NCBI GenBank assembly: GCA_017623975.1
Contig: JAGANX010000060.1
Coordinates: 56,711-120,710 of the forward strand
Length of the DNA stretch: 64,000 nt
From: Clostridia bacterium
GTDB lineage: Bacteria; Bacillota; Clostridia; Oscillospirales; CAG-272
Direction of reading: 5' to 3'
A program made the translations under genes and the position numbers. The notes under the pieces were generated by a model. The model was not told where the DNA came from, did no database searches, and was given only the letters and a program-made list of their open reading frames with translations. Within the stretch, counting starts at the first letter, position 1; each line of letters starts with the position of its first letter. Below are positions 1 through 64,000 of the stretch, one piece after another.

Positions 1-824
1 ATGTTTTATCCTTTGTTGATAAAATAGATGTTATGATTTTGTGTGGCGGCAGCGCAACCGACTTACCAAAGCAAACACCGTATTTGGCAGAATATTTTAA
101 TGTGGTTGATAGCTTTGACACTCATGCAAAAATACCGGAGCATTTCGCAAATGTAGATGCAGGGTCAAGGAAAAGCGGCAAAATCGGCTTGATTTCTGTT
201 GGTTGGGACCCGGGTATGTTTTCGCTTAACAGGGCGATGGGCGGCTCGATTTTAGTTGACGGCTGTGATTATACCTTCTGGGGCAAGGGCGTTAGCCAAG
301 GACACTCGGACGCTATCCGCCGTGTGGAAGGAGTTGCGGACGGAAAGCAATATACCGTTCCTGTTGAAAGGGCTCTTAATGAGGTAAGAAGCGGCTCAAA
401 CCCAACACTTACCACAAGGGAAAAGCACACAAGGGAATGCTATGTAGTGGCAGAAGATGGGGCAGATAAGGCGCAGATAGAAAAGACAATAAAGGAAATG
501 CCTAACTATTTTAGCGACTATGATACAACGGTGAATTTTATTTCGCAAGAGGAATTGAACGAAAACCACGCCGGCATCCCACACGGCGGCTTTGTAATTC
601 GTTCAGGCAAAACAGGTGTGAATAAAGAAAACACTCATATAATTGAGTATAGCTTAAAGCTTGACTCTAACCCTGAGTTTACCGCTTCTGTTATCGTTGC
701 CTATGCAAGGGCAGCTTACCGTATGAACAATGAGGGTATGTGCGGCGCTATGACGGTGTTTGATATTGCGCCAAAATACATTTCTCCTTTAACAAATGAG
801 GAAATGAGAGCAAAGCTTTTATAA
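1..824 (+). CDS. ddh: meso-diaminopimelate D-dehydrogenase, 5'-truncated by the window edge
   Basis: The reading frame stays open back to nt 3, with no in-frame stop upstream of the listed Met. It is colinear with Corynebacterium-type Ddh and carries the motifs LCGGSATD, GWDPGMFS, FWGKGVSQGHSDA, PHGG and LDSNPEFTA. Confidence 0.85.
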   Translation, partial: VLSFVDKIDVMILCGGSATDLPKQTPYLAEYFNVVDSFDTHAKIPEHFANVDAGSRKSGKIGLISVGWDPGMFSLNRAMGGSILVDGCDYTFWGKGVSQGHSDAIRRVEGVADGKQYTVPVERALNEVRSGSNPTLTTREKHTRECYVVAEDGADKAQIEKTIKEMPNYFSDYDTTVNFISQEELNENHAGIPHGGFVIRSGKTGVNKENTHIIEYSLKLDSNPEFTASVIVAYARAAYRMNNEGMCGAMTVFDIAPKYISPLTNEEMRAKLL

Positions 825-841
825 AATTAATGAAACAACAG

Positions 842-866
842 GGCGGGGGCTTGCTCCCGCCATTTT
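842..866 (+). terminator. rho-independent terminator after ddh
   Basis: GC-rich hairpin GGCGGGGG-cttg-CTCCCGCC followed by ATTTT. Confidence 0.65.
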
Positions 867-890
867 AAAAATTGGTTTGAGGTGTGAAAA

Positions 891-2129
891 ATGCAAGATT
901 TACTTAAAAACCATGCAAAAATAATATATAGCACAGCAATTAAGGAAAACATGCCAAACTCAGCAGTTGAAAGGTCCTTGAAAAATGCAAAATTCACCGG
1001 CAAAGTCGTGTTGGTTTCTATTGGAAAAGCAGGCTGGGAAATGGCAAATACTGCATATAGCATCTTAGGACAACGGATTGATTGCGGTATTGTGATTACA
1101 AAATATGACCATTCAAAAGGAGCAATCGGAAACCTTGAAATTTATGAAGCAGGGCACCCTGTGGTTGATTTTCAAGGAATTAGCGCTACTAAAAGAGCAC
1201 TTGAAATGACAAAAGACCTGTGCGAAAATGATACGGTGCTGTTTCTGGTTTCGGGTGGAGGCTCTGCACTTTTTGAAAGCATAGAATGTCCTCTTGAAAA
1301 AATGCAAGAATTAACAAAAACACTTTTGCACAGTGGCGCTACCATAAATGAAATGAATGCAATAAGGAAGCATATTTCAAACGTTAAGGGTGGTAAATTT
1401 GCGTGCCATGTGGCACCGGCGCAGGTCTATGCGGTGGTTCTATCTGATGTCGTTGGAGATGATTTGTCAACAATTGCATCAGGTCCTGCTGTGGCAGACA
1501 ATACAACTGCCAATGAGTGCCTTGAAATATTACATAGGTATGGAATTTGTGTTGAAAATGAGATTTTAGACCTAATAAAAAGAGAAACACCAAAAGCGGT
1601 GAACAACTCTGTTCACGCAGTGTCAGGCAGTGTCAAGGAGCTTTGTAAAAGCGGAAAAAAGCAAGCGGAATTGTTGGGATACCAATCCTTAATAATTAAC
1701 GACAGTGTAGCTTGTGATGCAAAGGAAATCGCTGAAAGAATAGGTGAGTTAGCAAAGGAAAACAGTGAGACAAGAGTGCCGATTGCCATTTTCTTTGGCG
1801 GAGAGGTAACCATTAAGGTTAAAGGTAGCGGCAAGGGTGGAAGAAATCAAGAGCTTGCTCTGATGTGCGCCAAAAGGATAAAGGATTATGATAATATGGC
1901 TGTTTTTTGTGTGGGCAGTGACGGTACAGACGGTCCAACCGATGCAGCCGGTGGATATGTTGACACAAAAACCTGGGAATTTATTGAAAAAAGCGGAAAA
2001 TCCCCCGAGGAGTATTTAAAAAACAATGATTCCTACAATGCGTTAAAGCTGACAGACGGCTTGATTTTTACAGGTCCAACAGGCACTAATGTAAATGATT
2101 TATATGCGCTATTAATTCAACCAAAATAA
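891..2129 (+). CDS. glycerate 2-kinase (MOFRL/DUF4147 family)
   Basis: 412-aa ORF with RBS GAGGTG upstream. Family hallmarks are GKAGWEMA, VSGGGSALF and GSDGTDGPTDAAGG. Confidence 0.75.
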   Translation: MQDLLKNHAKIIYSTAIKENMPNSAVERSLKNAKFTGKVVLVSIGKAGWEMANTAYSILGQRIDCGIVITKYDHSKGAIGNLEIYEAGHPVVDFQGISATKRALEMTKDLCENDTVLFLVSGGGSALFESIECPLEKMQELTKTLLHSGATINEMNAIRKHISNVKGGKFACHVAPAQVYAVVLSDVVGDDLSTIASGPAVADNTTANECLEILHRYGICVENEILDLIKRETPKAVNNSVHAVSGSVKELCKSGKKQAELLGYQSLIINDSVACDAKEIAERIGELAKENSETRVPIAIFFGGEVTIKVKGSGKGGRNQELALMCAKRIKDYDNMAVFCVGSDGTDGPTDAAGGYVDTKTWEFIEKSGKSPEEYLKNNDSYNALKLTDGLIFTGPTGTNVNDLYALLIQPK

Positions 2130-2130
2130 G

Positions 2131-2168
2131 AAAAACACCTTTTGCGATTATGCAAAAGGTGTTTTTTG
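2131..2168. terminator. bidirectional terminator between convergent genes
   Basis: Perfect 12-bp stem AACACCTTTTGC / GCAAAAGGTGTT, flanked by an A-run and a T-run. Confidence 0.75.
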
Positions 2169-2189
2169 TTATGGTATTTACATAAATAA

Positions 2190-3551
2190 TTATTCGTCCT
2201 TTACAACAAAAACATGATTAATACCGTATTTTTTTGAAAGGGCAATTGTGCCTTCGTCAAACACCTCACCGCACACGATTAAGGATACCGCAGGCGGGCA
2301 GGAAATGCTTGATGTGGCAAGGGTCCTTCCAAGTGCGCTTTCAACAGAAATTTGTTCCCTGGGCAAATAGGCGGCTTGACGGATGGACATTTTCTTTTTT
2401 GGGTGTGCCACTGTAATTTTTTCACAGCTTAACGGTGCTTTTGTTTCAATTGAAGACAAAATTCTAAATAGCTTTCTTATTTCATCAATTCCGTTTTCAA
2501 GGGAGGGCATAAGAACTAAATAGTCGTCATCAAAAAACTCACAAATTACGCCGTGTTCTTCAAGTATTTTAGCAAAATCTCCGCCCCAGTATCCGAATTT
2601 CTTTACATCGAACACTAATTTAAGCGGTTCACGCAGGCTGAAGAAGGAGTGTAAAAGCTCCATCTCAGAGGAGTAGTAAAGAAAATCTGATAGCGCATTG
2701 TTTAAGCTTGCTTCAAATTTCTGCAATTTTTCTTTATATCCGTTGGCAATATACTTGTTTGCATTGTCAAGGGAAGCAAGGGTTAAATAAGAAGGACTTG
2801 TACTGCCAAAGAGAGACAGTGCTTGCTTTGCATTTTGGCGAAAGAACTCAGGAGCATTTTTTCCAATGTGCAGGTAAGCTCCGCCTGTTAAAACAGGCAA
2901 GGTTTTGTGGGCAGAATCACAGCACATGGTAGCACCTAAGGAAATTGGGTGCATATCCTTGATTGAAAATTTAAGGTAAGAGCCATGTGCATTGTCAACG
3001 ACCAGCATTGTACCGTGTTTTTTACAAACTTGGGCAAGCCCCTCAATATCACACATATTTCCAAGATAATCCGGGCTTGTAACGTACACACAAATTGGCA
3101 TTTTATCTACACAAGATAGAGCATTTTCCAGCTTTTCTTCGGTTATAATGCAAGAAAGATAACTGCTTTCCTTGTTTGGATAAATCCACTCAACATCCAA
3201 ATCGTTTAGCACACAGGCGGAAATGAAAGAGGAGTGGGCATTTCTGCCAGCCAAAACATAGCCGTTATTTTGACCGCTATAAACCTTTGCAAGATATAGC
3301 ATTGCACGTATAACGTGGGAAGAGCCTTCGGTTGAATAAAATGTTCCGCCGCTTTCAAAAAGAGCTGTTGCATTTTTTTCACTTTCCATAATTATACCGT
3401 TTGCGTGGTAAAGGCTATCAGCACCTACGATTTCGGTAATGTCGTATTTTTCAAAGCCTAATTGCTCCTTTCCCTTGTGCCCGGGCATATGTAATCGCAA
3501 AGCGTCTTTTTTTACATATTGATTTATAAAATCACAAATCGGAGTGTTCAT
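2190..3551 (-). CDS. PLP-dependent Orn/Lys/Arg decarboxylase family protein
   Basis: 453 aa. N-terminal MPGHKG motif and PLP-lysine context DSAHKTLP. Its ATG overlaps the scfB stop by 1 nt (TAATG), which suggests translational coupling. Confidence 0.8.
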   Translation of the reverse strand: MNTPICDFINQYVKKDALRLHMPGHKGKEQLGFEKYDITEIVGADSLYHANGIIMESEKNATALFESGGTFYSTEGSSHVIRAMLYLAKVYSGQNNGYVLAGRNAHSSFISACVLNDLDVEWIYPNKESSYLSCIITEEKLENALSCVDKMPICVYVTSPDYLGNMCDIEGLAQVCKKHGTMLVVDNAHGSYLKFSIKDMHPISLGATMCCDSAHKTLPVLTGGAYLHIGKNAPEFFRQNAKQALSLFGSTSPSYLTLASLDNANKYIANGYKEKLQKFEASLNNALSDFLYYSSEMELLHSFFSLREPLKLVFDVKKFGYWGGDFAKILEEHGVICEFFDDDYLVLMPSLENGIDEIRKLFRILSSIETKAPLSCEKITVAHPKKKMSIRQAAYLPREQISVESALGRTLATSSISCPPAVSLIVCGEVFDEGTIALSKKYGINHVFVVKDE

Positions 3552-4921
3552 TATTCTTCAAGTGCCTTGGCAACCGCTACCATGATGGCACATTCCATTC
3601 TTTTTCTAAACAGACGGCAACCGTATTCGTAAACTCCGCGCACACTGCCTGTTGCGTGGTATGCGTTGGCTGCACAACCACCGGAACAGTATAGCTTTGC
3701 CCAGCAGTCCTTACAGTCAGGACGGGCATATACGTTACAGGATGCAAATTCACACTGCGCTTCCTTGTTAGTAACTCCCTTATAAATATCGCCGAGTTTG
3801 TATTTTTCTTCTCCTACAAATTGATGGCAAGGGTATAAATCACCCCAAGGGGTAACAGCCATATATTCCGTTCCTGAGCCACAGCCGGATATCCTTTTAT
3901 AGATACAGGGTCCGCCTTTTAAGTCAATCATATAGTGATAGAATGTAAAGTCCTTGCCCTCACTATGCTTTTTAAGCATTAAGGATGCCAAATCTTCATA
4001 CTGCTTGCAAACAATAGGAAAATCTTCTTCTGTTAATTCTTCCTTGTCGCCCTTTGCGCAGACAACTGGCTCCATGCTTAACTCATTGAAGCCTAAATCA
4101 AGCATAACCTTAATATCCTCTAAAAAGTCAGGGTTAGAGTGGGTAAATGTGCCACGCATATAGTAGTTTTTGCCACCACGGGCATCTACTAATTTTTGGA
4201 ATTTTGGTACAATTCTTTCCCAGCTGCCGTTACCTGCATAGTCAACTCTGTATTTATCGTGTATTTCCTTTCGCCCGTCAAGGGATAGGACTACGTTTGA
4301 CATTTCACGGTTAGCAAAGTCAATTACATCATCATCAATTAAAACACCGTTTGTGGTTAAGGTGAAACGGAATTTTTTATTGTGTTTCTTTTCTATTTCA
4401 CGGGCATATGCGACCAAATCCTTAATCATTTGAAAATTCATCAAAGGCTCGCCACCGAAAAAGTCAACCTCTAAATTGTGGCGAGAGCCTGAGTTTTCAA
4501 CCAAAAAGTCAAGAGCACGCTTACCAACCTCTAAGGACATAACAGCCCTTTCCCCGTGGTATTTGCCTTGGGAAGCAAAGCAGTAAGAGCAGTTTAGGTT
4601 ACAGGTGTGGGCAACGTGCAAGCAAAGGGCTTTAATAACGCCTGCTGTTTTTGCTTTTAGCTTGTCCGCCATTGGTTCAAATGTATCGGGGGTGAAAAGG
4701 GCGCCGCTGCTTTTAAGCGACTCAACCTGTGTATAGCACTCCTCAATTTCGTCTATGCTGACTTCATTATATTTTGAAGAAATTGATGTAATAACCTCGT
4801 CACGTGTCTGCTTTTCAAAAGCTTCAATAATATCATAGGTAATATCGTCAACCACGTGAACACCGCCTGAACAAATATCAAGAACGATGTTATATCCATT
4901 TAATTTATATTGATGTACCAT
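3551..4921 (-). CDS. scfB: radical SAM/SPASM thioether-forming SCIFF peptide maturase
   Basis: 456 aa. Radical-SAM motif CNLNCSYC and C-terminal SPASM Cys clusters (CGSGTEY..YPCHQF, CKDCWAKLYCSGGCAANA). RBS AAGGAG. Lies immediately downstream of the SCIFF precursor gene. Confidence 0.9.
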   Translation of the reverse strand: MVHQYKLNGYNIVLDICSGGVHVVDDITYDIIEAFEKQTRDEVITSISSKYNEVSIDEIEECYTQVESLKSSGALFTPDTFEPMADKLKAKTAGVIKALCLHVAHTCNLNCSYCFASQGKYHGERAVMSLEVGKRALDFLVENSGSRHNLEVDFFGGEPLMNFQMIKDLVAYAREIEKKHNKKFRFTLTTNGVLIDDDVIDFANREMSNVVLSLDGRKEIHDKYRVDYAGNGSWERIVPKFQKLVDARGGKNYYMRGTFTHSNPDFLEDIKVMLDLGFNELSMEPVVCAKGDKEELTEEDFPIVCKQYEDLASLMLKKHSEGKDFTFYHYMIDLKGGPCIYKRISGCGSGTEYMAVTPWGDLYPCHQFVGEEKYKLGDIYKGVTNKEAQCEFASCNVYARPDCKDCWAKLYCSGGCAANAYHATGSVRGVYEYGCRLFRKRMECAIMVAVAKALEE

Positions 4922-4937
4922 ATTATCTCCTTACAGG

Positions 4938-4968
4938 AAATGCAGAATGCAAAATGCAAAATGCAGAA
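4938..4968 (-). repeat. 7-nt tandem repeat (AATGCAR x 4.4) in the scfB leader
   Basis: The + strand reads aatgcag aatgcaa aatgcaa aatgcag aat. On the mRNA strand this is (Y)UGCAUU x4. It sits between the scfA terminator and the scfB RBS. Confidence 0.9.
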
Positions 4969-4975
4969 TTTAACA

Positions 4976-5006
4976 ATTAAAAAGGCTGTTTGGTATCAAA
5001 CAGCCT
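4976..5006 (-). terminator. intra-operon terminator/attenuator after scfA
   Basis: Perfect 10-bp stem AGGCTGTTTG / CAAACAGCCT with a 4-nt loop, followed on the minus strand by TTTTT. Located 16 nt after the scfA stop. Confidence 0.8.
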
Positions 5007-5021
5007 AATTGTGCGGATAAA

Positions 5022-5168
5022 TTATTTGTTGTTGTTTTCGCACTGTTGGTTAGCGATACCGCAGCTTGTTTTGCAAGCAGACTGGCAAGATGTTTGACAT
5101 TCGCCGCAACCACCGTTCTTTGCGCTTTCACAAAGGTTACCTGTTTTGATTGTCTTGATATGTTCCAT
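5022..5168 (-). CDS. scfA: SCIFF (six-cysteines-in-forty-five) ribosomal peptide precursor, 48 aa
   Basis: MEHIKTIKTGNLCESAKNGGCGECQTSCQSACKTSCGIANQQCENNNK contains the invariant GGCGECQTSCQSACKTSC core. RBS GGAGGA lies 7 nt upstream of the internal ATG at 5168. The longer listed ORF start (5231) falls inside the predicted promoter. Confidence 0.9.
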   Translation of the reverse strand: MEHIKTIKTGNLCESAKNGGCGECQTSCQSACKTSCGIANQQCENNNK

Positions 5169-5202
5169 TTTTAATTCCTCCGAATAAGATTTACTTGAAA
5201 AA

Positions 5203-5231
5203 ATTATATCATACTTCCATTTTAAAGTCAA
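5203..5231 (-). promoter_or_regulatory. sigma-A promoter for scfA
   Basis: Minus strand reads TTGACT - 17 nt - TATAAT, with TGa as an extended -10. Confidence 0.7.
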
Positions 5232-5253
5232 TACAAATATTACAAATTCTTTA

Positions 5254-5282
5254 TTGATTATTTTTGATTTATATGCTACAAT
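5254..5282 (+). promoter_or_regulatory. sigma-A promoter for the cyclophilin genes
   Basis: TTGATT - 17 nt - TACAAT with a TGc extended -10, about 30 nt upstream of the ATG at 5313. Confidence 0.6.
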
Positions 5283-5312
5283 AATAAAGAATTTCGAGAA
5301 AGGAATAGATTT

Positions 5313-5996
5313 ATGGGTAAAAAGAAATCCTCTTGGCTTTCACCTACAAAGCAAAAGGCGCTTGATGAAAGGTTAAAAAAAGAGAAGAATAAAAAAATAG
5401 TAATGTTTGTATTACTTGGCATAGCGATTTTGATAGGCATTAGCGTGATGACTATGGGAATTGTTATGGCAAGCCGCCCGTATTATGCGGATATTGTGGT
5501 GGAAGGATATGGGACGATTACAATAGAGCTTAACGGTAAGGAAGCACCGAAAACCGTTGAAAATTTTGTAAAGCTTGCACAAAGCGGCTTTTATGACGGT
5601 ACTACCTTTAATATGAAGGGAAGCGAAGGAACTCTTTGCGGTGGCAGGGCAAAGGACGGTCAAGCTCCTGCAAGCATTAAGGGTGAATTTAGCAAAAACG
5701 GTGTAGATAACGGCATTTCTCATATGAGAGGAACGATTTCCATGAATCGCTTGGTAAAGGAAGACACAAGCAGCCAGACGGATGAACATTACTATAACAG
5801 TGCTAACAGTGAGTTTTTTATTGTACAAAAGGATTATTTGAAATTGGACGGCTATTTTGCCGGCTTTGGCACTGTTATAAGCGGAATGGATGTTGTTGAT
5901 AGAATTTTTAACGAAATGGAAGCGGATGAAAACGGTGCGGTTGCCAAGGAAAACCAGCCTGTTATTAAGTCCATTACAATAAAAAGGTCAAAATAA
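5313..5996 (+). CDS. membrane-anchored cyclophilin-fold protein with degenerate catalytic motif
   Basis: 227 aa. K-rich N-terminus plus one TM helix (IVMFVLLGIAILIGISVMTMGIVM). Cyclophilin fold motifs are present (GTITIELNGKEAPKTVENF, HMRGTISM, SEFFIV, GFGTVISGMDVVD). The canonical FHR..GFM.QGG motif reads FNMKGSEGTLCGG instead. Confidence 0.75.
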   Translation: MGKKKSSWLSPTKQKALDERLKKEKNKKIVMFVLLGIAILIGISVMTMGIVMASRPYYADIVVEGYGTITIELNGKEAPKTVENFVKLAQSGFYDGTTFNMKGSEGTLCGGRAKDGQAPASIKGEFSKNGVDNGISHMRGTISMNRLVKEDTSSQTDEHYYNSANSEFFIVQKDYLKLDGYFAGFGTVISGMDVVDRIFNEMEADENGAVAKENQPVIKSITIKRSK

Positions 5997-6013
5997 AAAA
6001 GAGGTAAATTGCG

Positions 6014-7165
6014 ATGAAGAAAATTTTTGCATTGATTTTTGCCATAATTTCCTTTTGCGTTTTAGTGTCCTGTGGCGATAATGAAAACGGAGGAAATGGT
6101 GGTAGCAGTGAGTTTGAGACCACGCATAAGGCAATAATTGAAATTGAAAATTACGGTACAATAAAGCTTGATTTATATGGTAAGGAAGCGCCTGTAACGG
6201 TTGTGAATTTTGCAAAGCTTGCAAACAGCGGCTTTTATAACGGCTTAACCTTCCATAGAATAATTGAGGGCTTTATGATGCAAGGCGGATGTCCAAAGGG
6301 TGACGGTACAGGCGGGGCAGATGCTGATATTATGGGTGAATTTTCCAAAAACGGCGTTGATAATAAAATTTCACACAAGCGTGGCGTAATTTCCATGGCG
6401 CGCAGCGGACATCCGCAGTACGATTATTATTTTTATGATACAGCATCCTCTCAGTTCTTTATAGTACAAGAGGATGCTTCGGCAAGCCTTGACGGTAACT
6501 ATGCAGGCTTTGGTATGGTAACAGAGGGTATGGAGGTTGTCGATAATATTTGTAAAAGTGCAAGACCGTCAGACAATAATGGCACAATTCCTAAGGCCGC
6601 ACAGCCTATTATTAAATCAATAAGCGTTACGACTGTTTCACCAGACTTTGAGGAAAAAACACCACAGGCTACTCACGAGGCAGTTATTGAAATTGAAAAT
6701 TACGGTACAATAAAGCTTGATTTGTATGGCAATATAGCACCCATAACTGTTGAAAACTTTGCTAAATTGGCAAACCAAGGCTTCTATAACGGCTTAACCT
6801 TCCATAGAATAATTGAGGGCTTTATGATGCAAGGCGGATGTCCAAAGGGTGACGGTACAGGAGATTCCGGTACGGACATAAAGGGCGAATTTTTGGCTAA
6901 CGGCATTTTTAACTCCATAGACCACAAGCGCGGGGTTATTGCTATGGCACGAGGAAACGAGCCGGATTCTGCATCCTCTCAGTTCTTTATAGTTCATAAG
7001 GATTCCCCACATTTGAATTACAATTACGCCGCATTTGGTATGGTAACAGAGGGGTTAGAGGTTGTGGATAAGGTTTGTACAGATGCAAAGCCAACCGATA
7101 ATAACGGTACAATTGCAAAGGACCAACAGCCGAAAATTGTATCTATAACCGTAACTGAAAAATAA
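6014..7165 (+). CDS. tandem-domain cyclophilin-type peptidyl-prolyl isomerase lipoprotein
   Basis: 383 aa. Signal peptide with lipobox LVSCG. Two complete cyclophilin domains, each with FHRIIEGFMMQGGCPKGDGTG. Confidence 0.85.
   Translation: MKKIFALIFAIISFCVLVSCGDNENGGNGGSSEFETTHKAIIEIENYGTIKLDLYGKEAPVTVVNFAKLANSGFYNGLTFHRIIEGFMMQGGCPKGDGTGGADADIMGEFSKNGVDNKISHKRGVISMARSGHPQYDYYFYDTASSQFFIVQEDASASLDGNYAGFGMVTEGMEVVDNICKSARPSDNNGTIPKAAQPIIKSISVTTVSPDFEEKTPQATHEAVIEIENYGTIKLDLYGNIAPITVENFAKLANQGFYNGLTFHRIIEGFMMQGGCPKGDGTGDSGTDIKGEFLANGIFNSIDHKRGVIAMARGNEPDSASSQFFIVHKDSPHLNYNYAAFGMVTEGLEVVDKVCTDAKPTDNNGTIAKDQQPKIVSITVTEK
6119..7162 (+). repeat. in-gene tandem duplication of a cyclophilin domain (period 549 nt)
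   Basis: Segments starting at 6137 and 6686, and at about 6229 and 6779, are near-identical at the DNA level (for example ...ccttccatagaataattgagggctttatgatgcaaggcggatgtccaaagggtgacggtacagg in both). Confidence 0.9.
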
Positions 7166-7168
7166 AAC

Positions 7169-7196
7169 AAAAGAGGTGGGCTTCACCTCTTTTACT
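7169..7196 (+). terminator. terminator after the cyclophilin operon
   Basis: Hairpin AAGAGGTG-ggctt-CACCTCTT followed by a T-rich tail. Confidence 0.7.
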
Positions 7197-7215
7197 TTAT
7201 TTAATTAGCACTATA

Positions 7216-7251
7216 AAAAGTAAACAGGCTCGCCGCGGTGAGCCTGTTTTT
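7216..7251 (-). terminator. terminator after the LRR gene
   Basis: Hairpin AAACAGGCTC...GAGCCTGTTT, followed on the minus strand by ACTTTTTA. Confidence 0.65.
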
Positions 7252-7254
7252 GCT

Positions 7255-9513
7255 TTATTCGTTGTAGTCCCAGTCAACTCTTATGCTATCGGGATTCCAA
7301 TGGTGATCCCAAGTTGCAGGGGCGGAGCTGAGTGGACTTGCCAATTTAAGTGACAAGCAGCTGCCAAATGCTTTGTTGCCAATGTAAGCAACGCTTTCTC
7401 CAATTACAACGAAGGAAAGCTCAGCGCAAGCATAGAATGCTCTGTCACCAATAGAAGTTACTGTGCTCGGTAATGACAAGGAGGTTAAGTGTGAGCAACC
7501 GTAGAATGCTGCACTGCCTACTGTCAAAAGACCCTCGTTTAACTCAACCTCATCAAGAGAAGTACAGTTATAGAATGCTTCGTCACCGAGAGTCTTAACT
7601 GTTTGTGGGAAAACAAGCGTTCTCAATGATGAGCAACCAAAGAAGGCACGATTGCCAATAACGGAAACATCGCTATTAATATGTACTGTTGTAATAGCTG
7701 TGCAGCCTTCAAAAATACTGTTTGGCACGTTTACCAGGCTTGTTGGTAAATTTGCACGTTCAATCAAGGTACAGCCCTTGAATGCGCCCTCGCCAAGCTC
7801 TGTAACGCCATTTGGAATAGCAACACCCTTAAATGGGTTCTTTTCATTTGTGAACAATTCTGTTTGGTCAGTTGTTGCAAGCCTTGTCAAGGAAGTACAT
7901 CCTGCGAAGGCGTTTTTGCCAATACCGGTAACCTTTTCGGGAACAAAAATGCTAACAATTACAGGACAACCCTCAAACAAGCCGTCAGAAATAGCGGTAA
8001 TGTTTTCGGAAAGTGTAATGCCTGCAAGCTTTGCACAGTTAGCAAAAGCATATGCGCCAACACTTGTTACACTATTTGGAACGATTACATTTTCAAGCTT
8101 GTTGCATCTTTCAAAGGTGTGCGCGCCGATTTGACCGACACCGTCATTGATTGTAAGTGTTTTAAGGCTTGTGCAAGCATAGAAGGCAGAATCACCAACT
8201 GATGAAACAGAAGCGGGAATGTCCAATTCTGTAACAGCGGAGCAACCGCTGAATGCACCCGCGCCTATAACTTCAAGACCTTCGTTGAATTTAATGTTAG
8301 AAAGAGAGGTACAGCCCTTAAATGTGTTTGCACCTATATTTTTAAGGTTGGCGGGTGCGTTAAAGCTGGAAAGTGCTAAGCAACCTTCAAAGGCACCGTC
8401 ACCGATGGTTGTCATAGTGTCGTAGAAAAATACGCCTGTAAAGCTGTTTAAGAAATCAGTAGGATTTTCTACGAATTTAGTATTTGAAGAATTGTCTATT
8501 GTCTTTAACGCAATGCATTCTTTAAACGCATTTTTAGGAATTTCTGTAACGCTTTGAGGAATTACTACCTTGGAAAGCTTGTAGCAAGAGCCGAAAGCTC
8601 TTTCGCCAAGAGATGTAACGCTTTCGGGCAATGTAATTTTCTCTAAATCTGAGCAGGAATAGAATGCATCATCACCAACAGCTTCAAGTGTTGATGGCAA
8701 AACCACATTTTTCAAGGAAATGCAGCCTGAGAACATTTTGTCGGGAATAGCGGTAACGCCTTCTTCAAATGTAACACTGTTCAGCTTTGTGCAATTGCTG
8801 AATATACCTTCGCTGAGTGTTATGTTGCTTGGAACAACAGCACTTGCAATATTGGTCCTTGAAAAAGCATTTTTATATACAATGTAAGGCTTATCGCTTG
8901 GAAGGGTGATGTTTAATTCAGAGCCAACATAACCGAGAAGGTAGGTGTAGCTGTAACCGCTGTTGTAAACAATAAAGCCATCTACTTCCGCAGTTTTTAA
9001 AATCTTTTCATTTTTACAAACAAAAAGAGCATTTTTAGCAATACCGCCGTGTGTATCACTGCCGGCTACAATGTCCAAGGGGTTTAAGCAACAAACCTCT
9101 ACCAATTTTTCACAGCCGATGAAAGCATCGTTACCGATTTGCTTAGTGCCGCTTCCCAATGTTATGGTATAAAGATTAGTGCAATATCCAAACGCCTCAA
9201 CACCGATAGATGCAATATTGTTAGGTATTTTTATGCGTGCTAATTTGGCACTGCCGTAGAATGCACGATCACCGATAGCGGTGATTGGAATTCCCTTGTA
9301 GCTATCAGGAATCGTCAAGAATGTTGCACTCTTATTTAAGGATTCTGTGATAGTGTAAGATTTGCCATCCTGGTTTAAGGTAAGAAGAAAGTCGCCTGTA
9401 TCAGCTATATTCGCTGTATTATCCTTTACAGTCTCTTGCGAACAAGAGCAGGCAGTAAACATTAAGATTAAGGCGAAACAAAGAATAGATAAAAATAATA
9501 GCCTTTTTTTCAT
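7255..9513 (-). CDS. BspA-type leucine-rich-repeat surface lipoprotein
   Basis: 752 aa. Signal peptide with lipobox (MFTACSC). About 25 copies of a roughly 23-aa repeat, AFxxCxxLxxIxIPxSVTxIGxxAF. RBS AAAGGAG. Confidence 0.8.
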   Translation of the reverse strand: MKKRLLFLSILCFALILMFTACSCSQETVKDNTANIADTGDFLLTLNQDGKSYTITESLNKSATFLTIPDSYKGIPITAIGDRAFYGSAKLARIKIPNNIASIGVEAFGYCTNLYTITLGSGTKQIGNDAFIGCEKLVEVCCLNPLDIVAGSDTHGGIAKNALFVCKNEKILKTAEVDGFIVYNSGYSYTYLLGYVGSELNITLPSDKPYIVYKNAFSRTNIASAVVPSNITLSEGIFSNCTKLNSVTFEEGVTAIPDKMFSGCISLKNVVLPSTLEAVGDDAFYSCSDLEKITLPESVTSLGERAFGSCYKLSKVVIPQSVTEIPKNAFKECIALKTIDNSSNTKFVENPTDFLNSFTGVFFYDTMTTIGDGAFEGCLALSSFNAPANLKNIGANTFKGCTSLSNIKFNEGLEVIGAGAFSGCSAVTELDIPASVSSVGDSAFYACTSLKTLTINDGVGQIGAHTFERCNKLENVIVPNSVTSVGAYAFANCAKLAGITLSENITAISDGLFEGCPVIVSIFVPEKVTGIGKNAFAGCTSLTRLATTDQTELFTNEKNPFKGVAIPNGVTELGEGAFKGCTLIERANLPTSLVNVPNSIFEGCTAITTVHINSDVSVIGNRAFFGCSSLRTLVFPQTVKTLGDEAFYNCTSLDEVELNEGLLTVGSAAFYGCSHLTSLSLPSTVTSIGDRAFYACAELSFVVIGESVAYIGNKAFGSCLSLKLASPLSSAPATWDHHWNPDSIRVDWDYNE

Positions 9514-9546
9514 ATATATCTCCTTTTGGAATTACATCATATGTCT

Positions 9547-9575
9547 ATAATAACACAATTTGTCCGTTTTGTCAA
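9547..9575 (-). promoter_or_regulatory. sigma-A promoter for the LRR gene
   Basis: Minus strand reads TTGACA - 17 nt - TATTAT with a TGt extended -10. Confidence 0.65.
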
Positions 9576-9662
9576 TTGTAATCTTTATATAAAAACAATT
9601 ATCTTTTTTTGTGTAAGAAAACACCGAGAAAAAAGGTTTGTTCAATTTGAAAAGGCTTTTTA

Positions 9663-9691
9663 TTGACAAAATAAAGAATGTGTGATATGAT
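9663..9691 (+). promoter_or_regulatory. sigma-A promoter for the fnl cassette
   Basis: TTGACA - 17 nt - TATGAT with a TGa extended -10, 36 nt upstream of the ATG at 9727. Confidence 0.7.
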
Positions 9692-9726
9692 AAGATAAAT
9701 AAAAATGTGATTTTTGAGGTGAGATT

Positions 9727-10782
9727 ATGAGCAGTTCTATTTTCGCAGGCAAAACTTTAATGATAACCGGTGGCACAGGCTCCTTTGGTAATGCTGTGTT
9801 AAACAGATTTTTGAAAACCGATATTGGGGAGATTAGAGTATTTTCCCGTGATGAAAAAAAGCAGGACGATATGCGCCACGAATTTCAGGCAAAAATGCCC
9901 GAGGTGGCAGAGAAAATAAAATTCTACATAGGTGATGTAAGAGATTTGGCAAGCGTTAAAAACGCAATGCACGGAGTAGATTACATTTTCCACGCCGCTG
10001 CATTGAAGCAGGTTCCTTCCTGCGAGTTTTTCCCTATTGAAGCAGTAAAAACAAACGTTTTGGGTACTGAAAACGTGCTTACTGCCGCTATTGAAGCCGG
10101 GGTTAAAAACATAGTTTGCCTGTCAACGGATAAAGCAGCGTACCCTGTAAACGCAATGGGAACAAGCAAGGCGATGATGGAAAAGGTTATTGTTGCAAAA
10201 TCAAGAACCGTTTCTCCCGAAAAGACAAAGATATGCTGTACAAGATACGGTAATGTTATGTGCTCCCGTGGCTCTGTAATTCCTTTGTGGATTGACCAAA
10301 TCAGAGCAGGCAAGGATATTACAATTACTGACCCTACAATGACACGCTTTATTATGTCACTTGATGAAGCGGTTGACCTTGTTTTGTTCGCATTTGAGCA
10401 TGGTGAAAGCGGTGACATTCTCGTTCAAAAGGCTCCTGCTTGCACAATTGAAACACAGGCGAAGGCTGTAATTGAGCTTTTTGATAAGGAAAAGAAAACG
10501 GGTATTAAGATCATTGGTATCCGCCACGGTGAAAAAATGTATGAAACGCTTCTTACAAATGAGGAATGCGCAAATGCAATCGACCTTGGCAACTTCTACC
10601 GTGTGCCTTGTGATAAGCGCGGACTTAACTATGATAAATACTTCAAGGATGGCGATAAGGAAAGAAATACCTTGTCCGAGTTTAACTCCCACAATACGGA
10701 GCTTTTGGATGTAGAGGGTGTTAAGGAAAAGCTTCTTTCCTTGGCATATATAAGAGAAGAGCTTGAAAAGGATGCTAAGTGA
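9727..10782 (+). CDS. fnlA: UDP-N-acetylglucosamine 4,6-dehydratase/5-epimerase (FnlA/CapE/WbjB type)
   Basis: 351 aa. N-terminus GKTLMITGGTGSFGNAVLNRFL...IRVFSRDEKKQ is typical of CapE/FnlA. SDR core motifs STDKA..P.N.MG.SK are present. Confidence 0.85.
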   Translation: MSSSIFAGKTLMITGGTGSFGNAVLNRFLKTDIGEIRVFSRDEKKQDDMRHEFQAKMPEVAEKIKFYIGDVRDLASVKNAMHGVDYIFHAAALKQVPSCEFFPIEAVKTNVLGTENVLTAAIEAGVKNIVCLSTDKAAYPVNAMGTSKAMMEKVIVAKSRTVSPEKTKICCTRYGNVMCSRGSVIPLWIDQIRAGKDITITDPTMTRFIMSLDEAVDLVLFAFEHGESGDILVQKAPACTIETQAKAVIELFDKEKKTGIKIIGIRHGEKMYETLLTNEECANAIDLGNFYRVPCDKRGLNYDKYFKDGDKERNTLSEFNSHNTELLDVEGVKEKLLSLAYIREELEKDAK

Positions 10783-11978
10783 TGAATATACTTGTAACCG
10801 GTGCCCGTGGCTTTGTTGGTAAAAATCTTTGCGAGGCGCTTAAAAACATTCGTGACGGCAAGGATAAAACAAGAAGCCTTGTAATTGAAGGCATTTATGA
10901 ATATGATATTGAAACTCCTGAGGAATATTTAGCGGATAATGCTAAAAATGCTGATTTTGTGTTTAATCTTGCAGGGGTAAACAGACCAAAGGAAAATAGC
11001 GAATTTATGGCAGGTAACTTCGGCTTTGCGGACAAGCTTCTTAACTGCTTAAAGGATGCAGGTAATACCTGTCCTGTTATGATTTCTTCCTCTATTCAAG
11101 CTACCTTGATTGGCAGATACGGTGAAAGCGATTACGGAAAAAGCAAGCAAGCAGGGGAAGAGCTTTTGTTTGAATATGGCAAGAATACGGGGGCACGTGT
11201 CTTAGTTTACCGTTTTCCTAACCTTTTCGGAAAATGGTGCAGACCAAATTACAACTCCGCGGTTGCTACATTTTGTAATAATATTGCAAATGATTTGCCA
11301 ATACAGGTTAATGACAGAAACGTGCAGCTTGAACTTTTATATATTGATGATTTAATTGATGAAATGCTTGATGCCTTGGAGGGTAAGGAGCATAGATGTA
11401 ATTATGACGGGCTGACACCTGTTTTTGATGAGAACGGTCGATACTGTGTCGCTCCTGTTACCCATAAGGTAACACTTGGGGAGATAGTTGACCTTCTTTA
11501 TACCTTTGTAAATCAGCCTAAGAGCTTGGTTGTGCCCGAAATACCAAAGGGCTCCTTTGCAAAGAAGCTTTATTCAACATTTTTGTCATACTTACCAAAG
11601 GAAAAGGTGTCATTCCCATTGAAGATGAATGTTGACCCGAGAGGAAGCTTTACTGAGCTTATAAAAAGCGAAAAGTGCGGACAAGTGTCGATAAATATAT
11701 CAAAACCGGGCATTACAAAGGGTCAGCATTGGCACAACACTAAGTGGGAATTTTTCATTGTTGTATCAGGCAAGGGACTTATTCAAATGCGTAAAATCGG
11801 CTCGGACGAGGTGCTTAACTTTGAGGTTAGCGGCGAGAAAATCGAAGCGGTTCATATGCTTCCCGGCTACACCCACAACATTATAAATTTAAGCGAAACA
11901 GAAGATTTGGTAACGGTAATGTGGGCTAACGAAAGCTTCGACCCAAATAAGCCGGATACGTTTTTTGAACAAGTATAA
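10782..11978 (+). CDS. fnlB: UDP-2-acetamido-2,6-dideoxy-hexulose reductase, SDR plus C-terminal cupin (FnlB/CapF type)
   Basis: N-terminal Rossmann motif ILVTGARGFVGKNL and a C-terminal cupin (DPRGSFTE...GQHWHNTK). The ATG overlaps the fnlA stop (TGATG). The listed ORF begins 3 nt earlier at a GTG. Confidence 0.8.
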   Translation: MNILVTGARGFVGKNLCEALKNIRDGKDKTRSLVIEGIYEYDIETPEEYLADNAKNADFVFNLAGVNRPKENSEFMAGNFGFADKLLNCLKDAGNTCPVMISSSIQATLIGRYGESDYGKSKQAGEELLFEYGKNTGARVLVYRFPNLFGKWCRPNYNSAVATFCNNIANDLPIQVNDRNVQLELLYIDDLIDEMLDALEGKEHRCNYDGLTPVFDENGRYCVAPVTHKVTLGEIVDLLYTFVNQPKSLVVPEIPKGSFAKKLYSTFLSYLPKEKVSFPLKMNVDPRGSFTELIKSEKCGQVSINISKPGITKGQHWHNTKWEFFIVVSGKGLIQMRKIGSDEVLNFEVSGEKIEAVHMLPGYTHNIINLSETEDLVTVMWANESFDPNKPDTFFEQV

Positions 11979-12009
11979 CTTGAAATACGAACTTGTATGA
12001 AGGTGTGAA

Positions 12010-12993
12010 ATGATGAAAACAGAAAATTATTCTATGAACAGCCGCGCATTATATGTGATTAAATTTTTCGCTATTCTGTCAGTTGTTTTTGCCCATTGTT
12101 CTTACCACGGCACCCCTGTTGCTCATAGTATATCGGGGCTTATAGGCGGCTTGGGTGTTCCTATCTTTTTGATTTCTTCCGGTATTTTCTTTAATAGCGG
12201 TGAAGCGACCAAAAAATTCTGGACGAAGAAATTGAAGGGTATAATAGTGCCGTGGTTGATTTTTGGCGTTTTGACATACATATTGGCTGTAATACTTGGC
12301 GGTCCCTTTGGCATCGTTAATATGCTTCGTTGGATAATCGGTCACGGTACATGGATGTATTTTGTCACAATTTTGCTTTTCTATTATGTTTTTTTCAGAG
12401 CAATTCGTTGGGAAGGCATTCACTATGTTGCAATTGCCCTTTGGATTTTATCTAATGTGTTAGACGTATTTGGGGTCAACCCTATTTCCAATCTTGTCGG
12501 TCAGTATCTTAACCCGTTTTCAAGAATCGGTTATTTTTCCATGGGTGTCTTGGCTAAAAAAGTCGGTATTCTTGAATTTAAAACGCCTAAGCTGTGGATT
12601 AAGCTTGTTGCATCCTTTGTAACACTCGGTCTCGGTGTAGTGTCAATATGCCTTAGAGAAATTGCTTTTGCGGCTTATGCCACGGAGATGGTATTTACAC
12701 TCTGCGCTACGGCTACACTGTTTTTCTGGTCACAGAGCTTGTCTGAATGTACGCTGTTACAAAACATTGGAAAGCAAACCTACCTAATCTATTTTCTGCA
12801 TATGCAGCTGGGAATCGGCGCGGTTAATGCAGTTGTGCGTGTCCTTTCGCTGCCCACCGCGGCGGACTGGGTGTTGCTTTTCGTTAAGCCTGTTACTATT
12901 CTTGCTCTTGTTTACCTTGGTATAGTTGTTCTTGACATAATTATTAAAAAATTGGGTATAAGCAAGTACAAGTGGATTATCGGACTGAAATAA
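12010..12993 (+). CDS. acyltransferase family 3 (AT3) integral membrane O-acyltransferase
   Basis: 327 aa with about 10 hydrophobic helices. N-terminal AT3-like motif FFAILSVVFAHC. Embedded between fnlB and fnlC. Confidence 0.7.
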   Translation: MMKTENYSMNSRALYVIKFFAILSVVFAHCSYHGTPVAHSISGLIGGLGVPIFLISSGIFFNSGEATKKFWTKKLKGIIVPWLIFGVLTYILAVILGGPFGIVNMLRWIIGHGTWMYFVTILLFYYVFFRAIRWEGIHYVAIALWILSNVLDVFGVNPISNLVGQYLNPFSRIGYFSMGVLAKKVGILEFKTPKLWIKLVASFVTLGLGVVSICLREIAFAAYATEMVFTLCATATLFFWSQSLSECTLLQNIGKQTYLIYFLHMQLGIGAVNAVVRVLSLPTAADWVLLFVKPVTILALVYLGIVVLDIIIKKLGISKYKWIIGLK

Positions 12994-13014
12994 TACTAAT
13001 TACGGAGAGTAAAA

Positions 13015-14199
13015 ATGAACATTAAAACAGATTACAGTGACGTTTCATTTAAGGATGACGGACGTCTAAAACTTTTGATAATAGTTGGTACAAGACCGGA
13101 AATTATACGCTTGGCGGCGGTAATTAACAAATGCAGAAAAAATTTCGATTGCGTTCTTGCACATACAGGTCAAAACTATGATTACAATTTGAACGGAATT
13201 TTCTTCCGTGACTTAAAGCTTGATGACCCTGAGGTTTATATGGATGCGGTTGGCGATGATTTGGGCGCAACGGTTGGTAATATCATCAACTGCTCATACA
13301 AGTTGATGGCACAAATTAAGCCTGATGCGTTGCTTATTCTTGGTGATACCAACTCTTGCTTGTCCGCTATTGCGGCAAAGAGACTTCATATTCCTATTTT
13401 CCATATGGAGGCAGGAAACAGATGTAAGGATGAGTGCTTGCCCGAGGAAACAAACAGACGTATTGTTGACATAATTTCTGACGTAAATTTGGCTTATTCC
13501 GAGCATGCAAGAAAATATCTGCACGAGTGCGGATTGCCAAAGGAAAGAGTATATGTAACAGGCTCTCCAATGGCAGAGGTTTTGCATCAAAATCTTGATG
13601 AAATTAAGAAGTCCGATGTTTTGAAAAGACTTGGCTTGGAGCCTAAAAAATACATACTTTTGTCAGCCCATAGAGAGGAAAATATCGACACAGAGAAGAA
13701 CTTTTTGTCACTTTTCACCGCTATCAACAGGTTAGCGGAAAAGTACGATATGCCTATCCTTTACTCCTGCCATCCACGCTCCAAAAAGCGCTTGGAGGCA
13801 AGCGGCTTTGCTCTTGACAAAAGGGTAATTAAAAACGAGCCATTGGGCTTCCATGACTATAATAATTTGCAAATGAATGCATTTTGTGTTGTGTCTGACA
13901 GCGGAACGCTTCCTGAGGAGTCAAGCTTCTTTACAAGCGTTGGAAATCCTTTCCCTGCTGTATGTATCCGTACCTCTACGGAAAGACCGGAAGCGCTTGA
14001 CAAGGCGTGCTTTATTTTGGCGGGTATTGATGAAAAATCTCTATTGCAAGCCGTTACAACAGCTGTTGATTTGAATGAATGCGGTGACTACGGCATCCCT
14101 GTTCCGGACTATGTGGAAGAAAATGTTTCAACTAAGGTAGTTAAAATTATTCAATCCTATACGGGGGTTGTTAACAAGATGGTTTGGAGAAAATTCTAA
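13015..14199 (+). CDS. fnlC: UDP-N-acetylglucosamine 2-epimerase, non-hydrolysing (FnlC/CapG type)
   Basis: 394 aa. Motifs IVGTRPEIIRLA, HTGQNYD, GDTNS and HMEAGNR. Confidence 0.85.
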   Translation: MNIKTDYSDVSFKDDGRLKLLIIVGTRPEIIRLAAVINKCRKNFDCVLAHTGQNYDYNLNGIFFRDLKLDDPEVYMDAVGDDLGATVGNIINCSYKLMAQIKPDALLILGDTNSCLSAIAAKRLHIPIFHMEAGNRCKDECLPEETNRRIVDIISDVNLAYSEHARKYLHECGLPKERVYVTGSPMAEVLHQNLDEIKKSDVLKRLGLEPKKYILLSAHREENIDTEKNFLSLFTAINRLAEKYDMPILYSCHPRSKKRLEASGFALDKRVIKNEPLGFHDYNNLQMNAFCVVSDSGTLPEESSFFTSVGNPFPAVCIRTSTERPEALDKACFILAGIDEKSLLQAVTTAVDLNECGDYGIPVPDYVEENVSTKVVKIIQSYTGVVNKMVWRKF

Positions 14200-14212
14200 G
14201 TAACATACAACT

Positions 14213-14247
14213 AAGACATACTGCTTTGCGCGGTATGTCTTTTTTTG
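14213..14247 (+). terminator. terminator after fnlC
   Basis: Hairpin AGACATAC...GTATGTCT followed by TTTTTTT. Confidence 0.8.
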
Positions 14248-14740
14248 TTGTTTTTGTAACCTTAGATATGTTGATTTCGTCATATATAGTGAGGGGGATT
14301 TTATACTGCTTTTGCGAAGAATTTGATGAAAGTTTGATTATGTGAAGGTTATGTGAAAATCCGTTAAGAAAGGGGTGAAACTGCATTGAATGTTTTCACG
14401 AGCTCAACAAATCTTCCATTTAATGTGGTAGAATAACCGAGGCAGAGGAATGCCATAAGTTCCCTGCCAAACCAAAATATTGCATGGCTATATGCTGTTG
14501 CTTGGTGCAGTATTTTCTCCGTATGTTGTACAAGCAAAATCTTGTTTAAAGGAGGTAAATTTAAGAAGCTCTTTCAAACGTCATATTGAATGGTTCCAAA
14601 ATTAAGGACAAAAGGTCCTATAAGCACGCAAATTTTGGACATTTTACATAATTTTTTGACCTTCGTTCGAAAACGAAAGTTGAAAAATTGTGCAATATGA
14701 CAAAAATTCTTATGGTTTTGCGGCTTAAAATTATTTATAG

Positions 14741-14769
14741 TTGCAAAAATCAAGATTGCGTGTTATAAT
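14741..14769 (+). promoter_or_regulatory. near-consensus sigma-A promoter of the acidic-protein/MoxR/VWA operon
   Basis: TTGCAA - 17 nt - TATAAT with a TGt extended -10, about 45 nt upstream of the ATG at 14814. Confidence 0.75.
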
Positions 14770-14813
14770 ATAATGGTATAAAAATGAAAAAACTAATTTT
14801 AGGAGGAATCTTT

Positions 14814-17800
14814 ATGGATATTAAGCAAATGATAAGACCTTATAAACGCCGCTTAGTAGTTGAGTCACTTATCAAGGCATCTGCGTTTGGCATTTTCTTC
14901 GGTCTTTGCTTAACACTCGCTATGGCAGTAGCATTCAGATTTGTGCCTGCTAACAAGTACAGCATGCAGCCCGGCTACTTGCTTGGTGCTATCCTTGCAG
15001 GCGTTGGATGCGCTGCAATTGTTGGTACAGTTATCTACATCGTACGTTACAGATATGGAATCAAGGTGATCGCAAAAAGGATTGACGAGCTTGGACTTGA
15101 CGAGCGCGTTAGTACAATGATTGAGTATCAAAACGACCCATCCTTTGTTGCCAAGCTTCAAAGAGAGGACACACAGGCTCGTATGTCCGGTATGACAGTT
15201 AAGGCAATGAAGATTAGACTACCGATAAGAATTTTATCCGGCTGTCTTGCAGTTATGATGGTTCTTCTTTTGACACTTAACATTTATGCAGCTGATGAAG
15301 CACCTTACCCACACACAAAGTTTGACTCTCCGGGTTACATCAAGAATCTTGAAGATATTCTTGACAACTCCGAAATTTCAGATGAACACAAGGAAGTTAT
15401 TCAGGACGTGCTTGACCGCTTTGAATCTATTCTTAACAGCGATATCAGCAAGGAAGAAATGCTTGATGCAATTCAAAAGCTTGATAAAGAGCTTAAAGAC
15501 TATTTGAAGCAAGAGCTTGAAAAGAGAGATGAAATTCTTGATGCAATGAAGGAAGATGAGCTTATGAAGGACTTGGCTGACGCTATTGAGTCACAAGACC
15601 CTGATAAGATCAAGGACGCTATCGAGGATTTGAAGGAGAAAATTGAAGAACAGCCAACAGAGCAAGAAAAGCAAGATATGGCTGAGCAGATTCAAGATTC
15701 ACTTGAAAATGTTATAAAGGATGCACAGGACAGCGCATTGAAGGATGCTCTTGACCAAGCAAAGGATGATCTTGACAAGGTAATTGAAGAGCTTGAAAAG
15801 ATTGAGCAGGAAAAGAATGAAATTCAAGACCAGATAGACGACAAGCAAGAGCAACAGGATCAAAACGAGCAGCAAAAAGAGCAAAATCAACAGCAGCAGG
15901 AGCAAAATCAAGATAAGATTGAGCAAAATCAGCAACAGATTGAGCAAAATCAAGATAAGATGGAGCAAATAGAACAAGATTCTTCCATGACCGAGCAGGA
16001 AAAACAGGATGCTAAGGAAGAGCTTGAAAAGGAAAATGAACAGTTAAAGCAAGAAAACGAGCAGTTGAAGCAGGAAAACGAAAATCTTGACAAGGAAAAT
16101 GAAAACCTTGACAAGGAAAACGAACAGCTTGAACAAGACAAGGAACAGCTTGAACAGGAAAAGGAAAATGTAAATCAAGACCAATACCAAGAGCAGCTTG
16201 ACAAGACATTTGATGATATGTATGAAAACATCATGGACGCTGTTGAGGAAATGGAAGACTTGAAGGATACAATCGAGCAGGAAAGAGAAGAACTCGATAA
16301 GGCGGAAGAGGAGCTCATGGGCAAGGAAGACAATGCTATTGAGAACGGCTTCGAAAATATCGAGGACATTATCGACCAGTCCAAGGCAGACGAAGAAACA
16401 AAGGACGACATGCGTGAGGATATGGAAGACCTCAAACAAGACCTCGAAGATATTTCCAAGGATGAAAACATGACAGAAGAGGAAAAGACAGAGGCTAAGG
16501 ACGAGGCTATCCACGACAAGCAGGACGAACTTGAAGACGATGCTAAGAAAGAGGACGAGGCTCAAAAGGAAATCGCTGACAATATGCAAAACAGCGAAAA
16601 CGATGTTGTTAAGGATTTGGGTGAAGCTATTGAGTCTAAGGACGAGAATAAGATCAACGATGCCCTTGATAAGATAAAGGAAGAGCTTGACAAGATTGAA
16701 CAGGAAAAGAACGACTTGCAGGATCAAATCAATGATAAGCAAGAAGAAATCAATGACAAGCAAGACCAAATCGACAAAATTCAGGATCAAATCAACGAAA
16801 ACAACAAAAATGAAGAAATGACTGATCAAGAAAAGGCAGAGGCAAACGAAAGCCTTGAAGACCAAAAGAATCAGTTAGAGCAGGAAAAGGAAAATCTTGA
16901 AAACGAAAAGACTGACCTTGAAAATTCAAAGCAAGAGCAGCAGGATAAGGAAGACAGCATAATTGAAGACCTCTTCAATTCAACTGAAAATGCTCCTGAC
17001 TCTGAAATTAAGGACGCAGTTCAAGATTATACAGAAAACCTGGATAAGAGTGAAAACGAGCAGGATCGTGAAGATGCAACAGAGGATGCTAAGCACGATA
17101 TCAACAACGCAATCCAAAAGAACGAAACAAATAAGGAAATCGCTGACGAGCTTGACAATATCCGTCAAGAAATCAACAAGTCACAAGCAAACAAGGAAAA
17201 CAACGATACAATGGAAGACTTGAAGGATGCAATCGAAAACAGCGATGCAAATGCTCAGGACAGAGAAGATGCAAAGGATTGGCTCGATAAGAACAATCAA
17301 CAAATTCAAGACGATATTCTTAACAACGAGAATATGACTGAGCAAGAAAAGAACGAGACTCTTGGTGACAAATACCAAGATATGAAGGACCAAATCAACC
17401 AAGGCATGCAAGAAGATCAGCAGCAGTATGACAAGGATACAGATTCCTTCCAAAGTTCAACTGATGAGAATTTCCAACAAATCGGTGAAGCACTCAAGGA
17501 AAACAATAAAGACAAACTTGAGGGTGCTACTGAAAATATCAAGCAAGAAAATAACCAAACAACTAACGAGGCTTGGGACAAGAACGTTAATGATATGATT
17601 GAAGAGCTTGACAAGATTCTTGGCGATGAAGCGGTTAGTGATGAAATGAAGGATATCGTTTCCGACTACAAGGATTCTCTCCAAAATGCACAGCAAAACA
17701 AGGAAAATGGCACAATCACAGAGGAAGAAGCTAAGGAACAGGTAAACGGTGCAACAGACCAATTCAAGGAAAACCTTGAAGACTTCATGCAAGACCATTT

Positions 17801-18341
17801 TGGCGGTCAAGAATTGGGCAAGGACATGGTTGGTACACTTGACCAAGCACAGGACAACTTGAATAAGGATCCTAACAGCGGTGACAAGCAAGAGGGTGAA
17901 AACCAAGAGGGCGGCGACAAGCAAGAGGGTGACCAACAGCAAGGCGGCGACCAACAGCAAGGTGGCGAAAACCAAGAGGGCGAAACCGATAAGGGTCAAG
18001 AGGGTCAAAAGCCTGAGGACGGCGAATCCTCCGAGGGTCAAAAGCCGGAAGACGGTGAATCCGACGAGGGCGAGGGCGAAAACAAGGAAGAAAATACAGG
18101 TTCTTCCGAAAGCGGTCCACAGGACGGTAACAATAACCAAGGCGAGCATGACCAAATTCAAAAGCCTGAGGATGATGTTGAGCAAGTATTCATTCCCGGC
18201 CTTGGATATGTAACTGTTGATATGCTCTTTGATGAAGAAACACTTAACAAAGAGTTTGATAAGATGTTTGGAAGACCAATCACTGCCGAGGACCGTGAAA
18301 TGATTGCAGCATACCTCGACTTCTTGAAGCAAGATAAATAA
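14814..18341 (+). CDS. hyper-acidic, repeat-built, membrane-anchored low-complexity/coiled-coil protein, function unknown
   Basis: Start chosen at the ATG 7 nt after AGGAGG, 30 nt inside the listed ORF. Three hydrophobic helices lie in the first ~165 aa. The next ~950 aa consist almost entirely of D/E/Q/N/K. A short non-repetitive C-terminal segment reads VFIPGLGYVTVDMLFDEE...AAYLDFLKQDK. Confidence 0.8.
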   Translation: MDIKQMIRPYKRRLVVESLIKASAFGIFFGLCLTLAMAVAFRFVPANKYSMQPGYLLGAILAGVGCAAIVGTVIYIVRYRYGIKVIAKRIDELGLDERVSTMIEYQNDPSFVAKLQREDTQARMSGMTVKAMKIRLPIRILSGCLAVMMVLLLTLNIYAADEAPYPHTKFDSPGYIKNLEDILDNSEISDEHKEVIQDVLDRFESILNSDISKEEMLDAIQKLDKELKDYLKQELEKRDEILDAMKEDELMKDLADAIESQDPDKIKDAIEDLKEKIEEQPTEQEKQDMAEQIQDSLENVIKDAQDSALKDALDQAKDDLDKVIEELEKIEQEKNEIQDQIDDKQEQQDQNEQQKEQNQQQQEQNQDKIEQNQQQIEQNQDKMEQIEQDSSMTEQEKQDAKEELEKENEQLKQENEQLKQENENLDKENENLDKENEQLEQDKEQLEQEKENVNQDQYQEQLDKTFDDMYENIMDAVEEMEDLKDTIEQEREELDKAEEELMGKEDNAIENGFENIEDIIDQSKADEETKDDMREDMEDLKQDLEDISKDENMTEEEKTEAKDEAIHDKQDELEDDAKKEDEAQKEIADNMQNSENDVVKDLGEAIESKDENKINDALDKIKEELDKIEQEKNDLQDQINDKQEEINDKQDQIDKIQDQINENNKNEEMTDQEKAEANESLEDQKNQLEQEKENLENEKTDLENSKQEQQDKEDSIIEDLFNSTENAPDSEIKDAVQDYTENLDKSENEQDREDATEDAKHDINNAIQKNETNKEIADELDNIRQEINKSQANKENNDTMEDLKDAIENSDANAQDREDAKDWLDKNNQQIQDDILNNENMTEQEKNETLGDKYQDMKDQINQGMQEDQQQYDKDTDSFQSSTDENFQQIGEALKENNKDKLEGATENIKQENNQTTNEAWDKNVNDMIEELDKILGDEAVSDEMKDIVSDYKDSLQNAQQNKENGTITEEEAKEQVNGATDQFKENLEDFMQDHFGGQELGKDMVGTLDQAQDNLNKDPNSGDKQEGENQEGGDKQEGDQQQGGDQQQGGENQEGETDKGQEGQKPEDGESSEGQKPEDGESDEGEGENKEENTGSSESGPQDGNNNQGEHDQIQKPEDDVEQVFIPGLGYVTVDMLFDEETLNKEFDKMFGRPITAEDREMIAAYLDFLKQDK
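16032..16170 (+). repeat. 21-nt (heptad) tandem repeat inside the acidic-protein gene
   Basis: Encodes ENEQLKQ ENEQLKQ ENENLDK ENENLDK ENEQLEQ DKEQLEQ EKEN, in frame with the CDS. Confidence 0.9.
17880..18080 (+). repeat. G/Q/E short tandem repeats, including a 33-nt x2 unit
   Basis: Encodes GDKQEGENQEGGDKQEGDQQQGGDQQQGGENQEGE, then GQKPEDGESSE / GQKPEDGESDE (units start at 18003 and 18036). Confidence 0.9.
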
Positions 18342-18374
18342 TTAATTAAAATACAATATACGGAGAAAAAGATT

Positions 18375-19550
18375 ATGGGATTATTTAACAAGAAAGGTGC
18401 AAATGCACAAGAACCAAAAGTAGAAGAAGCAGTAAACACAGCAGAAGTAGTAAATGAAAACGAGGCTGTTGAGCAGACTGTTGTTGAAAAGATAGAAAGA
18501 AAAGAGCCTGAACAAATTAAGATTGACAAGGAAACCGAAAAGGAGCTTAAACTCTTTGCTGAAAAGTGCGAAAAGATTTTCACAGAGGTTAAGAAGGATA
18601 TTATCGGTCAGACAGAGGTTGTACAATCAACAATTATCGCCATTATTGCAGGTGGTAACGTATTGTTAGAGGGTGCGCCGGGTCTTGGTAAAACCCGTCT
18701 TGTTCGTTCACTTGGTAATGTATTCGATTTACCATTTTCAAGAATTCAGTTTACTCCTGACTTGATGCCTGCGGACGTTACAGGTACTAACATTATTACT
18801 AAGGATGAAAACGGAAACTCTAAGTTCGAGTTCCAAAAGGGTCCTATTTTCAGTAACATTGTTTTGGCGGACGAAATTAACCGTGCTACTCCAAAGACAC
18901 AGGCTGCTTTGCTTGAAGCGATGCAGGAGCATAAAGTAACAGTTATGGGTGTTTCCCGTAAGCTTGACGAGCCTTTCTTCGTTCTTGCAACACAGAACCC
19001 AATTGAGCAGGATGGTACATACCCATTGCCTGAGGCTCAGATGGACCGTTTTATGTTCAAGATTTTAGTTCCAAATCCATCCGCTGAGGAGCTTGGCCAA
19101 ATCGTTACAATGACACAAAAGACAATGGATGAAACAGCATCCGCTGCATGTAACGGTGAGGAGCTTCTTAAAATGAGAGCAGTAGCAAAGACTATTCCGA
19201 TTGCATCCGAGGTTCTTGAATATGCAATGGTTATGGTTGCTTCTACTCACGCAAACAGCAAAATTGCAACAGAAACAGCAAAGAAATATATTCGTGACGG
19301 CGCATCCCCTCGTGCGGCTCAGGCGCTTATCACAGCTGCAAAGGTACGTGCTCTTATTAAGGGTAGATACAATGTATCCTTTGATGATATTAACACACTC
19401 GCAGTTCCGGTTCTTCGTCATAGAATTAAACTTGGCTTTGAAGCAGTTACATCTAAGCTCACAGCAGACGATGTAGTATTGGCTCACATTGCTAACCTTA
19501 ATAATGTAAGTAAGACATCACTTATCAACAAAACAAACAAAAAGAAATAA
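18375..19550 (+). CDS. MoxR-family AAA+ ATPase
   Basis: 391 aa. Walker A GAPGLGKT, Walker B VLADEINRA, and LLEAMQE..VT typical of MoxR/AAA_3. Carries an unusual ~70-aa K/E-rich N-terminal extension. Confidence 0.9.
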   Translation: MGLFNKKGANAQEPKVEEAVNTAEVVNENEAVEQTVVEKIERKEPEQIKIDKETEKELKLFAEKCEKIFTEVKKDIIGQTEVVQSTIIAIIAGGNVLLEGAPGLGKTRLVRSLGNVFDLPFSRIQFTPDLMPADVTGTNIITKDENGNSKFEFQKGPIFSNIVLADEINRATPKTQAALLEAMQEHKVTVMGVSRKLDEPFFVLATQNPIEQDGTYPLPEAQMDRFMFKILVPNPSAEELGQIVTMTQKTMDETASAACNGEELLKMRAVAKTIPIASEVLEYAMVMVASTHANSKIATETAKKYIRDGASPRAAQALITAAKVRALIKGRYNVSFDDINTLAVPVLRHRIKLGFEAVTSKLTADDVVLAHIANLNNVSKTSLINKTNKKK

Positions 19551-19563
19551 TAGGCGGTAATTC

Positions 19564-20463
19564 ATGAAAAGAAGAATATTAGACGGTGATTTTCTTGACC
19601 GTCTTGATGCTGCCTCATTACTATTAAAAACTGCTATGACCGGCTTCTTCGGCGGTAGCCGAAAAGCCAGGTCATACGGTAATACTGTTGAGTTTGCCGA
19701 CTTCCGTGAATATTTCCCGGGAGACGATATTAGACGTATTGACTGGAACGTATATGCGCGTTTTGAAAAATACTTTATAAAACTCTTTACAGATGAAAGA
19801 CAAATGCACAACCAAATTTACATTGACTGTTCAGCTTCAATGGCTTGCGGAAAGCCGGAAAAAGCGGCAGCAGCGTTAAGGGTTGCGGCAGCATTTGGAT
19901 ATCTCTCAGTTGACTCTATGGATAGAGTGTCTTATAAGCTTATCCAAGGGGACAAGTCAGTTGACCTTGGCTTTAAGATAACTAATAAGGACTCCTTTTA
20001 CAGAGCCGCACAAGCTCTTGAAAACACAGATTTTGAGGGCGAGGCGGACTTGGAAAGAGCCATTATTATGGCTGAGTCACCGGGACGAGATGACGGTCTT
20101 ACAATTATAATTTCAGACTTTTTGACTGAAAGCAACTGGAAAAAGGCGATAGACTTCCTTCTATATAATAGGAGAGAGGTTATGCTTATTCAGGTTATGT
20201 CGCCTGATGAGCTTTATCCTGATTTTGATGGTCGTGTTCATATGCTTGACTCCGAGGCGATTGATATAGGAGACGGTAAGAATATGAGAATGGCTATCAC
20301 TAAAAAAATGGTGGCTGCCTATCAAAGGGCGCTTGATGAATACGAAAAGGAGATTATCGATTTTTGCGCGGCAAGAAACGTAACCTTCTTTACAGTAAGC
20401 TCAGACGACCCAATTGAAAAGGTAATCTTTGGAAAGGGCTATGAGGCGGAAGTAATCAAATGA
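19564..20463 (+). CDS. DUF58 family protein (VWA-like)
   Basis: 299 aa. DUF58 signature EFADFREYFPGDDIRRIDWN and a MIDAS-like DCSAS. Confidence 0.85.
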   Translation: MKRRILDGDFLDRLDAASLLLKTAMTGFFGGSRKARSYGNTVEFADFREYFPGDDIRRIDWNVYARFEKYFIKLFTDERQMHNQIYIDCSASMACGKPEKAAAALRVAAAFGYLSVDSMDRVSYKLIQGDKSVDLGFKITNKDSFYRAAQALENTDFEGEADLERAIIMAESPGRDDGLTIIISDFLTESNWKKAIDFLLYNRREVMLIQVMSPDELYPDFDGRVHMLDSEAIDIGDGKNMRMAITKKMVAAYQRALDEYEKEIIDFCAARNVTFFTVSSDDPIEKVIFGKGYEAEVIK

Positions 20464-22574
20464 GTGAATTTTTTATATACCCACTTGGTCTTCTCGGTTT
20501 GCTTGCTATACCGATTGTCGTATTAATTTACTTATTACGGTCAAGGTATAAAACAAAAGAGGTTTCCAGTACCTTTATTTGGAAACGAAGCTTAAAGTAT
20601 GTAAAACGCAGAATTCCATTGAACTTTATTATGTCATTACTTCTTATCTTGCAGATTTTAATTGTAGTTGTTGCGAGTTTCGCCATTGCCCGTCCAACTA
20701 TAAAGCCATTAAAAACTGAGGAAAAGATTATTATTTTAGACGCTTCCGCAAGTATGCTTACAAAGGACGGCGGCGTTTCCCGTTTTGAGGTTGCAAAGCA
20801 GGAAATTGAAAAAAGCGCTGAAAAAATTGGTGAAAACAATAAAATTACTTTGATTTTGGCAGGAGAAAGCCCAATTCCTGTTATTCAAAGAACAGAAGAT
20901 AAGGGTGCGTTTTTATCTGCCCTAAAACCTCTTGAATGTGGAATGGAGGGGTCAGACACAAACAGCGCGCTTGAATTAGCTTCTGAGTATTTGAACCAAA
21001 ACAAAGGTGCTGAGGTTATTCTTTACACAGATAAATCTTACATAGATACAGACGGTATCCAGGTTGTAGATTGTAAGCGAGAAGCTGAATGGAATGCAGG
21101 TATTATCTCATTAGAGGATAATAGAATATCTACAAAGGATACGCTTGGCAAGGGCGGCTACGGCTATGAATTTATCGTTAACGTTGGTAACTACGGTATG
21201 GCATCGGAGTTTACCGTTAAGTTGAAGGTTGACGATAAGGTTGTAGGTCAAAAAATCCTTAGCTTAGGTGCAGGTGAGGAAAAGCAGCTTAGATTTACTC
21301 ACTCTCCTACACAGGATACAGGTAAAAACGAAATAAGAATTGCTATGTCAAAGATTGAAAGCTATCAGGCTGCAAGCGTTGAGCTTTCAGCAACAGACAG
21401 CTTTGAATACGACAATTCTATGACCATTTATCCAAAATACGAAAAGGATAGCCTTAAAATTATGTATGTCAGCAAGTATGTTGTGTTAGACGGCGGTAAG
21501 AAGCAGGCTAACAAATCATTCTTGAACTTTGCTCTTAAAGCAAGCGGTTATACAGTTGAATCTGACGATATGTATAACAATATTGATGAGATTGAGGAGT
21601 TAAAGGGCTATGACATCTATATTTTTGAGGGCATAACTCCGTATTATTTGCCAACAGACGGTGCTGTTTGGTTAGTTGATTGCGATAATGTTAACACAAT
21701 CAAGAGCCAGCTTGGCAGCTCTTTAACATTCTCACAAAGCTCAGGCGTTGTGATTGGCGAATCTATGCTTGCAACAGACGCAGGTTACCTTATTGAAAAG
21801 GCAATGGGCGAAAATGCGGCAAGCGAGCTTCTTGAAAATGTACATATTGATATTCCGTTGATTTTCGGCGGTCAAGCTGTGCCTGCGGCTGCAAACACAT
21901 ACCGCCCAATCACATCAATCGGTCCTGCATTTAGAGAGGTTTATAAATCAGGCAGTGATAACTTGCTCATCGCCGGTACTTATAAGACAGTGCCGATGAT
22001 AATTTCTACATTTGATTTCAAAAATTCATCTTTAATTGCGTATATTTCTGACTTCCCAATGTTAGTAAAGAATATGATTAACTATTCTGTACCGGAGCCA
22101 CTTCAAGAACGCTCTGCTGACATTGGTGATGAAATAGTATTCAAGTTCCCTGTTGGCGCTACAAATATTGACAGATACCTTGACGGTAAGCTGGAAAACA
22201 GTATAAATATTGAAGCGTACATAGCAGACCTTGAAGAAAAGAGGAAGGCAGACCCTAACTTCGTAATTGAGGATCATATTAATGAAACCTTTAAAATCGC
22301 AGATCCGGGTAAGTATGAAATAGTTGTTACCTTCCCTGACGGGGACGATAAGGATAATTTGTTTGATACAAAGAAATATGCTATAACAGGTCATATTTCT
22401 CCCGAAGAAACAAGAATTACGCAGCAGATTGCAACTGAAAGCTTGACATATCCTGAGGTTGCAGCTAATGCAAAGGTCGAATACGAGCGTGTGGAAATTT
22501 TCCCATGGGTAATTGGCTTGTTTATTATTTTATTAATCATAGAATGGGGGGTATATTATCGTGAGCAATATTGA
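20460..22574 (+). CDS. BatA-like membrane protein: N-terminal double-TM domain plus VWA domain plus C-terminal TM
   Basis: 704 aa. The start overlaps the DUF58 stop (ATGA). N-terminus is FFIYPLGLLGLLAIPIVVLIYLLRSRYK, followed by a second TM helix. VWA MIDAS motif ILDASASM. Terminal TM helix IFPWVIGLFIILLIIEWGVYY. Confidence 0.8.
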   Translation: MSEFFIYPLGLLGLLAIPIVVLIYLLRSRYKTKEVSSTFIWKRSLKYVKRRIPLNFIMSLLLILQILIVVVASFAIARPTIKPLKTEEKIIILDASASMLTKDGGVSRFEVAKQEIEKSAEKIGENNKITLILAGESPIPVIQRTEDKGAFLSALKPLECGMEGSDTNSALELASEYLNQNKGAEVILYTDKSYIDTDGIQVVDCKREAEWNAGIISLEDNRISTKDTLGKGGYGYEFIVNVGNYGMASEFTVKLKVDDKVVGQKILSLGAGEEKQLRFTHSPTQDTGKNEIRIAMSKIESYQAASVELSATDSFEYDNSMTIYPKYEKDSLKIMYVSKYVVLDGGKKQANKSFLNFALKASGYTVESDDMYNNIDEIEELKGYDIYIFEGITPYYLPTDGAVWLVDCDNVNTIKSQLGSSLTFSQSSGVVIGESMLATDAGYLIEKAMGENAASELLENVHIDIPLIFGGQAVPAAANTYRPITSIGPAFREVYKSGSDNLLIAGTYKTVPMIISTFDFKNSSLIAYISDFPMLVKNMINYSVPEPLQERSADIGDEIVFKFPVGATNIDRYLDGKLENSINIEAYIADLEEKRKADPNFVIEDHINETFKIADPGKYEIVVTFPDGDDKDNLFDTKKYAITGHISPEETRITQQIATESLTYPEVAANAKVEYERVEIFPWVIGLFIILLIIEWGVYYREQY

Positions 22575-25500
22575 TATTGCAGTAGAACGCCCTTTACTGT
22601 TCTTGATACTAATCCCCGCACTTTTACTTGGTATAATCCCATTTTTGAGAATACAAAAGAAGCGTAGGGCTTCCATAAAGCATCTTGTCCCCTTCATTAT
22701 TCACTTGTCCTTGATATTTATTTTGTCAGGTCTTTTGGCTGGCATACAGGTAACTGAAACAACTGATGAAAGACTTTCAACAAAGGTTGTTTTTGTAGCC
22801 GATGTATCAGACAGTAATATACATATGAAGGATGATATGAACAACTTCATTAAGAGTGTAATCAAAAATTCCGATACTGAAAAGGACCGCTTTGGTCTTG
22901 TTATGTTTGCAAAGGGTATTGTTGCGGTAAAGGACCAGGATAAAGGTAACTTTGATATACATGCAAGCGACTTTTTGAAGTATGATGTAAACAATTTAAC
23001 CACCACCACGGACGGTACGGATATAGGTAAGGCTATTTCAGAGGCTGCTACCTTGTTCTCAACTGATGCGGGCACAAAGCAAAATAAGAAAATTATTGTT
23101 TTGTCTGACGGCCTTGAAAACTTTGGCGACAGTATTACCGTTGCGAAGCAACTTGATGCAGGTATTCAGGTAAGCGGTGCGTACTTTAATATGGTTGGGG
23201 AAAACTCCAAAAATAAAGAGGTACAGCTTGTATCCGTGAATACCAACGGCAGAATTCCCGAGGGCGGCAAGGTAAAGGTTGAATTTGTAATTAACAGCAC
23301 AAAGAGAGTAAGAAAAGCAGAGTTAAAGATTGTTGACGGTGATATTGTAACAACAAAGCTTGTTGACCTCGAAGTCGGTAAGCAATCTATCATTGTAGAT
23401 TATGCACCTGAGGTTGCGGGCGTAAATTTAATCAAAGCATCTGTAACCGTTGGTGAAAATGAGGACCTTCTTTCAGGTAATAACTCACTCTTTGCTTGGT
23501 ATTCTCTTGATGAACAAAAGAAAATATTAGTTGTTGACGGTGATTTTGGTACAAGCGTTAGCCAATTTGACCAAATTAAAAACAACAATTCTGTAATGAA
23601 CAGCTTGAAGCAGTATGCAATAGAGGTAATTAACCCACAAAGCTTCCCGATGCATCTTGAAGATTTGCTTGATTATGACCAAATTATCTTGATGGACGTA
23701 AACTTTGAGGAATTAAATTCAAATGCACCTGCTAATCTGCAAAGATACGTTGAGGAATTGGGCAGAGGACTTTTCGTTTCATTCGGTGATAACTTCTACG
23801 AAATGGGCAAGGGTGAAAACGGTGAGGCTACCTATAAGGAGCACCCGCTTGAATCTATTTTGCCTGTTGACTTGAAGCTTGAAGGCGAAAAGGAAACAGT
23901 TGCCATGGTTTTGGTAGTTGACCTATCCTCATCTATGAAAGAGCTTATGGACGGCAAGTCAAGGTTTGAGCTTGTTGTTGAGGGTGTTAAAAAGGTATTG
24001 ATGCTTGGTGCAACCCAAGAGGAAAAGGATAAGGGCGAGGGCTTTGAGGATACTGACTATGTAGGCGTTGTCTGCTTTGACTCAGGTGCTCACGTTGCTC
24101 TTGAAATGGACCAGCTTGGCGATTTAGAAAACAGAGAAAAGCTCTGTGAAGCGGTTGAATACGAATTAAGACACTATTATTATTGGTATTATCTCAATCC
24201 AAACGGAACTGAGAGTGATATTCCAATCGGTAAAGACGATGGCACAAAATATACTAATATGGGATATAAGAAGCCAAGCGGCTTTAACGAAAAGAGTGGC
24301 GTTGACAAGCAAACAAATATTTGGATTCGTTCACACGGTACTAACTATAAATGGGCTATTCAGGAAGCTTCCGATATGCTTGATGACAAGAACGATGAAG
24401 TAATGCTTCATATTAAGCAGGTTCTTTTCATGTCTGACGGTGCGCCAAGTGATGCGGGCTCAGGTTATGTTGGTATGATTGAGCGTATGGCAAACGGTGG
24501 TATTAAAACATCATCTATTGCAACCGGCTTGGAAAGCGACTCAAATGCACAAACAAAGCAAAAGCAAGAGCTTATTAAGATTTCCAATGCAGGCGGCGGT
24601 GAATTCGTTGTTGCTGAAACTGCGGATGCATTGACAAACGAAATCGTGTCAAAGGCGGAGGAGGTAACCTCTGAGCTTGTTAATGAGCGTAGCGTATTGC
24701 CTAAGCGTAATTCGTACAACTCAACTGTTCTTGAAGGTATTCACGCAAAAGAGGATGAAGACCCATTCCAGTTGATTGGCGGCTACTATACATCAACAAT
24801 CAAGACAGGCGCTGACCTTATACTTTATGTAGATAAGATGAAGCCGCTTTATGCTGAATGGCAGTTCGGTCTTGGTAAGGTTGCTGTATTTATGACCGAC
24901 CTTGGTAATGCTAAATGGACAAATACATTGTTTGATGAAGAAAATCCAAACGGCTTACTGTTGGTTTCAAATATGCTTGACGCTACAATGAACAGAGAGG
25001 TTCGTTCCACAGGTCTTGACTATGAGATTGAGCGTGGCGAAAAGGAAACAACAGTAAAGGTTACAACCCCTGTTGACTTGGAGTCAGACCATCCAAATGA
25101 AAAGCTGGTTATGCAGACTTACGACAGTAAGGGCGGAGTTTTGGAATATGTTGAATTTAGTAAAATAGGTTCAAGCAAATATTCCGCAAAGGCAAAAACC
25201 GATAAGCAGGATGAGGCTTACATAGCACACGTTATGCTTGTTAATGAAAAAACAGGAAAGATAAACGATATGATTACCTTTGCTGTTAACGGTCATTATA
25301 ACGAGGAATATAATGTGTTCAAGGAAGGCGGCGTTGCTACCCTTGAAGGTATTACAAGCACACGCAATGGCTCAATCATTGAAAACGGTAACGGCTTCTT
25401 TGACGATATTCAAAGCAAAATTCAAGTATTTAAGCACGATGTAACTACTCCAATAGTAATTGCAGCGTTGGTGCTTTTCTTGCTTGACATTTTGTTTAGA

Positions 25501-25581
25501 AATATTGTAATCAACCGTAAGAAGGATGCTCTCCCTGAAATGACAGATGAAGAGCGTAACGCTTCAATGAGAGGCAGATAA
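22561..25581 (+). CDS. double-VWA membrane protein with N-terminal double-TM domain, GATase1-like middle domain and C-terminal TM
   Basis: 1006 aa with a GTG start overlapping the upstream gene by 14 nt. Two MIDAS motifs (VADVSDSN, VVDLSSSM). The segment ILVVDGD...DYDQIILMDV...LPVDL resembles the class-I-GATase-like fold found in Bat-type proteins. C-terminal TM helix followed by a basic tail. Confidence 0.75.
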   Translation: MSNIDIAVERPLLFLILIPALLLGIIPFLRIQKKRRASIKHLVPFIIHLSLIFILSGLLAGIQVTETTDERLSTKVVFVADVSDSNIHMKDDMNNFIKSVIKNSDTEKDRFGLVMFAKGIVAVKDQDKGNFDIHASDFLKYDVNNLTTTTDGTDIGKAISEAATLFSTDAGTKQNKKIIVLSDGLENFGDSITVAKQLDAGIQVSGAYFNMVGENSKNKEVQLVSVNTNGRIPEGGKVKVEFVINSTKRVRKAELKIVDGDIVTTKLVDLEVGKQSIIVDYAPEVAGVNLIKASVTVGENEDLLSGNNSLFAWYSLDEQKKILVVDGDFGTSVSQFDQIKNNNSVMNSLKQYAIEVINPQSFPMHLEDLLDYDQIILMDVNFEELNSNAPANLQRYVEELGRGLFVSFGDNFYEMGKGENGEATYKEHPLESILPVDLKLEGEKETVAMVLVVDLSSSMKELMDGKSRFELVVEGVKKVLMLGATQEEKDKGEGFEDTDYVGVVCFDSGAHVALEMDQLGDLENREKLCEAVEYELRHYYYWYYLNPNGTESDIPIGKDDGTKYTNMGYKKPSGFNEKSGVDKQTNIWIRSHGTNYKWAIQEASDMLDDKNDEVMLHIKQVLFMSDGAPSDAGSGYVGMIERMANGGIKTSSIATGLESDSNAQTKQKQELIKISNAGGGEFVVAETADALTNEIVSKAEEVTSELVNERSVLPKRNSYNSTVLEGIHAKEDEDPFQLIGGYYTSTIKTGADLILYVDKMKPLYAEWQFGLGKVAVFMTDLGNAKWTNTLFDEENPNGLLLVSNMLDATMNREVRSTGLDYEIERGEKETTVKVTTPVDLESDHPNEKLVMQTYDSKGGVLEYVEFSKIGSSKYSAKAKTDKQDEAYIAHVMLVNEKTGKINDMITFAVNGHYNEEYNVFKEGGVATLEGITSTRNGSIIENGNGFFDDIQSKIQVFKHDVTTPIVIAALVLFLLDILFRNIVINRKKDALPEMTDEERNASMRGR

Positions 25582-25592
25582 TTAAATAACAA

Positions 25593-25620
25593 AAAGGTTT
25601 TCACTTTGGTGAAAGCCTTT
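25593..25620 (+). terminator. terminator/attenuator after the double-VWA gene
   Basis: Hairpin AGGTTTTCAC-tttg-GTGAAAGCCT (one G-U pair) followed by TTTTTT. Confidence 0.7.
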
Positions 25621-25624
25621 TTTG

Positions 25625-25653
25625 TTGACAAATATTATATATAGTGGTAAAAT
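25625..25653 (+). promoter_or_regulatory. sigma-A promoter for the VWA lipoprotein gene
   Basis: TTGACA - 17 nt - TAAAAT, immediately after the terminator. Confidence 0.65.
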
Positions 25654-25685
25654 TAAATAAAAGATTGATTATAGGAGAGAGTAAT

Positions 25686-27575
25686 ATGAAATTTAAAATT
25701 TTCTTATTTATTTTAGCCACGGTATTGTTGCTTTCTTGCTTTGTTGGATGCGGATGCAGCCAAAAGGACACTGACAGTGAGCATGATGGGGATGAGGGCA
25801 AGCTTGATAAAACTGATAGCTCACTTGATAAGGATGAAGGGGATAACTCCACTGATAAACCGGATAACGAAGATGAATCAACAGAAAAGGTTGATTTGGC
25901 AGTGGTGTTTGCAGTTGATGAGTCTGCCAGCATGATACACTTGAAAAGTAAAGCAGTAGCAGAAATGCGCCAAGCTCTTGAAATAATAAAGGAAAGAAAC
26001 AAGGATGCTACAATCGGCTTGACAATAGTCGGCTTTGCAGACGGGGAGGAAGTTACAGGAACAATTGGCTTTTCAAGGGACATTGAAGCGGTAATCAATG
26101 GATACGAGGTGCATGATTTTCTTGGTGAAGAAAGCACAAATATTGCTTTTGGGCTTGAATATTCCGCAGAGCTGCTTGCGGACTGCACAGCTGACAAAAA
26201 AGAGATTTATTTATTCAGTGATTTTCTTGAAACAAAGGGCGATATGATAAGCGCTGCCGAAAAAATAGATAAAATGGATATTTCCGTTACAAATGTTAAA
26301 ATCGGGCACGAAAATGAGGTACAGCTTAGCTCGGTTCAAATAAACGGAAAAGTAAAGCACGGTGAAAGTGTTAAAATTTCTGTTATTGTTAAAAGCACGG
26401 TTGCGTGTAATGCTGAAATTGTAATTGAGGATGGAGAAACAACAGTTACACGCGATGTGTATGTTTCTGCCGGCAACAATGAGTACCTTGTGGAATACAA
26501 GCCAAGTAACCCCGGAGTAAACGGTGTAAAGGTTACCGTAAATTCACAAAACGATGGACTCAGTGGGAATAATTCCGTATATAGCTGGTACTTATACGAG
26601 GATAAATATTCCATTCTTATAGTGGACGGTGATGACTACAAGGGTGGCGGTCAAATTGCTCAATTGGTTGAGGAAGGGATATTCGAAGGCTTAGAAGGCT
26701 ATGACTTTAAAGTTGTTACATCGAAAAATATGCCACGGAACCTTGAAGAGCTTTTGGAATATGACCAGGTTGTTTTAATGAATGTAGACTTTGATGGTAT
26801 CCCGTCAGAGTTGATTTCCGATTCAGCTTTGAAACGATATGTTGAGGAATGTGGCAGAAGTCTTGTTGTTACCTTTGGCGATAAGTTTTCAAGCTACGGT
26901 GGTGAAGAATTTGAGAATTCTGTCTTGACAGAAATTTTGCCTGTTGATTTGACAAGCTTAAACAGCGTAGAAGCTATTGTAAAGCCAACTGTTACGGGAA
27001 ATGCTTCCTCGGTATTGCAAGGGGTTATGGGCATTGAAAATATTGGCGGATACTATGACTCTGCTATAAAGGATGGCGCTAATATGGTTATCAGCGTTGG
27101 CAATAATGTGCCCCTTTATGCAGAATGGCAATACGGTCTTGGCAATGTCAGCGTCTTTATGTCTGACTTAGGTAAAGAGGAATGGACAGGCGAGCTTGTA
27201 AAAAGCCAAGACGGGCAAAGGCTCATATCCAATATCCTCACAGTTAATATGAATAACAACCAAAGCTCTACCGGGATTAACTATTCAATTTCAAAAGACG
27301 GTGATGATACTGTAATAGTAGCCGAAATGTTAACCATGTTAAGGATGAATGAAAGGCTTCTAATACAAATAACCGATATGAACGGTGATGTGGTATGTAC
27401 GGAGGAATTGACAGAAATAGCTGCAAGAAAGTATCGTGTACAGCTTGACTTGGAAAGCAACACCTTATACTATGGCTGTTTAATGTTGATTAATGGAAAC
27501 GAACGTATTTGTGACCGTGTATTCTTTGCCATAGCTGACATGTATAATCCCGAATATAATGTTTTAACCGAATAA
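25686..27575 (+). CDS. VWA-domain lipoprotein, paralogue of the 22561-25581 product
   Basis: Start at the ATG after the GGAGAGAG RBS. Signal peptide MKFKIFLFILATVLLLSCFVGCGC is followed by a D/E-rich linker. MIDAS motif AVDESASM. Shares blocks with the upstream protein (NNSVYSWY..ILIVDGDD, PLYAEWQYGLGNVSVFMSDLG). Confidence 0.8.
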   Translation: MKFKIFLFILATVLLLSCFVGCGCSQKDTDSEHDGDEGKLDKTDSSLDKDEGDNSTDKPDNEDESTEKVDLAVVFAVDESASMIHLKSKAVAEMRQALEIIKERNKDATIGLTIVGFADGEEVTGTIGFSRDIEAVINGYEVHDFLGEESTNIAFGLEYSAELLADCTADKKEIYLFSDFLETKGDMISAAEKIDKMDISVTNVKIGHENEVQLSSVQINGKVKHGESVKISVIVKSTVACNAEIVIEDGETTVTRDVYVSAGNNEYLVEYKPSNPGVNGVKVTVNSQNDGLSGNNSVYSWYLYEDKYSILIVDGDDYKGGGQIAQLVEEGIFEGLEGYDFKVVTSKNMPRNLEELLEYDQVVLMNVDFDGIPSELISDSALKRYVEECGRSLVVTFGDKFSSYGGEEFENSVLTEILPVDLTSLNSVEAIVKPTVTGNASSVLQGVMGIENIGGYYDSAIKDGANMVISVGNNVPLYAEWQYGLGNVSVFMSDLGKEEWTGELVKSQDGQRLISNILTVNMNNNQSSTGINYSISKDGDDTVIVAEMLTMLRMNERLLIQITDMNGDVVCTEELTEIAARKYRVQLDLESNTLYYGCLMLINGNERICDRVFFAIADMYNPEYNVLTE

Positions 27576-27576
27576 A

Positions 27577-27608
27577 AAATACGGCCCCACGCTTGTGGGG
27601 TCGTATTA
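27577..27608. terminator. bidirectional terminator
   Basis: Hairpin ACGGCCCCAC-gctt-GTGGGGTCGT, flanked by an A-run and a T-rich tail. Confidence 0.75.
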
Positions 27609-27610
27609 TA

Positions 27611-28150
27611 TTACATTTTATCCTTGTCGTAAACTGCACGCTCACCGCCGATAAACTTTGGACGGGTGCGGGCGCAGGTGAATAGTGCATTTCCGATTTT
27701 GTTTGTAGATAAACGGACAGGAACAGCAACCTTTTTAAGGTGCATTCCAATTAATGTAAGACCGATGTCAATACCTGCATCTGCCCTAATTTCTTCGATA
27801 ACAACAGGGTTTTTAAATCTTTCATAAGCAACAGTAGCAAGCGAGCCGCCTGCCTTTTTTTGCGGCACAACATTTACAGCCTCTGCAAAGGGAACTGCAC
27901 TGCGTTCTACAACAATAGCACGGTTTAAATGCTCACAGCACTGAACAGCCAAATAAATTCCTTTTTCATTTAAAACGGAAGAAATTCCTTCATAAATTTC
28001 AAGGGCAGTGTCAGGGTCAGAGTTAGTTCCTATTTTAGAACCAACCACCTCACTTGTGGAGCAGCCAACAACCAAAATACTGCCTTTACCTAAGTCAGCC
28101 TTGCTAACAAGCTCCTCTATAACAGATATACATTCGTTTTTTATAGACAT
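27611..28150 (-). CDS. UPF0340/TIGR01440 family protein (YwlG-like)
   Basis: 179 aa. Motifs ILVVGCSTSEV.G..IG and CCEHLNRA. RBS GAGGTG. Confidence 0.7.
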   Translation of the reverse strand: MSIKNECISVIEELVSKADLGKGSILVVGCSTSEVVGSKIGTNSDPDTALEIYEGISSVLNEKGIYLAVQCCEHLNRAIVVERSAVPFAEAVNVVPQKKAGGSLATVAYERFKNPVVIEEIRADAGIDIGLTLIGMHLKKVAVPVRLSTNKIGNALFTCARTRPKFIGGERAVYDKDKM

Positions 28151-28321
28151 GATTTCACCTCGTGTACATATTTATTAAATAATTTTATCATTATATTTAT
28201 AAAAAGTCAACTATTTTGTGACAGTTCAAGATTTGTTCATAATTATAATGTATAATATAACGTGGAATTATATGGGAATAATTCTAAATATAAGATTATA
28301 TTAAAAGTGAGGAATAGATTT

Positions 28322-29974
28322 ATGTCAAAAACGCTTAACAAATTAAACAATCCAATCGGCGTAACCGGTCCTGTTCTTACCATAGTAATGGACGGTGTTG
28401 GTCTCGCCCCTGCAACAGAGGCAAATGCGGTTAGCCTTGCATACACCCCAACACTTGATATGCTTATGTCTAAGTATCCAACAGTAAAGTTGAAGGCACA
28501 CGGTACAGCAGTAGGCTTGCCCGGAGATGACGATATGGGTAACTCCGAGGTTGGTCACAACGCACTTGGCTCAGGTCAGGTTTTCGCACAGGGTGCAAAG
28601 CTTGTTTCTCAATCTATTGAAAACGGCAAAATGTTTGGCTCTGATACATGGAAAAAGATTGTTGCAAACGTAAAGGACAATTCTTCCACACTTCATTTTA
28701 TAGGTCTTTTCTCTGACGGTAACGTTCACTCTCACATTAACCACTTGAAGTCTATGATTGACGAGGCTAAGGCTGAGGGTGTTGCCCGTGTTAGACTTCA
28801 TATTTTGATAGACGGACGTGACGTTGGTGAAACAAGTGCCCTTGATTATATCCTTCCGTTTGAAGAATACTTGAACGGATTGAGAGCAGATAATTTTGAT
28901 ATAAAAATCGCATCCGGCGGTGGTAGAATGGTTATCACTATGGATAGGTATGAGGCTAACTGGAAAATGGTTGAGCTTGGCTGGCAAACACACGTGCTTG
29001 GTCAAGGCAGGCAGTTTGCTTCCGCTGCCGAAGCGGTTGAAGCATACAGGGCTGAGCTTAAAGTTATCGACCAAGATTTGCCGCCGTTCGTTATTGCAGA
29101 AAACGGTGAGCCTGTTGGTACGATAAATGATGGCGACAGTGTAGTATTCTACAATTTCAGAGGCGACAGAGCCATTGAAATTTCTAAGGCGTTTGATGAT
29201 AAGGAATTTACAAAGTTTGACAGAGTTCGTTATCCAAGCGTAGTATATGCAGGTATGCTTGAATATGACGGAGACCTTCATATTCCTTCTAACTATCTTG
29301 TAAACCCACCTGAAATTACTAATACAATGGGTGAATATCTTGCAAATACAGGCGTGTCCCAGCTTGCAATTTCCGAAACACAAAAATACGGTCACGTAAC
29401 ATATTTCTGGAACGGTAATAAGAGCGGTAAGTTTGATGAGGCTCTTGAAACCTATATTGAAGTACCTTCCGATGTTGTTCCGTTCGAGCAAAGACCGTGG
29501 ATGAAGTGCGCTGAAATTACAGATAAGCTCATTGAATGTCTTGAAAGTGGCAAATATGCTTGTTTAAGAGTAAACTTCCCTAACGGTGACATGGTTGGCC
29601 ATACAGGTAATATCTTGGCAACACGCTGCTCAATGGAGGCACTTGACCTTCAATTAAAGCGTCTTTTAGAGGTTGTTGACAAGCTTAAAGGCGTTGCGCT
29701 TATTACAGCGGACCACGGTAACGCCGACGAAATGTACGAATGTGACAAAAAGGGTATGCCAAAGGCTGGTAAGGATGGCTCCTTCAAGGCAAAGACGAGC
29801 CATACATTAAATCCTGTTCCGTTCATCATTTACGACAACTACTATTCCGACAAATATACAGTTAAAGCAGACAATGGCGAGTTCGGTCTTTCAAACGTTG
29901 CTGCCACAGCGGTAAACTTCTTAGGCTACCAAGCGCCAAGCATGTGGGATGACAGTGTTATTAACGTAAAATAA
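28322..29974 (+). CDS. gpmI: 2,3-bisphosphoglycerate-independent phosphoglycerate mutase, long (~550 aa) form
   Basis: Motifs MDGVG, GNSEVGHNALGSG, SDGNVHSH, TADHGNAD. Start chosen at MSKTLNK (RBS GTGAGGA); the listed ORF starts 60 nt earlier. Confidence 0.9.
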   Translation: MSKTLNKLNNPIGVTGPVLTIVMDGVGLAPATEANAVSLAYTPTLDMLMSKYPTVKLKAHGTAVGLPGDDDMGNSEVGHNALGSGQVFAQGAKLVSQSIENGKMFGSDTWKKIVANVKDNSSTLHFIGLFSDGNVHSHINHLKSMIDEAKAEGVARVRLHILIDGRDVGETSALDYILPFEEYLNGLRADNFDIKIASGGGRMVITMDRYEANWKMVELGWQTHVLGQGRQFASAAEAVEAYRAELKVIDQDLPPFVIAENGEPVGTINDGDSVVFYNFRGDRAIEISKAFDDKEFTKFDRVRYPSVVYAGMLEYDGDLHIPSNYLVNPPEITNTMGEYLANTGVSQLAISETQKYGHVTYFWNGNKSGKFDEALETYIEVPSDVVPFEQRPWMKCAEITDKLIECLESGKYACLRVNFPNGDMVGHTGNILATRCSMEALDLQLKRLLEVVDKLKGVALITADHGNADEMYECDKKGMPKAGKDGSFKAKTSHTLNPVPFIIYDNYYSDKYTVKADNGEFGLSNVAATAVNFLGYQAPSMWDDSVINVK

Positions 29975-29988
29975 CGAATTAAAAGCAT

Positions 29989-30015
29989 AAAAGGGCGGAC
30001 TCTGTTCGCCCTTTT
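29989..30015 (+). terminator. terminator after gpmI
   Basis: Hairpin AAGGGCG...CGCCCTT followed by TTAATAA. Confidence 0.65.
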
Positions 30016-30032
30016 AATAAAAAAGAGGTTAT

Positions 30033-30644
30033 ATGATAATCTATCAAGATGAAGAAATAGTTGTTTGCCATAAGCCCTACGGTGTTTCTTCTCAGCTAAG
30101 CGGCGGAGAAAATATGGTTAATATTTTAAAGGAGCTTTGCGGTTGTGATATATATCCTGTACATAGGCTTGATACACAAACCACAGGACTGATGGTGTAT
30201 GCAAAAAGTCAAAAAAGTGCAGGTGAACTTTCCCGCCAAATAGCAGACAAGACCTTTGAAAAGGAATATATATGCCTATGCCACGGAGATATCGAAAAGA
30301 AAGGTGAAATGGTAGATTTTCTTTTTCATGACAGGCTGAAAAACAAGTCCTTTGTGTCAAAAACAAAGCGGAATGGGACAAAGGAGGCAAGGCTTGAATT
30401 TTCAAAAATTGGTGAAAAATACGTGGGGGAGTGTCGATTATCCAGCGTTAAAGTAAAGCTGTACACAGGCAGAACGCACCAAATCAGAGTGCAGTTTGCA
30501 TCTCGCGGATATACGCTTTACGGTGACGGAAAATACGGAGCTAAGGACAATGATAAAATTCACTTACATTCTGCTTACATTTCCTTCAATCACCCAAAAA
30601 CAAAGGAAAAAATGGAATTTAGCTTAAAAGCGTCTTGGGAGTAA
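30033..30644 (+). CDS. RluA-family pseudouridine synthase (short form, no S4 domain)
   Basis: 203 aa. Catalytic motif HRLDTQTTGLMV, and GRTHQIR. Confidence 0.8.
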   Translation: MIIYQDEEIVVCHKPYGVSSQLSGGENMVNILKELCGCDIYPVHRLDTQTTGLMVYAKSQKSAGELSRQIADKTFEKEYICLCHGDIEKKGEMVDFLFHDRLKNKSFVSKTKRNGTKEARLEFSKIGEKYVGECRLSSVKVKLYTGRTHQIRVQFASRGYTLYGDGKYGAKDNDKIHLHSAYISFNHPKTKEKMEFSLKASWE

Positions 30645-30791
30645 GCCAGGGCGCTTTTTTTGTCACAATTTGTGAAAAAAGCGTGGGGAGTGGATGTTTT
30701 TACCTTTTAAGTGTCATATTGAAGTGGCTGAGCATATAATTGAATGAGTAGATTTAATCTTGATTGCCAACGGTCATAAGGAGGGTACTAT

Positions 30792-31403
30792 ATGATACTT
30801 GAAAAGGAATATTTTAGAAGCAGAGCGGTAGAATACGCAAGAAAATATGCCCTTGTGAGAAACCCCTTGTTTTATACATTTGAGGGGATTGGAGGGAACT
30901 GTACAAATTTTGTTTCCCAATGTGTTCTTGCAGGCTCCTGCGTTATGAATTTTATGCCCATTTACGGTTGGTTTTACCTGTCGTCAAACAGGAGAGCCCC
31001 CGCTTGGACGGGCGTGGAATTTTTTTACAATTTTATGACCACTAACCAGGATGTCGGTCCGTATGGTAGGGTGGTTGCATTGGCTGAGGCTGAAATCGGT
31101 GATGTAATCCAGCTTCAAAATCAGGATGATGTGTATTATCATACGCTGATTATTTCGGAAATTCGTAATGGAGAGGTGTATATTTGCGCAAATTCCGTTG
31201 ATTCTCTTGACCGCCCCTTGTCATCCTACGATTATAAGTCGTTAAGAGTTATCCATATTGAAAAGATTCGATACGATACAAGGTACATCATTGATTGCTT
31301 TGAAAGTCTCTTAAATCCGCCGATTCCACCAATTGAGGAAGCTGAGCAGAACGCCACCGATGAAAACGAAGGGGAAAGTCCATCACCCATTAGTGGCACA
31401 TAG
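30792..31403 (+). CDS. putative amidase-domain protein (Amidase_6-like)
   Basis: 203 aa. GGNCTNFVSQC (a papain/NlpC-like Cys context) and YHTLII. RBS AAGGAGGG. Confidence 0.55.
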   Translation: MILEKEYFRSRAVEYARKYALVRNPLFYTFEGIGGNCTNFVSQCVLAGSCVMNFMPIYGWFYLSSNRRAPAWTGVEFFYNFMTTNQDVGPYGRVVALAEAEIGDVIQLQNQDDVYYHTLIISEIRNGEVYICANSVDSLDRPLSSYDYKSLRVIHIEKIRYDTRYIIDCFESLLNPPIPPIEEAEQNATDENEGESPSPISGT

Positions 31404-31516
31404 AACAAAAAGTTAGCAAAGCATTAAAACGATATTAACAAAGTGTGAAATTTAAGAATATCGCACATAATTTTGCACAAAAAAGTCTTTAATTTGTTAA
31501 AATGGTCTAAAATCAC

Positions 31517-31545
31517 TTGACAAATTTGCTCTTTTATTGTAATAT
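31517..31545 (+). promoter_or_regulatory. sigma-A promoter for the hydrolase gene
   Basis: TTGACA - 17 nt - TAATAT. Confidence 0.6.
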
Positions 31546-31599
31546 ATATGTGTGAATTAATCTCCACAAGTATTGTGGTGGAATTTCGGAGGAAAAGAA

Positions 31600-34455
31600 A
31601 TGAAGAGAAAATGGCTGGCACTATTAGTAGTTGTTTCTATGCTCTTAATGGTGTTCTTAATCACATCTTGCTCTTGTAACGCTGATGTTGATGTTAACGT
31701 TAACAGCGGTTCATCAAACACAGGTGACAGTAGCAACACGGACCAAACTGGCGGTACTAACAACTCCGGTACTGATAATTCAGGTACAGGCAGCACAGGC
31801 GGCTCAGTTCCCGGTCCCGGCGACAGCACAGGCAGTACAGGCAGCTCAGTTCCCGGTCCGGGCAGCAGCACAGGCAGTACAGGCGGAACAAGTAGCTCAA
31901 ACCCACCTGTAACACCACCTGATCCCGGCGATGGAGTTCCAACAGGAACAGTTGCTCCCGTTATCAAGTATTTGAGAATTGGTGAAATCGGTTCTACTAC
32001 TGTTACAATCAGATTTAACGCAACAGGCAAGGACCTTGCGTATGAAATCAGATACAGCAGCGAGCCTATCACTGCTGAAAATTTTGAAAGCGCTACACTT
32101 GTTACCGATGCGGTAGTATCAGGCGCAGGCGAGGTTAAGTCTGCTACTCTTAACTTGGTAGTTGGCAAGACCGCAAAATACTACATAGCGGTTCAAGCAA
32201 TTTCAAAGGGCGAAAAGAGTACTATTGAAACTGTTCGTGCCGGCGGTATTGACCTTGTTTACGTTGACCCTAACAGAATTACCTCTGTTTACTGTGGTGA
32301 GGTTATCAAGGATTTGACACCGTTGATTGACGAATTTGACGGCGTTCTTCAAGGTGTTCTCCCTACAAACAGACTTTCCAAGTTCTATTACCATAAGGAT
32401 GACTGGAATGAGGGCAGGGGAGACTATTACGGCGAAACTCATGAAAGATACGGTACTGACTTAGCACCTATTATTGACCTTGAATATACTCACTACGTTG
32501 AATATATTGAAGTCTTTTACGGTCATACCGCATACGACTTGGACGTTCGTTCATCCAAGAACTTTGCAAACTTCAATACACCAAGTGCTTGGGATACAAC
32601 AAATGAATCATATCCTGCAATCAACTTGAAAACTAACGCTTGGAACAGAATTCCAATCGGCGGTGAGGTTAGATTTATCCAGCTTCAATTCCTTGACGGT
32701 GAGGCTCCTGTTGAAGTAGTTATTTACGGTTACCAAACAGGCGAAACCGCGGGAGATGAAATCGGTAATACACAGCACAAGCTCCCAACAGTCGGTGAGA
32801 TGATGGGTATGTGCGCACTTCTCGGTGACGGTGCTATGAACACAGTTGAAGAATATTCCTGCGTTTCCGTTATTCGTGAATATCATAACCTCGGTTGGTC
32901 TTACAACTGGTCATCCTTCCCAATGAAGGCTACATCATTGATAAGAACAAACGTTGGTAACTTTGACCAAAAATACAGAGATTATTCTCCATATAACCTT
33001 ATCATTCCTTGCTTACAGTGGAGTGAAGGTGATAACCCTGCAAGAACATACAATAAGCTAACAGGTAAGCTCAATGCTGAGATTGCTTCATTTACTGAAA
33101 AATATTTGCCATCTACATATATTGGATATGCAGATGTTATGTATCAGTATGCAGCACGTTACGGCAGTTCAAGAATGGATTACCTCTACGAGAATGTAAG
33201 AGCGCACTCTGACGGCGGTACACAAATCGGTCTTAACTATATTAAATGGCTTGAATTTGGTAATGAGCCAAACGGTGAAGACCAAAGAGGTGCAACACCT
33301 TATCAGCACGCTGCCATGGTTTCTGCCGCATATGATGGACATATGAGAACTGTTTTGGCAGATGTTTATAATCCTGATGACTTTACATACTTCTTGGGCG
33401 CTAAAACAGCTGACCCTGATATCAAGGTTGCTATGTCAGGTCTTGCAGGTATTGGTAACCAATATATTGCTTCTATGTGCTACTGGATGAGAGCTAACAG
33501 AAGCGATATCCACGGTACATGGACATCTAAAAACGACGCAATTGCTATGGACGCATTTAACGTACATACATACTTCGGTGAGTACTATGTTCTCAACGGT
33601 GAAGGTGTTTACGTTGGTGTTAGCCCTGAGGAATACGGTCTTGTAGATGCTATGTCTAAGCTTGTTGAATTCAGAGATAGATATTATCCGGACGTTGAGG
33701 TATGGCTTACTGAGTTTGGCTGGGATACAAACGAATCCTACGAAACAATGACATCCTCACACCGTTACGGTGAATACACAGCCCGTCAGGTTCAAGCAAT
33801 GTGGCTTACAAGAGCATACATTCTTTTGTCCTCCTGCGGTGTTGACAAGGCAACAATGTATATGGCAAATGACCTCGGTAATGACAGAGATACATACGGT
33901 AAGTACGGTACTTGCGGTATCTTCGGTTACACATTCTTAAACGGCGGCGATGACCCAACACTTATTTACACAGTTAAGGGTGAGGACTGCATTAAGGGTG
34001 AGCCTGATGAAAATGGTAAGGACAGATACTACTACATAAAAGACGGTGTGTTTGCAGGTAACAGCGCAGAGGTTAAGATGAGTAAGAAGCATTCATGGTA
34101 CTACATGAGCACACTTTTCCACACACTTAACGATTACACATTCCGCCGTGAGCTTGCTTCCGGTAATGATGACGTTTGGGTATATCAATACTCAAATGCT
34201 GATCATGATGAGGCATATGCAGTATGGTGTCCTACATCTAATATGACAAAGGTTAACGGATACAGACTCTTTGTTGGTACAGATTACGAAAGCGTAACAC
34301 TTGTTGAAACACAGGTTGCAGTTGACGCAGCTGGTAACACAGTTGAGGAAGGCAGCAGTGCAACAGGTAAAAAGACTGAATTGACAGTTGACGCAAGCGG
34401 CTATGTATCAATTAACGTTTCTGAAAACCCTGTTTATGTTGTTGTAAACAAATAA
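31600..34455 (+). CDS. secreted lipoprotein: G/S/T linker, FN3-like and beta-sandwich domains, clan GH-A (TIM barrel) glycoside hydrolase
   Basis: Start at MKRKWLALL after a GGAGGA RBS. Lipobox ITSCSC. Putative acid/base motif WLEFGNEPNG and nucleophile motif VWLTEFGWD, as in clan GH-A enzymes. The GH family could not be assigned by eye. Confidence 0.65.
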   Translation: MKRKWLALLVVVSMLLMVFLITSCSCNADVDVNVNSGSSNTGDSSNTDQTGGTNNSGTDNSGTGSTGGSVPGPGDSTGSTGSSVPGPGSSTGSTGGTSSSNPPVTPPDPGDGVPTGTVAPVIKYLRIGEIGSTTVTIRFNATGKDLAYEIRYSSEPITAENFESATLVTDAVVSGAGEVKSATLNLVVGKTAKYYIAVQAISKGEKSTIETVRAGGIDLVYVDPNRITSVYCGEVIKDLTPLIDEFDGVLQGVLPTNRLSKFYYHKDDWNEGRGDYYGETHERYGTDLAPIIDLEYTHYVEYIEVFYGHTAYDLDVRSSKNFANFNTPSAWDTTNESYPAINLKTNAWNRIPIGGEVRFIQLQFLDGEAPVEVVIYGYQTGETAGDEIGNTQHKLPTVGEMMGMCALLGDGAMNTVEEYSCVSVIREYHNLGWSYNWSSFPMKATSLIRTNVGNFDQKYRDYSPYNLIIPCLQWSEGDNPARTYNKLTGKLNAEIASFTEKYLPSTYIGYADVMYQYAARYGSSRMDYLYENVRAHSDGGTQIGLNYIKWLEFGNEPNGEDQRGATPYQHAAMVSAAYDGHMRTVLADVYNPDDFTYFLGAKTADPDIKVAMSGLAGIGNQYIASMCYWMRANRSDIHGTWTSKNDAIAMDAFNVHTYFGEYYVLNGEGVYVGVSPEEYGLVDAMSKLVEFRDRYYPDVEVWLTEFGWDTNESYETMTSSHRYGEYTARQVQAMWLTRAYILLSSCGVDKATMYMANDLGNDRDTYGKYGTCGIFGYTFLNGGDDPTLIYTVKGEDCIKGEPDENGKDRYYYIKDGVFAGNSAEVKMSKKHSWYYMSTLFHTLNDYTFRRELASGNDDVWVYQYSNADHDEAYAVWCPTSNMTKVNGYRLFVGTDYESVTLVETQVAVDAAGNTVEEGSSATGKKTELTVDASGYVSINVSENPVYVVVNK
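31786..31886 (+). repeat. 42-nt tandem repeat (~2.4 copies) encoding GS(V/S)PGPG(D/S)STGSTG
   Basis: gctcagttcccggtcc recurs at 31802 and 31844, in frame. Confidence 0.85.
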
Positions 34456-34473
34456 TAAGACTAATTCCCAATC

Positions 34474-34507
34474 CTTAGCGTGATACTCTTAACGGAGTAT
34501 CACGCTA
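34474..34507 (+). terminator. terminator hairpin after the hydrolase gene
   Basis: Perfect 14-bp stem TTAGCGTGATACTC / GAGTATCACGCTAA with a 6-nt loop. The tail CTTTATT is a weak U-tract. Confidence 0.7.
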
Positions 34508-34541
34508 ACTTTATTCCCCTGCGGCGAGTTCTATGGCTTCG

Positions 34542-34677
34542 CAGTGATATTCGGCTTACGCCGAGTTATATTTGCTACGCAAGTTTAGGGCGAATAGAAT
34601 ATCACTGATGCCGCAAGGCTTTAATATCACTGTCGCTGTGCGACAATATCACTCTTTGCGGCAGCAAAGAATATCAC
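34542..34677 (+). repeat. array of mini-hairpins each followed by AATATCACT (4 direct copies plus 1 inverted)
   Basis: AATATCACT occurs at 34597, 34622, 34644 and 34669 (spacing 25/22/25 nt). The inverted copy AGTGATATT is at 34542. The spacers are short stem-loops (GCC-gcaa-GGC, GTCGC-tgt-GCGAC, CTTTGC-ggca-GCAAAG). Confidence 0.85.
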
Positions 34678-34690
34678 TTTATACCAACAG

Positions 34691-34743
34691 AAAGAGCAAG
34701 AGTAAAAGGATAAACCTCCTTCTATTCTTGCTCTTGTTTTTAT
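34691..34743 (+). terminator. long-stem hairpin with T-run, a possible second terminator
   Basis: 10-bp stem AAGAGCAAGA / TCTTGCTCTT enclosing an inner AAGGA/TCCTT pair, followed by GTTTTTATT. Confidence 0.55.
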
Positions 34744-34746
34744 TCT

Positions 34747-34865
34747 GTCGATATGTCAACTTCGTTGGCTCGATATGCTTTCGCTACGCTCAAGCTCCAT
34801 ATATTGTCGCTACGCTCCAATGCGATATGAGATAAATACTTCGTTTGCGCAGCAAACATATCGAG
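34747..34865 (+). repeat. second arm of the repeat region: (C)GATATG motifs, TCGCTACGCTC x2, mini-hairpins
   Basis: CGATATG occurs at 34748, 34770 and 34822, with an inverted-like CATATTCGAG at 34856. TCGCTACGCTC occurs at 34779 and 34806. Hairpins are CAAC-ttc-GTTG and GTTTGC-gca-GCAAAC. Confidence 0.75.
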
Positions 34866-34926
34866 CCGTAGCCTTACGGGAATCGAACCCGTTTGGTTTG
34901 AAATGGAAAATAGCTTGCCTTTTGTG

Positions 34927-36132
34927 TTAATCTATTTTTGTGTAATGCTTTGCTAAGCCGCCCGAGGAGGTTTCCCGATAGTCACTTAGTAGATTTTTAC
35001 CTGTTTCGTACATAACCTTGATAACAAGGTCGAAGCTTATTTTACGGCTATCTGTCAAAAAGTTAGCTAAGGATAAGGCATTAATCGCACGCATAGCGGC
35101 TACTGCATTTCTTTCAATACAAGGAATTTGCACAAGCCCGCCAATAGGATCACAGGTTAGTCCTAAATGGTGCTCCATAGCCACCTCTGCCGCATATTCA
35201 ATTTGGTTAAGCCCCATTTCAAAAAGCTCAGCCAAGGCGGCAGCAGCCATACAGCAGGCAGAACCGATTTCCGCTTGGCAGCCGCATTCGGCACCGCTGA
35301 TGGAAGCGTTTGTTTTAATCAAGTTTCCAATAATACCGCCTGTTGCTAACGCACGCACTATTTGTTCATCGCTGAACCCATTTTTGTCCTGGTAATATTT
35401 TAAAACAGAGGGGACAACACCGCAAGCGCCACAGGTAGGCGCAGTTACAATTGTGCCGCCCGAAGCATTCTGCTCACTTACTGCAAAGGCATAGGAGCAA
35501 ACAAGACGGTTTTCCTTAGTTTGTGCGCTTTCGTCAATGTGGCGTTGGTTATAAAGTATTTGTCCGCGGCGCTGTGTACCTAAGCCGCCAGGCAAAATGC
35601 CCGTTGTTGTAAGCCCTTGGTTGATGGAGTTTTTCATAACCTCCCATACAGTGTGAAGATAATCAAAAATCTCCTTGCCCTCGCACTCTAAAACGAACTC
35701 CCAAATGCGTTTGTTGTTTTTTGCACAGTAATCTGCAATTTCAGTAAATGAGCTAAAAGAGTAGATATTGTTTTTTTCAAGCTCTTTCTCGCCATCAAAA
35801 ACAACACTGCCGCCTCCCACACTGTAAATGCGGTGCCTGCCAAGTAATTCACCCTTTTCGTAAGCTTCAATATCCATGGTATTGGGATGTACATCGCAGG
35901 GAGATTTTTTATCGAAGGCTATTTCGCACTTAACAGGTGCGAGAGTTTCCTTTATTATTCTGTCCGTTCCGTGACCTTGACCGGTTAGTGCAAGAGAGCC
36001 GAAAAGAGTAATTTTGAACAAATCGGCATTTTTGAACTCCTGTTTTACGCGATTAACTGCTTTTTCGGGTCCCATTGTGTGTGAGCTTGACGGACCGCGA
36101 CCTATTTTATATAATTCCTTTAATGATTGCAT
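34927..36132 (-). CDS. sdaA: L-serine ammonia-lyase, iron-sulfur dependent, single-chain
   Basis: 401 aa. N-terminus LKELYKIGRGPSSSHTMGP and Cys ligand context TAPTCGACG. RBS AAGGAG. Confidence 0.85.
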   Translation of the reverse strand: MQSLKELYKIGRGPSSSHTMGPEKAVNRVKQEFKNADLFKITLFGSLALTGQGHGTDRIIKETLAPVKCEIAFDKKSPCDVHPNTMDIEAYEKGELLGRHRIYSVGGGSVVFDGEKELEKNNIYSFSSFTEIADYCAKNNKRIWEFVLECEGKEIFDYLHTVWEVMKNSINQGLTTTGILPGGLGTQRRGQILYNQRHIDESAQTKENRLVCSYAFAVSEQNASGGTIVTAPTCGACGVVPSVLKYYQDKNGFSDEQIVRALATGGIIGNLIKTNASISGAECGCQAEIGSACCMAAAALAELFEMGLNQIEYAAEVAMEHHLGLTCDPIGGLVQIPCIERNAVAAMRAINALSLANFLTDSRKISFDLVIKVMYETGKNLLSDYRETSSGGLAKHYTKID

Positions 36133-36204
36133 AGTTACTCCTTTAATCAGTAGCCTAATTATATTTTACCATATTGCAGAAAAAAATCAAGTGGAATTTA
36201 ACCA

Positions 36205-38457
36205 TCAATTCGTGCCAATGCAGAACCTATTAATGTTGACCCTTTTATCATTTATTTTTTCGTAAAAGCTATCGCTTGCGTATTCTTCGCTGCTGCCAAA
36301 AAACACACAATAGTCAAGGTACGGAACATCATAATCAAATTCTATCTTATATTTTGCACCGTAAGCACCAAAAATAACAATGTCGGAAAGGTAAACGCTT
36401 TCGTCAACAAAACTATCACATAGCTCAAAGGCACCTGCGCCTAAGTATGTGAATTTAGAAGTTCCGCTTTCAATAGTAAAGGCTATTACTCTTTTTGATG
36501 TGCGTGGAAGATTTGTCGATTTAGCGAAGGTGACTCTTGTATTTTGCGTTTTAAATTCTGTTTTGAAAAATTCAACAGTAATGCTTTTTTGTTTTCCTAT
36601 TTCACAAATCTGAGAATATACACTTAATTCTTCATCCGTCATCGGCAGTGGAACGAATACGCGCTTTACAATAATATTGCTACTTAAATTGTCAAAGCAA
36701 ATGTGTGTGGTGGTAGAATAGTCTGTTATAACATAGTTGTCAATTTCACTGTAACCGAGCATAGCACTGATACCGTTTGCATAAGCATAGTCGGATTTTT
36801 TAGTGTTTGTAATATCGAAAACAGTTATTTCGTTCTCGTCCTCTATGAATACAATATCGTTTTCTAAAAAGCTGTATCCACCCACATACACATTATTATA
36901 TCTCTGCACAAACAGAAAAACCGTACCGCCAATAAAAATCAAAATGCCGCAAATGCAACCAAGCACCATACATTTAAGGTGTTTTTTAGCACAAATCAGC
37001 ACACCTAAAAGAAAAATTGAAATGACTAAAACACCTATAAGCTGTGCCGTATTTATAATTGGGATAATTAAATTTTCGATTTTTGAAAACTGCTCACCTA
37101 AAAATGTTGCAAGCCTTGTGACCTTTATACAAATAAAGCCTATCGCTGTGGAAGCATAGGGAACACTCGAAGCCATTAAAAACACGGGAGAGAGGTAAAT
37201 CAAAAGTGAGAAAAGAGGAGATACAACAATATTTGTAATAAGGGATAAAACAGTGAAGGAGCCAAAAAATATTGAAATAAGAGGCAAGGTGAAAACAGAG
37301 GCGAAGGCAGAGCTGATGAAGGTATAAATGATAAACTTAAACAGCTTGATTTTCGAATTTCGCAAAAAGCCTACCCTGTGGATGAATTTCGATGAAATTA
37401 TGCAGCCAAGCATGGCAAAAAAGGAAAGTAAAAGAGAAAGTGAGAAAATACTGTAAGGGCTAAAAATACAAATTAGCGTTACCGAATAGAATAGGGCGGA
37501 AATAAGATTGGCTCTGCTACCGAAGAAAAACAGAAAATAAACAAGGCACACCATAATTCCTGCACGCAGGGCAGATTCTGAAAATCCTGTAATTCCAACA
37601 AAAATAAAGGTTGATAAAATTAGCAAAAGCTCTTTAATTGTTCTTGGAAGCGGTAAGGGAGTTATGGCAAAGCCAAAAAGTGTAATTATAATAGTTATAT
37701 GCATACCGCTAAGGGCAAGGACATGGCTAAGACCGATTCTTGTAAAATCTCTTTTAATGCTGTCGCTTAAAAGAGATTTGTTTCCGAGGAACAGTGCTGA
37801 AAGCATAGAGTGAGTATCCTCATCGTTGATTTTGCTAAGCTGTGTATCAAGAAAGCTGTTTGCGCCATCAAGAAAATCCTTTACCGGAAATTTAACATAG
37901 CCCGTGATTTCGATATCGTATCCCTCAAATGCTATTGTAATGCCACCACTAAGTAAATAATCTGCCTCGTCAAATCCAATATCGGAGTGGCGGATCTTAC
38001 TAAAATACCCTTTTGCAGATATTGTGTCACCTCGTTGTAGGTTGCTTGAATATAGAGTAGCTTTAATTCTATCCTTAAAGGGCTCGCCGTCAATTTCATA
38101 AAGCTCAGCAGTATAAGCCCCAAAGTGATTTGATTGAAAATTCACCTGAGTAATCGTTGCATTTATACTGTGCTCTTTTTCGTCACAAAGCTTTTCAAGC
38201 TCGCTTTTGTCAAAGGAGGCTAACGAAATTACCATGGCTAACATAATGAAGAGCAAAGCAGGTGAGTAGTGACAAACCATATTTAGGCTTTTACTATTTC
38301 GCTTGGTAAGATAAATAATAAAAAGCAAAATTAAAACTACCCCTGAAAAACAAAGGGTAGTTATCCTAATAAGTGTAGTTGTGTAAAAGGATAAAAACAG
38401 AGCAATTAAAAAGGCACAGCAACCCAGAGCAAGATTTCTGTATTTGAAAAGCTCCAT
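36205..38457 (-). CDS. comEC: ComEC/Rec2 family DNA internalisation channel protein
   Basis: Competence-domain motif GLSHVLALSGMHITII with many TM helices. Start chosen at MELFKY (RBS GGAGGAG 7 nt upstream), which avoids the overlap with holA implied by the listed start at 38523. Confidence 0.8.
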   Translation of the reverse strand: MELFKYRNLALGCCAFLIALFLSFYTTTLIRITTLCFSGVVLILLFIIYLTKRNSKSLNMVCHYSPALLFIMLAMVISLASFDKSELEKLCDEKEHSINATITQVNFQSNHFGAYTAELYEIDGEPFKDRIKATLYSSNLQRGDTISAKGYFSKIRHSDIGFDEADYLLSGGITIAFEGYDIEITGYVKFPVKDFLDGANSFLDTQLSKINDEDTHSMLSALFLGNKSLLSDSIKRDFTRIGLSHVLALSGMHITIIITLFGFAITPLPLPRTIKELLLILSTFIFVGITGFSESALRAGIMVCLVYFLFFFGSRANLISALFYSVTLICIFSPYSIFSLSLLLSFFAMLGCIISSKFIHRVGFLRNSKIKLFKFIIYTFISSAFASVFTLPLISIFFGSFTVLSLITNIVVSPLFSLLIYLSPVFLMASSVPYASTAIGFICIKVTRLATFLGEQFSKIENLIIPIINTAQLIGVLVISIFLLGVLICAKKHLKCMVLGCICGILIFIGGTVFLFVQRYNNVYVGGYSFLENDIVFIEDENEITVFDITNTKKSDYAYANGISAMLGYSEIDNYVITDYSTTTHICFDNLSSNIIVKRVFVPLPMTDEELSVYSQICEIGKQKSITVEFFKTEFKTQNTRVTFAKSTNLPRTSKRVIAFTIESGTSKFTYLGAGAFELCDSFVDESVYLSDIVIFGAYGAKYKIEFDYDVPYLDYCVFFGSSEEYASDSFYEKINDKRVNINRFCIGTN

Positions 38458-38479
38458 TTCATTTCTCCTCCATTTTAAT

Positions 38480-39520
38480 TCATCTGCACAAAAGTGCACA
38501 AATTGCACTAACCAACCGTTCAACTGCTATATACGAGGTTACGTTTGATGAGGACTTTGATTTAATGTCTGCCTCCTTGCAAAGCTCTACCACACGGCTA
38601 AGCTTCTTTTCACCGATTCCCGCCATGCCCGATAAATATTTACCAACCTTAAACTCATGGATGTTAAGGGCACTTGCAATTTGACCCTTATTCATTCCGC
38701 CTGTGTACAGCCTTTGTACAAGGAGCATATCGGAATAAAGTCTAATTATAGAGCCAAGTATTGCCTGAGCAGGCTCATGGGCTGATTTTTGGCGGCGCAG
38801 CGTTTCAAATACCAAGCCCTTGTTTCTGTCAAGTAGGGCGTTTGTAAGCTGAAAATCATCAAACTCAATAGTTTTGCAGCAAATGTAATCTATATCCTTA
38901 GCCTCTATTTTTTCAAGGTTATTTTGCTTTGCATAAGCACAAAGCTTGTCTATTTCCTTTGAAAGAGCCCACATATCATGACCGCACATAGATACCAAAT
39001 ATTCACACAGGGTGGGGTCAAATTCAATTTTCCCACGGCTGAAATGCTTGGATATCCAGCCCTTCAACCTTGCGGGCGTTGGAAATTCAAACTGAACGGG
39101 AGTTACATATTTCGTCAGCATTTTATAAATTTCGCTTGGTCTGTTAGGTAGCCTGCCTGGGTCAAAATATTCATTATCCGCACGAATTAAAAGCACGGTA
39201 TGTCTATTTTCTCCTAAGGCTGCAAGGGTGTCTTCAAGAGCTGAAATATCGTCCTTTTTCATACTGTTAAAATCAACGCCGCGCACTTCAACAAGCTTTT
39301 TTTCTGCCATCATGGGCAAGGTAAAAATTGCACTTGAAAGGACGGAGGGTGAATACTCCTCCGCATAAATAACTATGTGGTTGAAATCGTCAAAGGTACC
39401 GTCCAAAATATTTTTTTGAACCTCCTTTGAGTAGGTGTACTTCAAATAATCCTCGCCGCCAAAAAACAAATATCCGCCGCAAAGATTTTTAAGCTCCTCT
39501 TTAAACTCTGTTTCCGTCAT
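38480..39520 (-). CDS. holA: DNA polymerase III subunit delta
   Basis: 346 aa. Size, N-terminal GGYLFFGGEDYL and the classic comEC-adjacent position fit. ATGA overlap with the upstream gene. Confidence 0.75.
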   Translation of the reverse strand: MTETEFKEELKNLCGGYLFFGGEDYLKYTYSKEVQKNILDGTFDDFNHIVIYAEEYSPSVLSSAIFTLPMMAEKKLVEVRGVDFNSMKKDDISALEDTLAALGENRHTVLLIRADNEYFDPGRLPNRPSEIYKMLTKYVTPVQFEFPTPARLKGWISKHFSRGKIEFDPTLCEYLVSMCGHDMWALSKEIDKLCAYAKQNNLEKIEAKDIDYICCKTIEFDDFQLTNALLDRNKGLVFETLRRQKSAHEPAQAILGSIIRLYSDMLLVQRLYTGGMNKGQIASALNIHEFKVGKYLSGMAGIGEKKLSRVVELCKEADIKSKSSSNVTSYIAVERLVSAICALLCR

Positions 39521-39999
39521 AGCTTTTCAATTTCCATTTTCATTACAGTTTTTTGGGCGCACGCACCCTTGATTTCAATTAAATAAGTAATTTCAAGATA
39601 TCCCTCTGTCAAAAGCCTGTTGTCAACATCCTTTGCATAAATACAAATTTCAAAGGGCATAATGCCTGTATTATAGACACAGATGTCCCTTTTTCCTTTT
39701 TCAAAGCGCATAAATGTATCAATAGCTCCCGTTCGGGAAATTGTTACCTGTTCGGGCTTGTTTGTGTCGAATTTTACCTCTGTGTAAACTCCGCCCATGC
39801 CCTCCGTTTCTTCCTCATAGGAAAGAATGTATAGGTCCCCAACTGAGTCGAGCTCTCCGCACAGGCTTGTTTCAATAGTATCATCCCCTTCAAATGCAGA
39901 AAAGGTTTCCTCTATCATAAGCTCATCTGCTGCACGGTCAAAAATACTTTTACCCTTATAGTCCTTTTGTGTTGTTATAGTCTTAATTTTATACTTCAT
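39517..39999 (-). CDS. DUF1934 (YwiB-like) beta-barrel protein
   Basis: 160 aa. Assigned by pattern recollection of the DUF1934 family (..YEEE..G....T.V.F......V.I.R.G). Confidence 0.5.
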   Translation of the reverse strand: MKYKIKTITTQKDYKGKSIFDRAADELMIEETFSAFEGDDTIETSLCGELDSVGDLYILSYEEETEGMGGVYTEVKFDTNKPEQVTISRTGAIDTFMRFEKGKRDICVYNTGIMPFEICIYAKDVDNRLLTEGYLEITYLIEIKGACAQKTVMKMEIEKL

Positions 40000-40008
40000 T
40001 TTTTCACC

Positions 40009-40857
40009 TTACTTAATAATATGCTCGGGCTTTTTAACGCTTACCTTAGCGCCGTCACCAACGCTTTCCGTAATAAAGGAGTTACCCCCTATAACTACGT
40101 CCTTACCAATAACGGTTTCTCCGCCGAGAATTGATGAGCCTGAATAAATAGTAGCACCGTCACAAACGGTTGGATGCCTTTTAACACCCGACAGGCTTTG
40201 ACCCTTGCGCGGAGAAAGTGCGCCCAAGGTAACGCCTTGATAGATTTTCACATGGTTACCGATAACCGTTGTTTCGCCTATTACAATACCTGTACCATGG
40301 TCAATGAAGAAATATTCGCCGATTGTTGCACCCGGGTTAATGTCTACACCTGTTTTACCGTGGGCATATTCACTCATTATTCTTGGAATAAAGGGAACAC
40401 GGCTAAGATACAAAAGGTGGGCAATACGGTAAACCAAGATTGCATAAAAGCCCGGGTATGAAAAAATAATTTCCTCAAAGCTGTTTGCCGCAGGGTCCCC
40501 CTCAAAGGTTGCATGCACGTCCTTTATAAGAAGCTTATGAACATTAGGAAGCTCATTAATAAACTCCTGTGTAATATTTTCAGCTCTTTCCTTTACATCC
40601 TTTTGTGAATTAAAGGATAAGGCAAGCTCAATCTGCTTTTTTAAACGGTAATATACAGAGCTTAAAAGCTGCTCGGCAAACTCCCTTGGCTCAGCGCAGT
40701 CAACCTTGCCAAAATAGGCAGGGAAAAACAAGGACTTTAAGTCCTCTAAAATAGAAATAATCTCTCCCTTATCAGGCAACTGATTGCAGGAAAGCATTGT
40801 AATATCAGATTCTTCATATGATTTTGCCATTTGGGCAGCGATTTTCTTAATATCCAT
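40009..40857 (-). CDS. cysE: serine O-acetyltransferase (long N-terminal form)
   Basis: Hexapeptide-repeat region DINPGATIGEYFFIDHGTGIVIGETTVIGNHVKIYQGVTLGA. Start chosen at MDIKK (G-rich RBS) rather than the listed start at 40872. Confidence 0.85.
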   Translation of the reverse strand: MDIKKIAAQMAKSYEESDITMLSCNQLPDKGEIISILEDLKSLFFPAYFGKVDCAEPREFAEQLLSSVYYRLKKQIELALSFNSQKDVKERAENITQEFINELPNVHKLLIKDVHATFEGDPAANSFEEIIFSYPGFYAILVYRIAHLLYLSRVPFIPRIMSEYAHGKTGVDINPGATIGEYFFIDHGTGIVIGETTVIGNHVKIYQGVTLGALSPRKGQSLSGVKRHPTVCDGATIYSGSSILGGETVIGKDVVIGGNSFITESVGDGAKVSVKKPEHIIK

Positions 40858-40970
40858 TTTTAGTACCCCCATAGTACATTATATGACAATAATATCATAA
40901 ACCGTTGCCTTTTTCAATGTTTTATGATATAATTTTATAAAATAACCTTAAAGGATACAGTATAAAGCGT

Positions 40971-41768
40971 ATGAAAATAGAATTTGAGGGTATGTCAAAC
41001 GCCCGTGATTTAGGCGGGTTAGTTGGCTACGGTGGAAAAAGAATAAAAACAGGCAGGGTCATAAGAAGCGATAATCTTTCCCCCGCTACCGAAAGCGACG
41101 CAAAAAAATTGCAGGAATATGGACTGAAACGAATTGTAGATTTTAGAACAGAGGATGAAATTATAAGCTCCCCTGACCGTGAAATTGGCGGAGCTGTGTG
41201 GATAAAAAACCCGATTTTAAAGTCATTAACCGCAGGAATCACAAGGGAAAAACCAAAGAAGCCTCTTTCATTAGCTGAGATACTTGTGAATTTTTCCTGT
41301 GAGCTTGGAAGGGGTGGGGTTAGCTGGCTTGCAAGCTTATATATCCCCTTGGTAAGTGACGAGTTTTGCTTAAACGGTTACAGAAAATTTCTTGACGAAT
41401 TAAAGGAAAATAAAGAGGGTGCTGTTTTGTACCACTGCTCAGCAGGAAAGGACAGGGTTGGGGTTGGCACGCTTATTTTCCTCTCTGCCTTGGGCGTTAG
41501 CCGTGAGGATATTATAAAGGACTATCTTTTGACTAACGAAAGCTATGCCGCAGTTATAAAGGAAGCTAAGCAGCTTGGCAAGGAAAAGGGGATAGAGCAG
41601 GAAATTATTGACACAATAGAGCCCCTTTCCGGTGTGGATATTTCTTACATAACCGCTGCCCTTGATACAATTGACAGTGTCCACGGCGGCATGGACAGCT
41701 TTTTAAAAAATCAGCTTGGCTTAGACGAAAACTATTTAAATGAGCTTAGAGAAAACTATCTTGAATAA
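40971..41768 (+). CDS. protein-tyrosine phosphatase (Y_phosphatase3 family)
   Basis: 265 aa with the CX5R active-site motif HCSAGKDRVG. Confidence 0.8.
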   Translation: MKIEFEGMSNARDLGGLVGYGGKRIKTGRVIRSDNLSPATESDAKKLQEYGLKRIVDFRTEDEIISSPDREIGGAVWIKNPILKSLTAGITREKPKKPLSLAEILVNFSCELGRGGVSWLASLYIPLVSDEFCLNGYRKFLDELKENKEGAVLYHCSAGKDRVGVGTLIFLSALGVSREDIIKDYLLTNESYAAVIKEAKQLGKEKGIEQEIIDTIEPLSGVDISYITAALDTIDSVHGGMDSFLKNQLGLDENYLNELRENYLE

Positions 41769-41800
41769 AAACAGGCAAATCCAATCGGATTTGCCTGTTT

Positions 41801-42991
41801 TTATTCTTCATCAATTATTTGCTTTGCTTCCTCTAAGGAAATTATGGAAATATCTTTAAGCTTTTTCTGCATTTGGCGGGTGCGTGTGCCTACTAACTTT
41901 TCAAGCTCATCACTTAATTGGTCTGCCCTTTGCTGCGCTCCGCTTAATACCTTTGCAAAGCTTTCAAATTCAGCTTTAACCGCTTCTAAAAGCTTAAATA
42001 CCTCATTGCTTCGCTTTTGAATTGCCAGGGAATTAAAGCCTGAGCGAAGGGCGTTAAGCAAGGCGGCAAGGGTTGACGGACCAACTATATTCACCTTAAA
42101 TTCACGCTGAAATTCTTCAAAAAGCCCACCCTCTATGGCTTCAACATACAGCCCTTCAATTGGTAAAAACATTATTGCAAAATCTGTTGTATCCGGTACA
42201 CTTATGTACTTCGTGGCTACATCCTTAGCATATGTCCTCAGCTTATTCCGCAGCTCCTTACGTGCCATATCAAGCTCGTCCTTGCTTCCTTTGTCAATGG
42301 CATCCTTGATTTTATAGTATATTTCAAGTGGAAACTTTGAGTCAACAGGGAGATAAACATACTCACCCTGTGCCCCTGCCGGCATTTTTATAGCAAACTC
42401 AACCACGTCACGAGAGCCTTTTTTGGTTGCAAAGTTTTCTTCGTATTGGTCGTTTGTTAAAATTTCACTGATTATGTTACCAAGAATAACCTCACCAACA
42501 ATGCCCTTTGTTTTTACGTTTGTAAGCACGTTTTTAAGCGAGCCCACATCTGCGGCGATATTTTTAATTTCACCAATTGCTTTATTTACATTGCCTATTT
42601 GGGAAACAACATTGTCAAATGAAGATTTAAGCCTTTCATCAAGTGTCTTTTGCAGCTTTTCATCAACCGCCCTTTGAATTTCGCCAAGCTTCTCCGTGTT
42701 TTCACGGCGAATTTCCGAAAGTGCCCTGCTAATACTTTTATCAATTTGGTCAAGCCTTTCCTTTGTTCCCTCTTTAAGCTCGCCTATTTTGTCGCCAACA
42801 GACCCGGAAAACAGCTTGTTTGTATTTTCAATACTGCTAAGGAGTAATGCTGCCATGGCATTTATGCTTTCATCCACCGCTTTTCTTATTTCCTCCTTAT
42901 CAACAGATGCGCTTGTTGCCTGCTTTCTAAACAACATAAAAAGTAAAATACCAATAATCAGTGCGCACAAAATTATAATTACAATTTCCAT
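41801..42991 (-). CDS. rmuC: DNA recombination protein RmuC
   Basis: 396 aa. N-terminal TM helix, a long coiled-coil region, and a C-terminal RmuC nuclease-like region (DFAIMFLPIEGLY). Confidence 0.8.
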   Translation of the reverse strand: MEIVIIILCALIIGILLFMLFRKQATSASVDKEEIRKAVDESINAMAALLLSSIENTNKLFSGSVGDKIGELKEGTKERLDQIDKSISRALSEIRRENTEKLGEIQRAVDEKLQKTLDERLKSSFDNVVSQIGNVNKAIGEIKNIAADVGSLKNVLTNVKTKGIVGEVILGNIISEILTNDQYEENFATKKGSRDVVEFAIKMPAGAQGEYVYLPVDSKFPLEIYYKIKDAIDKGSKDELDMARKELRNKLRTYAKDVATKYISVPDTTDFAIMFLPIEGLYVEAIEGGLFEEFQREFKVNIVGPSTLAALLNALRSGFNSLAIQKRSNEVFKLLEAVKAEFESFAKVLSGAQQRADQLSDELEKLVGTRTRQMQKKLKDISIISLEEAKQIIDEE

Positions 42992-43069
42992 ATTTTTTCT
43001 CCTTAACGGTTTTCTAATTTAATTCTAACATACACATGTAAAGAAATTCAACCAATATTAAAATTTTCT

Positions 43070-43098
43070 TTGAAATTCTATACAATGTGTGTTATACT
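43070..43098 (+). promoter_or_regulatory. sigma-A promoter for rbfA-nrnA-truB
   Basis: TTGAAA - 17 nt - TATACT with a TGt extended -10. Confidence 0.6.
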
Positions 43099-43149
43099 AT
43101 CTTATATACACTAATTGATGTTAGATTTTTAAGCATTCAAGGAGAAAAC

Positions 43150-43524
43150 ATGGCTAAATACAGAAGAGACAGAATAAATGATGCCGTTAAGCAAGAAATG
43201 GCACAAATTTTAAGAGATGTAAAGGACCCTCGAATTACAGGCAGCTTGGTTTCCATCACTGCCGCACAGGTTTCGCCCGACCTGAAATTTGCAAAGATTT
43301 TCTTTTCCGTTTTGGGAAATGATAAGGACGAGGTTTTAAAGGCACTTAAAAGTGCCGCAGGCTTTTTCCGTTCTGAGCTTGCAAGGCGTATCAATTTAAG
43401 AATAACACCTCAGCTTGCCTTTGAATACGATAGCTCAATGGAATACGGCGCTAACATTTCAAGCATATTAAAAACACTTGATATAAAGCCCTTAGAGGAA
43501 GACGAAGATGACGAACAGGCTTAA
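43150..43524 (+). CDS. rbfA: ribosome-binding factor A
   Basis: Start at MAKYRRDRINDAVKQEMAQIL after a GGAGAA RBS. The listed ORF is 63 nt longer at its 5' end. Confidence 0.9.
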   Translation: MAKYRRDRINDAVKQEMAQILRDVKDPRITGSLVSITAAQVSPDLKFAKIFFSVLGNDKDEVLKALKSAAGFFRSELARRINLRITPQLAFEYDSSMEYGANISSILKTLDIKPLEEDEDDEQA

Positions 43525-44482
43525 TTTTGAAGAAGCATTAGAAATAATAAAGCCCGCAAAAAGAACCTTGGTGCTATGCCACAAAAACCCGGACCCTGAC
43601 ACCCTTGGCAGTGCCTTTGGCTTAAAGCACATTCTTGAATATTTTGGCTCCTCCGTCAGTGTTGCCTGCTGTGATAAGCCATCACCAAAGTTCGCCTTTA
43701 TTACAAATGGCGAAAGCATGGAATATGTCGAAGGCTCTTATGAAAGAATCATAGCGGTTGACGTTGCCTCACCTATGCAGCTTGGTGAGCTTAGCTATTT
43801 AAGTGACAGGGTTGATTTAATAATCGACCACCACGGTATGAATACAAGGTTTGCCCCTTACTATGAGGACTTAGGTGCATCCTGCGCAGAGATAATTTTT
43901 TCCTTCTATAAGGAGCTTAATATTTCCCTGCCAAAGCACTTTTTCGTATGCATTTATGCAGGCATGAGTGGGGACACGGGCGGTTTTAGATACTCAAACG
44001 TAACGACAAGGTCTATGAAATACGGTGCAGAGGTAATTTCACAAGGAATTGACCACGCTGAAATAAACCGAATTATTTTCGAGTCTAAAACCTTGGGTGA
44101 AATCAAAGCGCAAAGGCTAACCCTTGATAAAATGGAGCTTCTTTGCGATGGCTCTTTGGCTGTCATTATGATAACTAACGAAATGAAAAAGGAAAACGGT
44201 ATTGGTGACGAGGATATTTCCGACATTGTAAACTGTATAAGAAGCATTGAGGGTGTGCTTGTAGCGGTTTCCATAAAGCAAAGCAGCAAGGACCCTCAAA
44301 AATTCGCAATTTCTTCGAGAGCCAACTGTGACATTGATGTTTCGCAGGTTTGTTCAGCCTTTGGTGGCGGCGGGCATATGCGTGCATCCGGTGCAACGGT
44401 GGTTTCAAGCGACCCTGTGTCTGCTTTTTCCACCTGTATCCCTCCTTTTGAAAAAGCGGTTAACGAATTTAAAGCGAGATAA
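43508..44482 (+). CDS. nrnA: DHH/DHHA1 phosphoesterase (NrnA-like oligoribonuclease/pAp phosphatase)
   Basis: Motifs HKNPDPDTLGSA, DHH (IIDHHG) and GGGHMRASG. Confidence 0.8.
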   Translation: MTNRLNFEEALEIIKPAKRTLVLCHKNPDPDTLGSAFGLKHILEYFGSSVSVACCDKPSPKFAFITNGESMEYVEGSYERIIAVDVASPMQLGELSYLSDRVDLIIDHHGMNTRFAPYYEDLGASCAEIIFSFYKELNISLPKHFFVCIYAGMSGDTGGFRYSNVTTRSMKYGAEVISQGIDHAEINRIIFESKTLGEIKAQRLTLDKMELLCDGSLAVIMITNEMKKENGIGDEDISDIVNCIRSIEGVLVAVSIKQSSKDPQKFAISSRANCDIDVSQVCSAFGGGGHMRASGATVVSSDPVSAFSTCIPPFEKAVNEFKAR

Positions 44483-44485
44483 AAA

Positions 44486-45394
44486 ATGGAAAAAGAGCTT
44501 TGCGGTGTAATACTTGTAAATAAGCATAAGGGTGTTACATCCCACGATATAGTTTTTAAAATAAGGCGGTTGTATGGCACAAAAAAGGTAGGCCATACGG
44601 GCACCCTTGATCCTCTTGCCACAGGGGTACTTCCCATTTTGATTGGAAGGGCTGCAAAAGCGGCAGAATATCTTCTAAGTGAAAACAAGACATACATAGC
44701 TGAGTTACGCTTAGGAATCACAACTGATACGGAAGATATCACAGGGGAAATTCTAACAAAATCAGACACTATCCCCGACAAAAATGCTTTTTTTGAGGCT
44801 GGCGCACAATTTATTGGCAGCATTAAGCAAGTGCCACCAATGTACAGCGCCTTAAAGGTAAACGGGCAAAAGCTTGTTGACCTGGCAAGAAAGGGTATTG
44901 AGGTTGAACGTCAAGGAAGAGATATTTGTATCTATTCAATCGAGCCATATGTAATTGATGAGAAACAGGGACTATATAGAATAAAGGTTTCCTGCTCTAA
45001 GGGAACATACATAAGGACGCTTTGTGCCGATATTGGCGCAAGACTTGGTTGCGGTGCAGCTATGACAGAGCTTCAAAGAACTCAAAGCGGAGATTTTAAT
45101 ATAAAAGATGCATTTACAATTTCTCAGCTTGAAGATATGACCCCTTGTGAAAGGGAGGGCATTTTAATGCCTGTGGAAAGCTTATTTACAGAAGCGCCAT
45201 CAGTGACCTTGCCCGACTTTTACGCAAGGCTGTGTAGAAGCGGCTGCGAAATTTACCAAAAAAAGATAGGCACAAGCTTAGTGGAAAACAGCTTTGTTCG
45301 CATTTGTGATAAAAACGGCTTTTTCGCCTTGGGACAGGTTAAGGAATATCCAAACGGTAGCGCTATCAAGGCGGTTAAGCTATTTGTGCTTTAA
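44486..45394 (+). CDS. truB: tRNA pseudouridine(55) synthase
   Basis: Motifs GHTGTLDPLATGVLPI and KGTYIRTL. Confidence 0.9.
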   Translation: MEKELCGVILVNKHKGVTSHDIVFKIRRLYGTKKVGHTGTLDPLATGVLPILIGRAAKAAEYLLSENKTYIAELRLGITTDTEDITGEILTKSDTIPDKNAFFEAGAQFIGSIKQVPPMYSALKVNGQKLVDLARKGIEVERQGRDICIYSIEPYVIDEKQGLYRIKVSCSKGTYIRTLCADIGARLGCGAAMTELQRTQSGDFNIKDAFTISQLEDMTPCEREGILMPVESLFTEAPSVTLPDFYARLCRSGCEIYQKKIGTSLVENSFVRICDKNGFFALGQVKEYPNGSAIKAVKLFVL

Positions 45395-45449
45395 AAACAA
45401 GCTGTTTTGCTGTCTTAGCCAATAAAACGGAAGGAAGGGAGAGAGTGAG

Positions 45450-46022
45450 ATGTTAAGAATAAAATACCCCATTATAGTAGAGGGAAAATATGACAAAATC
45501 AAGCTTGATTCCTTGGTAAATGCCACAATTATAACCACAGGGGGCTTTGAAATCTTTAATTCAAAGGAAAAGGCTCTCTTGATAAAACGACTTTGCGAAA
45601 AGGATAAAATTATACTTTTAACCGACTCTGACGGAGGCGGACATCTGATTCGTTCACACATTAAAACTATTTTGCCACCTGACAAAATAATAAACCTGTA
45701 TATACCGAGAGTTGAAGGAAAAGAAAAAAGAAAAAGAAGTCCGTCAAAGGAGGGCATTTTAGGGGTAGAGGGTGTGGAAAAGGAAACACTCTTAAAGCTC
45801 TTAGAGCCCTTTTCCGATGAAGGCGAGGAAAGGTGCGTTGGCGGAATAACAAAAAGTGACCTGTATAGATACGGGCCAAGTGGCAGGGACGACAGCGCAA
45901 ATGCCCGCAAATCCTTCCTTGAAAGAATAGGCTTGCCCTCGACCATGTCGCCTAACGCTATGCTGTCAGCCTTGAATATTCTTTACTCCAAGGATGAGCT
46001 TGAAGCGTTAATGAAAAAATAG
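45450..46022 (+). CDS. Toprim-domain protein (RNase M5-like / DUF4093-type)
   Basis: 190 aa. Toprim acidic motifs IIVEGKYD and LLTDSDGGG. RBS GGAAGGGAG. Confidence 0.6.
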   Translation: MLRIKYPIIVEGKYDKIKLDSLVNATIITTGGFEIFNSKEKALLIKRLCEKDKIILLTDSDGGGHLIRSHIKTILPPDKIINLYIPRVEGKEKRKRSPSKEGILGVEGVEKETLLKLLEPFSDEGEERCVGGITKSDLYRYGPSGRDDSANARKSFLERIGLPSTMSPNAMLSALNILYSKDELEALMKK

Positions 46023-46075
46023 TTTTGAGGCTATGCAAAACTTATATTGTTCAATAACGGTTTGGGGAGGTAAAA

Positions 46076-46723
46076 ATGTCGAGAATTGTTAGTACTGCAA
46101 GTAATGAAAAATTTGTTGTAGCATGCACAGGCGGAACTGTTTTTGTTTACGACAAGAAGGGAAACGAATTAGCAAAATTTAAAGGGCTAAAATATGCGTA
46201 TTTACCCGTTATTTCTCCAAAAGGAGATATATTGGTAGTGAAAAGTACAGAGGGCGTATTAGCGGTTTATTCTTTGGAAACTTTGACATTGATCAAAAAG
46301 CTTCGCACCTCAAAAGTGAGTTATGCCCAAGATGACGGTTGCTGCTTTTCATCTGATGGTAAGCAATTTTTGAACATTGAACGGCAAATAGACGATTTGC
46401 ACAATGCACTTTCTGTATATGATACCAAGGATTTTTCAAGAGTCAGTCAGTGGATGCTTGGTGAAGATATGGCGATAAACTACATAGAGGAACGCGAAAA
46501 TGAGTATTACGTTATAGGCTTTTGCGGAGATGAAAGTGAAATATGCGACACCTTTTTTGTGGGCAAGTACAAAAATAACAGTATAATTGATGCTTTGACA
46601 ATACCAGAAGATGAATGGTGGGGTTGCATCAATGAAAGGTTAGTGGTAAGTGCTGACGTTGAATACCGTTCTTTGGCAGATTTGTGGCTTTCTTATCGCG
46701 AGAAAAAATGTGATAAAAGATAA
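46076..46723 (+). CDS. hypothetical protein, possibly a partial beta-propeller
   Basis: 215 aa with a strong GGGGAGG RBS. Repeated strand-like segments (VVACTGGTVFVYD, DILVVKSTEGVLAVYS, CCFSSDGKQFL). No family recognised. Confidence 0.5.
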   Translation: MSRIVSTASNEKFVVACTGGTVFVYDKKGNELAKFKGLKYAYLPVISPKGDILVVKSTEGVLAVYSLETLTLIKKLRTSKVSYAQDDGCCFSSDGKQFLNIERQIDDLHNALSVYDTKDFSRVSQWMLGEDMAINYIEERENEYYVIGFCGDESEICDTFFVGKYKNNSIIDALTIPEDEWWGCINERLVVSADVEYRSLADLWLSYREKKCDKR

Positions 46724-46752
46724 AAAATCGCACACCCAGTGTGCGATTTCTC
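46722..46752. terminator. bidirectional terminator
   Basis: Perfect 10-bp stem AATCGCACAC / GTGTGCGATT with A/T-rich flanks. Confidence 0.75.
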
Positions 46753-46756
46753 ATTT

Positions 46757-47194
46757 TTATAGGAATTTTTTTAGCTCCTTCATAAAGCTTTCAACGTCAT
46801 TAAAATCACGGTAAACGGAAACAAAACGGATATATGCAACAGCATCAGCCTTAATAAGCTCACTCATTATCATTTCACCGATTTCGACTGACGTAATTTC
46901 GCTTTTCAAAGAGTTTAACACGTTGTTTTCAACCGCTGTGGCAATGGCAACAGAGTCAACAGGGCGCTTTTGACAAGCCTTAATGATACCGGCAAGAACC
47001 TTTTTCTTGTCAAAAAACTCTCTACCACCGTCCTTTTTAATTACCATTGGCAAAATCGTTTCAATAGTTTCAAATGTAGTAAAGCGGGCTTGACAGTTTA
47101 AGCATTCCCTGCGCCTTTTGATGCTTGAATTTTCTTCAATTGGGCGAGAGTCAACAACCTTTAAGTCAACGCAGCCGCAGTGTGGGCATTTCAT
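46757..47194 (-). CDS. nrdR: transcriptional repressor NrdR
   Basis: Begins MKCPHCG...CLNC (zinc ribbon) followed by an ATP-cone. Start at 47194 follows a GGGAGGTG RBS. The listed ORF is 48 nt longer. Confidence 0.9.
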   Translation of the reverse strand: MKCPHCGCVDLKVVDSRPIEENSSIKRRRECLNCQARFTTFETIETILPMVIKKDGGREFFDKKKVLAGIIKACQKRPVDSVAIATAVENNVLNSLKSEITSVEIGEMIMSELIKADAVAYIRFVSVYRDFNDVESFMKELKKFL

Positions 47195-47354
47195 ATTTTG
47201 CACCTCCCAAATAAAATAGTGCCGTTTTTTGTAAAGGCGCATAAACTAATACTACATATTGTTGCGCCAAGTGAAAAATACTCAATATATTGTACCACAA
47301 ACATTCTCAGTTTGCAACACTTTTTGACAATATTATCTGTAATTAAATATTTAC

Positions 47355-47383
47355 TTGACAAATAAAGCAAAAAATAGTATAAT
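47355..47383 (+). promoter_or_regulatory. consensus sigma-A promoter for glnN
   Basis: TTGACA - 17 nt - TATAAT. Confidence 0.75.
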
Positions 47384-47416
47384 TCAAGTCGAGAACAAGT
47401 CTTAAAGGAGAATTTT

Positions 47417-49504
47417 ATGAAGACAATATCTGAAATGTTTGGCTCTATGGTGTTTAATGACGAGGTTATGAAGGAGCGTTTGCCACAGGATGTTTATAAT
47501 TCCTTGCAAAACACAATTCAAAACGGTAAGCACCTTGATTTGTCCCTTGCCAACGTTGTAGCCGCAGCTATGAAGGATTGGGCTATTGAAAAGGGCGCAA
47601 CTCATTATACCCACTGGTTCCAGCCTATGACAGGTATAACTGCCGAAAAGCATGATAGCTTTATTTCTCCTAAGGACAATTCCACCGTTATTATGGAATT
47701 TAAGGGAAAGGAGCTTGTTCAGGGTGAGCCGGACGCCTCCTCGTTCCCCTCAGGTGGCTTGCGCGCTACCTTTGAGGCGAGAGGATATACCGCTTGGGAC
47801 CCGACCTCTTACGCATTTATTAAGGGTAAAACCCTTTGTATTCCTACTGCATTCTGCTCCTTCGGCGGTGAAGCACTTGATAAAAAAACACCGTTGCTAC
47901 GTTCAATGGAAGTGCTTGGCAAGGCAGCTATAAAAATAGTTCACTTGTTCGGTAACGAGGATGTTACCCGTGTAAGGACTACTGTCGGTCCTGAGCAGGA
48001 ATACTTTTTGATAGATAAGGATTTATATTATAAGCGACCTGACCTTGTATATACAGGCAGAACCTTATTCGGCGCTATGCCCCCGAAGGGACAGGAGCTT
48101 GACGACCACTATTTCGGCTCGATTAAGCCAAGGGTGAAGGCTTATATGTTAGAGCTTGACGAGGAGCTTTGGAAGCTTGGCGTATTTGCAAAAACCGAGC
48201 ATAATGAGGTTGCTCCCTCTCAGCATGAGCTTGCCCCTGTTTTCACAACCACGAACTTAGCAACCGACCATAACCAATTAACAATGGAGCTTATGCAAAG
48301 GGTTGCCAAAAAGCACGGATTTGTTTGCTTGCTTCACGAAAAGCCATTTGCAGGCGTAAACGGAAGCGGTAAGCATAATAACTGGTCCCTTTCAACAAAC
48401 ACAGGCATTAATCTGTTAGAGCCGGGTGAAACACCTTGCGAAAATGCTCAATTCTTGCTTTTCCTTTGTGCTGTTATAAAAGCGGTTGATGAATATCAGG
48501 ATCTTCTCAGGATTTCAGTTGCAAGCGCAGGTAATGACCACCGTCTTGGTGCAAACGAAGCGCCTCCTGCTATTGTATCCATGTTCCTTGGCGATGAATT
48601 AAGTGCAGTTCTTGATGCTCTTGAAAGAGATGAAAAATATATGGGTAAGGAAAAGGAGCAAATGCGTGTCGGCGTACATATTTTGCCCAAATTTCCTAAG
48701 GATACAACAGACAGAAACAGAACCTCCCCCTTTGCCTTCACAGGCAATAAATTTGAGTTCCGTATGCTTGGTTCGAGCGCGTCTATTGCTGATACCAATA
48801 CGGTTATCAACACAGCCGTTACACAGGTGCTAAATGAGTTTTATGACATTTTGTCAAATGCAGACGACTTTAATGCAAGATTGCACGATTTGATAAGAGA
48901 TACTATTAAGAAGCACAAGAGAATTTTGTTTAACGGTAACGGATATGATGACAAGTGGACAGAGGAAGCGGAAAGACGCGGTCTTTCTAACCTACGCACC
49001 ACTCCTTGCGCTATTGCTCATTTCTTAGATAAGAAGAATGTTGACCTCTTTGTAAACAACAAGGTATTCAGCGAAAAGGAAATGAAGGCACGCTTTGACA
49101 TTATGCTTGAAAATTACACAAAGGTTGTTAACATTGAAGCCCTTACTATGATTGATATGGCAAAGAAATCAATAATTCCTGCTGTATCTAAATATACAAA
49201 GGAGCTTGTTAAAACCGCTAAGATGAAAAATGACTTGTCTATTGATGCGGGCTACGAAACTAAGGTTGCAACGAAGCTTTCCTCTCTTAACACAGAGGCG
49301 TTTGAGATAGCTGAAAGACTTGAAAGAGAAGTATATCAAGCAAATCTTGAAAAGGATGTAGAGAAAAACGCTAAGCTCCATGAGGAAAAGGTTCTTTCTG
49401 CAATGAATGCATTGCGTATGGTTGTTGATGAAATGGAAACCTTAACATCCAAGGAATATTGGCCAATGCCAAATTATAGCGAGCTTTTATTTGGAGTTAA
49501 ATAA
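47417..49504 (+). CDS. glnN: glutamine synthetase type III
   Basis: 695 aa. The length and the N-terminus ([19 protein letters not shown]), together with the central block [16 protein letters not shown], are typical of GSIII. Confidence 0.9.
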
Positions 49505-49518
49505 AAATTTACAAAATT

Positions 49519-49549
49519 AACAGACCGTTTACAAAGCGGTCTGTTTTTG
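49519..49549 (+). terminator. terminator after glnN
   Basis: Hairpin AACAGACCG...CGGTCTGTT followed by TTTGTT. Confidence 0.75.
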
Positions 49550-49635
49550 TTGCATAAAACCAACCTTTTCGAAGCGCAAAAGTTGATCTATTTCAACAAA
49601 AACTCTACTATAATATAGAAAATGCGCGAATATTA

Positions 49636-49664
49636 TTGACTTAATTATATAAATGTGATAATAT
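49636..49664 (+). promoter_or_regulatory. sigma-A promoter of the polysaccharide operon
   Basis: TTGACT - 17 nt - TAATAT with a TGa extended -10. Confidence 0.65.
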
Positions 49665-49720
49665 ATAAGTTGAGCATTTGTGTTTACAAGTGTGAAGTTT
49701 TTAACAAGAAGGACGACAAG

Positions 49721-50863
49721 ATGAAAAGAGCGGAAAAGAGAATTGTTTTACCAACTCCTACAATGCATGGGGAGGAAATGAAATTTGTACAGGAAGCGTT
49801 TGACAAAAACTGGATAGCGCCTCTTGGCTTTAACTGCGATAATTTTGAAAAGGAAATGAACGATTATTTAATCCAAGGCATAGATAAGCCTTATTATACC
49901 TTGGCACTTTCCTCCGGTACTGCTGCTTTGCACTTGGCTATGAAGCTGGCAGGGGTAAAGCGTGGAGACAGAGTGTTTTGTTCCAGCATGACCTTTGCTG
50001 CAACCGTTAACCCTGTTTCATACGAGGGCGGTGTGCAGGTGTTTATCGACTCTGAGCCTGATACTTGGAATATGGACCCTGTTGCTCTTGAAAAGGCGTT
50101 TCAAAAATACCCTGATACAAAATTTGTTGTCTTGGCTCACCTTTACGGTACCCCCAGCAAGATGGATGAGATTTTGGCAATTTGTAAAAAGCACGGCGCT
50201 GTTTTGATTGAGGATGCGGCAGAGTCCTTGTCCGCTACATATAGAGGCAGACAAACAGGCACCTTTGGTAAATACAATGCAATCAGCTTTAACGGAAATA
50301 AAATAATTACCACATCAGGCGGCGGTATGCTTATTACTGACACTGAGGAAGCAAGAAAAAAGGCATTTTTCTGGGCTACCCAGTCAAGAGAGCCGTTCCC
50401 TTGGTATCAGCACGAGGAAATCGGTTATAACTACCGTATGTCAAACGTAGTTGCAGGTATCGGCAGAGGTCAGCTTATTCACCTTGATGAGCACAGAGAA
50501 AGAAAAGAAGCGATTTATAAAAGGTATGCTGAGGGGCTCAAAGATGCACCTGTTAAGATGAACCCGTACCTTGACTATACAATGCCAAACTTCTGGCTTT
50601 CCTGCTTAACTATTAATGAGGGTGTAGGAGTTACTCCGCTTGAACTTGCAGAAAAGCTTAACGAGGCTAATATTGAAACAAGACCTATTTGGAAGCCGAT
50701 GCATATGCAGCCTGTTTTCAAGGATAATGATTTTATATCAGCATACGACAAGCCTGTTAGTGAGGACATTTTTGCCCGTGGTCTTTGCTTGCCATCGGAT
50801 ATTAAAATGACTGTTGAAGAACAGGATTTCGTAATTGAAGCTATAAAGGAAAGTTTAAGATAA
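49721..50863 (+). CDS. DegT/DnrJ/EryC1-type sugar aminotransferase (PglE/EpsN-like)
   Basis: Start at MKRAEKRIVLPTPTMHGEE (RBS AGAAGGA). Motifs SSGTAALHLA and the PLP-lysine context SFNGNKIITTSGGG. Confidence 0.85.
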   Translation: MKRAEKRIVLPTPTMHGEEMKFVQEAFDKNWIAPLGFNCDNFEKEMNDYLIQGIDKPYYTLALSSGTAALHLAMKLAGVKRGDRVFCSSMTFAATVNPVSYEGGVQVFIDSEPDTWNMDPVALEKAFQKYPDTKFVVLAHLYGTPSKMDEILAICKKHGAVLIEDAAESLSATYRGRQTGTFGKYNAISFNGNKIITTSGGGMLITDTEEARKKAFFWATQSREPFPWYQHEEIGYNYRMSNVVAGIGRGQLIHLDEHRERKEAIYKRYAEGLKDAPVKMNPYLDYTMPNFWLSCLTINEGVGVTPLELAEKLNEANIETRPIWKPMHMQPVFKDNDFISAYDKPVSEDIFARGLCLPSDIKMTVEEQDFVIEAIKESLR

Positions 50864-51624
50864 TGAAAGAGCTTTTACATACTTTAACATCTAACTGGTG
50901 GGGCATACTTATAATTTGTGTTGTTGCCCTTGTTCTATGGGTTATCTTATCTGCCCTTTTGTATAGACATTTTTTTAAACGGTTTTATGATATTTTGCTA
51001 AGCGGAATTGCGCTTCTTGTGCTGTCACCCATACTTTTGGTGCTTATTATTCTCGGTGCAATTAAAATGAAGGGCAATCCCTTCTTTACTCAACTCCGTC
51101 CCGGCAAAAACGAAAAAATCTTCAAGCTGATTAAGTTCCGCACAATGACGTGCGAAACGGACGAAAACGGCAATCTTTTACCGGATGAGCAGCGCTTGAC
51201 CAAATACGGTAAGTTTTTGCGTTCAACCTCTCTTGATGAACTGCCTGAGCTTATTAATATTTTCATTGGGAATATGTCAATCGTTGGTCCACGTCCGTTG
51301 CTTGTACAGTATTTGCCTCTTTACAATGAGGAGCAAAGGCACCGTCACGACGTGCGCCCGGGTCTTACAGGCTACGCACAGGTGAACGGTAGAAATGCAA
51401 TTTCTTGGGAAGCAAAGTTCAAGCTTGATGTAGAATATGTACATAGTATTTCCTTGTGGAAGGATATTGGAATTATAATCGGTACAGCTCTTAGTGTTTT
51501 GAAAAAGGAAGGCATCAGCAGTGAAACCTCTGCTACTATGGAGGTGTTCAAGGGAAATGCGGAGCCTGCCTTGGAGGCTGTAACTGAGGAAACAGTTGAA
51601 AAGGAACTTGTAAAGCATGAATAA
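50863..51624 (+). CDS. undecaprenyl-phosphate sugar phosphotransferase (small PglC/EpsL-type initiating enzyme)
   Basis: Motifs KFRTM, DELPELINI..G.MS.VGPRP and PGLTGYAQV. The ATG overlaps the upstream stop (TAATG). Confidence 0.85.
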   Translation: MKELLHTLTSNWWGILIICVVALVLWVILSALLYRHFFKRFYDILLSGIALLVLSPILLVLIILGAIKMKGNPFFTQLRPGKNEKIFKLIKFRTMTCETDENGNLLPDEQRLTKYGKFLRSTSLDELPELINIFIGNMSIVGPRPLLVQYLPLYNEEQRHRHDVRPGLTGYAQVNGRNAISWEAKFKLDVEYVHSISLWKDIGIIIGTALSVLKKEGISSETSATMEVFKGNAEPALEAVTEETVEKELVKHE

Positions 51625-52228
51625 AAAGGTTGTTATTATCGGTGCAGGCGGTCACGCAAAGGTAGTTGCCGATATTGTTAGGAGCAACGGAGACACTGTC
51701 GAGGGCTTTTTAGATGATTCCTTTATCTGTGAAAGGGAATTTTACGGTTCAATCGTAATCGGAAAAACAACGGACTACACTCGCTATGCTTCAAAATGCT
51801 ACTTTATAGTCGCTATTGGTAACGGTACAGTGCGGGAGAAAATAGCCTCATTAACCGATTGCAAATGGTACACTGCAATTCATCCAAGCGCGGTAATTAG
51901 TGACAGTGCGGTAATTGGAGAGGGCAGTGCTATAATGGCAAATGCTGTTATAAACGCTGATGCCAATATAGGTAAGCATGTTATTGTAAATACAGGTTCA
52001 ATTGTTGAACACGATTGTGAAATAGACGACTATTCACATATTGCACCCAAAAGCGTTGTATGCGGCGGTACTAAGATCGGAAAGCATGCTTGGCTTGGTA
52101 CAGGCAGCACAACGATACAGGCTATTGAGGTTTGTGACGGTGTTACTGTTGGTGCAGGCGGTGTTGTTGTTAAAAATATTGTTGAAGCGGGAATATATGT
52201 TGGCGTTCCCGCTAAAAGGATAAAGTAA
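51617..52228 (+). CDS. NeuD/PglD-family sugar N-acetyltransferase
   Basis: N-terminus VVIIGAGGHAKVVADIV followed by a C-terminal left-handed beta-helix hexapeptide region. Overlaps the upstream gene by 8 nt. Confidence 0.8.
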   Translation: MNKKVVIIGAGGHAKVVADIVRSNGDTVEGFLDDSFICEREFYGSIVIGKTTDYTRYASKCYFIVAIGNGTVREKIASLTDCKWYTAIHPSAVISDSAVIGEGSAIMANAVINADANIGKHVIVNTGSIVEHDCEIDDYSHIAPKSVVCGGTKIGKHAWLGTGSTTIQAIEVCDGVTVGAGGVVVKNIVEAGIYVGVPAKRIK

Positions 52229-52256
52229 TTAATGGGATAAGGTAGGGGTTTATAGA

Positions 52257-53087
52257 ATGGCTATTACATTGATGTATATTACAAATCGTCCCGATGTCGC
52301 AAAAATAGCACAGGATGCAGGGGTTGACAGGGTATGGGTTGACCTTGAATATAAAGGCAAGGAAGAACGCCAAGCAGGAATGAATACCGTAAAATCCAAG
52401 CACACAGTTGAGGATGTTAAGGCTCTCAGAGCAGTAATTGACAAATCCTCACTTATGGTAAGGGTAAATCCATTGGATGATGAGTCAGAGGATGAGATAA
52501 ACAAGGTTATTGAAGCAGGCGCAGACTATATTATGCTTCCTATGTTCAAGACTAAGGCAGAGGTAGAGCGCTTTATTTCCTTAGTTGGCGGTAGAGCAAA
52601 AACTATGCTCCTTTTGGAAACAAAGGAGGCTGAGGAGTGTATTGAGGAATACGTAGGCTTGCCGGGTATTGACGAAATACACATTGGTCTTAACGATTTG
52701 CACCTTGCACATAAAATGACCTTTATGTTTGAGCTTGTGGCAAACGGCACCGTTGAAAGGCTTGCTAACATATTAAAGGCACACAACGTGCGCTTTGGCT
52801 TTGGCGGCTTTGCAAGAATCGGCTACGGTATTTTACCTGCTGAAATGATTTTAACACAGCACTATGCCTTGGGCTCGGAAATGGCAATTTTATCAAGAGG
52901 CTTTTGTGATGCCAATGCAAAGGAAAATATTGATGAGGTTCGCGCTGACTTTATTGAGGGTGTAAATAACATAAGACTTAAAGAGAAGGAAATTCTTTCT
53001 TATAGCAAGGCACAATTTGAAAATAATTTTGAGGGAATAAAAGAGAAGGTTTCACAAATTGTAGAAAGCATTAGGAGTAAGAAGTGA
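52257..53087 (+). CDS. HpcH/HpaI aldolase / citrate-lyase-beta family protein
   Basis: 276 aa with a TIM-barrel aldolase-like pattern (RVWVDLE, MVRVNP, YIMLPMFKT, LLLETKEA, IHIGLNDL). Confidence 0.6.
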   Translation: MAITLMYITNRPDVAKIAQDAGVDRVWVDLEYKGKEERQAGMNTVKSKHTVEDVKALRAVIDKSSLMVRVNPLDDESEDEINKVIEAGADYIMLPMFKTKAEVERFISLVGGRAKTMLLLETKEAEECIEEYVGLPGIDEIHIGLNDLHLAHKMTFMFELVANGTVERLANILKAHNVRFGFGGFARIGYGILPAEMILTQHYALGSEMAILSRGFCDANAKENIDEVRADFIEGVNNIRLKEKEILSYSKAQFENNFEGIKEKVSQIVESIRSKK

Positions 53088-55177
53088 AAAAAATCTGTAT
53101 GATAACAACCGTATCCTTAACTCTTAAAAGCTTTGTTTTGGATACGGCAAAGCATTTGCACAATGAATGTGGTTATGATGTGACATTGATTTGTAATAAT
53201 GACGAGGAGTTTGCAAAAAGCTTGCCTGAATATATTCATTATATTCCTGTGAAAATGGCGCGCGGAGTTAACCTTAGCGGCTTTGGAGCAATAAAAAAAT
53301 TCAAGAAAATCTTTAAAAGAGAAAAGTTTGATATTGTTCAATATTCAACTCCAAACGCTTCATTATATGCAAGTATAGCTGCTAAAAAAGCCAAGGTTCC
53401 CGTAAGGCTGTATTGCCAATGGGGTATTAGATACGTTGGCCTTGGCGGAGTTGCGAGAAAAATATTTAAGTTTCTTGAAAAGCAGGTTTGTAAAAACTCT
53501 ACTCACGTAAGGGCTGTTAGTCCCTTGAATATGGAGTTTGCCATAAAAGAGGGCTTATATACACAAAATAAGGCAAATGTAGTTGGCAGGGGCGGCACTA
53601 TTGGTGTTGATATGCAATCTTACGATATTAACAAAAAGCAGGAATGGAAAAGCGAAATCAGAAAGCGCTACGGCATATCAGATACTGATTTTGTATTTGG
53701 CTTTGCAGGAAGAATTTCTGCTGATAAGGGCTGCACAGAGCTTTTAAGCTCATTTAAAGAAATATCCGAAAACACAAAGAACGCAAGGCTTTTGGTTGTC
53801 GGTCCCTGTGAGGAAAGCTGCGGTGTTCCCGAGGAGCTTTTGTCTTGGGCAAGGTCAAGCAATGCGGTTGTGTTTACGGACAAGATAGATAACCAAAGAA
53901 TGAAGGAGTACTATTCCGCTATGGATGTGCTCGTTCATCCAACGTACAGAGAGGGCTTTGGTATGGTAATTCAAGAGGCTGGCGCCTTGGGCGTTCCTAC
54001 AATTACCACAAGAATACCCGGCGCCTCCGAGGTAATGGTGGAAAATGAGTCTTGTTTACTTGTAGAGCCTAAAAATGCTGCTGCATTAAAGGGCGCAATG
54101 CTTGAATTGGTAACAGATAAAGAAAAGGCTGCATCCTTAGGCGACGGTGCATACAAAATGGTTTGTGAGTGCTACAACCGTCCCATTATGCTTGCGGGTC
54201 AGGAAAAGGACTACGAAAGACTTTTGAAAAAGGACAAGGATTTTGAAAGAATAGTTTTGTCCGATAAAATTATTAGTAATTATGATTTTCCAAGCGACAC
54301 ACAGGTGAAGTGTGTGAGCTTTGATAGCCTTGACAAATTTAACGGCAATGACAAGGTTGTGGCAATTTGCGGCTCACGCGCGATGGCTATTAAATGTGAA
54401 AAAATGGACTTGCCATCCTTAAAGCTTTTTCAGCTTACAAGCGCAGGCTTTGACGGTGTTCCCTGCGAAGCATACGCAAGGCGCGGGGTGAAGGTTGCAA
54501 ACGCAGGTAGCGTTTACAGCGCACCCATTGCTGAAACTGTTGTATTTGGAATTTTGCAAATGGCAAAGAAGCTGCGCAAAAATCCAAATAACAGGCACTT
54601 CAAAATCAGGCGCGGTTACGATACTATAACTGAGCTTAATGGGAAAAACGTGTTAATTATGGGTGCCGGTAACATTGGTACTGCTGTGGCAGACAGGCTT
54701 CTCGGCTTTGGCGTAACAATTGACGGTTATGACCCGTATTGTGCGCCGAAATCCCAGTATAGTGCAATTTTAAGGACAAAGGACCAGCTTAAAGCACAGC
54801 TGTATAAATACGATTATATCGTTTCTACCTTGCCTGATAATGAAGCGACAAGGGGCTTTATAAACAAGGAATTGTTTGCGTGCATGAAGAAAACGGCAGT
54901 TATTATAAACGTAGGCAGAAAAGCGGTATTTAATAACGGTGATTTTTATTACGCACTTAAAAAGAAACAAATTGGTGGGGCAGTTCTTGATATGTTTGAA
55001 AAGCTACCTAACCCAATTACAAACAAGTTCAGAAGATGTAAAAACGTAATTGTGCTTCCCGGTGTTTCTGCTATTTCAAGGGAAGTTAACGGTAGGTTGA
55101 AGGACCATATGTATAATAACGTCAGCGCTATGCTTGATGGTAGAGCTGTATCAAACGTAATTAACGAGGTGAAATAA
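53084..55177 (+). CDS. fusion protein: GT4 glycosyltransferase (N) plus D-2-hydroxyacid-dehydrogenase-fold domain (C)
   Basis: 697 aa with a GTG start overlapping the upstream stop (GTGA). The N-terminal ~375 aa form a GT-B/GT4 domain (REGFGMVIQEAGALGVPTI). The C-terminal ~310 aa have the 2HADH fold with NAD motif IMGAGNIGTAVADRLLGFG..D and INVGRK. Confidence 0.75.
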   Translation: MKKICMITTVSLTLKSFVLDTAKHLHNECGYDVTLICNNDEEFAKSLPEYIHYIPVKMARGVNLSGFGAIKKFKKIFKREKFDIVQYSTPNASLYASIAAKKAKVPVRLYCQWGIRYVGLGGVARKIFKFLEKQVCKNSTHVRAVSPLNMEFAIKEGLYTQNKANVVGRGGTIGVDMQSYDINKKQEWKSEIRKRYGISDTDFVFGFAGRISADKGCTELLSSFKEISENTKNARLLVVGPCEESCGVPEELLSWARSSNAVVFTDKIDNQRMKEYYSAMDVLVHPTYREGFGMVIQEAGALGVPTITTRIPGASEVMVENESCLLVEPKNAAALKGAMLELVTDKEKAASLGDGAYKMVCECYNRPIMLAGQEKDYERLLKKDKDFERIVLSDKIISNYDFPSDTQVKCVSFDSLDKFNGNDKVVAICGSRAMAIKCEKMDLPSLKLFQLTSAGFDGVPCEAYARRGVKVANAGSVYSAPIAETVVFGILQMAKKLRKNPNNRHFKIRRGYDTITELNGKNVLIMGAGNIGTAVADRLLGFGVTIDGYDPYCAPKSQYSAILRTKDQLKAQLYKYDYIVSTLPDNEATRGFINKELFACMKKTAVIINVGRKAVFNNGDFYYALKKKQIGGAVLDMFEKLPNPITNKFRRCKNVIVLPGVSAISREVNGRLKDHMYNNVSAMLDGRAVSNVINEVK

Positions 55178-56154
55178 TGTTTTTTAGTATAATAATCCCT
55201 GTTTACAACGTGGAAAAGTATTTGTGTCAGTGTGTTGACAGTATTCTTGCTCAAAGCTTTAAGGATTATGAGTTGATTCTTGTCGATGACGGAGCAAAGG
55301 ATAATAGCGGCAAAATATGTGACCAATATGCGGAAAAGGATGAACGCATAAGGGTTATCCACAAGCCTAACGGCGGCGCTGCGGATTCTCGAAACGTGGG
55401 CACGCAAGTGGCGCAGGGCGAGTACATAATTTACATAGATAGCGATGATTATATCGACAGAGCTACATTTTTAGAGGAGCTATATGAAAAGGCCCAAAGC
55501 GGAGCAGACATAATTTGTTATAAATTCAAAAAATATTTTGAAAATAGCGGTGAATTTGGAAATTGCAGCTTCAAAATTCCGGATTTGGAAAAATGCGATA
55601 CGATGGCAGACAAATTAAAGGCGTTGGTTAGTAACGATGCATTTTATTGCTCTCCTTGGTCGAAAACAATAAAAAATAGCCTTCTCAAAGAAAATGGAAT
55701 TGAGTTTGAAAAGGGCTTGCTCGGTGAGGACCAGGATTGGTATTACCGTGTAATATTGTCTGCAAAAAGCATTGACGGAATTGATGAGGATTATATAGTT
55801 TACAGGCAAACAGCCAACTCAACATCGAGGTCATGGAAAACTAAAAATTTAACTGATTGCTTGGGCATTATTCAAAAATGGACCGGAAAAATGCAGACCT
55901 CGAATTTGGATGATGAGCTTAAATATGCTATATTTGCTTCACTTGCAAAGCTGTATTGCAATCTACTTATAGGATATACAAATTTTAAAAGCAAAGAGAA
56001 AAAAGCTCACTATAAGGAGTTAAGGGAGCTATCGTATCTTTTGAAATATGACCTTAACCCAAGGACAAAGACCTTTAATAAGATAAAGAGATTGTGTGGG
56101 TTTAGGCTTATGATGACTTTTTTAAAGGTGCTTTGCAAGGTAAGGAGTAAATAA
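55177..56154 (+). CDS. family 2 glycosyltransferase
   Basis: Motifs SIIIPVYNVEKYL, DDGAKD and YIDSDD (DxD). Confidence 0.85.
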   Translation: MFFSIIIPVYNVEKYLCQCVDSILAQSFKDYELILVDDGAKDNSGKICDQYAEKDERIRVIHKPNGGAADSRNVGTQVAQGEYIIYIDSDDYIDRATFLEELYEKAQSGADIICYKFKKYFENSGEFGNCSFKIPDLEKCDTMADKLKALVSNDAFYCSPWSKTIKNSLLKENGIEFEKGLLGEDQDWYYRVILSAKSIDGIDEDYIVYRQTANSTSRSWKTKNLTDCLGIIQKWTGKMQTSNLDDELKYAIFASLAKLYCNLLIGYTNFKSKEKKAHYKELRELSYLLKYDLNPRTKTFNKIKRLCGFRLMMTFLKVLCKVRSK

Positions 56155-57479
56155 TGGAGAATAAGGAATTTCCAAAGGTGCTTGTCACATCCATAAACGC
56201 ATGGCGAGACAACACAGGAATTAACACGCTTATAGATTTTTTTAAGTGCTGGGATAACCAAAGGGTAGCGCAGATATATACAAGGGCATCCTTGCCTAAA
56301 ACAACTGTTTGTAACGAGTTTTTCAGAATTTCCGAGCCTGTTGTTATGAAAAGTGTTTTAAAGCGTAAGCTTAAAACGGGCAGCGTTGTTGAAAATGAAA
56401 CAGACGGTACAGAAAATAAGGGCTTGGAGGAAGAGCAAAAAATATACGCAAAGAAAAAGGGTAAATTCAGCGGACTTCTTGGCTTTGTAAGAGAATTGGT
56501 TTGGAAATTTGGAAAATGGAAAACCAAGGAGCTTAATGAGTTTATAGACAACTGTCAAGCAGACGTTCTTTTTATGCCAATTTATCCAACTGTATATATG
56601 GGTAGATTACAAAAATACGTTATGAAAAGAACGGGTAAGCCTGTTGTTTCATACATTGCGGATGATAACTACACCTTTAAGGCGGTGCCTAAAAACCCGA
56701 TTTCATTAATTCATAGGGCTTGGCTTAGAAAATATGTTAAATACATAATAAGAAACAGTGAAAAGCTTCTCGTTATAGCACCTAAGCAGAAGGAAGAATG
56801 TGACAGAGTTTTCGGAGTGAATAGCGAAATTTTAACAAAGGGCATTGAGTTTTCCTTGTATCCATATGAGGAAAAGCCGCTTTCAAATCCGATAAAAATG
56901 GTTTACACCGGCAAGCTTATTATAGGTAGGTGGAAGTCTCTATCTAAAATTGCCGAGGCGCTGGGGGATATAAATAAGGATGGAACTAAAATCGAGCTTG
57001 ATATTTATACAACGGATAGCTTGACGTCTGAGCAGCAGGTTGCACTAAATCGTAACGGATGCTCTGTTAAGGGCGCACTTACTTTAAGCGAGGTGCAAGA
57101 GGTACAAAAGCAAGCCGATATTCTTGTTTTTGTTGAAAGTCTTGACAAAAAGTATAAAAATGCGGCTCGTCTTTCATTCTCAACAAAAATTACAGACTAT
57201 TTAAAGAGTGGTAAGTGTATATTTGCAATAGGAGATAAAGATATAGCTCCCATTGATTACTTTAATCGCTATGATTCTGCGGTTACAGCCACAAGCTATG
57301 ATGAGATAAAGATGAAGCTTGAAAATATAGCATCAAATACTAATATCATAAGCGAGTACTCTAAAAAAGCATATGATTGCGGCGTAAAAAATCATAGCAA
57401 GGCAGAATTGAACGAGCTTTTGATTAATACTATCAAAAATGCAAGCCACAAAGCTGAAAGGAAGGATACAAATGAGTGA
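56154..57479 (+). CDS. uncharacterised GT-B-like protein (paralogue A)
   Basis: 441 aa. Shares blocks with the 59734-60990 product (KWKTKEL, SYIADDNY vs SYVYDDIY, RLSFSTKITDYLKSGK vs RLSFSTKIVDCLESG). The C-terminal half resembles a Rossmann-like GT-B lobe. Confidence 0.5.
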   Translation: MENKEFPKVLVTSINAWRDNTGINTLIDFFKCWDNQRVAQIYTRASLPKTTVCNEFFRISEPVVMKSVLKRKLKTGSVVENETDGTENKGLEEEQKIYAKKKGKFSGLLGFVRELVWKFGKWKTKELNEFIDNCQADVLFMPIYPTVYMGRLQKYVMKRTGKPVVSYIADDNYTFKAVPKNPISLIHRAWLRKYVKYIIRNSEKLLVIAPKQKEECDRVFGVNSEILTKGIEFSLYPYEEKPLSNPIKMVYTGKLIIGRWKSLSKIAEALGDINKDGTKIELDIYTTDSLTSEQQVALNRNGCSVKGALTLSEVQEVQKQADILVFVESLDKKYKNAARLSFSTKITDYLKSGKCIFAIGDKDIAPIDYFNRYDSAVTATSYDEIKMKLENIASNTNIISEYSKKAYDCGVKNHSKAELNELLINTIKNASHKAERKDTNE

Positions 57480-58560
57480 AGCAGTAAAAACCTCTGAATT
57501 GCAGCTCGAACCACTTAAAAGAAAAAATTATTGGACACTTGATATTGTAAAGTTTATTTGCGCATTGTTCATTATTAGTGCGCACTTCGCAAGTGAATGG
57601 GGAAAATTTCCACCGATAATTGACTATGCGTTTTCAATATACATTGTGTCTGTTCCGTTTTTCTTCGCTTGTAGCGGCTTTTTGTTCTTTGTAAAGCTTA
57701 ATTCCATTCCCACCAAGGAAGGAAAATTTTCATACTTTTTAAGCTATGAAAAAAGAATTTTGATAATGTACGGATTATGGACAGCTGTTTATATGATACA
57801 CGTTATCAGTAGCTGGTGCATTAAAGGTATCTTTAATATTACAACCATTTTAAACTGGTTACACTCTGCGTTAGTAATTCAAACATATTCTACAATTTGG
57901 TTCTTACCAGCATTGGCTGTGGGAATTGCATTAGCATACTTCTTGGTTACAAGACTATCTAAAACACAAATGATAATATTGTGTGTTGCTTTATATGTGT
58001 TTGGTATGCTTGGTTACACATATTACTTTGTATTTGAGGGGACACCAATAGGAACATTTTATAGCTGGTACTATGTTGTATTTAAAACTACAAGAAACGG
58101 CTTGTTTAATGCGCTTCCGTTTATTTATATGGGATATTTAGCGTCTAATATGAACATACAGCCATCTAAGGACAATGCTATCAAGTATGGCGCGTGCGCG
58201 GGCGTTTCCTTTGCATTAATGATAGGAGAAAGCTTTTTACTAAAACTAAAATTCAATGTTACAGGCATGGATTTCGGTATATTTGTGGCAGTGTTTACAT
58301 ACTTCCTTTTGATGACCGCGTTAAGCGTAGATTTGAAGGAAAGAAAAATATTTATTTGGTTTAGAAAGCTTAGTATTTTAATATTTGTAACACAAAGGAT
58401 TTTCTTGTCCATGCTACCGTTTTTCTTACCAAAGGTTTTCGATGTGCTTTACAGGAATAGCTATATAGGACTAATAGTTGTTATTGCATTGACAATAGGC
58501 TTTTCTATTGGCTTTATACATTTAAGTAAAAAGGTTAAGTTTTTAAAGAGAATGTACTAA
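57472..58560 (+). CDS. acyltransferase family 3 (AT3) membrane O-acyltransferase
   Basis: Start at MSEAVKT (RBS GGAAGGA), overlapping the upstream stop (ATGAGTGA). About 10 TM helices and the motif FICALFIISAHF. Confidence 0.7.
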   Translation: MSEAVKTSELQLEPLKRKNYWTLDIVKFICALFIISAHFASEWGKFPPIIDYAFSIYIVSVPFFFACSGFLFFVKLNSIPTKEGKFSYFLSYEKRILIMYGLWTAVYMIHVISSWCIKGIFNITTILNWLHSALVIQTYSTIWFLPALAVGIALAYFLVTRLSKTQMIILCVALYVFGMLGYTYYFVFEGTPIGTFYSWYYVVFKTTRNGLFNALPFIYMGYLASNMNIQPSKDNAIKYGACAGVSFALMIGESFLLKLKFNVTGMDFGIFVAVFTYFLLMTALSVDLKERKIFIWFRKLSILIFVTQRIFLSMLPFFLPKVFDVLYRNSYIGLIVVIALTIGFSIGFIHLSKKVKFLKRMY

Positions 58561-58585
58561 AAAACAATCTTAGAAGGGAGAGAGC

Positions 58586-59737
58586 ATGAAAAAAATTTGT
58601 ATAGTTACCACAATTTCAGATACCATGAAGGCATTCGTGCTCGACTCCGCTAAGTATCTTCATAATGTGGGCGGATATGATGTTACCTTGATATGTGACA
58701 GGGATGAGAATTTCGCCCGCGAATTACCTGAGTACCTGCACTACATACCTGTAAAAATCAAAAGAGGTATAAGTTTATCAGGCTTTTCAACTATGCGTAA
58801 GCTACGCAAGATTTTTGAAAAGGAAAGGTTTGACATGGTGCAGTATTCCACGCCTAATGCCAGCTACTATGCTTCGTGGGCTGCGAAAAAAGCAAAAATT
58901 CCCGTACGCCTTTATTGCCAGTGGGGTATGCTTTATATTTCTCGTAAGGGGCTTGTACGCGCAGCATTCAAGCATTTGGAAAAAAAGATATGCAACAATT
59001 CAACGTACATCCAACCCGATAGCTTTGGTAACCTTGAATTTTGCCGTAGGGAAGGGCTTTACGGTGAAAAAAACAGCGGTGTCATATGGAATGGCAGTGC
59101 TAAGGGTGTTAACCTTGAAAAGTTTGATATTTCTAAAAAAAGCGAATACAATGCAGAAATTCGACAGAAGTACGGCATTTTAGAAAATGATATAGTAATA
59201 GGTACTGTTGGTAGGCTTGGCAGAGAAAAGGGAAGCAACGAGCTTATAAAGGCATTTGAAATATTGAAAAGGTCATATCCCGGTGCAAAGCTTATGCTGG
59301 TTGGTCCAATTGAAAAGAAGAATACGATAGAGCCAAGGGTTTTAAAGTATTTTTTGGAATGCGAGGACATAATTAAGGTTGGGTGGACAAACGAGGTGGA
59401 AAAGTATTTGTCCGCTATGAACGTGTTCGTTATACCAAGTTACAGAGAGGGCTTTGGTCTAAGCGCGATAGAGGCAAGTGCTATGGCTGTCCCTGTTGTA
59501 GCAACCGAATACCCCGGTCCTGCCAACGTGGTAGTAAATAAAAAAACAGGGTTTAGAATAAAAATCGGTAGCGTAGATGAAATTGTAAGCGCTGTTGAGC
59601 TTATTTTGATGAATGAGGAAAACTCAGCGGCAATGGCACAAAATGCATACTCATATGCTAAGGTTGCCTTTGACGAGAGGATATTTTTAGAGAAGTATTT
59701 GGAAAATCGCCGAAGGATTTTAGGTGATGTCCAATGA
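58586..59737 (+). CDS. GT4 glycosyltransferase, paralogue of the N-terminal half of the 53084 fusion
   Basis: 383 aa. Colinear with the fusion N-terminus from residue 1 (MKKICIVTTISDTMKAFVLDSAKYLHN.. vs MKKICMITTVSLTLKSFVLDTAKHLHN..). Motif REGFGLSAIEASAMAVPVV. Confidence 0.85.
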   Translation: MKKICIVTTISDTMKAFVLDSAKYLHNVGGYDVTLICDRDENFARELPEYLHYIPVKIKRGISLSGFSTMRKLRKIFEKERFDMVQYSTPNASYYASWAAKKAKIPVRLYCQWGMLYISRKGLVRAAFKHLEKKICNNSTYIQPDSFGNLEFCRREGLYGEKNSGVIWNGSAKGVNLEKFDISKKSEYNAEIRQKYGILENDIVIGTVGRLGREKGSNELIKAFEILKRSYPGAKLMLVGPIEKKNTIEPRVLKYFLECEDIIKVGWTNEVEKYLSAMNVFVIPSYREGFGLSAIEASAMAVPVVATEYPGPANVVVNKKTGFRIKIGSVDEIVSAVELILMNEENSAAMAQNAYSYAKVAFDERIFLEKYLENRRRILGDVQ

Positions 59738-60990
59738 AAATACTTATAGTTTCTTATGAGCTTTGGGATGGAGTTACCAATGGCGGTAATGTTCTTTCCA
59801 ACATTTTTGACGGTTTTGATGGGGAGTTTGCACAAATTTTTTGTGTAAGCGGAACTCCTTATAATAAGGTTTGCAAGCGGTATTTTCAAATAACGGACCA
59901 AATGGTTATTCACCGCGAAAAAATGGGCAGGGAGTTGGTTTTTGATGACTATCCTGCTAACATTGAGGGTGCAAATCCAAAAGGAGACACACGAAGGACA
60001 GTTACCTATTTCAGGTCAAGCCTTATGCTACTTCGGGAAATGGCTTGGAGTGTGTCTAAATGGAAAACCAAGGAGCTTGAAAAATTCATTTTAGACTTTA
60101 AGCCGGACGTGATTTTTGCTCCGTGCAATCCTATACCACACGTTTTAAAAATACAGAGATATGTGAAAAAGATTGCAAAGTGTCCAATGATATCATATGT
60201 TTATGATGACATTTATTCACTTAAAAAGTTTTCTTTATCGCCCGTCTATTGGTTAAACCATTTTATTAATCGAAAGCATATAAGACGGGTATTTAAGGAT
60301 TACGATTTTGTATTCACTATGACGGAAAAGCAAAAAAGTGAATATGAAAGGTATTTTAAACGTCCTATGGGAATTCTTCGTAAAAGCGGAAGCTTTGAAA
60401 ACGAGCCAAGGACAAATATAGCCTATCCGGTTAAGCTTATATACGCAGGCGGCGTGTATATTAATCGTTGGAAGGTTTTAAAGGAAGTTAAAAACGCTCT
60501 TGCCAAAATCAATAAAGAAGGAAAAAAGGCAGAGCTACATATATATACTGCAAACAAGGTTAGCAAGCGACAGGAAAAGGCGATGGCAGACGGGGATAAT
60601 TCCTTTTTACATTCCGCTGTTTCCACAGAGGAGTTAAAGGAGCTTTATAAAAATTCTCATATCGCTTTGCACGTTGAAGCCTTTTCACTTAAAAGCAGGC
60701 TTGATACAAGGCTTTCCTTCTCAACCAAAATAGTTGATTGCTTGGAAAGCGGCTGCGCCGTGGTGGCAATAGGACCAAAGGGACAAGCAGGTATTGAGTA
60801 TTTAAGAGAAAACGGAGCTGCTGTTTGCATTAGCTCAAAAAAAGAAATTTTAAAAGAAATATCAAAACTTATAAATAGTTTTGATATTATAAAAGAATAT
60901 GCTATATTTGCCGAGGACTTTGGAAAAAGAGAGCATATAAAGAAGAACAATAAAGAAAGGCTTGACAAGCTCTTTAAAGATATGACATAG
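59734..60990 (+). CDS. uncharacterised GT-B-like protein (paralogue B)
   Basis: 418 aa, paralogous to the 56154-57479 product. ATGA overlap with the upstream gene. Confidence 0.5.
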   Translation: MKILIVSYELWDGVTNGGNVLSNIFDGFDGEFAQIFCVSGTPYNKVCKRYFQITDQMVIHREKMGRELVFDDYPANIEGANPKGDTRRTVTYFRSSLMLLREMAWSVSKWKTKELEKFILDFKPDVIFAPCNPIPHVLKIQRYVKKIAKCPMISYVYDDIYSLKKFSLSPVYWLNHFINRKHIRRVFKDYDFVFTMTEKQKSEYERYFKRPMGILRKSGSFENEPRTNIAYPVKLIYAGGVYINRWKVLKEVKNALAKINKEGKKAELHIYTANKVSKRQEKAMADGDNSFLHSAVSTEELKELYKNSHIALHVEAFSLKSRLDTRLSFSTKIVDCLESGCAVVAIGPKGQAGIEYLRENGAAVCISSKKEILKEISKLINSFDIIKEYAIFAEDFGKREHIKKNNKERLDKLFKDMT

Positions 60991-61012
60991 CCTTTTTGAA
61001 AACGGAGGTAAA

Positions 61013-62242
61013 ATGAAGGTTTTACACATAAATGCGGTGTATGGCGTTGGCAGTACGGGCGTTATTGTAGAAGACATACATAAGCTGTCTATTGAAAACG
61101 GAATAGATTCTTATGTGGCATATTCAACTACACCGAAAGCGGCTAACGAAATACCAAACGGTTATGTAATAGGTAAAAAAATTGGTAAGAAATTGCATGC
61201 TGTGCTTTGCAGAATAAACGGTAAGCAAGCATATTTTTCGCGTCTTGCAACAAAGAAACTGCTTAAACATATAGATGCAATATCTCCTGATATCGTTCAT
61301 CTGCATAATCTACACAGTAACTATATTCATATGAATATGTTGCTCGATTATTTGGCAAAAAAGGATATTTCAACAGTAATCACATTGCATGACTGTTGGT
61401 TCTATACAGGCGGTTGCTTCCATTATACGAATGCTAAGTGTAGCGGTTGGTTGCATGATTGCGGTAATTGCCCTAAGAAAAAAGAGGATACACCTTCTCT
61501 ATTATTTGACAGCTCTGCCAAGATACTTAAAGATAGAAAAGCATATTTTGGTGCTATTAAAGATTTAACGGTAGTGGGGGTTTCCCAATGGATAACAGAG
61601 GAAGGCACCCGTACCTTTTTAAAGGGCAGAAGGGCACTACCTATACATAACGGAATTAATACTGAATTTTTTGTTAACACACCGTCAAATGTAAAGGAAG
61701 CTCTTGGCATCGAAAACAAATTTGTGGTTCTTGGGATGTCTAATAAATGGCTTATGTCTATAAATAAGGAAGCCCTTGATTATTTTGCAAGCAACTTGCC
61801 ACAGGATGCGGTTATGGTTATTGTTGGATGTAATGATGAGCAAAAAGCATCCTTGCCCAAAAATGTAATTGGTATGGACTATATTCGTGACAGGAATATG
61901 CTAAGGCAGGTTTATTCTATGGCAGATGTGTTTGTTAACTGCACAAGGGAGGAATCTCTTTCTCTTGTTAATGTTGAGGCACAATGCTGTGGCACTCCAA
62001 CAGTTACATACCGTAATACGGGAGCGCAGGAAACAGTTGATAACATAAGTAGCTTTTCTGTTGATACAGAAGACTATAAGGCTCTTTTTGAAAAGGCTAT
62101 GGAAATAAAAGAAAAGGGAAAGCTATCTTTTTCAACTGCCTGCCGTGAGTTTGTAAAGGCAAAATTTGACAGAGATGAAAACTACAAAAAATATATTAGC
62201 CTATATAAAGAAATTTATAATGGAAGAAAGGAGAATATGTAA
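61013..62242 (+). CDS. GT4/GT-B family glycosyltransferase
   Basis: 409 aa. Motifs MKVLHINAVYGVGSTG, HLHNLH, a Cys cluster CSGWLHDCGNCP, and REESLSLVNVEAQCCGTP. Confidence 0.75.
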   Translation: MKVLHINAVYGVGSTGVIVEDIHKLSIENGIDSYVAYSTTPKAANEIPNGYVIGKKIGKKLHAVLCRINGKQAYFSRLATKKLLKHIDAISPDIVHLHNLHSNYIHMNMLLDYLAKKDISTVITLHDCWFYTGGCFHYTNAKCSGWLHDCGNCPKKKEDTPSLLFDSSAKILKDRKAYFGAIKDLTVVGVSQWITEEGTRTFLKGRRALPIHNGINTEFFVNTPSNVKEALGIENKFVVLGMSNKWLMSINKEALDYFASNLPQDAVMVIVGCNDEQKASLPKNVIGMDYIRDRNMLRQVYSMADVFVNCTREESLSLVNVEAQCCGTPTVTYRNTGAQETVDNISSFSVDTEDYKALFEKAMEIKEKGKLSFSTACREFVKAKFDRDENYKKYISLYKEIYNGRKENM

Positions 62243-63486
62243 TGGTTAATTCTAATCCTTATAACAATCAAAATGCAAGCTTTATACCGAGAAGTGTATC
62301 TAAATCACATAATTTGTATTTTTTGGAATTTATGCTTATAATATTCTTCTTTGCGTATTATCTTTTGCCTGCGGTTGCATCGGCAGTGCCATTTATGGTA
62401 GCGCTGTTTATAGGAATAGGATATTTGGCATATCTTTTTGTTCGTGAGCCATTTTGGAGAGTTCCCATAGGCGTATTTCTGTTTTTGTGCATAGGAATTT
62501 CTCTTTTATACTTTTTCTTTACAGATAAAACCTTGATTGCAACATCTGTAAGTAACTATGAGTTTAAGAGAATTTCTTCGAAGATTAACGAATATTTTAT
62601 GATGTTTTTCCCTGTTTGTATGTTTGTAAGAATATATACAAAAGCAAGTGAAAGACAGAAGAAATTATTATATCTAATAGCAGTAATAACATTTTCATTT
62701 GTTATTATCAATACGTTTGTAGAGCTTATGACAAATGAGCGTGCGGTACGAGATTGGTCAGGCTTCTCAGAAAATAACGAAAATAACATCGGTACATATG
62801 CGTATGTTTATGCCGTTCCAATGGTTGTTACGGCTTTAACGTCTTTATTGTATGGCAGACGGGGAATATCGAAAATAGCGGTTATTGGAATAATTATCTT
62901 TTTGTTTGTTTTCTTGCTAGCTGCTCAATACACCTTGGCGCTTTTGGCTACTATTATCGGTATAGCATTGCAGATTAGTGCAAACATTAAAAACGTTGGA
63001 TTAAAGCTTTTACTATGGCTTCTATTCTTAGGAATTTTGCTTATTCTTCCAACCCTTCTTGAATTTTTTGCTGACACAATTCAGTCAGAGGATATTGCAA
63101 TAAGATTTAGAGAGCTTGCATCATTTTTCGGTGGTGGAGATGCTTCCGGGTATAACTTGAACGGTAGAATGGAGCTCTATGGCAAATCAATACAAGCGTT
63201 TTTTAAGAGCCCGTTAATTGGAAACAGGAACGTTGGCTTTGACGGACACGCAACATTTTTGTCAGTTCCTGCGGACATTGGTGTTTTTGGCCTTTTTGCA
63301 ATTTTAATTCTTGTAATAAAGTCGAAAAAATATACATCTGCTTTGATGGGAGAAAAGCAGAGGCAGTTTACTCCTGTTTTTGCCTGCTTGATAATAATGG
63401 GTCTTACCAATCCAATACATGGTGCTACCACTGCGTTGTTCGCAACTTGGTTATTAGCACCAATGATACTTAAAACACACAGGTAA
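62242..63486 (+). CDS. O-antigen polymerase (Wzy) / O-antigen-ligase-like membrane protein
   Basis: 414 aa with about 10-12 TM helices. One larger loop is present (SEDIAIRFRELASFFGGGDASGYNLNGRMELY). Its position in the GT operon fits. The ATG overlaps the upstream stop. Confidence 0.65.
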   Translation: MVNSNPYNNQNASFIPRSVSKSHNLYFLEFMLIIFFFAYYLLPAVASAVPFMVALFIGIGYLAYLFVREPFWRVPIGVFLFLCIGISLLYFFFTDKTLIATSVSNYEFKRISSKINEYFMMFFPVCMFVRIYTKASERQKKLLYLIAVITFSFVIINTFVELMTNERAVRDWSGFSENNENNIGTYAYVYAVPMVVTALTSLLYGRRGISKIAVIGIIIFLFVFLLAAQYTLALLATIIGIALQISANIKNVGLKLLLWLLFLGILLILPTLLEFFADTIQSEDIAIRFRELASFFGGGDASGYNLNGRMELYGKSIQAFFKSPLIGNRNVGFDGHATFLSVPADIGVFGLFAILILVIKSKKYTSALMGEKQRQFTPVFACLIIMGLTNPIHGATTALFATWLLAPMILKTHR

Positions 63487-63709
63487 GCTGTAAATTTACT
63501 CTTTATACTAAAAACAAATCATTATGAGACAAAACGTCTTTTGAAGTAAAATAAAAAGAAAGGTTTCATAAAAAAGCTTTTTCAACCTAAAAATATTAGA
63601 TGTTGAATTAAAAGCGATGTAATAATTGAAAATGATACGAAACTTTACGGAATTTTTGGTTTTCCCGGAATCGGTTAGAGTGCCTTGGTTAGGTGGAAAG
63701 CTATATAGG

Positions 63710-64000
63710 ATGACTTTAAAAATGAATAATAAAAGCATCTTAAAGGAAAAAATAGTAGAGCCTTTAAATACCAAACAACGCAAGGAACGGGTTATTGTCT
63801 CTATGACCTCTTATCCTGTAAGGATGAAGTTTGTTCATTTGGCAATAAAATCACTAATGGTGCAGACCTATAAGCCGGATAGGATAATTTTATGGCTCGC
63901 CGAGGAGCAGTTTCCTACGAAGGAATTGCCAAAGGAATTAACGGAACTTGAAAAATATGGCTTGGAAATTATTTGGATGCACGATATCTATGGGCATAAG
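63710..64000 (+). CDS. putative glycosyltransferase, 3'-truncated by the window edge
   Basis: The frame stays open to the window end and encodes ..RVIVSMTSYPVRMKFVHLAIKSLMVQTYKPDRIILWLAEEQFP.., a motif set recalled from capsule-locus transferases. The start is uncertain: in-frame ATGs occur at 63632, 63710 and 63722, none with a strong RBS. Confidence 0.55.
   Translation, partial: MTLKMNNKSILKEKIVEPLNTKQRKERVIVSMTSYPVRMKFVHLAIKSLMVQTYKPDRIILWLAEEQFPTKELPKELTELEKYGLEIIWMHDIYGHK

Follow-up and report, generated by a model that had tools for sequence, protein, structure and literature searches.

A GT4-2HADH fusion protein without the catalytic Glu/His dyad, encoded next to an HpcH-like aldolase gene in a lipid-linked glycan locus of gut Clostridia

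The only described group of D-2-hydroxyacid dehydrogenases (2HADHs) to have lost both His and Glu of the Arg-Glu-His triad is the archaeal subfamily X4, whose function is unknown (PMC6303947). X4, exemplified by Pyrobaculum PAE1175 (1qp8), keeps the NAD pocket and the substrate Arg, carries an aliphatic residue (Val) at the Glu position and Trp at the His position; only about half of its members show the change, and no link to a glycosyltransferase or an aldolase has been described (PMC6303947).

On the glycan side, Campylobacter PglA (8dqd/8dvz) is a single-domain GT4 glycosyltransferase, without an aldolase or dehydrogenase partner, that adds the second sugar onto Und-PP-diNAcBac. BshA, a GT4 enzyme of the bacillithiol pathway, uses a 2-hydroxy acid, L-malate, as its acceptor, and works alongside the PIG-L deacetylase BshB. 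The HpcH/HpaI aldolases, among them HpaI, YfaU, GarL and SwHKA, share a TIM-barrel fold. In yersiniose synthesis, YerE places a pyruvate-derived branch onto a 4-keto sugar nucleotide, after which the reductase YerF tailors the branch.

Here we describe a locus of an uncultured gut Clostridia bacterium, contained in a 64,000-nucleotide stretch of DNA (the window); all features given with coordinates below lie on its + strand. The locus belongs to the lipid-linked glycan class of the PglC/DegT/PglD, bacillosamine type. It begins with genes for a DegT/PglE-type sugar aminotransferase (49655..50863; Pfam PF01041, 307 bits), whose true start is probably about 66 nt 3' of the listed one, judging from a 380-aa orthologue in locus L025; a PglC-like small phosphoglycosyltransferase (Bac_transf, 50863..51624; PF02397, 198 bits), the initiator of the lipid-linked chain; and a PglD/NeuD-type N-acetyltransferase (51617..52228; Pfam PglD_N and Hexapep, and TIGR03570 at 218 bits, above its cutoff). 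A PglF-like gene is absent from this locus, the window's only homologue being 33% identical and 40 kb away. There follow an HpcH/HpaI-like class II pyruvate-aldolase-like gene (52257..53087; 276 aa) and a gene for a 697-aa fusion protein (53084..55177), whose GTG start overlaps the HpcH stop codon by position, the two frames sharing 4 nt (GTGA). This overlap and the joining of a GT4 domain to a 2HADH-like domain had been proposed in a first-pass annotation, and Pfam matches and open reading frames bear out both. Next comes a GT2 glycosyltransferase gene (55177..56154; PF00535), a conserved downstream partner present in 12 of 14 reference-genome loci.

The GT4 (retaining GT-B) domain occupies residues 1-381 (53084..54226), with Glycos_transf_1 (114 bits), Glyco_trans_4_2 and related Pfam families covering residues 1-360. 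Its EX7E motif, E290...E298 in 'REGFGMVIQE' (53951..53977), was read from the sequence, and both Glu residues are invariant in 33 full-length fusions. Foldseek ranks Campylobacter concisus PglA (8dvz/8dqd) first, with a target TM of 0.79-0.82, and MshA and BshA next. Sequence identity to PglA is only 18-19%, and PglA stands alone as a single domain; the genomic logic is shared, with PglC, PglD and the DegT aminotransferase directly upstream. In place of the specialised acid-transferring enzyme envisaged at first, the domain resembles an ordinary second-sugar transferase of the PglA type. Standalone orthologues (378-388 aa) are about 65% identical to it.

About 50 independent clusters at 90% identity, of ~697 aa and drawn from NCBI, ENA and Logan, show this fusion; one related cluster contains 12 members with a length of exactly 697 aa. 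At the junction, unfused genes read '...DYEKLLSK*' followed by 'MRIVLTDK...', where the window reads '...DYERLLKK-DKDFE-RIVLSDK...'; the five-residue linker DKDFE (residues 384-388; 54233..54247) takes the place of stop codon, spacer and start codon, and both gene ends stay in frame. Mean pairwise identity among fusions is only 17% in the linker region (residues 382-388), compared with 0.611 for the GT4 and 0.616 for the 2HADH domain. The sequence of the junction indicates that the fusion arose by stop-codon loss between adjacent GT4 and 2HADH-like genes. An assembly or frameshift artefact was rejected, given the recovery of the clusters from independent assemblies, the presence of the exact window protein on 3 contigs and the in-frame junction. 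The fused state is a minority found in roughly 1 in 7 loci, the usual form being three separate genes. Reciprocal HpcH-GT4 fusions also exist.

The remainder of the protein (residues 389-697; 54248..55174) is a 2HADH-fold domain by Pfam (2-Hacid_dh_C over residues 503-659, 127 bits; 2-Hacid_dh over residues 440-694), NCBIfam, PDB alignments, a 139-sequence alignment and Foldseek (5mh6 and 8hpg, target TM 0.72-0.74). Its fold also matches Bsp5 (6p2i), deposited as an acyclic imino acid reductase, and the X4 structure 1qp8 is a significant sequence match (E 5.5e-14). Retention of the NAD motif and the substrate Arg, part of the original reading, is confirmed. In GAGNIG (residues 527-532; 54662..54679), the dinucleotide-binding GxGxxG, the three Gly are invariant in the 33 fusions and kept in at least 14 of 15 members of the clade described below. 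After 17 further residues comes the acidic NAD-specificity residue D550 (54731..54733), which in some clade members is Ala, Ser or Asn, often followed by Arg, His or Lys (GYDPY, GYARH, GYSRS, GYNRT and similar); of the 33 fusions, 29 have D and 4 have A at position 550, and exactly 4 have Arg at 551. Such switching between NAD and NADP types is expected of a cofactor-using enzyme. R612 (INVGRK; 54917..54919), the substrate-carboxylate Arg of the triad, is invariant in the clade and in canonical proteins alike.

The other two triad positions are replaced, as the first-pass annotation had read by eye. L641 (LDMFEKLP; 55004..55006) occupies the catalytic Glu position, where 99% of canonical proteins have Glu and every clade member has L, I, F, M or V; G660 (NVIVLPGVS; 55061..55063) occupies the catalytic His position, where 99% of canonical proteins have His, and 33/33 fusions and 13/15 clade representatives have Gly. 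In HMMER alignments against the solved 2HADHs 1wwk, 8hpg and human PHGDH, L641 pairs with the Glu of '..EP' and G660 with the His of 'PH', both at high posterior probability, and within 'FEKLPNP' and 'VLPGVSAIS' no His or Glu stands in register with the catalytic positions. For a broader view, the 150 best matches to the domain were taken from 1.84 billion proteins, and the 138 representatives with a length of 240 aa or more were aligned with it by MAFFT. Of the 123 matches scoring 140 bits or less, 121 carry Arg-Glu-His; the other two are a protein with Arg-Asp-His and a sequence that breaks off at the His column. Each of the 15 complete matches at 187 bits or more combines Arg with Leu, Ile or Phe and with Gly (one Ser, one Arg). 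None of the 33 fusions varies at R612, D636, P642 or G660, and at position 641 they carry only L, I, M, V or F. The pairwise HMMER, 139-sequence MAFFT and 33-member family alignments agree, and a wrong register was rejected. That the protein is an ordinary Arg-Glu-His dehydrogenase misread in this way, or a product of faulty assembly, has in our estimate practically no chance of being true.

Both substitutions hold, and the change extends beyond the two sites first noticed. Seven positions, each at least 85% conserved in canonical 2HADHs (W509, G613, V637, E641, L643, L649 and H660), are replaced together in every clade member, out of 29 family-wide conserved columns; 18 of these are kept, including the positions of the cofactor pocket, R612 and D636, the Asp of LD.F. 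Conversely, R432, R510 and Y512 are invariant in the Glu/His-less proteins only, and E667 nearly so. R510-G-Y512 (54611..54619) adjoins the lost Trp509 and lies in loop 498-513, the one long loop that the structural model predicts with low confidence. The Glu/His-less proteins, mostly standalone and ~310 aa long, form a single monophyletic clade (support 97/100), in contrast with X4, where only about half of the members have the change; the clade is also bacterial, has Gly where X4 has Trp, and is tied to GT4 and an HpcH-like gene. Its descent from the canonical 2HADHs that partner HpcH-like proteins elsewhere received a bipartition support of 0/100.

dN/dS is 0.035 for the 2HADH domain and 0.056 for the GT4, and no part of the fusion is better conserved than its NAD subdomain (identity 0.656, dN/dS 0.027); these values, like those given below, come from two sequences with dS of 0.8-1.3, near saturation, and are approximate. 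The pattern of conservation indicates that loss of the dyad is neither artefact nor decay, and that an intact cofactor pocket is combined with a substrate pocket in which several sites have been remodelled together (Gly for His, an aliphatic residue for Glu, and changes at five further conserved positions). Because of the low dN/dS, the intact cofactor pocket with its NAD/NADP-type switches, the coordinated remodelling and the new invariant or nearly invariant residues, we lean towards a working, neofunctionalised protein.

2HADHs that lose the His are normally crippled in the reduction of 2-oxo acids (PMC6303947), which makes a non-catalytic role a serious alternative. The domain would then be an inert pseudo-dehydrogenase, still able to bind a carboxylate and NAD(P)(H), that serves the GT4 as a subunit for binding, presentation, scaffolding or redox sensing, akin to NADH sensing by CtBP; the first-pass annotation had put a reading of this kind first. 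Both proton-relay residues are indeed gone in every clade member, the His being needed for turnover in canonical 2HADHs, and the plant CtBP homologue AN offers a precedent of a 2HADH-fold protein without catalytic residues (PMC6303947). The domain also adjoins the GT4 everywhere, fused or not, and many loci do without it, as would be expected of an accessory subunit. Simple relaxation, on the other hand, would not be accompanied by a coordinated rebuilding of the pocket with a new invariant Arg, Arg and Tyr and a nearly invariant Glu, and the cofactor pocket, fully kept in the most conserved stretch of the fusion, shows the NAD/NADP-type switching that is typical of cofactor-consuming enzymes. 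We rate an inert subunit as rather unlikely and prefer, on these sequence patterns, a non-canonical reductase.

The neighbouring HpcH-like protein matches Pfam PF03328 (HpcH_HpaI) at 45 bits against a cutoff of 25, and its family profile finds HpcH/HpaI aldolases as top matches in the PDB (E 2e-8). An AF2 model (pLDDT 93.4, pTM 0.90) shows a TIM barrel, with 3qz6, 4mf4, 7et9 and 4b5w as the best Foldseek matches. An ungapped HMMER alignment of residues 105-150 to 133-178 of the 4b5s chain equates E121 (52617..52619) and D147 (52695..52697) with the HpaI metal ligands Glu149 and Asp175, and both are invariant. R69 of the 'VRVN' motif (52461..52463), within the Pfam-aligned stretch and invariant in 21 diverse family members, is presumed from pattern and position to be the counterpart of HpaI Arg70, so that both ligands and the 'VR' Arg appear to be kept. 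The relation is nevertheless remote (13-18% identity, TM ~0.57-0.69, 37 bits): the invariant sequence around the Asp is 'IGLNDLH', against a 'GPxDL'-type motif in the HpcH/HpaI aldolases, the barrel is extended at its C terminus by two long helices (residues 225-275), and a distinctive N-terminal block (D24 R25 D29 E31 K35 R38 Q39) is invariant in this family. Also unlike those aldolases, the family always resides in glycan loci beside a PglC-type transferase. The gene has a dN/dS of 0.018. Judged by its ligands and nearest folds, the protein is assigned as a divergent HpcH/HpaI-like, metal-dependent pyruvate aldolase.

The suspected link between this gene and the Glu/His-less clade proved strict. 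The HpcH-like gene accompanies the clade in 14/14 reference-genome loci and three metagenome loci (17/17), in four gene orders and over 38-92% identity, including loci where the 2HADH is only 38-42% identical. Glycan loci are mosaic and the GT4 taken alone looks generic, so the three genes might be suspected of merely lying side by side in a variable polysaccharide locus, without a common pathway; this co-occurrence, and the independent fusions of the GT4 with each of its other partners, make that very improbable. Because of the co-occurrence, the variety of gene orders and the GT4-2HADH and HpcH-GT4 fusions, the comparison argues that the HpcH-like, GT4 and 2HADH-like proteins are a conserved three-part functional unit in the lipid-linked glycan loci of uncultured gut Clostridia. 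HpcH-GT4 pairs without any 2HADH occur in many loci (L001, L032, L037 and L039), which makes the 2HADH-like domain an optional accessory.

Other partners of the HpcH-like family hint at its product. In about 11 loci the very next gene encodes a canonical Arg-Glu-His 2HADH, and in 26 an Orn/DAP-decarboxylase-like PLP decarboxylase and a class IV aminotransferase follow. By analogy, these alternatives imply that the HpcH-like enzyme yields a 2-oxo acid that is then processed at C2, and they lend indirect support to the earlier suggestion that the 2HADH-like part handles an aldolase-derived 2-oxo acid. In loci with these alternative partners (types B and C), the HpcH gene lies between a PglF-like dehydratase and PglC, and neither a sugar aminotransferase (DegT) nor PglD is present; this arrangement is easier to explain if the HpcH-like enzyme acts on a keto-sugar.

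We outline a tentative route, which as a whole explanation, with the trio, a non-canonical 2HADH-like reductase and transfer of an acidic sugar, we consider quite possible though somewhat short of an even chance. The aldolase-like enzyme would use a Mg2+-stabilised pyruvate enolate to form a 4-hydroxy-2-oxo-acid unit, either as a free acid or, as we think likelier, as an acidic branch of three carbons attached to the keto-sugar nucleotide from a PglF-type dehydratase. Against this count the absence of a PglF-like gene from the window's own locus and the fact that we know of no natural product with such a branch. The parallel with YerE/YerF would be functional only and is hypothetical for this locus, YerE being thiamine diphosphate-dependent, adding a two-carbon unit and having no homology to the proteins here. 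The 2HADH-like domain might then bind NAD(P)H and, by way of R612 and backbone amides, the 2-oxo-acid end of this unit, and C2 might be processed by hydride transfer without the His-Glu proton relay. The proton could come from another group such as Y512, or none might be needed if the substrate were an iminium or otherwise pre-activated; hydride transfer with no proton step is known in this fold from formate dehydrogenase (PMC6303947). The GT4 would add the acidic sugar so formed to Und-PP-diNAcBac, where it would be the second residue of the chain, with fusion or close adjacency serving the hand-over between steps. An acidic, pyruvate-derived substituent on the surface polysaccharide, akin to the one suggested in the first-pass annotation, is a plausible net outcome.

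A variant without any sugar-nucleotide branch would have the enzyme condense pyruvate with a small aldehyde, the free acid then being attached by another enzyme (N-acyl or O-acyl) or glycosylated by the GT4 in the manner of BshA. This we think unlikely, even though small 4-hydroxy-2-oxo acids are the usual substrates of HpcH/HpaI enzymes, as the PDB neighbours of the HpcH-like protein illustrate, and BshA is among the closest structural matches of the GT4 domain. A PIG-L deacetylase gene, as for BshB, follows the trio in locus L023, an Acyl_transf_3 gene (Pfam) lies further downstream in the window, and type C loci encode a 526-aa orphan protein with a PP-loop-like motif, seen by eye only, that could be a ligase. 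PglA nevertheless matches better than BshA, and the full PglC/DegT/PglD set at the start of this Und-P-linked polysaccharide locus, where a thiol-pathway context is missing, fits a second-sugar transferase; no ligase or CoA-activating enzyme was seen in the window's locus, and the gene arrangement of types B and C favours a keto-sugar.

The gene after the GT2 (56154..57479) is a further conserved downstream partner. Its 441-aa product has no Pfam, NCBIfam or PDB match, and is found in 12/14 reference-genome loci at 42-73% identity, with an approximate dN/dS of 0.043.

The HpcH-like gene (52257-53087, forward strand; 276 aa, Pfam HpcH_HpaI) is followed by a single GTG-initiated gene (53084-55177, forward strand) encoding the 697-aa GT4-2HADH fusion, and the two genes overlap in a shared GTGA, as the first-pass annotation had described. 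Its proposal that the fusion joins a complete GT4 to a complete D-2-hydroxyacid dehydrogenase (2HADH) domain is borne out by Pfam: the protein matched Glycos_transf_1 (PF00534, 114 bits) as well as PF13477 (49 bits) and PF13439 (43 bits), N-terminal GT4 families included, and the 2HADH part matched, above cutoff, both 2-Hacid_dh_C (PF02826, 127 bits, residues 503-659) and the enclosing 2-Hacid_dh (PF00389, 40 bits, residues 440-694). The two-domain 2HADH fold is present, its substrate-binding domain interrupted by the Rossmann NAD(P) domain, and Foldseek placed it with 5mh6, 8hpg and 1gdh at target TM 0.63-0.74. NCBIfam matches of the fusion to phosphoglycerate, glyoxylate and lactate dehydrogenases were all sub-threshold. 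Publicly, the fusion carries no name and the HpcH-like protein is just called 'aldolase'; automated transfer would mislabel the 2HADH part as 'phosphoglycerate dehydrogenase' or 'glyoxylate reductase'.

In the canonical catalytic triad of 2HADHs, Arg binds and polarises the 2-oxo acid, His acts as acid/base and Glu stabilises the protonated His. A reading by eye had put Leu and Gly at the Glu and His positions of the fusion, and this register is upheld both by a multiple alignment and by HMMER alignments to solved 2HADHs, which pair L641 with the Glu of '..EP' and G660 with the His of 'PH', each at high posterior probability; all motifs quoted in that reading were found, at the codons assigned to them. 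For the multiple alignment, the 2HADH domain was searched against 1.84 billion representative proteins and aligned with 138 representatives of at least 240 aa, drawn from the best 150 hits. Among the hits at or below 140 bits (n=123), 121 were Arg-Glu-His, one was Arg-Asp-His and one was truncated at the His column, while the 15 complete hits at or above 187 bits combined Arg with Leu, Ile or Phe and with Gly (one Ser, one Arg). At position 641, where 99% of canonical sequences have Glu, all 33 full-length fusions and all 15 representatives of the Glu/His-less clade carry L, I, M, V or F; at position 660, where 99% of canonical sequences have His, Gly occupies 33/33 fusions and 13/15 clade representatives. 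The clade is monophyletic (97/100 NJ bootstraps), so the dyad was lost once.

The change extends beyond the dyad. R612, the triad Arg, is invariant in the clade and in 123/123 canonical sequences, and across the 33 fusions (53-92% identical) D636, P642, G660 and the three Gly of GxGxxG (G527, G529, G532) are likewise invariant, the latter motif being kept clade-wide. The cofactor-specificity position D550 is Asp in 29/33 fusions and Ala in 4/33. In canonical 2HADHs, 29 columns reach 85% conservation or more. At least 13/15 clade members keep 18 of these, including the cofactor-pocket positions, the Arg and the Asp of LD.F, and seven (W509, G613, V637, E641, L643, L649 and H660) are replaced in every member. 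Invariant only in the clade are R432, R510 and Y512, and E667 is nearly so. Fold and cofactor site place the domain within the 2HADH superfamily, but with two of the three catalytic hallmarks missing, Glu and His, we do not class it as a 2-hydroxyacid dehydrogenase by mechanism.

An assembly error joining two genes, raised as a caveat in the first-pass annotation, does not explain the fusion: the fused architecture occurs in ~50 clusters at 90% identity from independent sources, and the exact window protein is present on three contigs. The 2HADH domain is conserved to the same degree as GT4 (mean pairwise identity 0.616 vs 0.611), with the NAD subdomain at 0.656 and the linker region at 0.17. 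Compared with the closest relative (locus L025, 92% identity), dN/dS was 0.035 for 2HADH, 0.056 for GT4 and 0.018 for HpcH, values that are approximate because dS is near saturation. The loss of Glu and His is neither artefact nor decay.

How the fusion arose can be read from three relatives (L003-L005) with identical synteny, in which HpcH (282 aa), GT4 (383 aa) and 2HADH (310 aa) are separate genes and the standalone 2HADH (for example L003:9171-10103) already reads '...FERVPNP...VLPGVSAIS'. The fused form was seen in only 2/14 reference-genome loci and 1/8 metagenome loci; in unfused loci the genes are tightly packed, with 4-nt overlaps in places. Where an unfused pair reads '...DYEKLLSK', stop, then 'MRIVLTDK...', the window reads '...DYERLLKK-DKDFE-RIVLSDK...', five residues bridging two gene ends that are both intact at the junction. 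The fusion is a stop-codon loss between neighbouring genes. We also considered descent of the clade from canonical 2HADHs partnered with HpcH, a group that includes the best-scoring canonical hit (P0261); the corresponding bipartition received 0/100 bootstraps and the distances were equal (1.87 vs 1.92), which leaves this descent unsupported. The closest canonical protein by distance, P0263, lies in a housekeeping gene context.

The link to HpcH that had been drawn from this one locus held across relatives: an HpcH-like gene and a GT4 accompany the clade in 14/14 reference-genome loci, and loci whose 2HADH is only 38-42% identical also carry both. The hosts are uncultured gut or rumen Clostridia (Oscillospiraceae, Acutalibacteraceae, Congzhengia, Faecousia, Faecalimonas), plus one Syntrophomonadaceae MAG. 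Four gene orders occur, namely HpcH-GT4-2HADH, HpcH-DegT-PglC-PglD-GT4-2HADH, GT4-HpcH-2HADH and GT4-2HADH-HpcH. In addition, HpcH-GT4 fusions of 667 aa occur in loci without any 2HADH, and several further loci have HpcH and GT4 and no 2HADH. These 2HADH-less loci identify GT4 as the hub, HpcH as its constant partner and the remodelled 2HADH as a frequent but optional addition. Together, the trio and its fusions in both directions constitute a 'Rosetta-stone' signal tying three unannotated or generically annotated families into one pathway. A literature search for the combination of HpcH, glycosyltransferase and 2HADH returned nothing relevant.

The pathway probably has a further part in a 441-aa protein (56154-57479, forward strand), homologues of which (42-73% identity) lie downstream of the trio in 12/14 reference-genome loci and which is under purifying selection (dN/dS 0.043). 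It had no match in Pfam, NCBIfam or the PDB, where the sequence search gave nothing significant. By eye, its C-terminal half is GT-B-like. A GT2 is also found downstream in 12/14 loci. In two loci, a PIG-L (LmbE/BshB-type) deacetylase directly follows GT4-2HADH-HpcH (L023:4388-5068 and L024:4388-5068), an arrangement of GT4 then deacetylase that recalls BshA/BshB logic. The 765-aa relatives with an apparently unknown C-terminus (L006:8001-10301 and L007:2067-4367) proved to be GT4-GT4 tandem fusions, irrelevant to the trio; in their loci, DegT and PglC precede genes for a GNAT acetyltransferase, a PALP enzyme and an ATP-grasp ligase, so that the locus scaffold is shared and the tailoring set differs.

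The GT4 domain has the GT-B two-Rossmann fold, and Foldseek matched it at target TM ~0.8 to Campylobacter concisus PglA, the closest structure, with MshA and BshA next. The EX7E motif of the domain is complete (E290-x7-E298, 'REGFGMVIQE'), with both Glu invariant in 33 sequences. Directly upstream of the gene pair lie a DegT aminotransferase, a PglC-like phosphoglycosyltransferase and a PglD/NeuD acetyltransferase. Translation of the DegT gene (49655-50863, forward strand) probably begins downstream of the mechanically assigned GTG, at the Met of 'MKRAEK' (~nt 49721), given that the closest relative has an orthologue of 380 aa. The PglA match and the PglC, PglD and DegT genes directly upstream give contextual support to a putative PglA-type function; most simply, GT4 would add the second sugar to Und-PP-diNAcBac or a closely similar acceptor. 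The sole PglF/CapD-like (Polysacc_synt_2-type) homologue within the window (9748-10566, forward strand; 33% over 307 aa) is ~40 kb from the locus, so the 4,6-dehydratase for a bacillosamine-type first sugar is not encoded beside it; related loci have a PglF-like gene inside the locus. With BshA also among the structural matches, the substrate may instead be a hydroxy acid that is small and free, and that is attached, or glycosylated in the manner of BshA, without involvement of a sugar-nucleotide branch; we think this unlikely, PglA being the better match and the Pgl-like genes standing next door.

The HpcH-like protein matched PF03328 at 45 bits (cutoff 25) over residues 9-151 only, and its family profile retrieved HpcH/HpaI structures from the PDB (E 2e-8). 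Its predicted model (pLDDT 93.4) contains the PK-like TIM-barrel fold that matches PF03328 and resembles class II pyruvate aldolases at TM 0.57-0.69 (Foldseek). E121 and D147 are invariant and map to the HpaI metal ligands Glu149 and Asp175 (ungapped HMMER alignment to 4b5s, residues 105-150 vs 133-178); R69 in 'VRVN', also invariant, sits where HpaI Arg70 would be expected, by pattern and position only. The HpaI His45 stretch 'DxEH' would correspond, by eye, to 'D29-L-E31-Y/T/V', in which the residue after Glu varies. The protein nevertheless diverges from these aldolases, forming a branch marked by an invariant block of its own and by a helical hairpin at the C-terminus. An invariant 'IGLNDLH' had made us suspect a PEP-utilizing (Enzyme I/PPDK-type) barrel; a profile search of the PDB and a Foldseek search gave HpcH/HpaI aldolases, pyruvate kinase and CitE-like lyases and no PEP-utilizer domains. 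The idea was dropped as unsupported, and with it enolpyruvyl transfer and a MurA/MurB-like lactyl-ether route. A literature search for genes of lactyl or carboxyethyl ethers found nothing relevant. Indirectly, a putative pyruvate-dependent aldol activity is suggested by the downstream partners in other loci, a canonical 2HADH or a class IV aminotransferase, which are specific for 2-oxo acids.

These other loci came from a wider survey, in which the HpcH-like family matched 7984 protein clusters and a metagenome scan gave at least 540 relatives, with 80 loci kept. Clustering of neighbouring genes placed a PglC-like transferase within three genes of HpcH in 54 of these loci and revealed three architectures. 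Type A, that of the window, has GT4 with or without the Glu/His-less 2HADH, and among the 12 loci examined DegT was present in seven and PglD in eight. Type B (26 of 80 loci; for example L045, L052, L055, L058, L062, L064, L067, L074, L076 and L079) runs PglF-like dehydratase, HpcH, Orn/DAP-decarboxylase-like protein, PglC and class IV aminotransferase, the decarboxylase-like and aminotransferase assignments being confirmed by Pfam (PF02784 and PF01063). Type C (about 11 loci: L041, L042, L043, L046, L049, L057, L070, L082, L084, L086 and L090) runs PglC, HpcH and a ~300-aa 2HADH of canonical Arg-Glu-His type ('NISRG...LDVFEEEPL...ITPHNSFV'; for example L049:7847-8761), often followed by a 526-aa orphan protein with no Pfam and no significant PDB match. 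By eye, this orphan contains a PP-loop-like 'SLTGGCDSKT'. Neither DegT nor PglD lay within 7 kb in 21/23 type B loci examined, or nearby in 9/9 type C loci; the neighbour survey was run at 40% identity and repeated at E 1e-5, and this absence held.

From gene context, the product of HpcH would be a 2-oxo acid whose C2 then undergoes reduction or transamination, and type B may lead to a sugar substituent of amino-alkyl or amino-acid kind. In loci that lack a sugar aminotransferase, a 4-keto sugar nucleotide from the PglF-like enzyme is a plausible aldol acceptor. The three tailoring variants suggest a modular, possibly new route to acidic or amino-alkyl sugar substituents. In its most extended form, which we consider quite unlikely, HpcH-like aldolases beside PglC-type transferases would define an undescribed route to C-branched or pyruvate-extended acidic sugar nucleotides: pyruvate enolate would be added to the 4-keto intermediate of a PglF-type dehydratase, and the 2-oxo-acid arm would be tailored in one of three ways, by reduction through a canonical 2HADH, by transamination and decarboxylation, or, as in the window, by proton-independent hydride transfer in a relay-less 2HADH offshoot that is docked on, or fused with, the glycosyltransferase using its product. 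If true, abundant gut Clostridia would make a new class of bacterial sugars, and the 2HADH fold would have found a new catalytic solution.

For the window itself, we tentatively favour as possible a scheme in which the aldolase-like enzyme would build a 2-oxo-acid unit derived from pyruvate; the remodelled 2HADH, using R612 and backbone amides, would bind this unit along with NAD(P)H and process C2 by hydride transfer without the His-Glu relay; and the PglA-like GT4 would install the acidic sugar as second residue of a lipid-linked repeat, with adjacency or fusion aiding hand-over between steps. Modelling predicts an interface between GT4 and 2HADH (pTM 0.79). A working enzyme rather than a dead one is argued for by full conservation of the cofactor pocket with NAD/NADP-type switching at D550/P551, by coordinated remodelling of the pocket with new (near-)invariant residues (two Arg, a Tyr and a Glu) and by the very low dN/dS. 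Against it speak a His that is normally indispensable, a substitute acid that is only putative, with Y512 and R510 in the sole long low-confidence loop (498-513), and the many loci in which the module works without the 2HADH part. The main alternative is a binding or presenting module that would make the domain a pseudo-dehydrogenase subunit of GT4; we consider this somewhat unlikely. The interpretation in the first-pass annotation, which had proposed such a module or else a non-canonical enzyme, is supported in part, its HpcH link included.

Twenty-two subfamilies of 2HADHs have been described. The triad is conserved in almost all 2HADHs (PMC6303947). Described exceptions are the formate dehydrogenases, with Gln or Asn in place of Glu, SerA type IIIK, with Lys in place of His, and the archaeal subfamily X4 (1qp8), whose function is unknown and in which about half the members have Trp for His and have lost Glu (PMC6303947). 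No glycosyltransferase partner or fusion is mentioned in this 2HADH knowledgebase (PMC6303947). The clade is a second, bacterial case of double His/Glu loss, with archaeal X4 as the only described parallel; both lose both residues, but the His replacement is Gly in the clade and Trp in X4, and the clade, unlike X4, has a clear genomic context. At fold level, the domain also matches Bsp5 (6p2i), deposited as an acyclic imino acid reductase, which by analogy offers a possible precedent for proton-independent chemistry and serves us as a lead only.

The clade is a neofunctionalised or pseudo-enzymatic 2HADH within a conserved aldolase-GT4 module, not a categorically new protein, with a chemistry that we infer. 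Being under strong purifying selection without a proton relay, it is a good test case for what the fold can do without its acid/base pair, candidate capacities being proton-independent hydride transfer, imine reduction and pure ligand binding. The trio is a hint that abundant gut bacteria make sugar modifications of an undescribed, pyruvate-derived family, and it provides a handle on the surface-glycan chemistry of uncultured gut Oscillospiraceae, Acutalibacteraceae and Lachnospiraceae, about which, to our knowledge, almost nothing is known.

Elsewhere in the window, and unrelated to the trio, a gene at 14784-18341 (forward strand) encodes a protein of 1185 aa that has membrane segments at its N-terminus and, beyond them, a low-complexity, extremely acidic body rich in E/D/K/Q, which accounts for the AT skew of 0.47 at 16-18 kb. 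It is directly followed by a gene (18375-19550, forward strand) for a 391-aa protein that looks by eye like a MoxR-type AAA+ ATPase.
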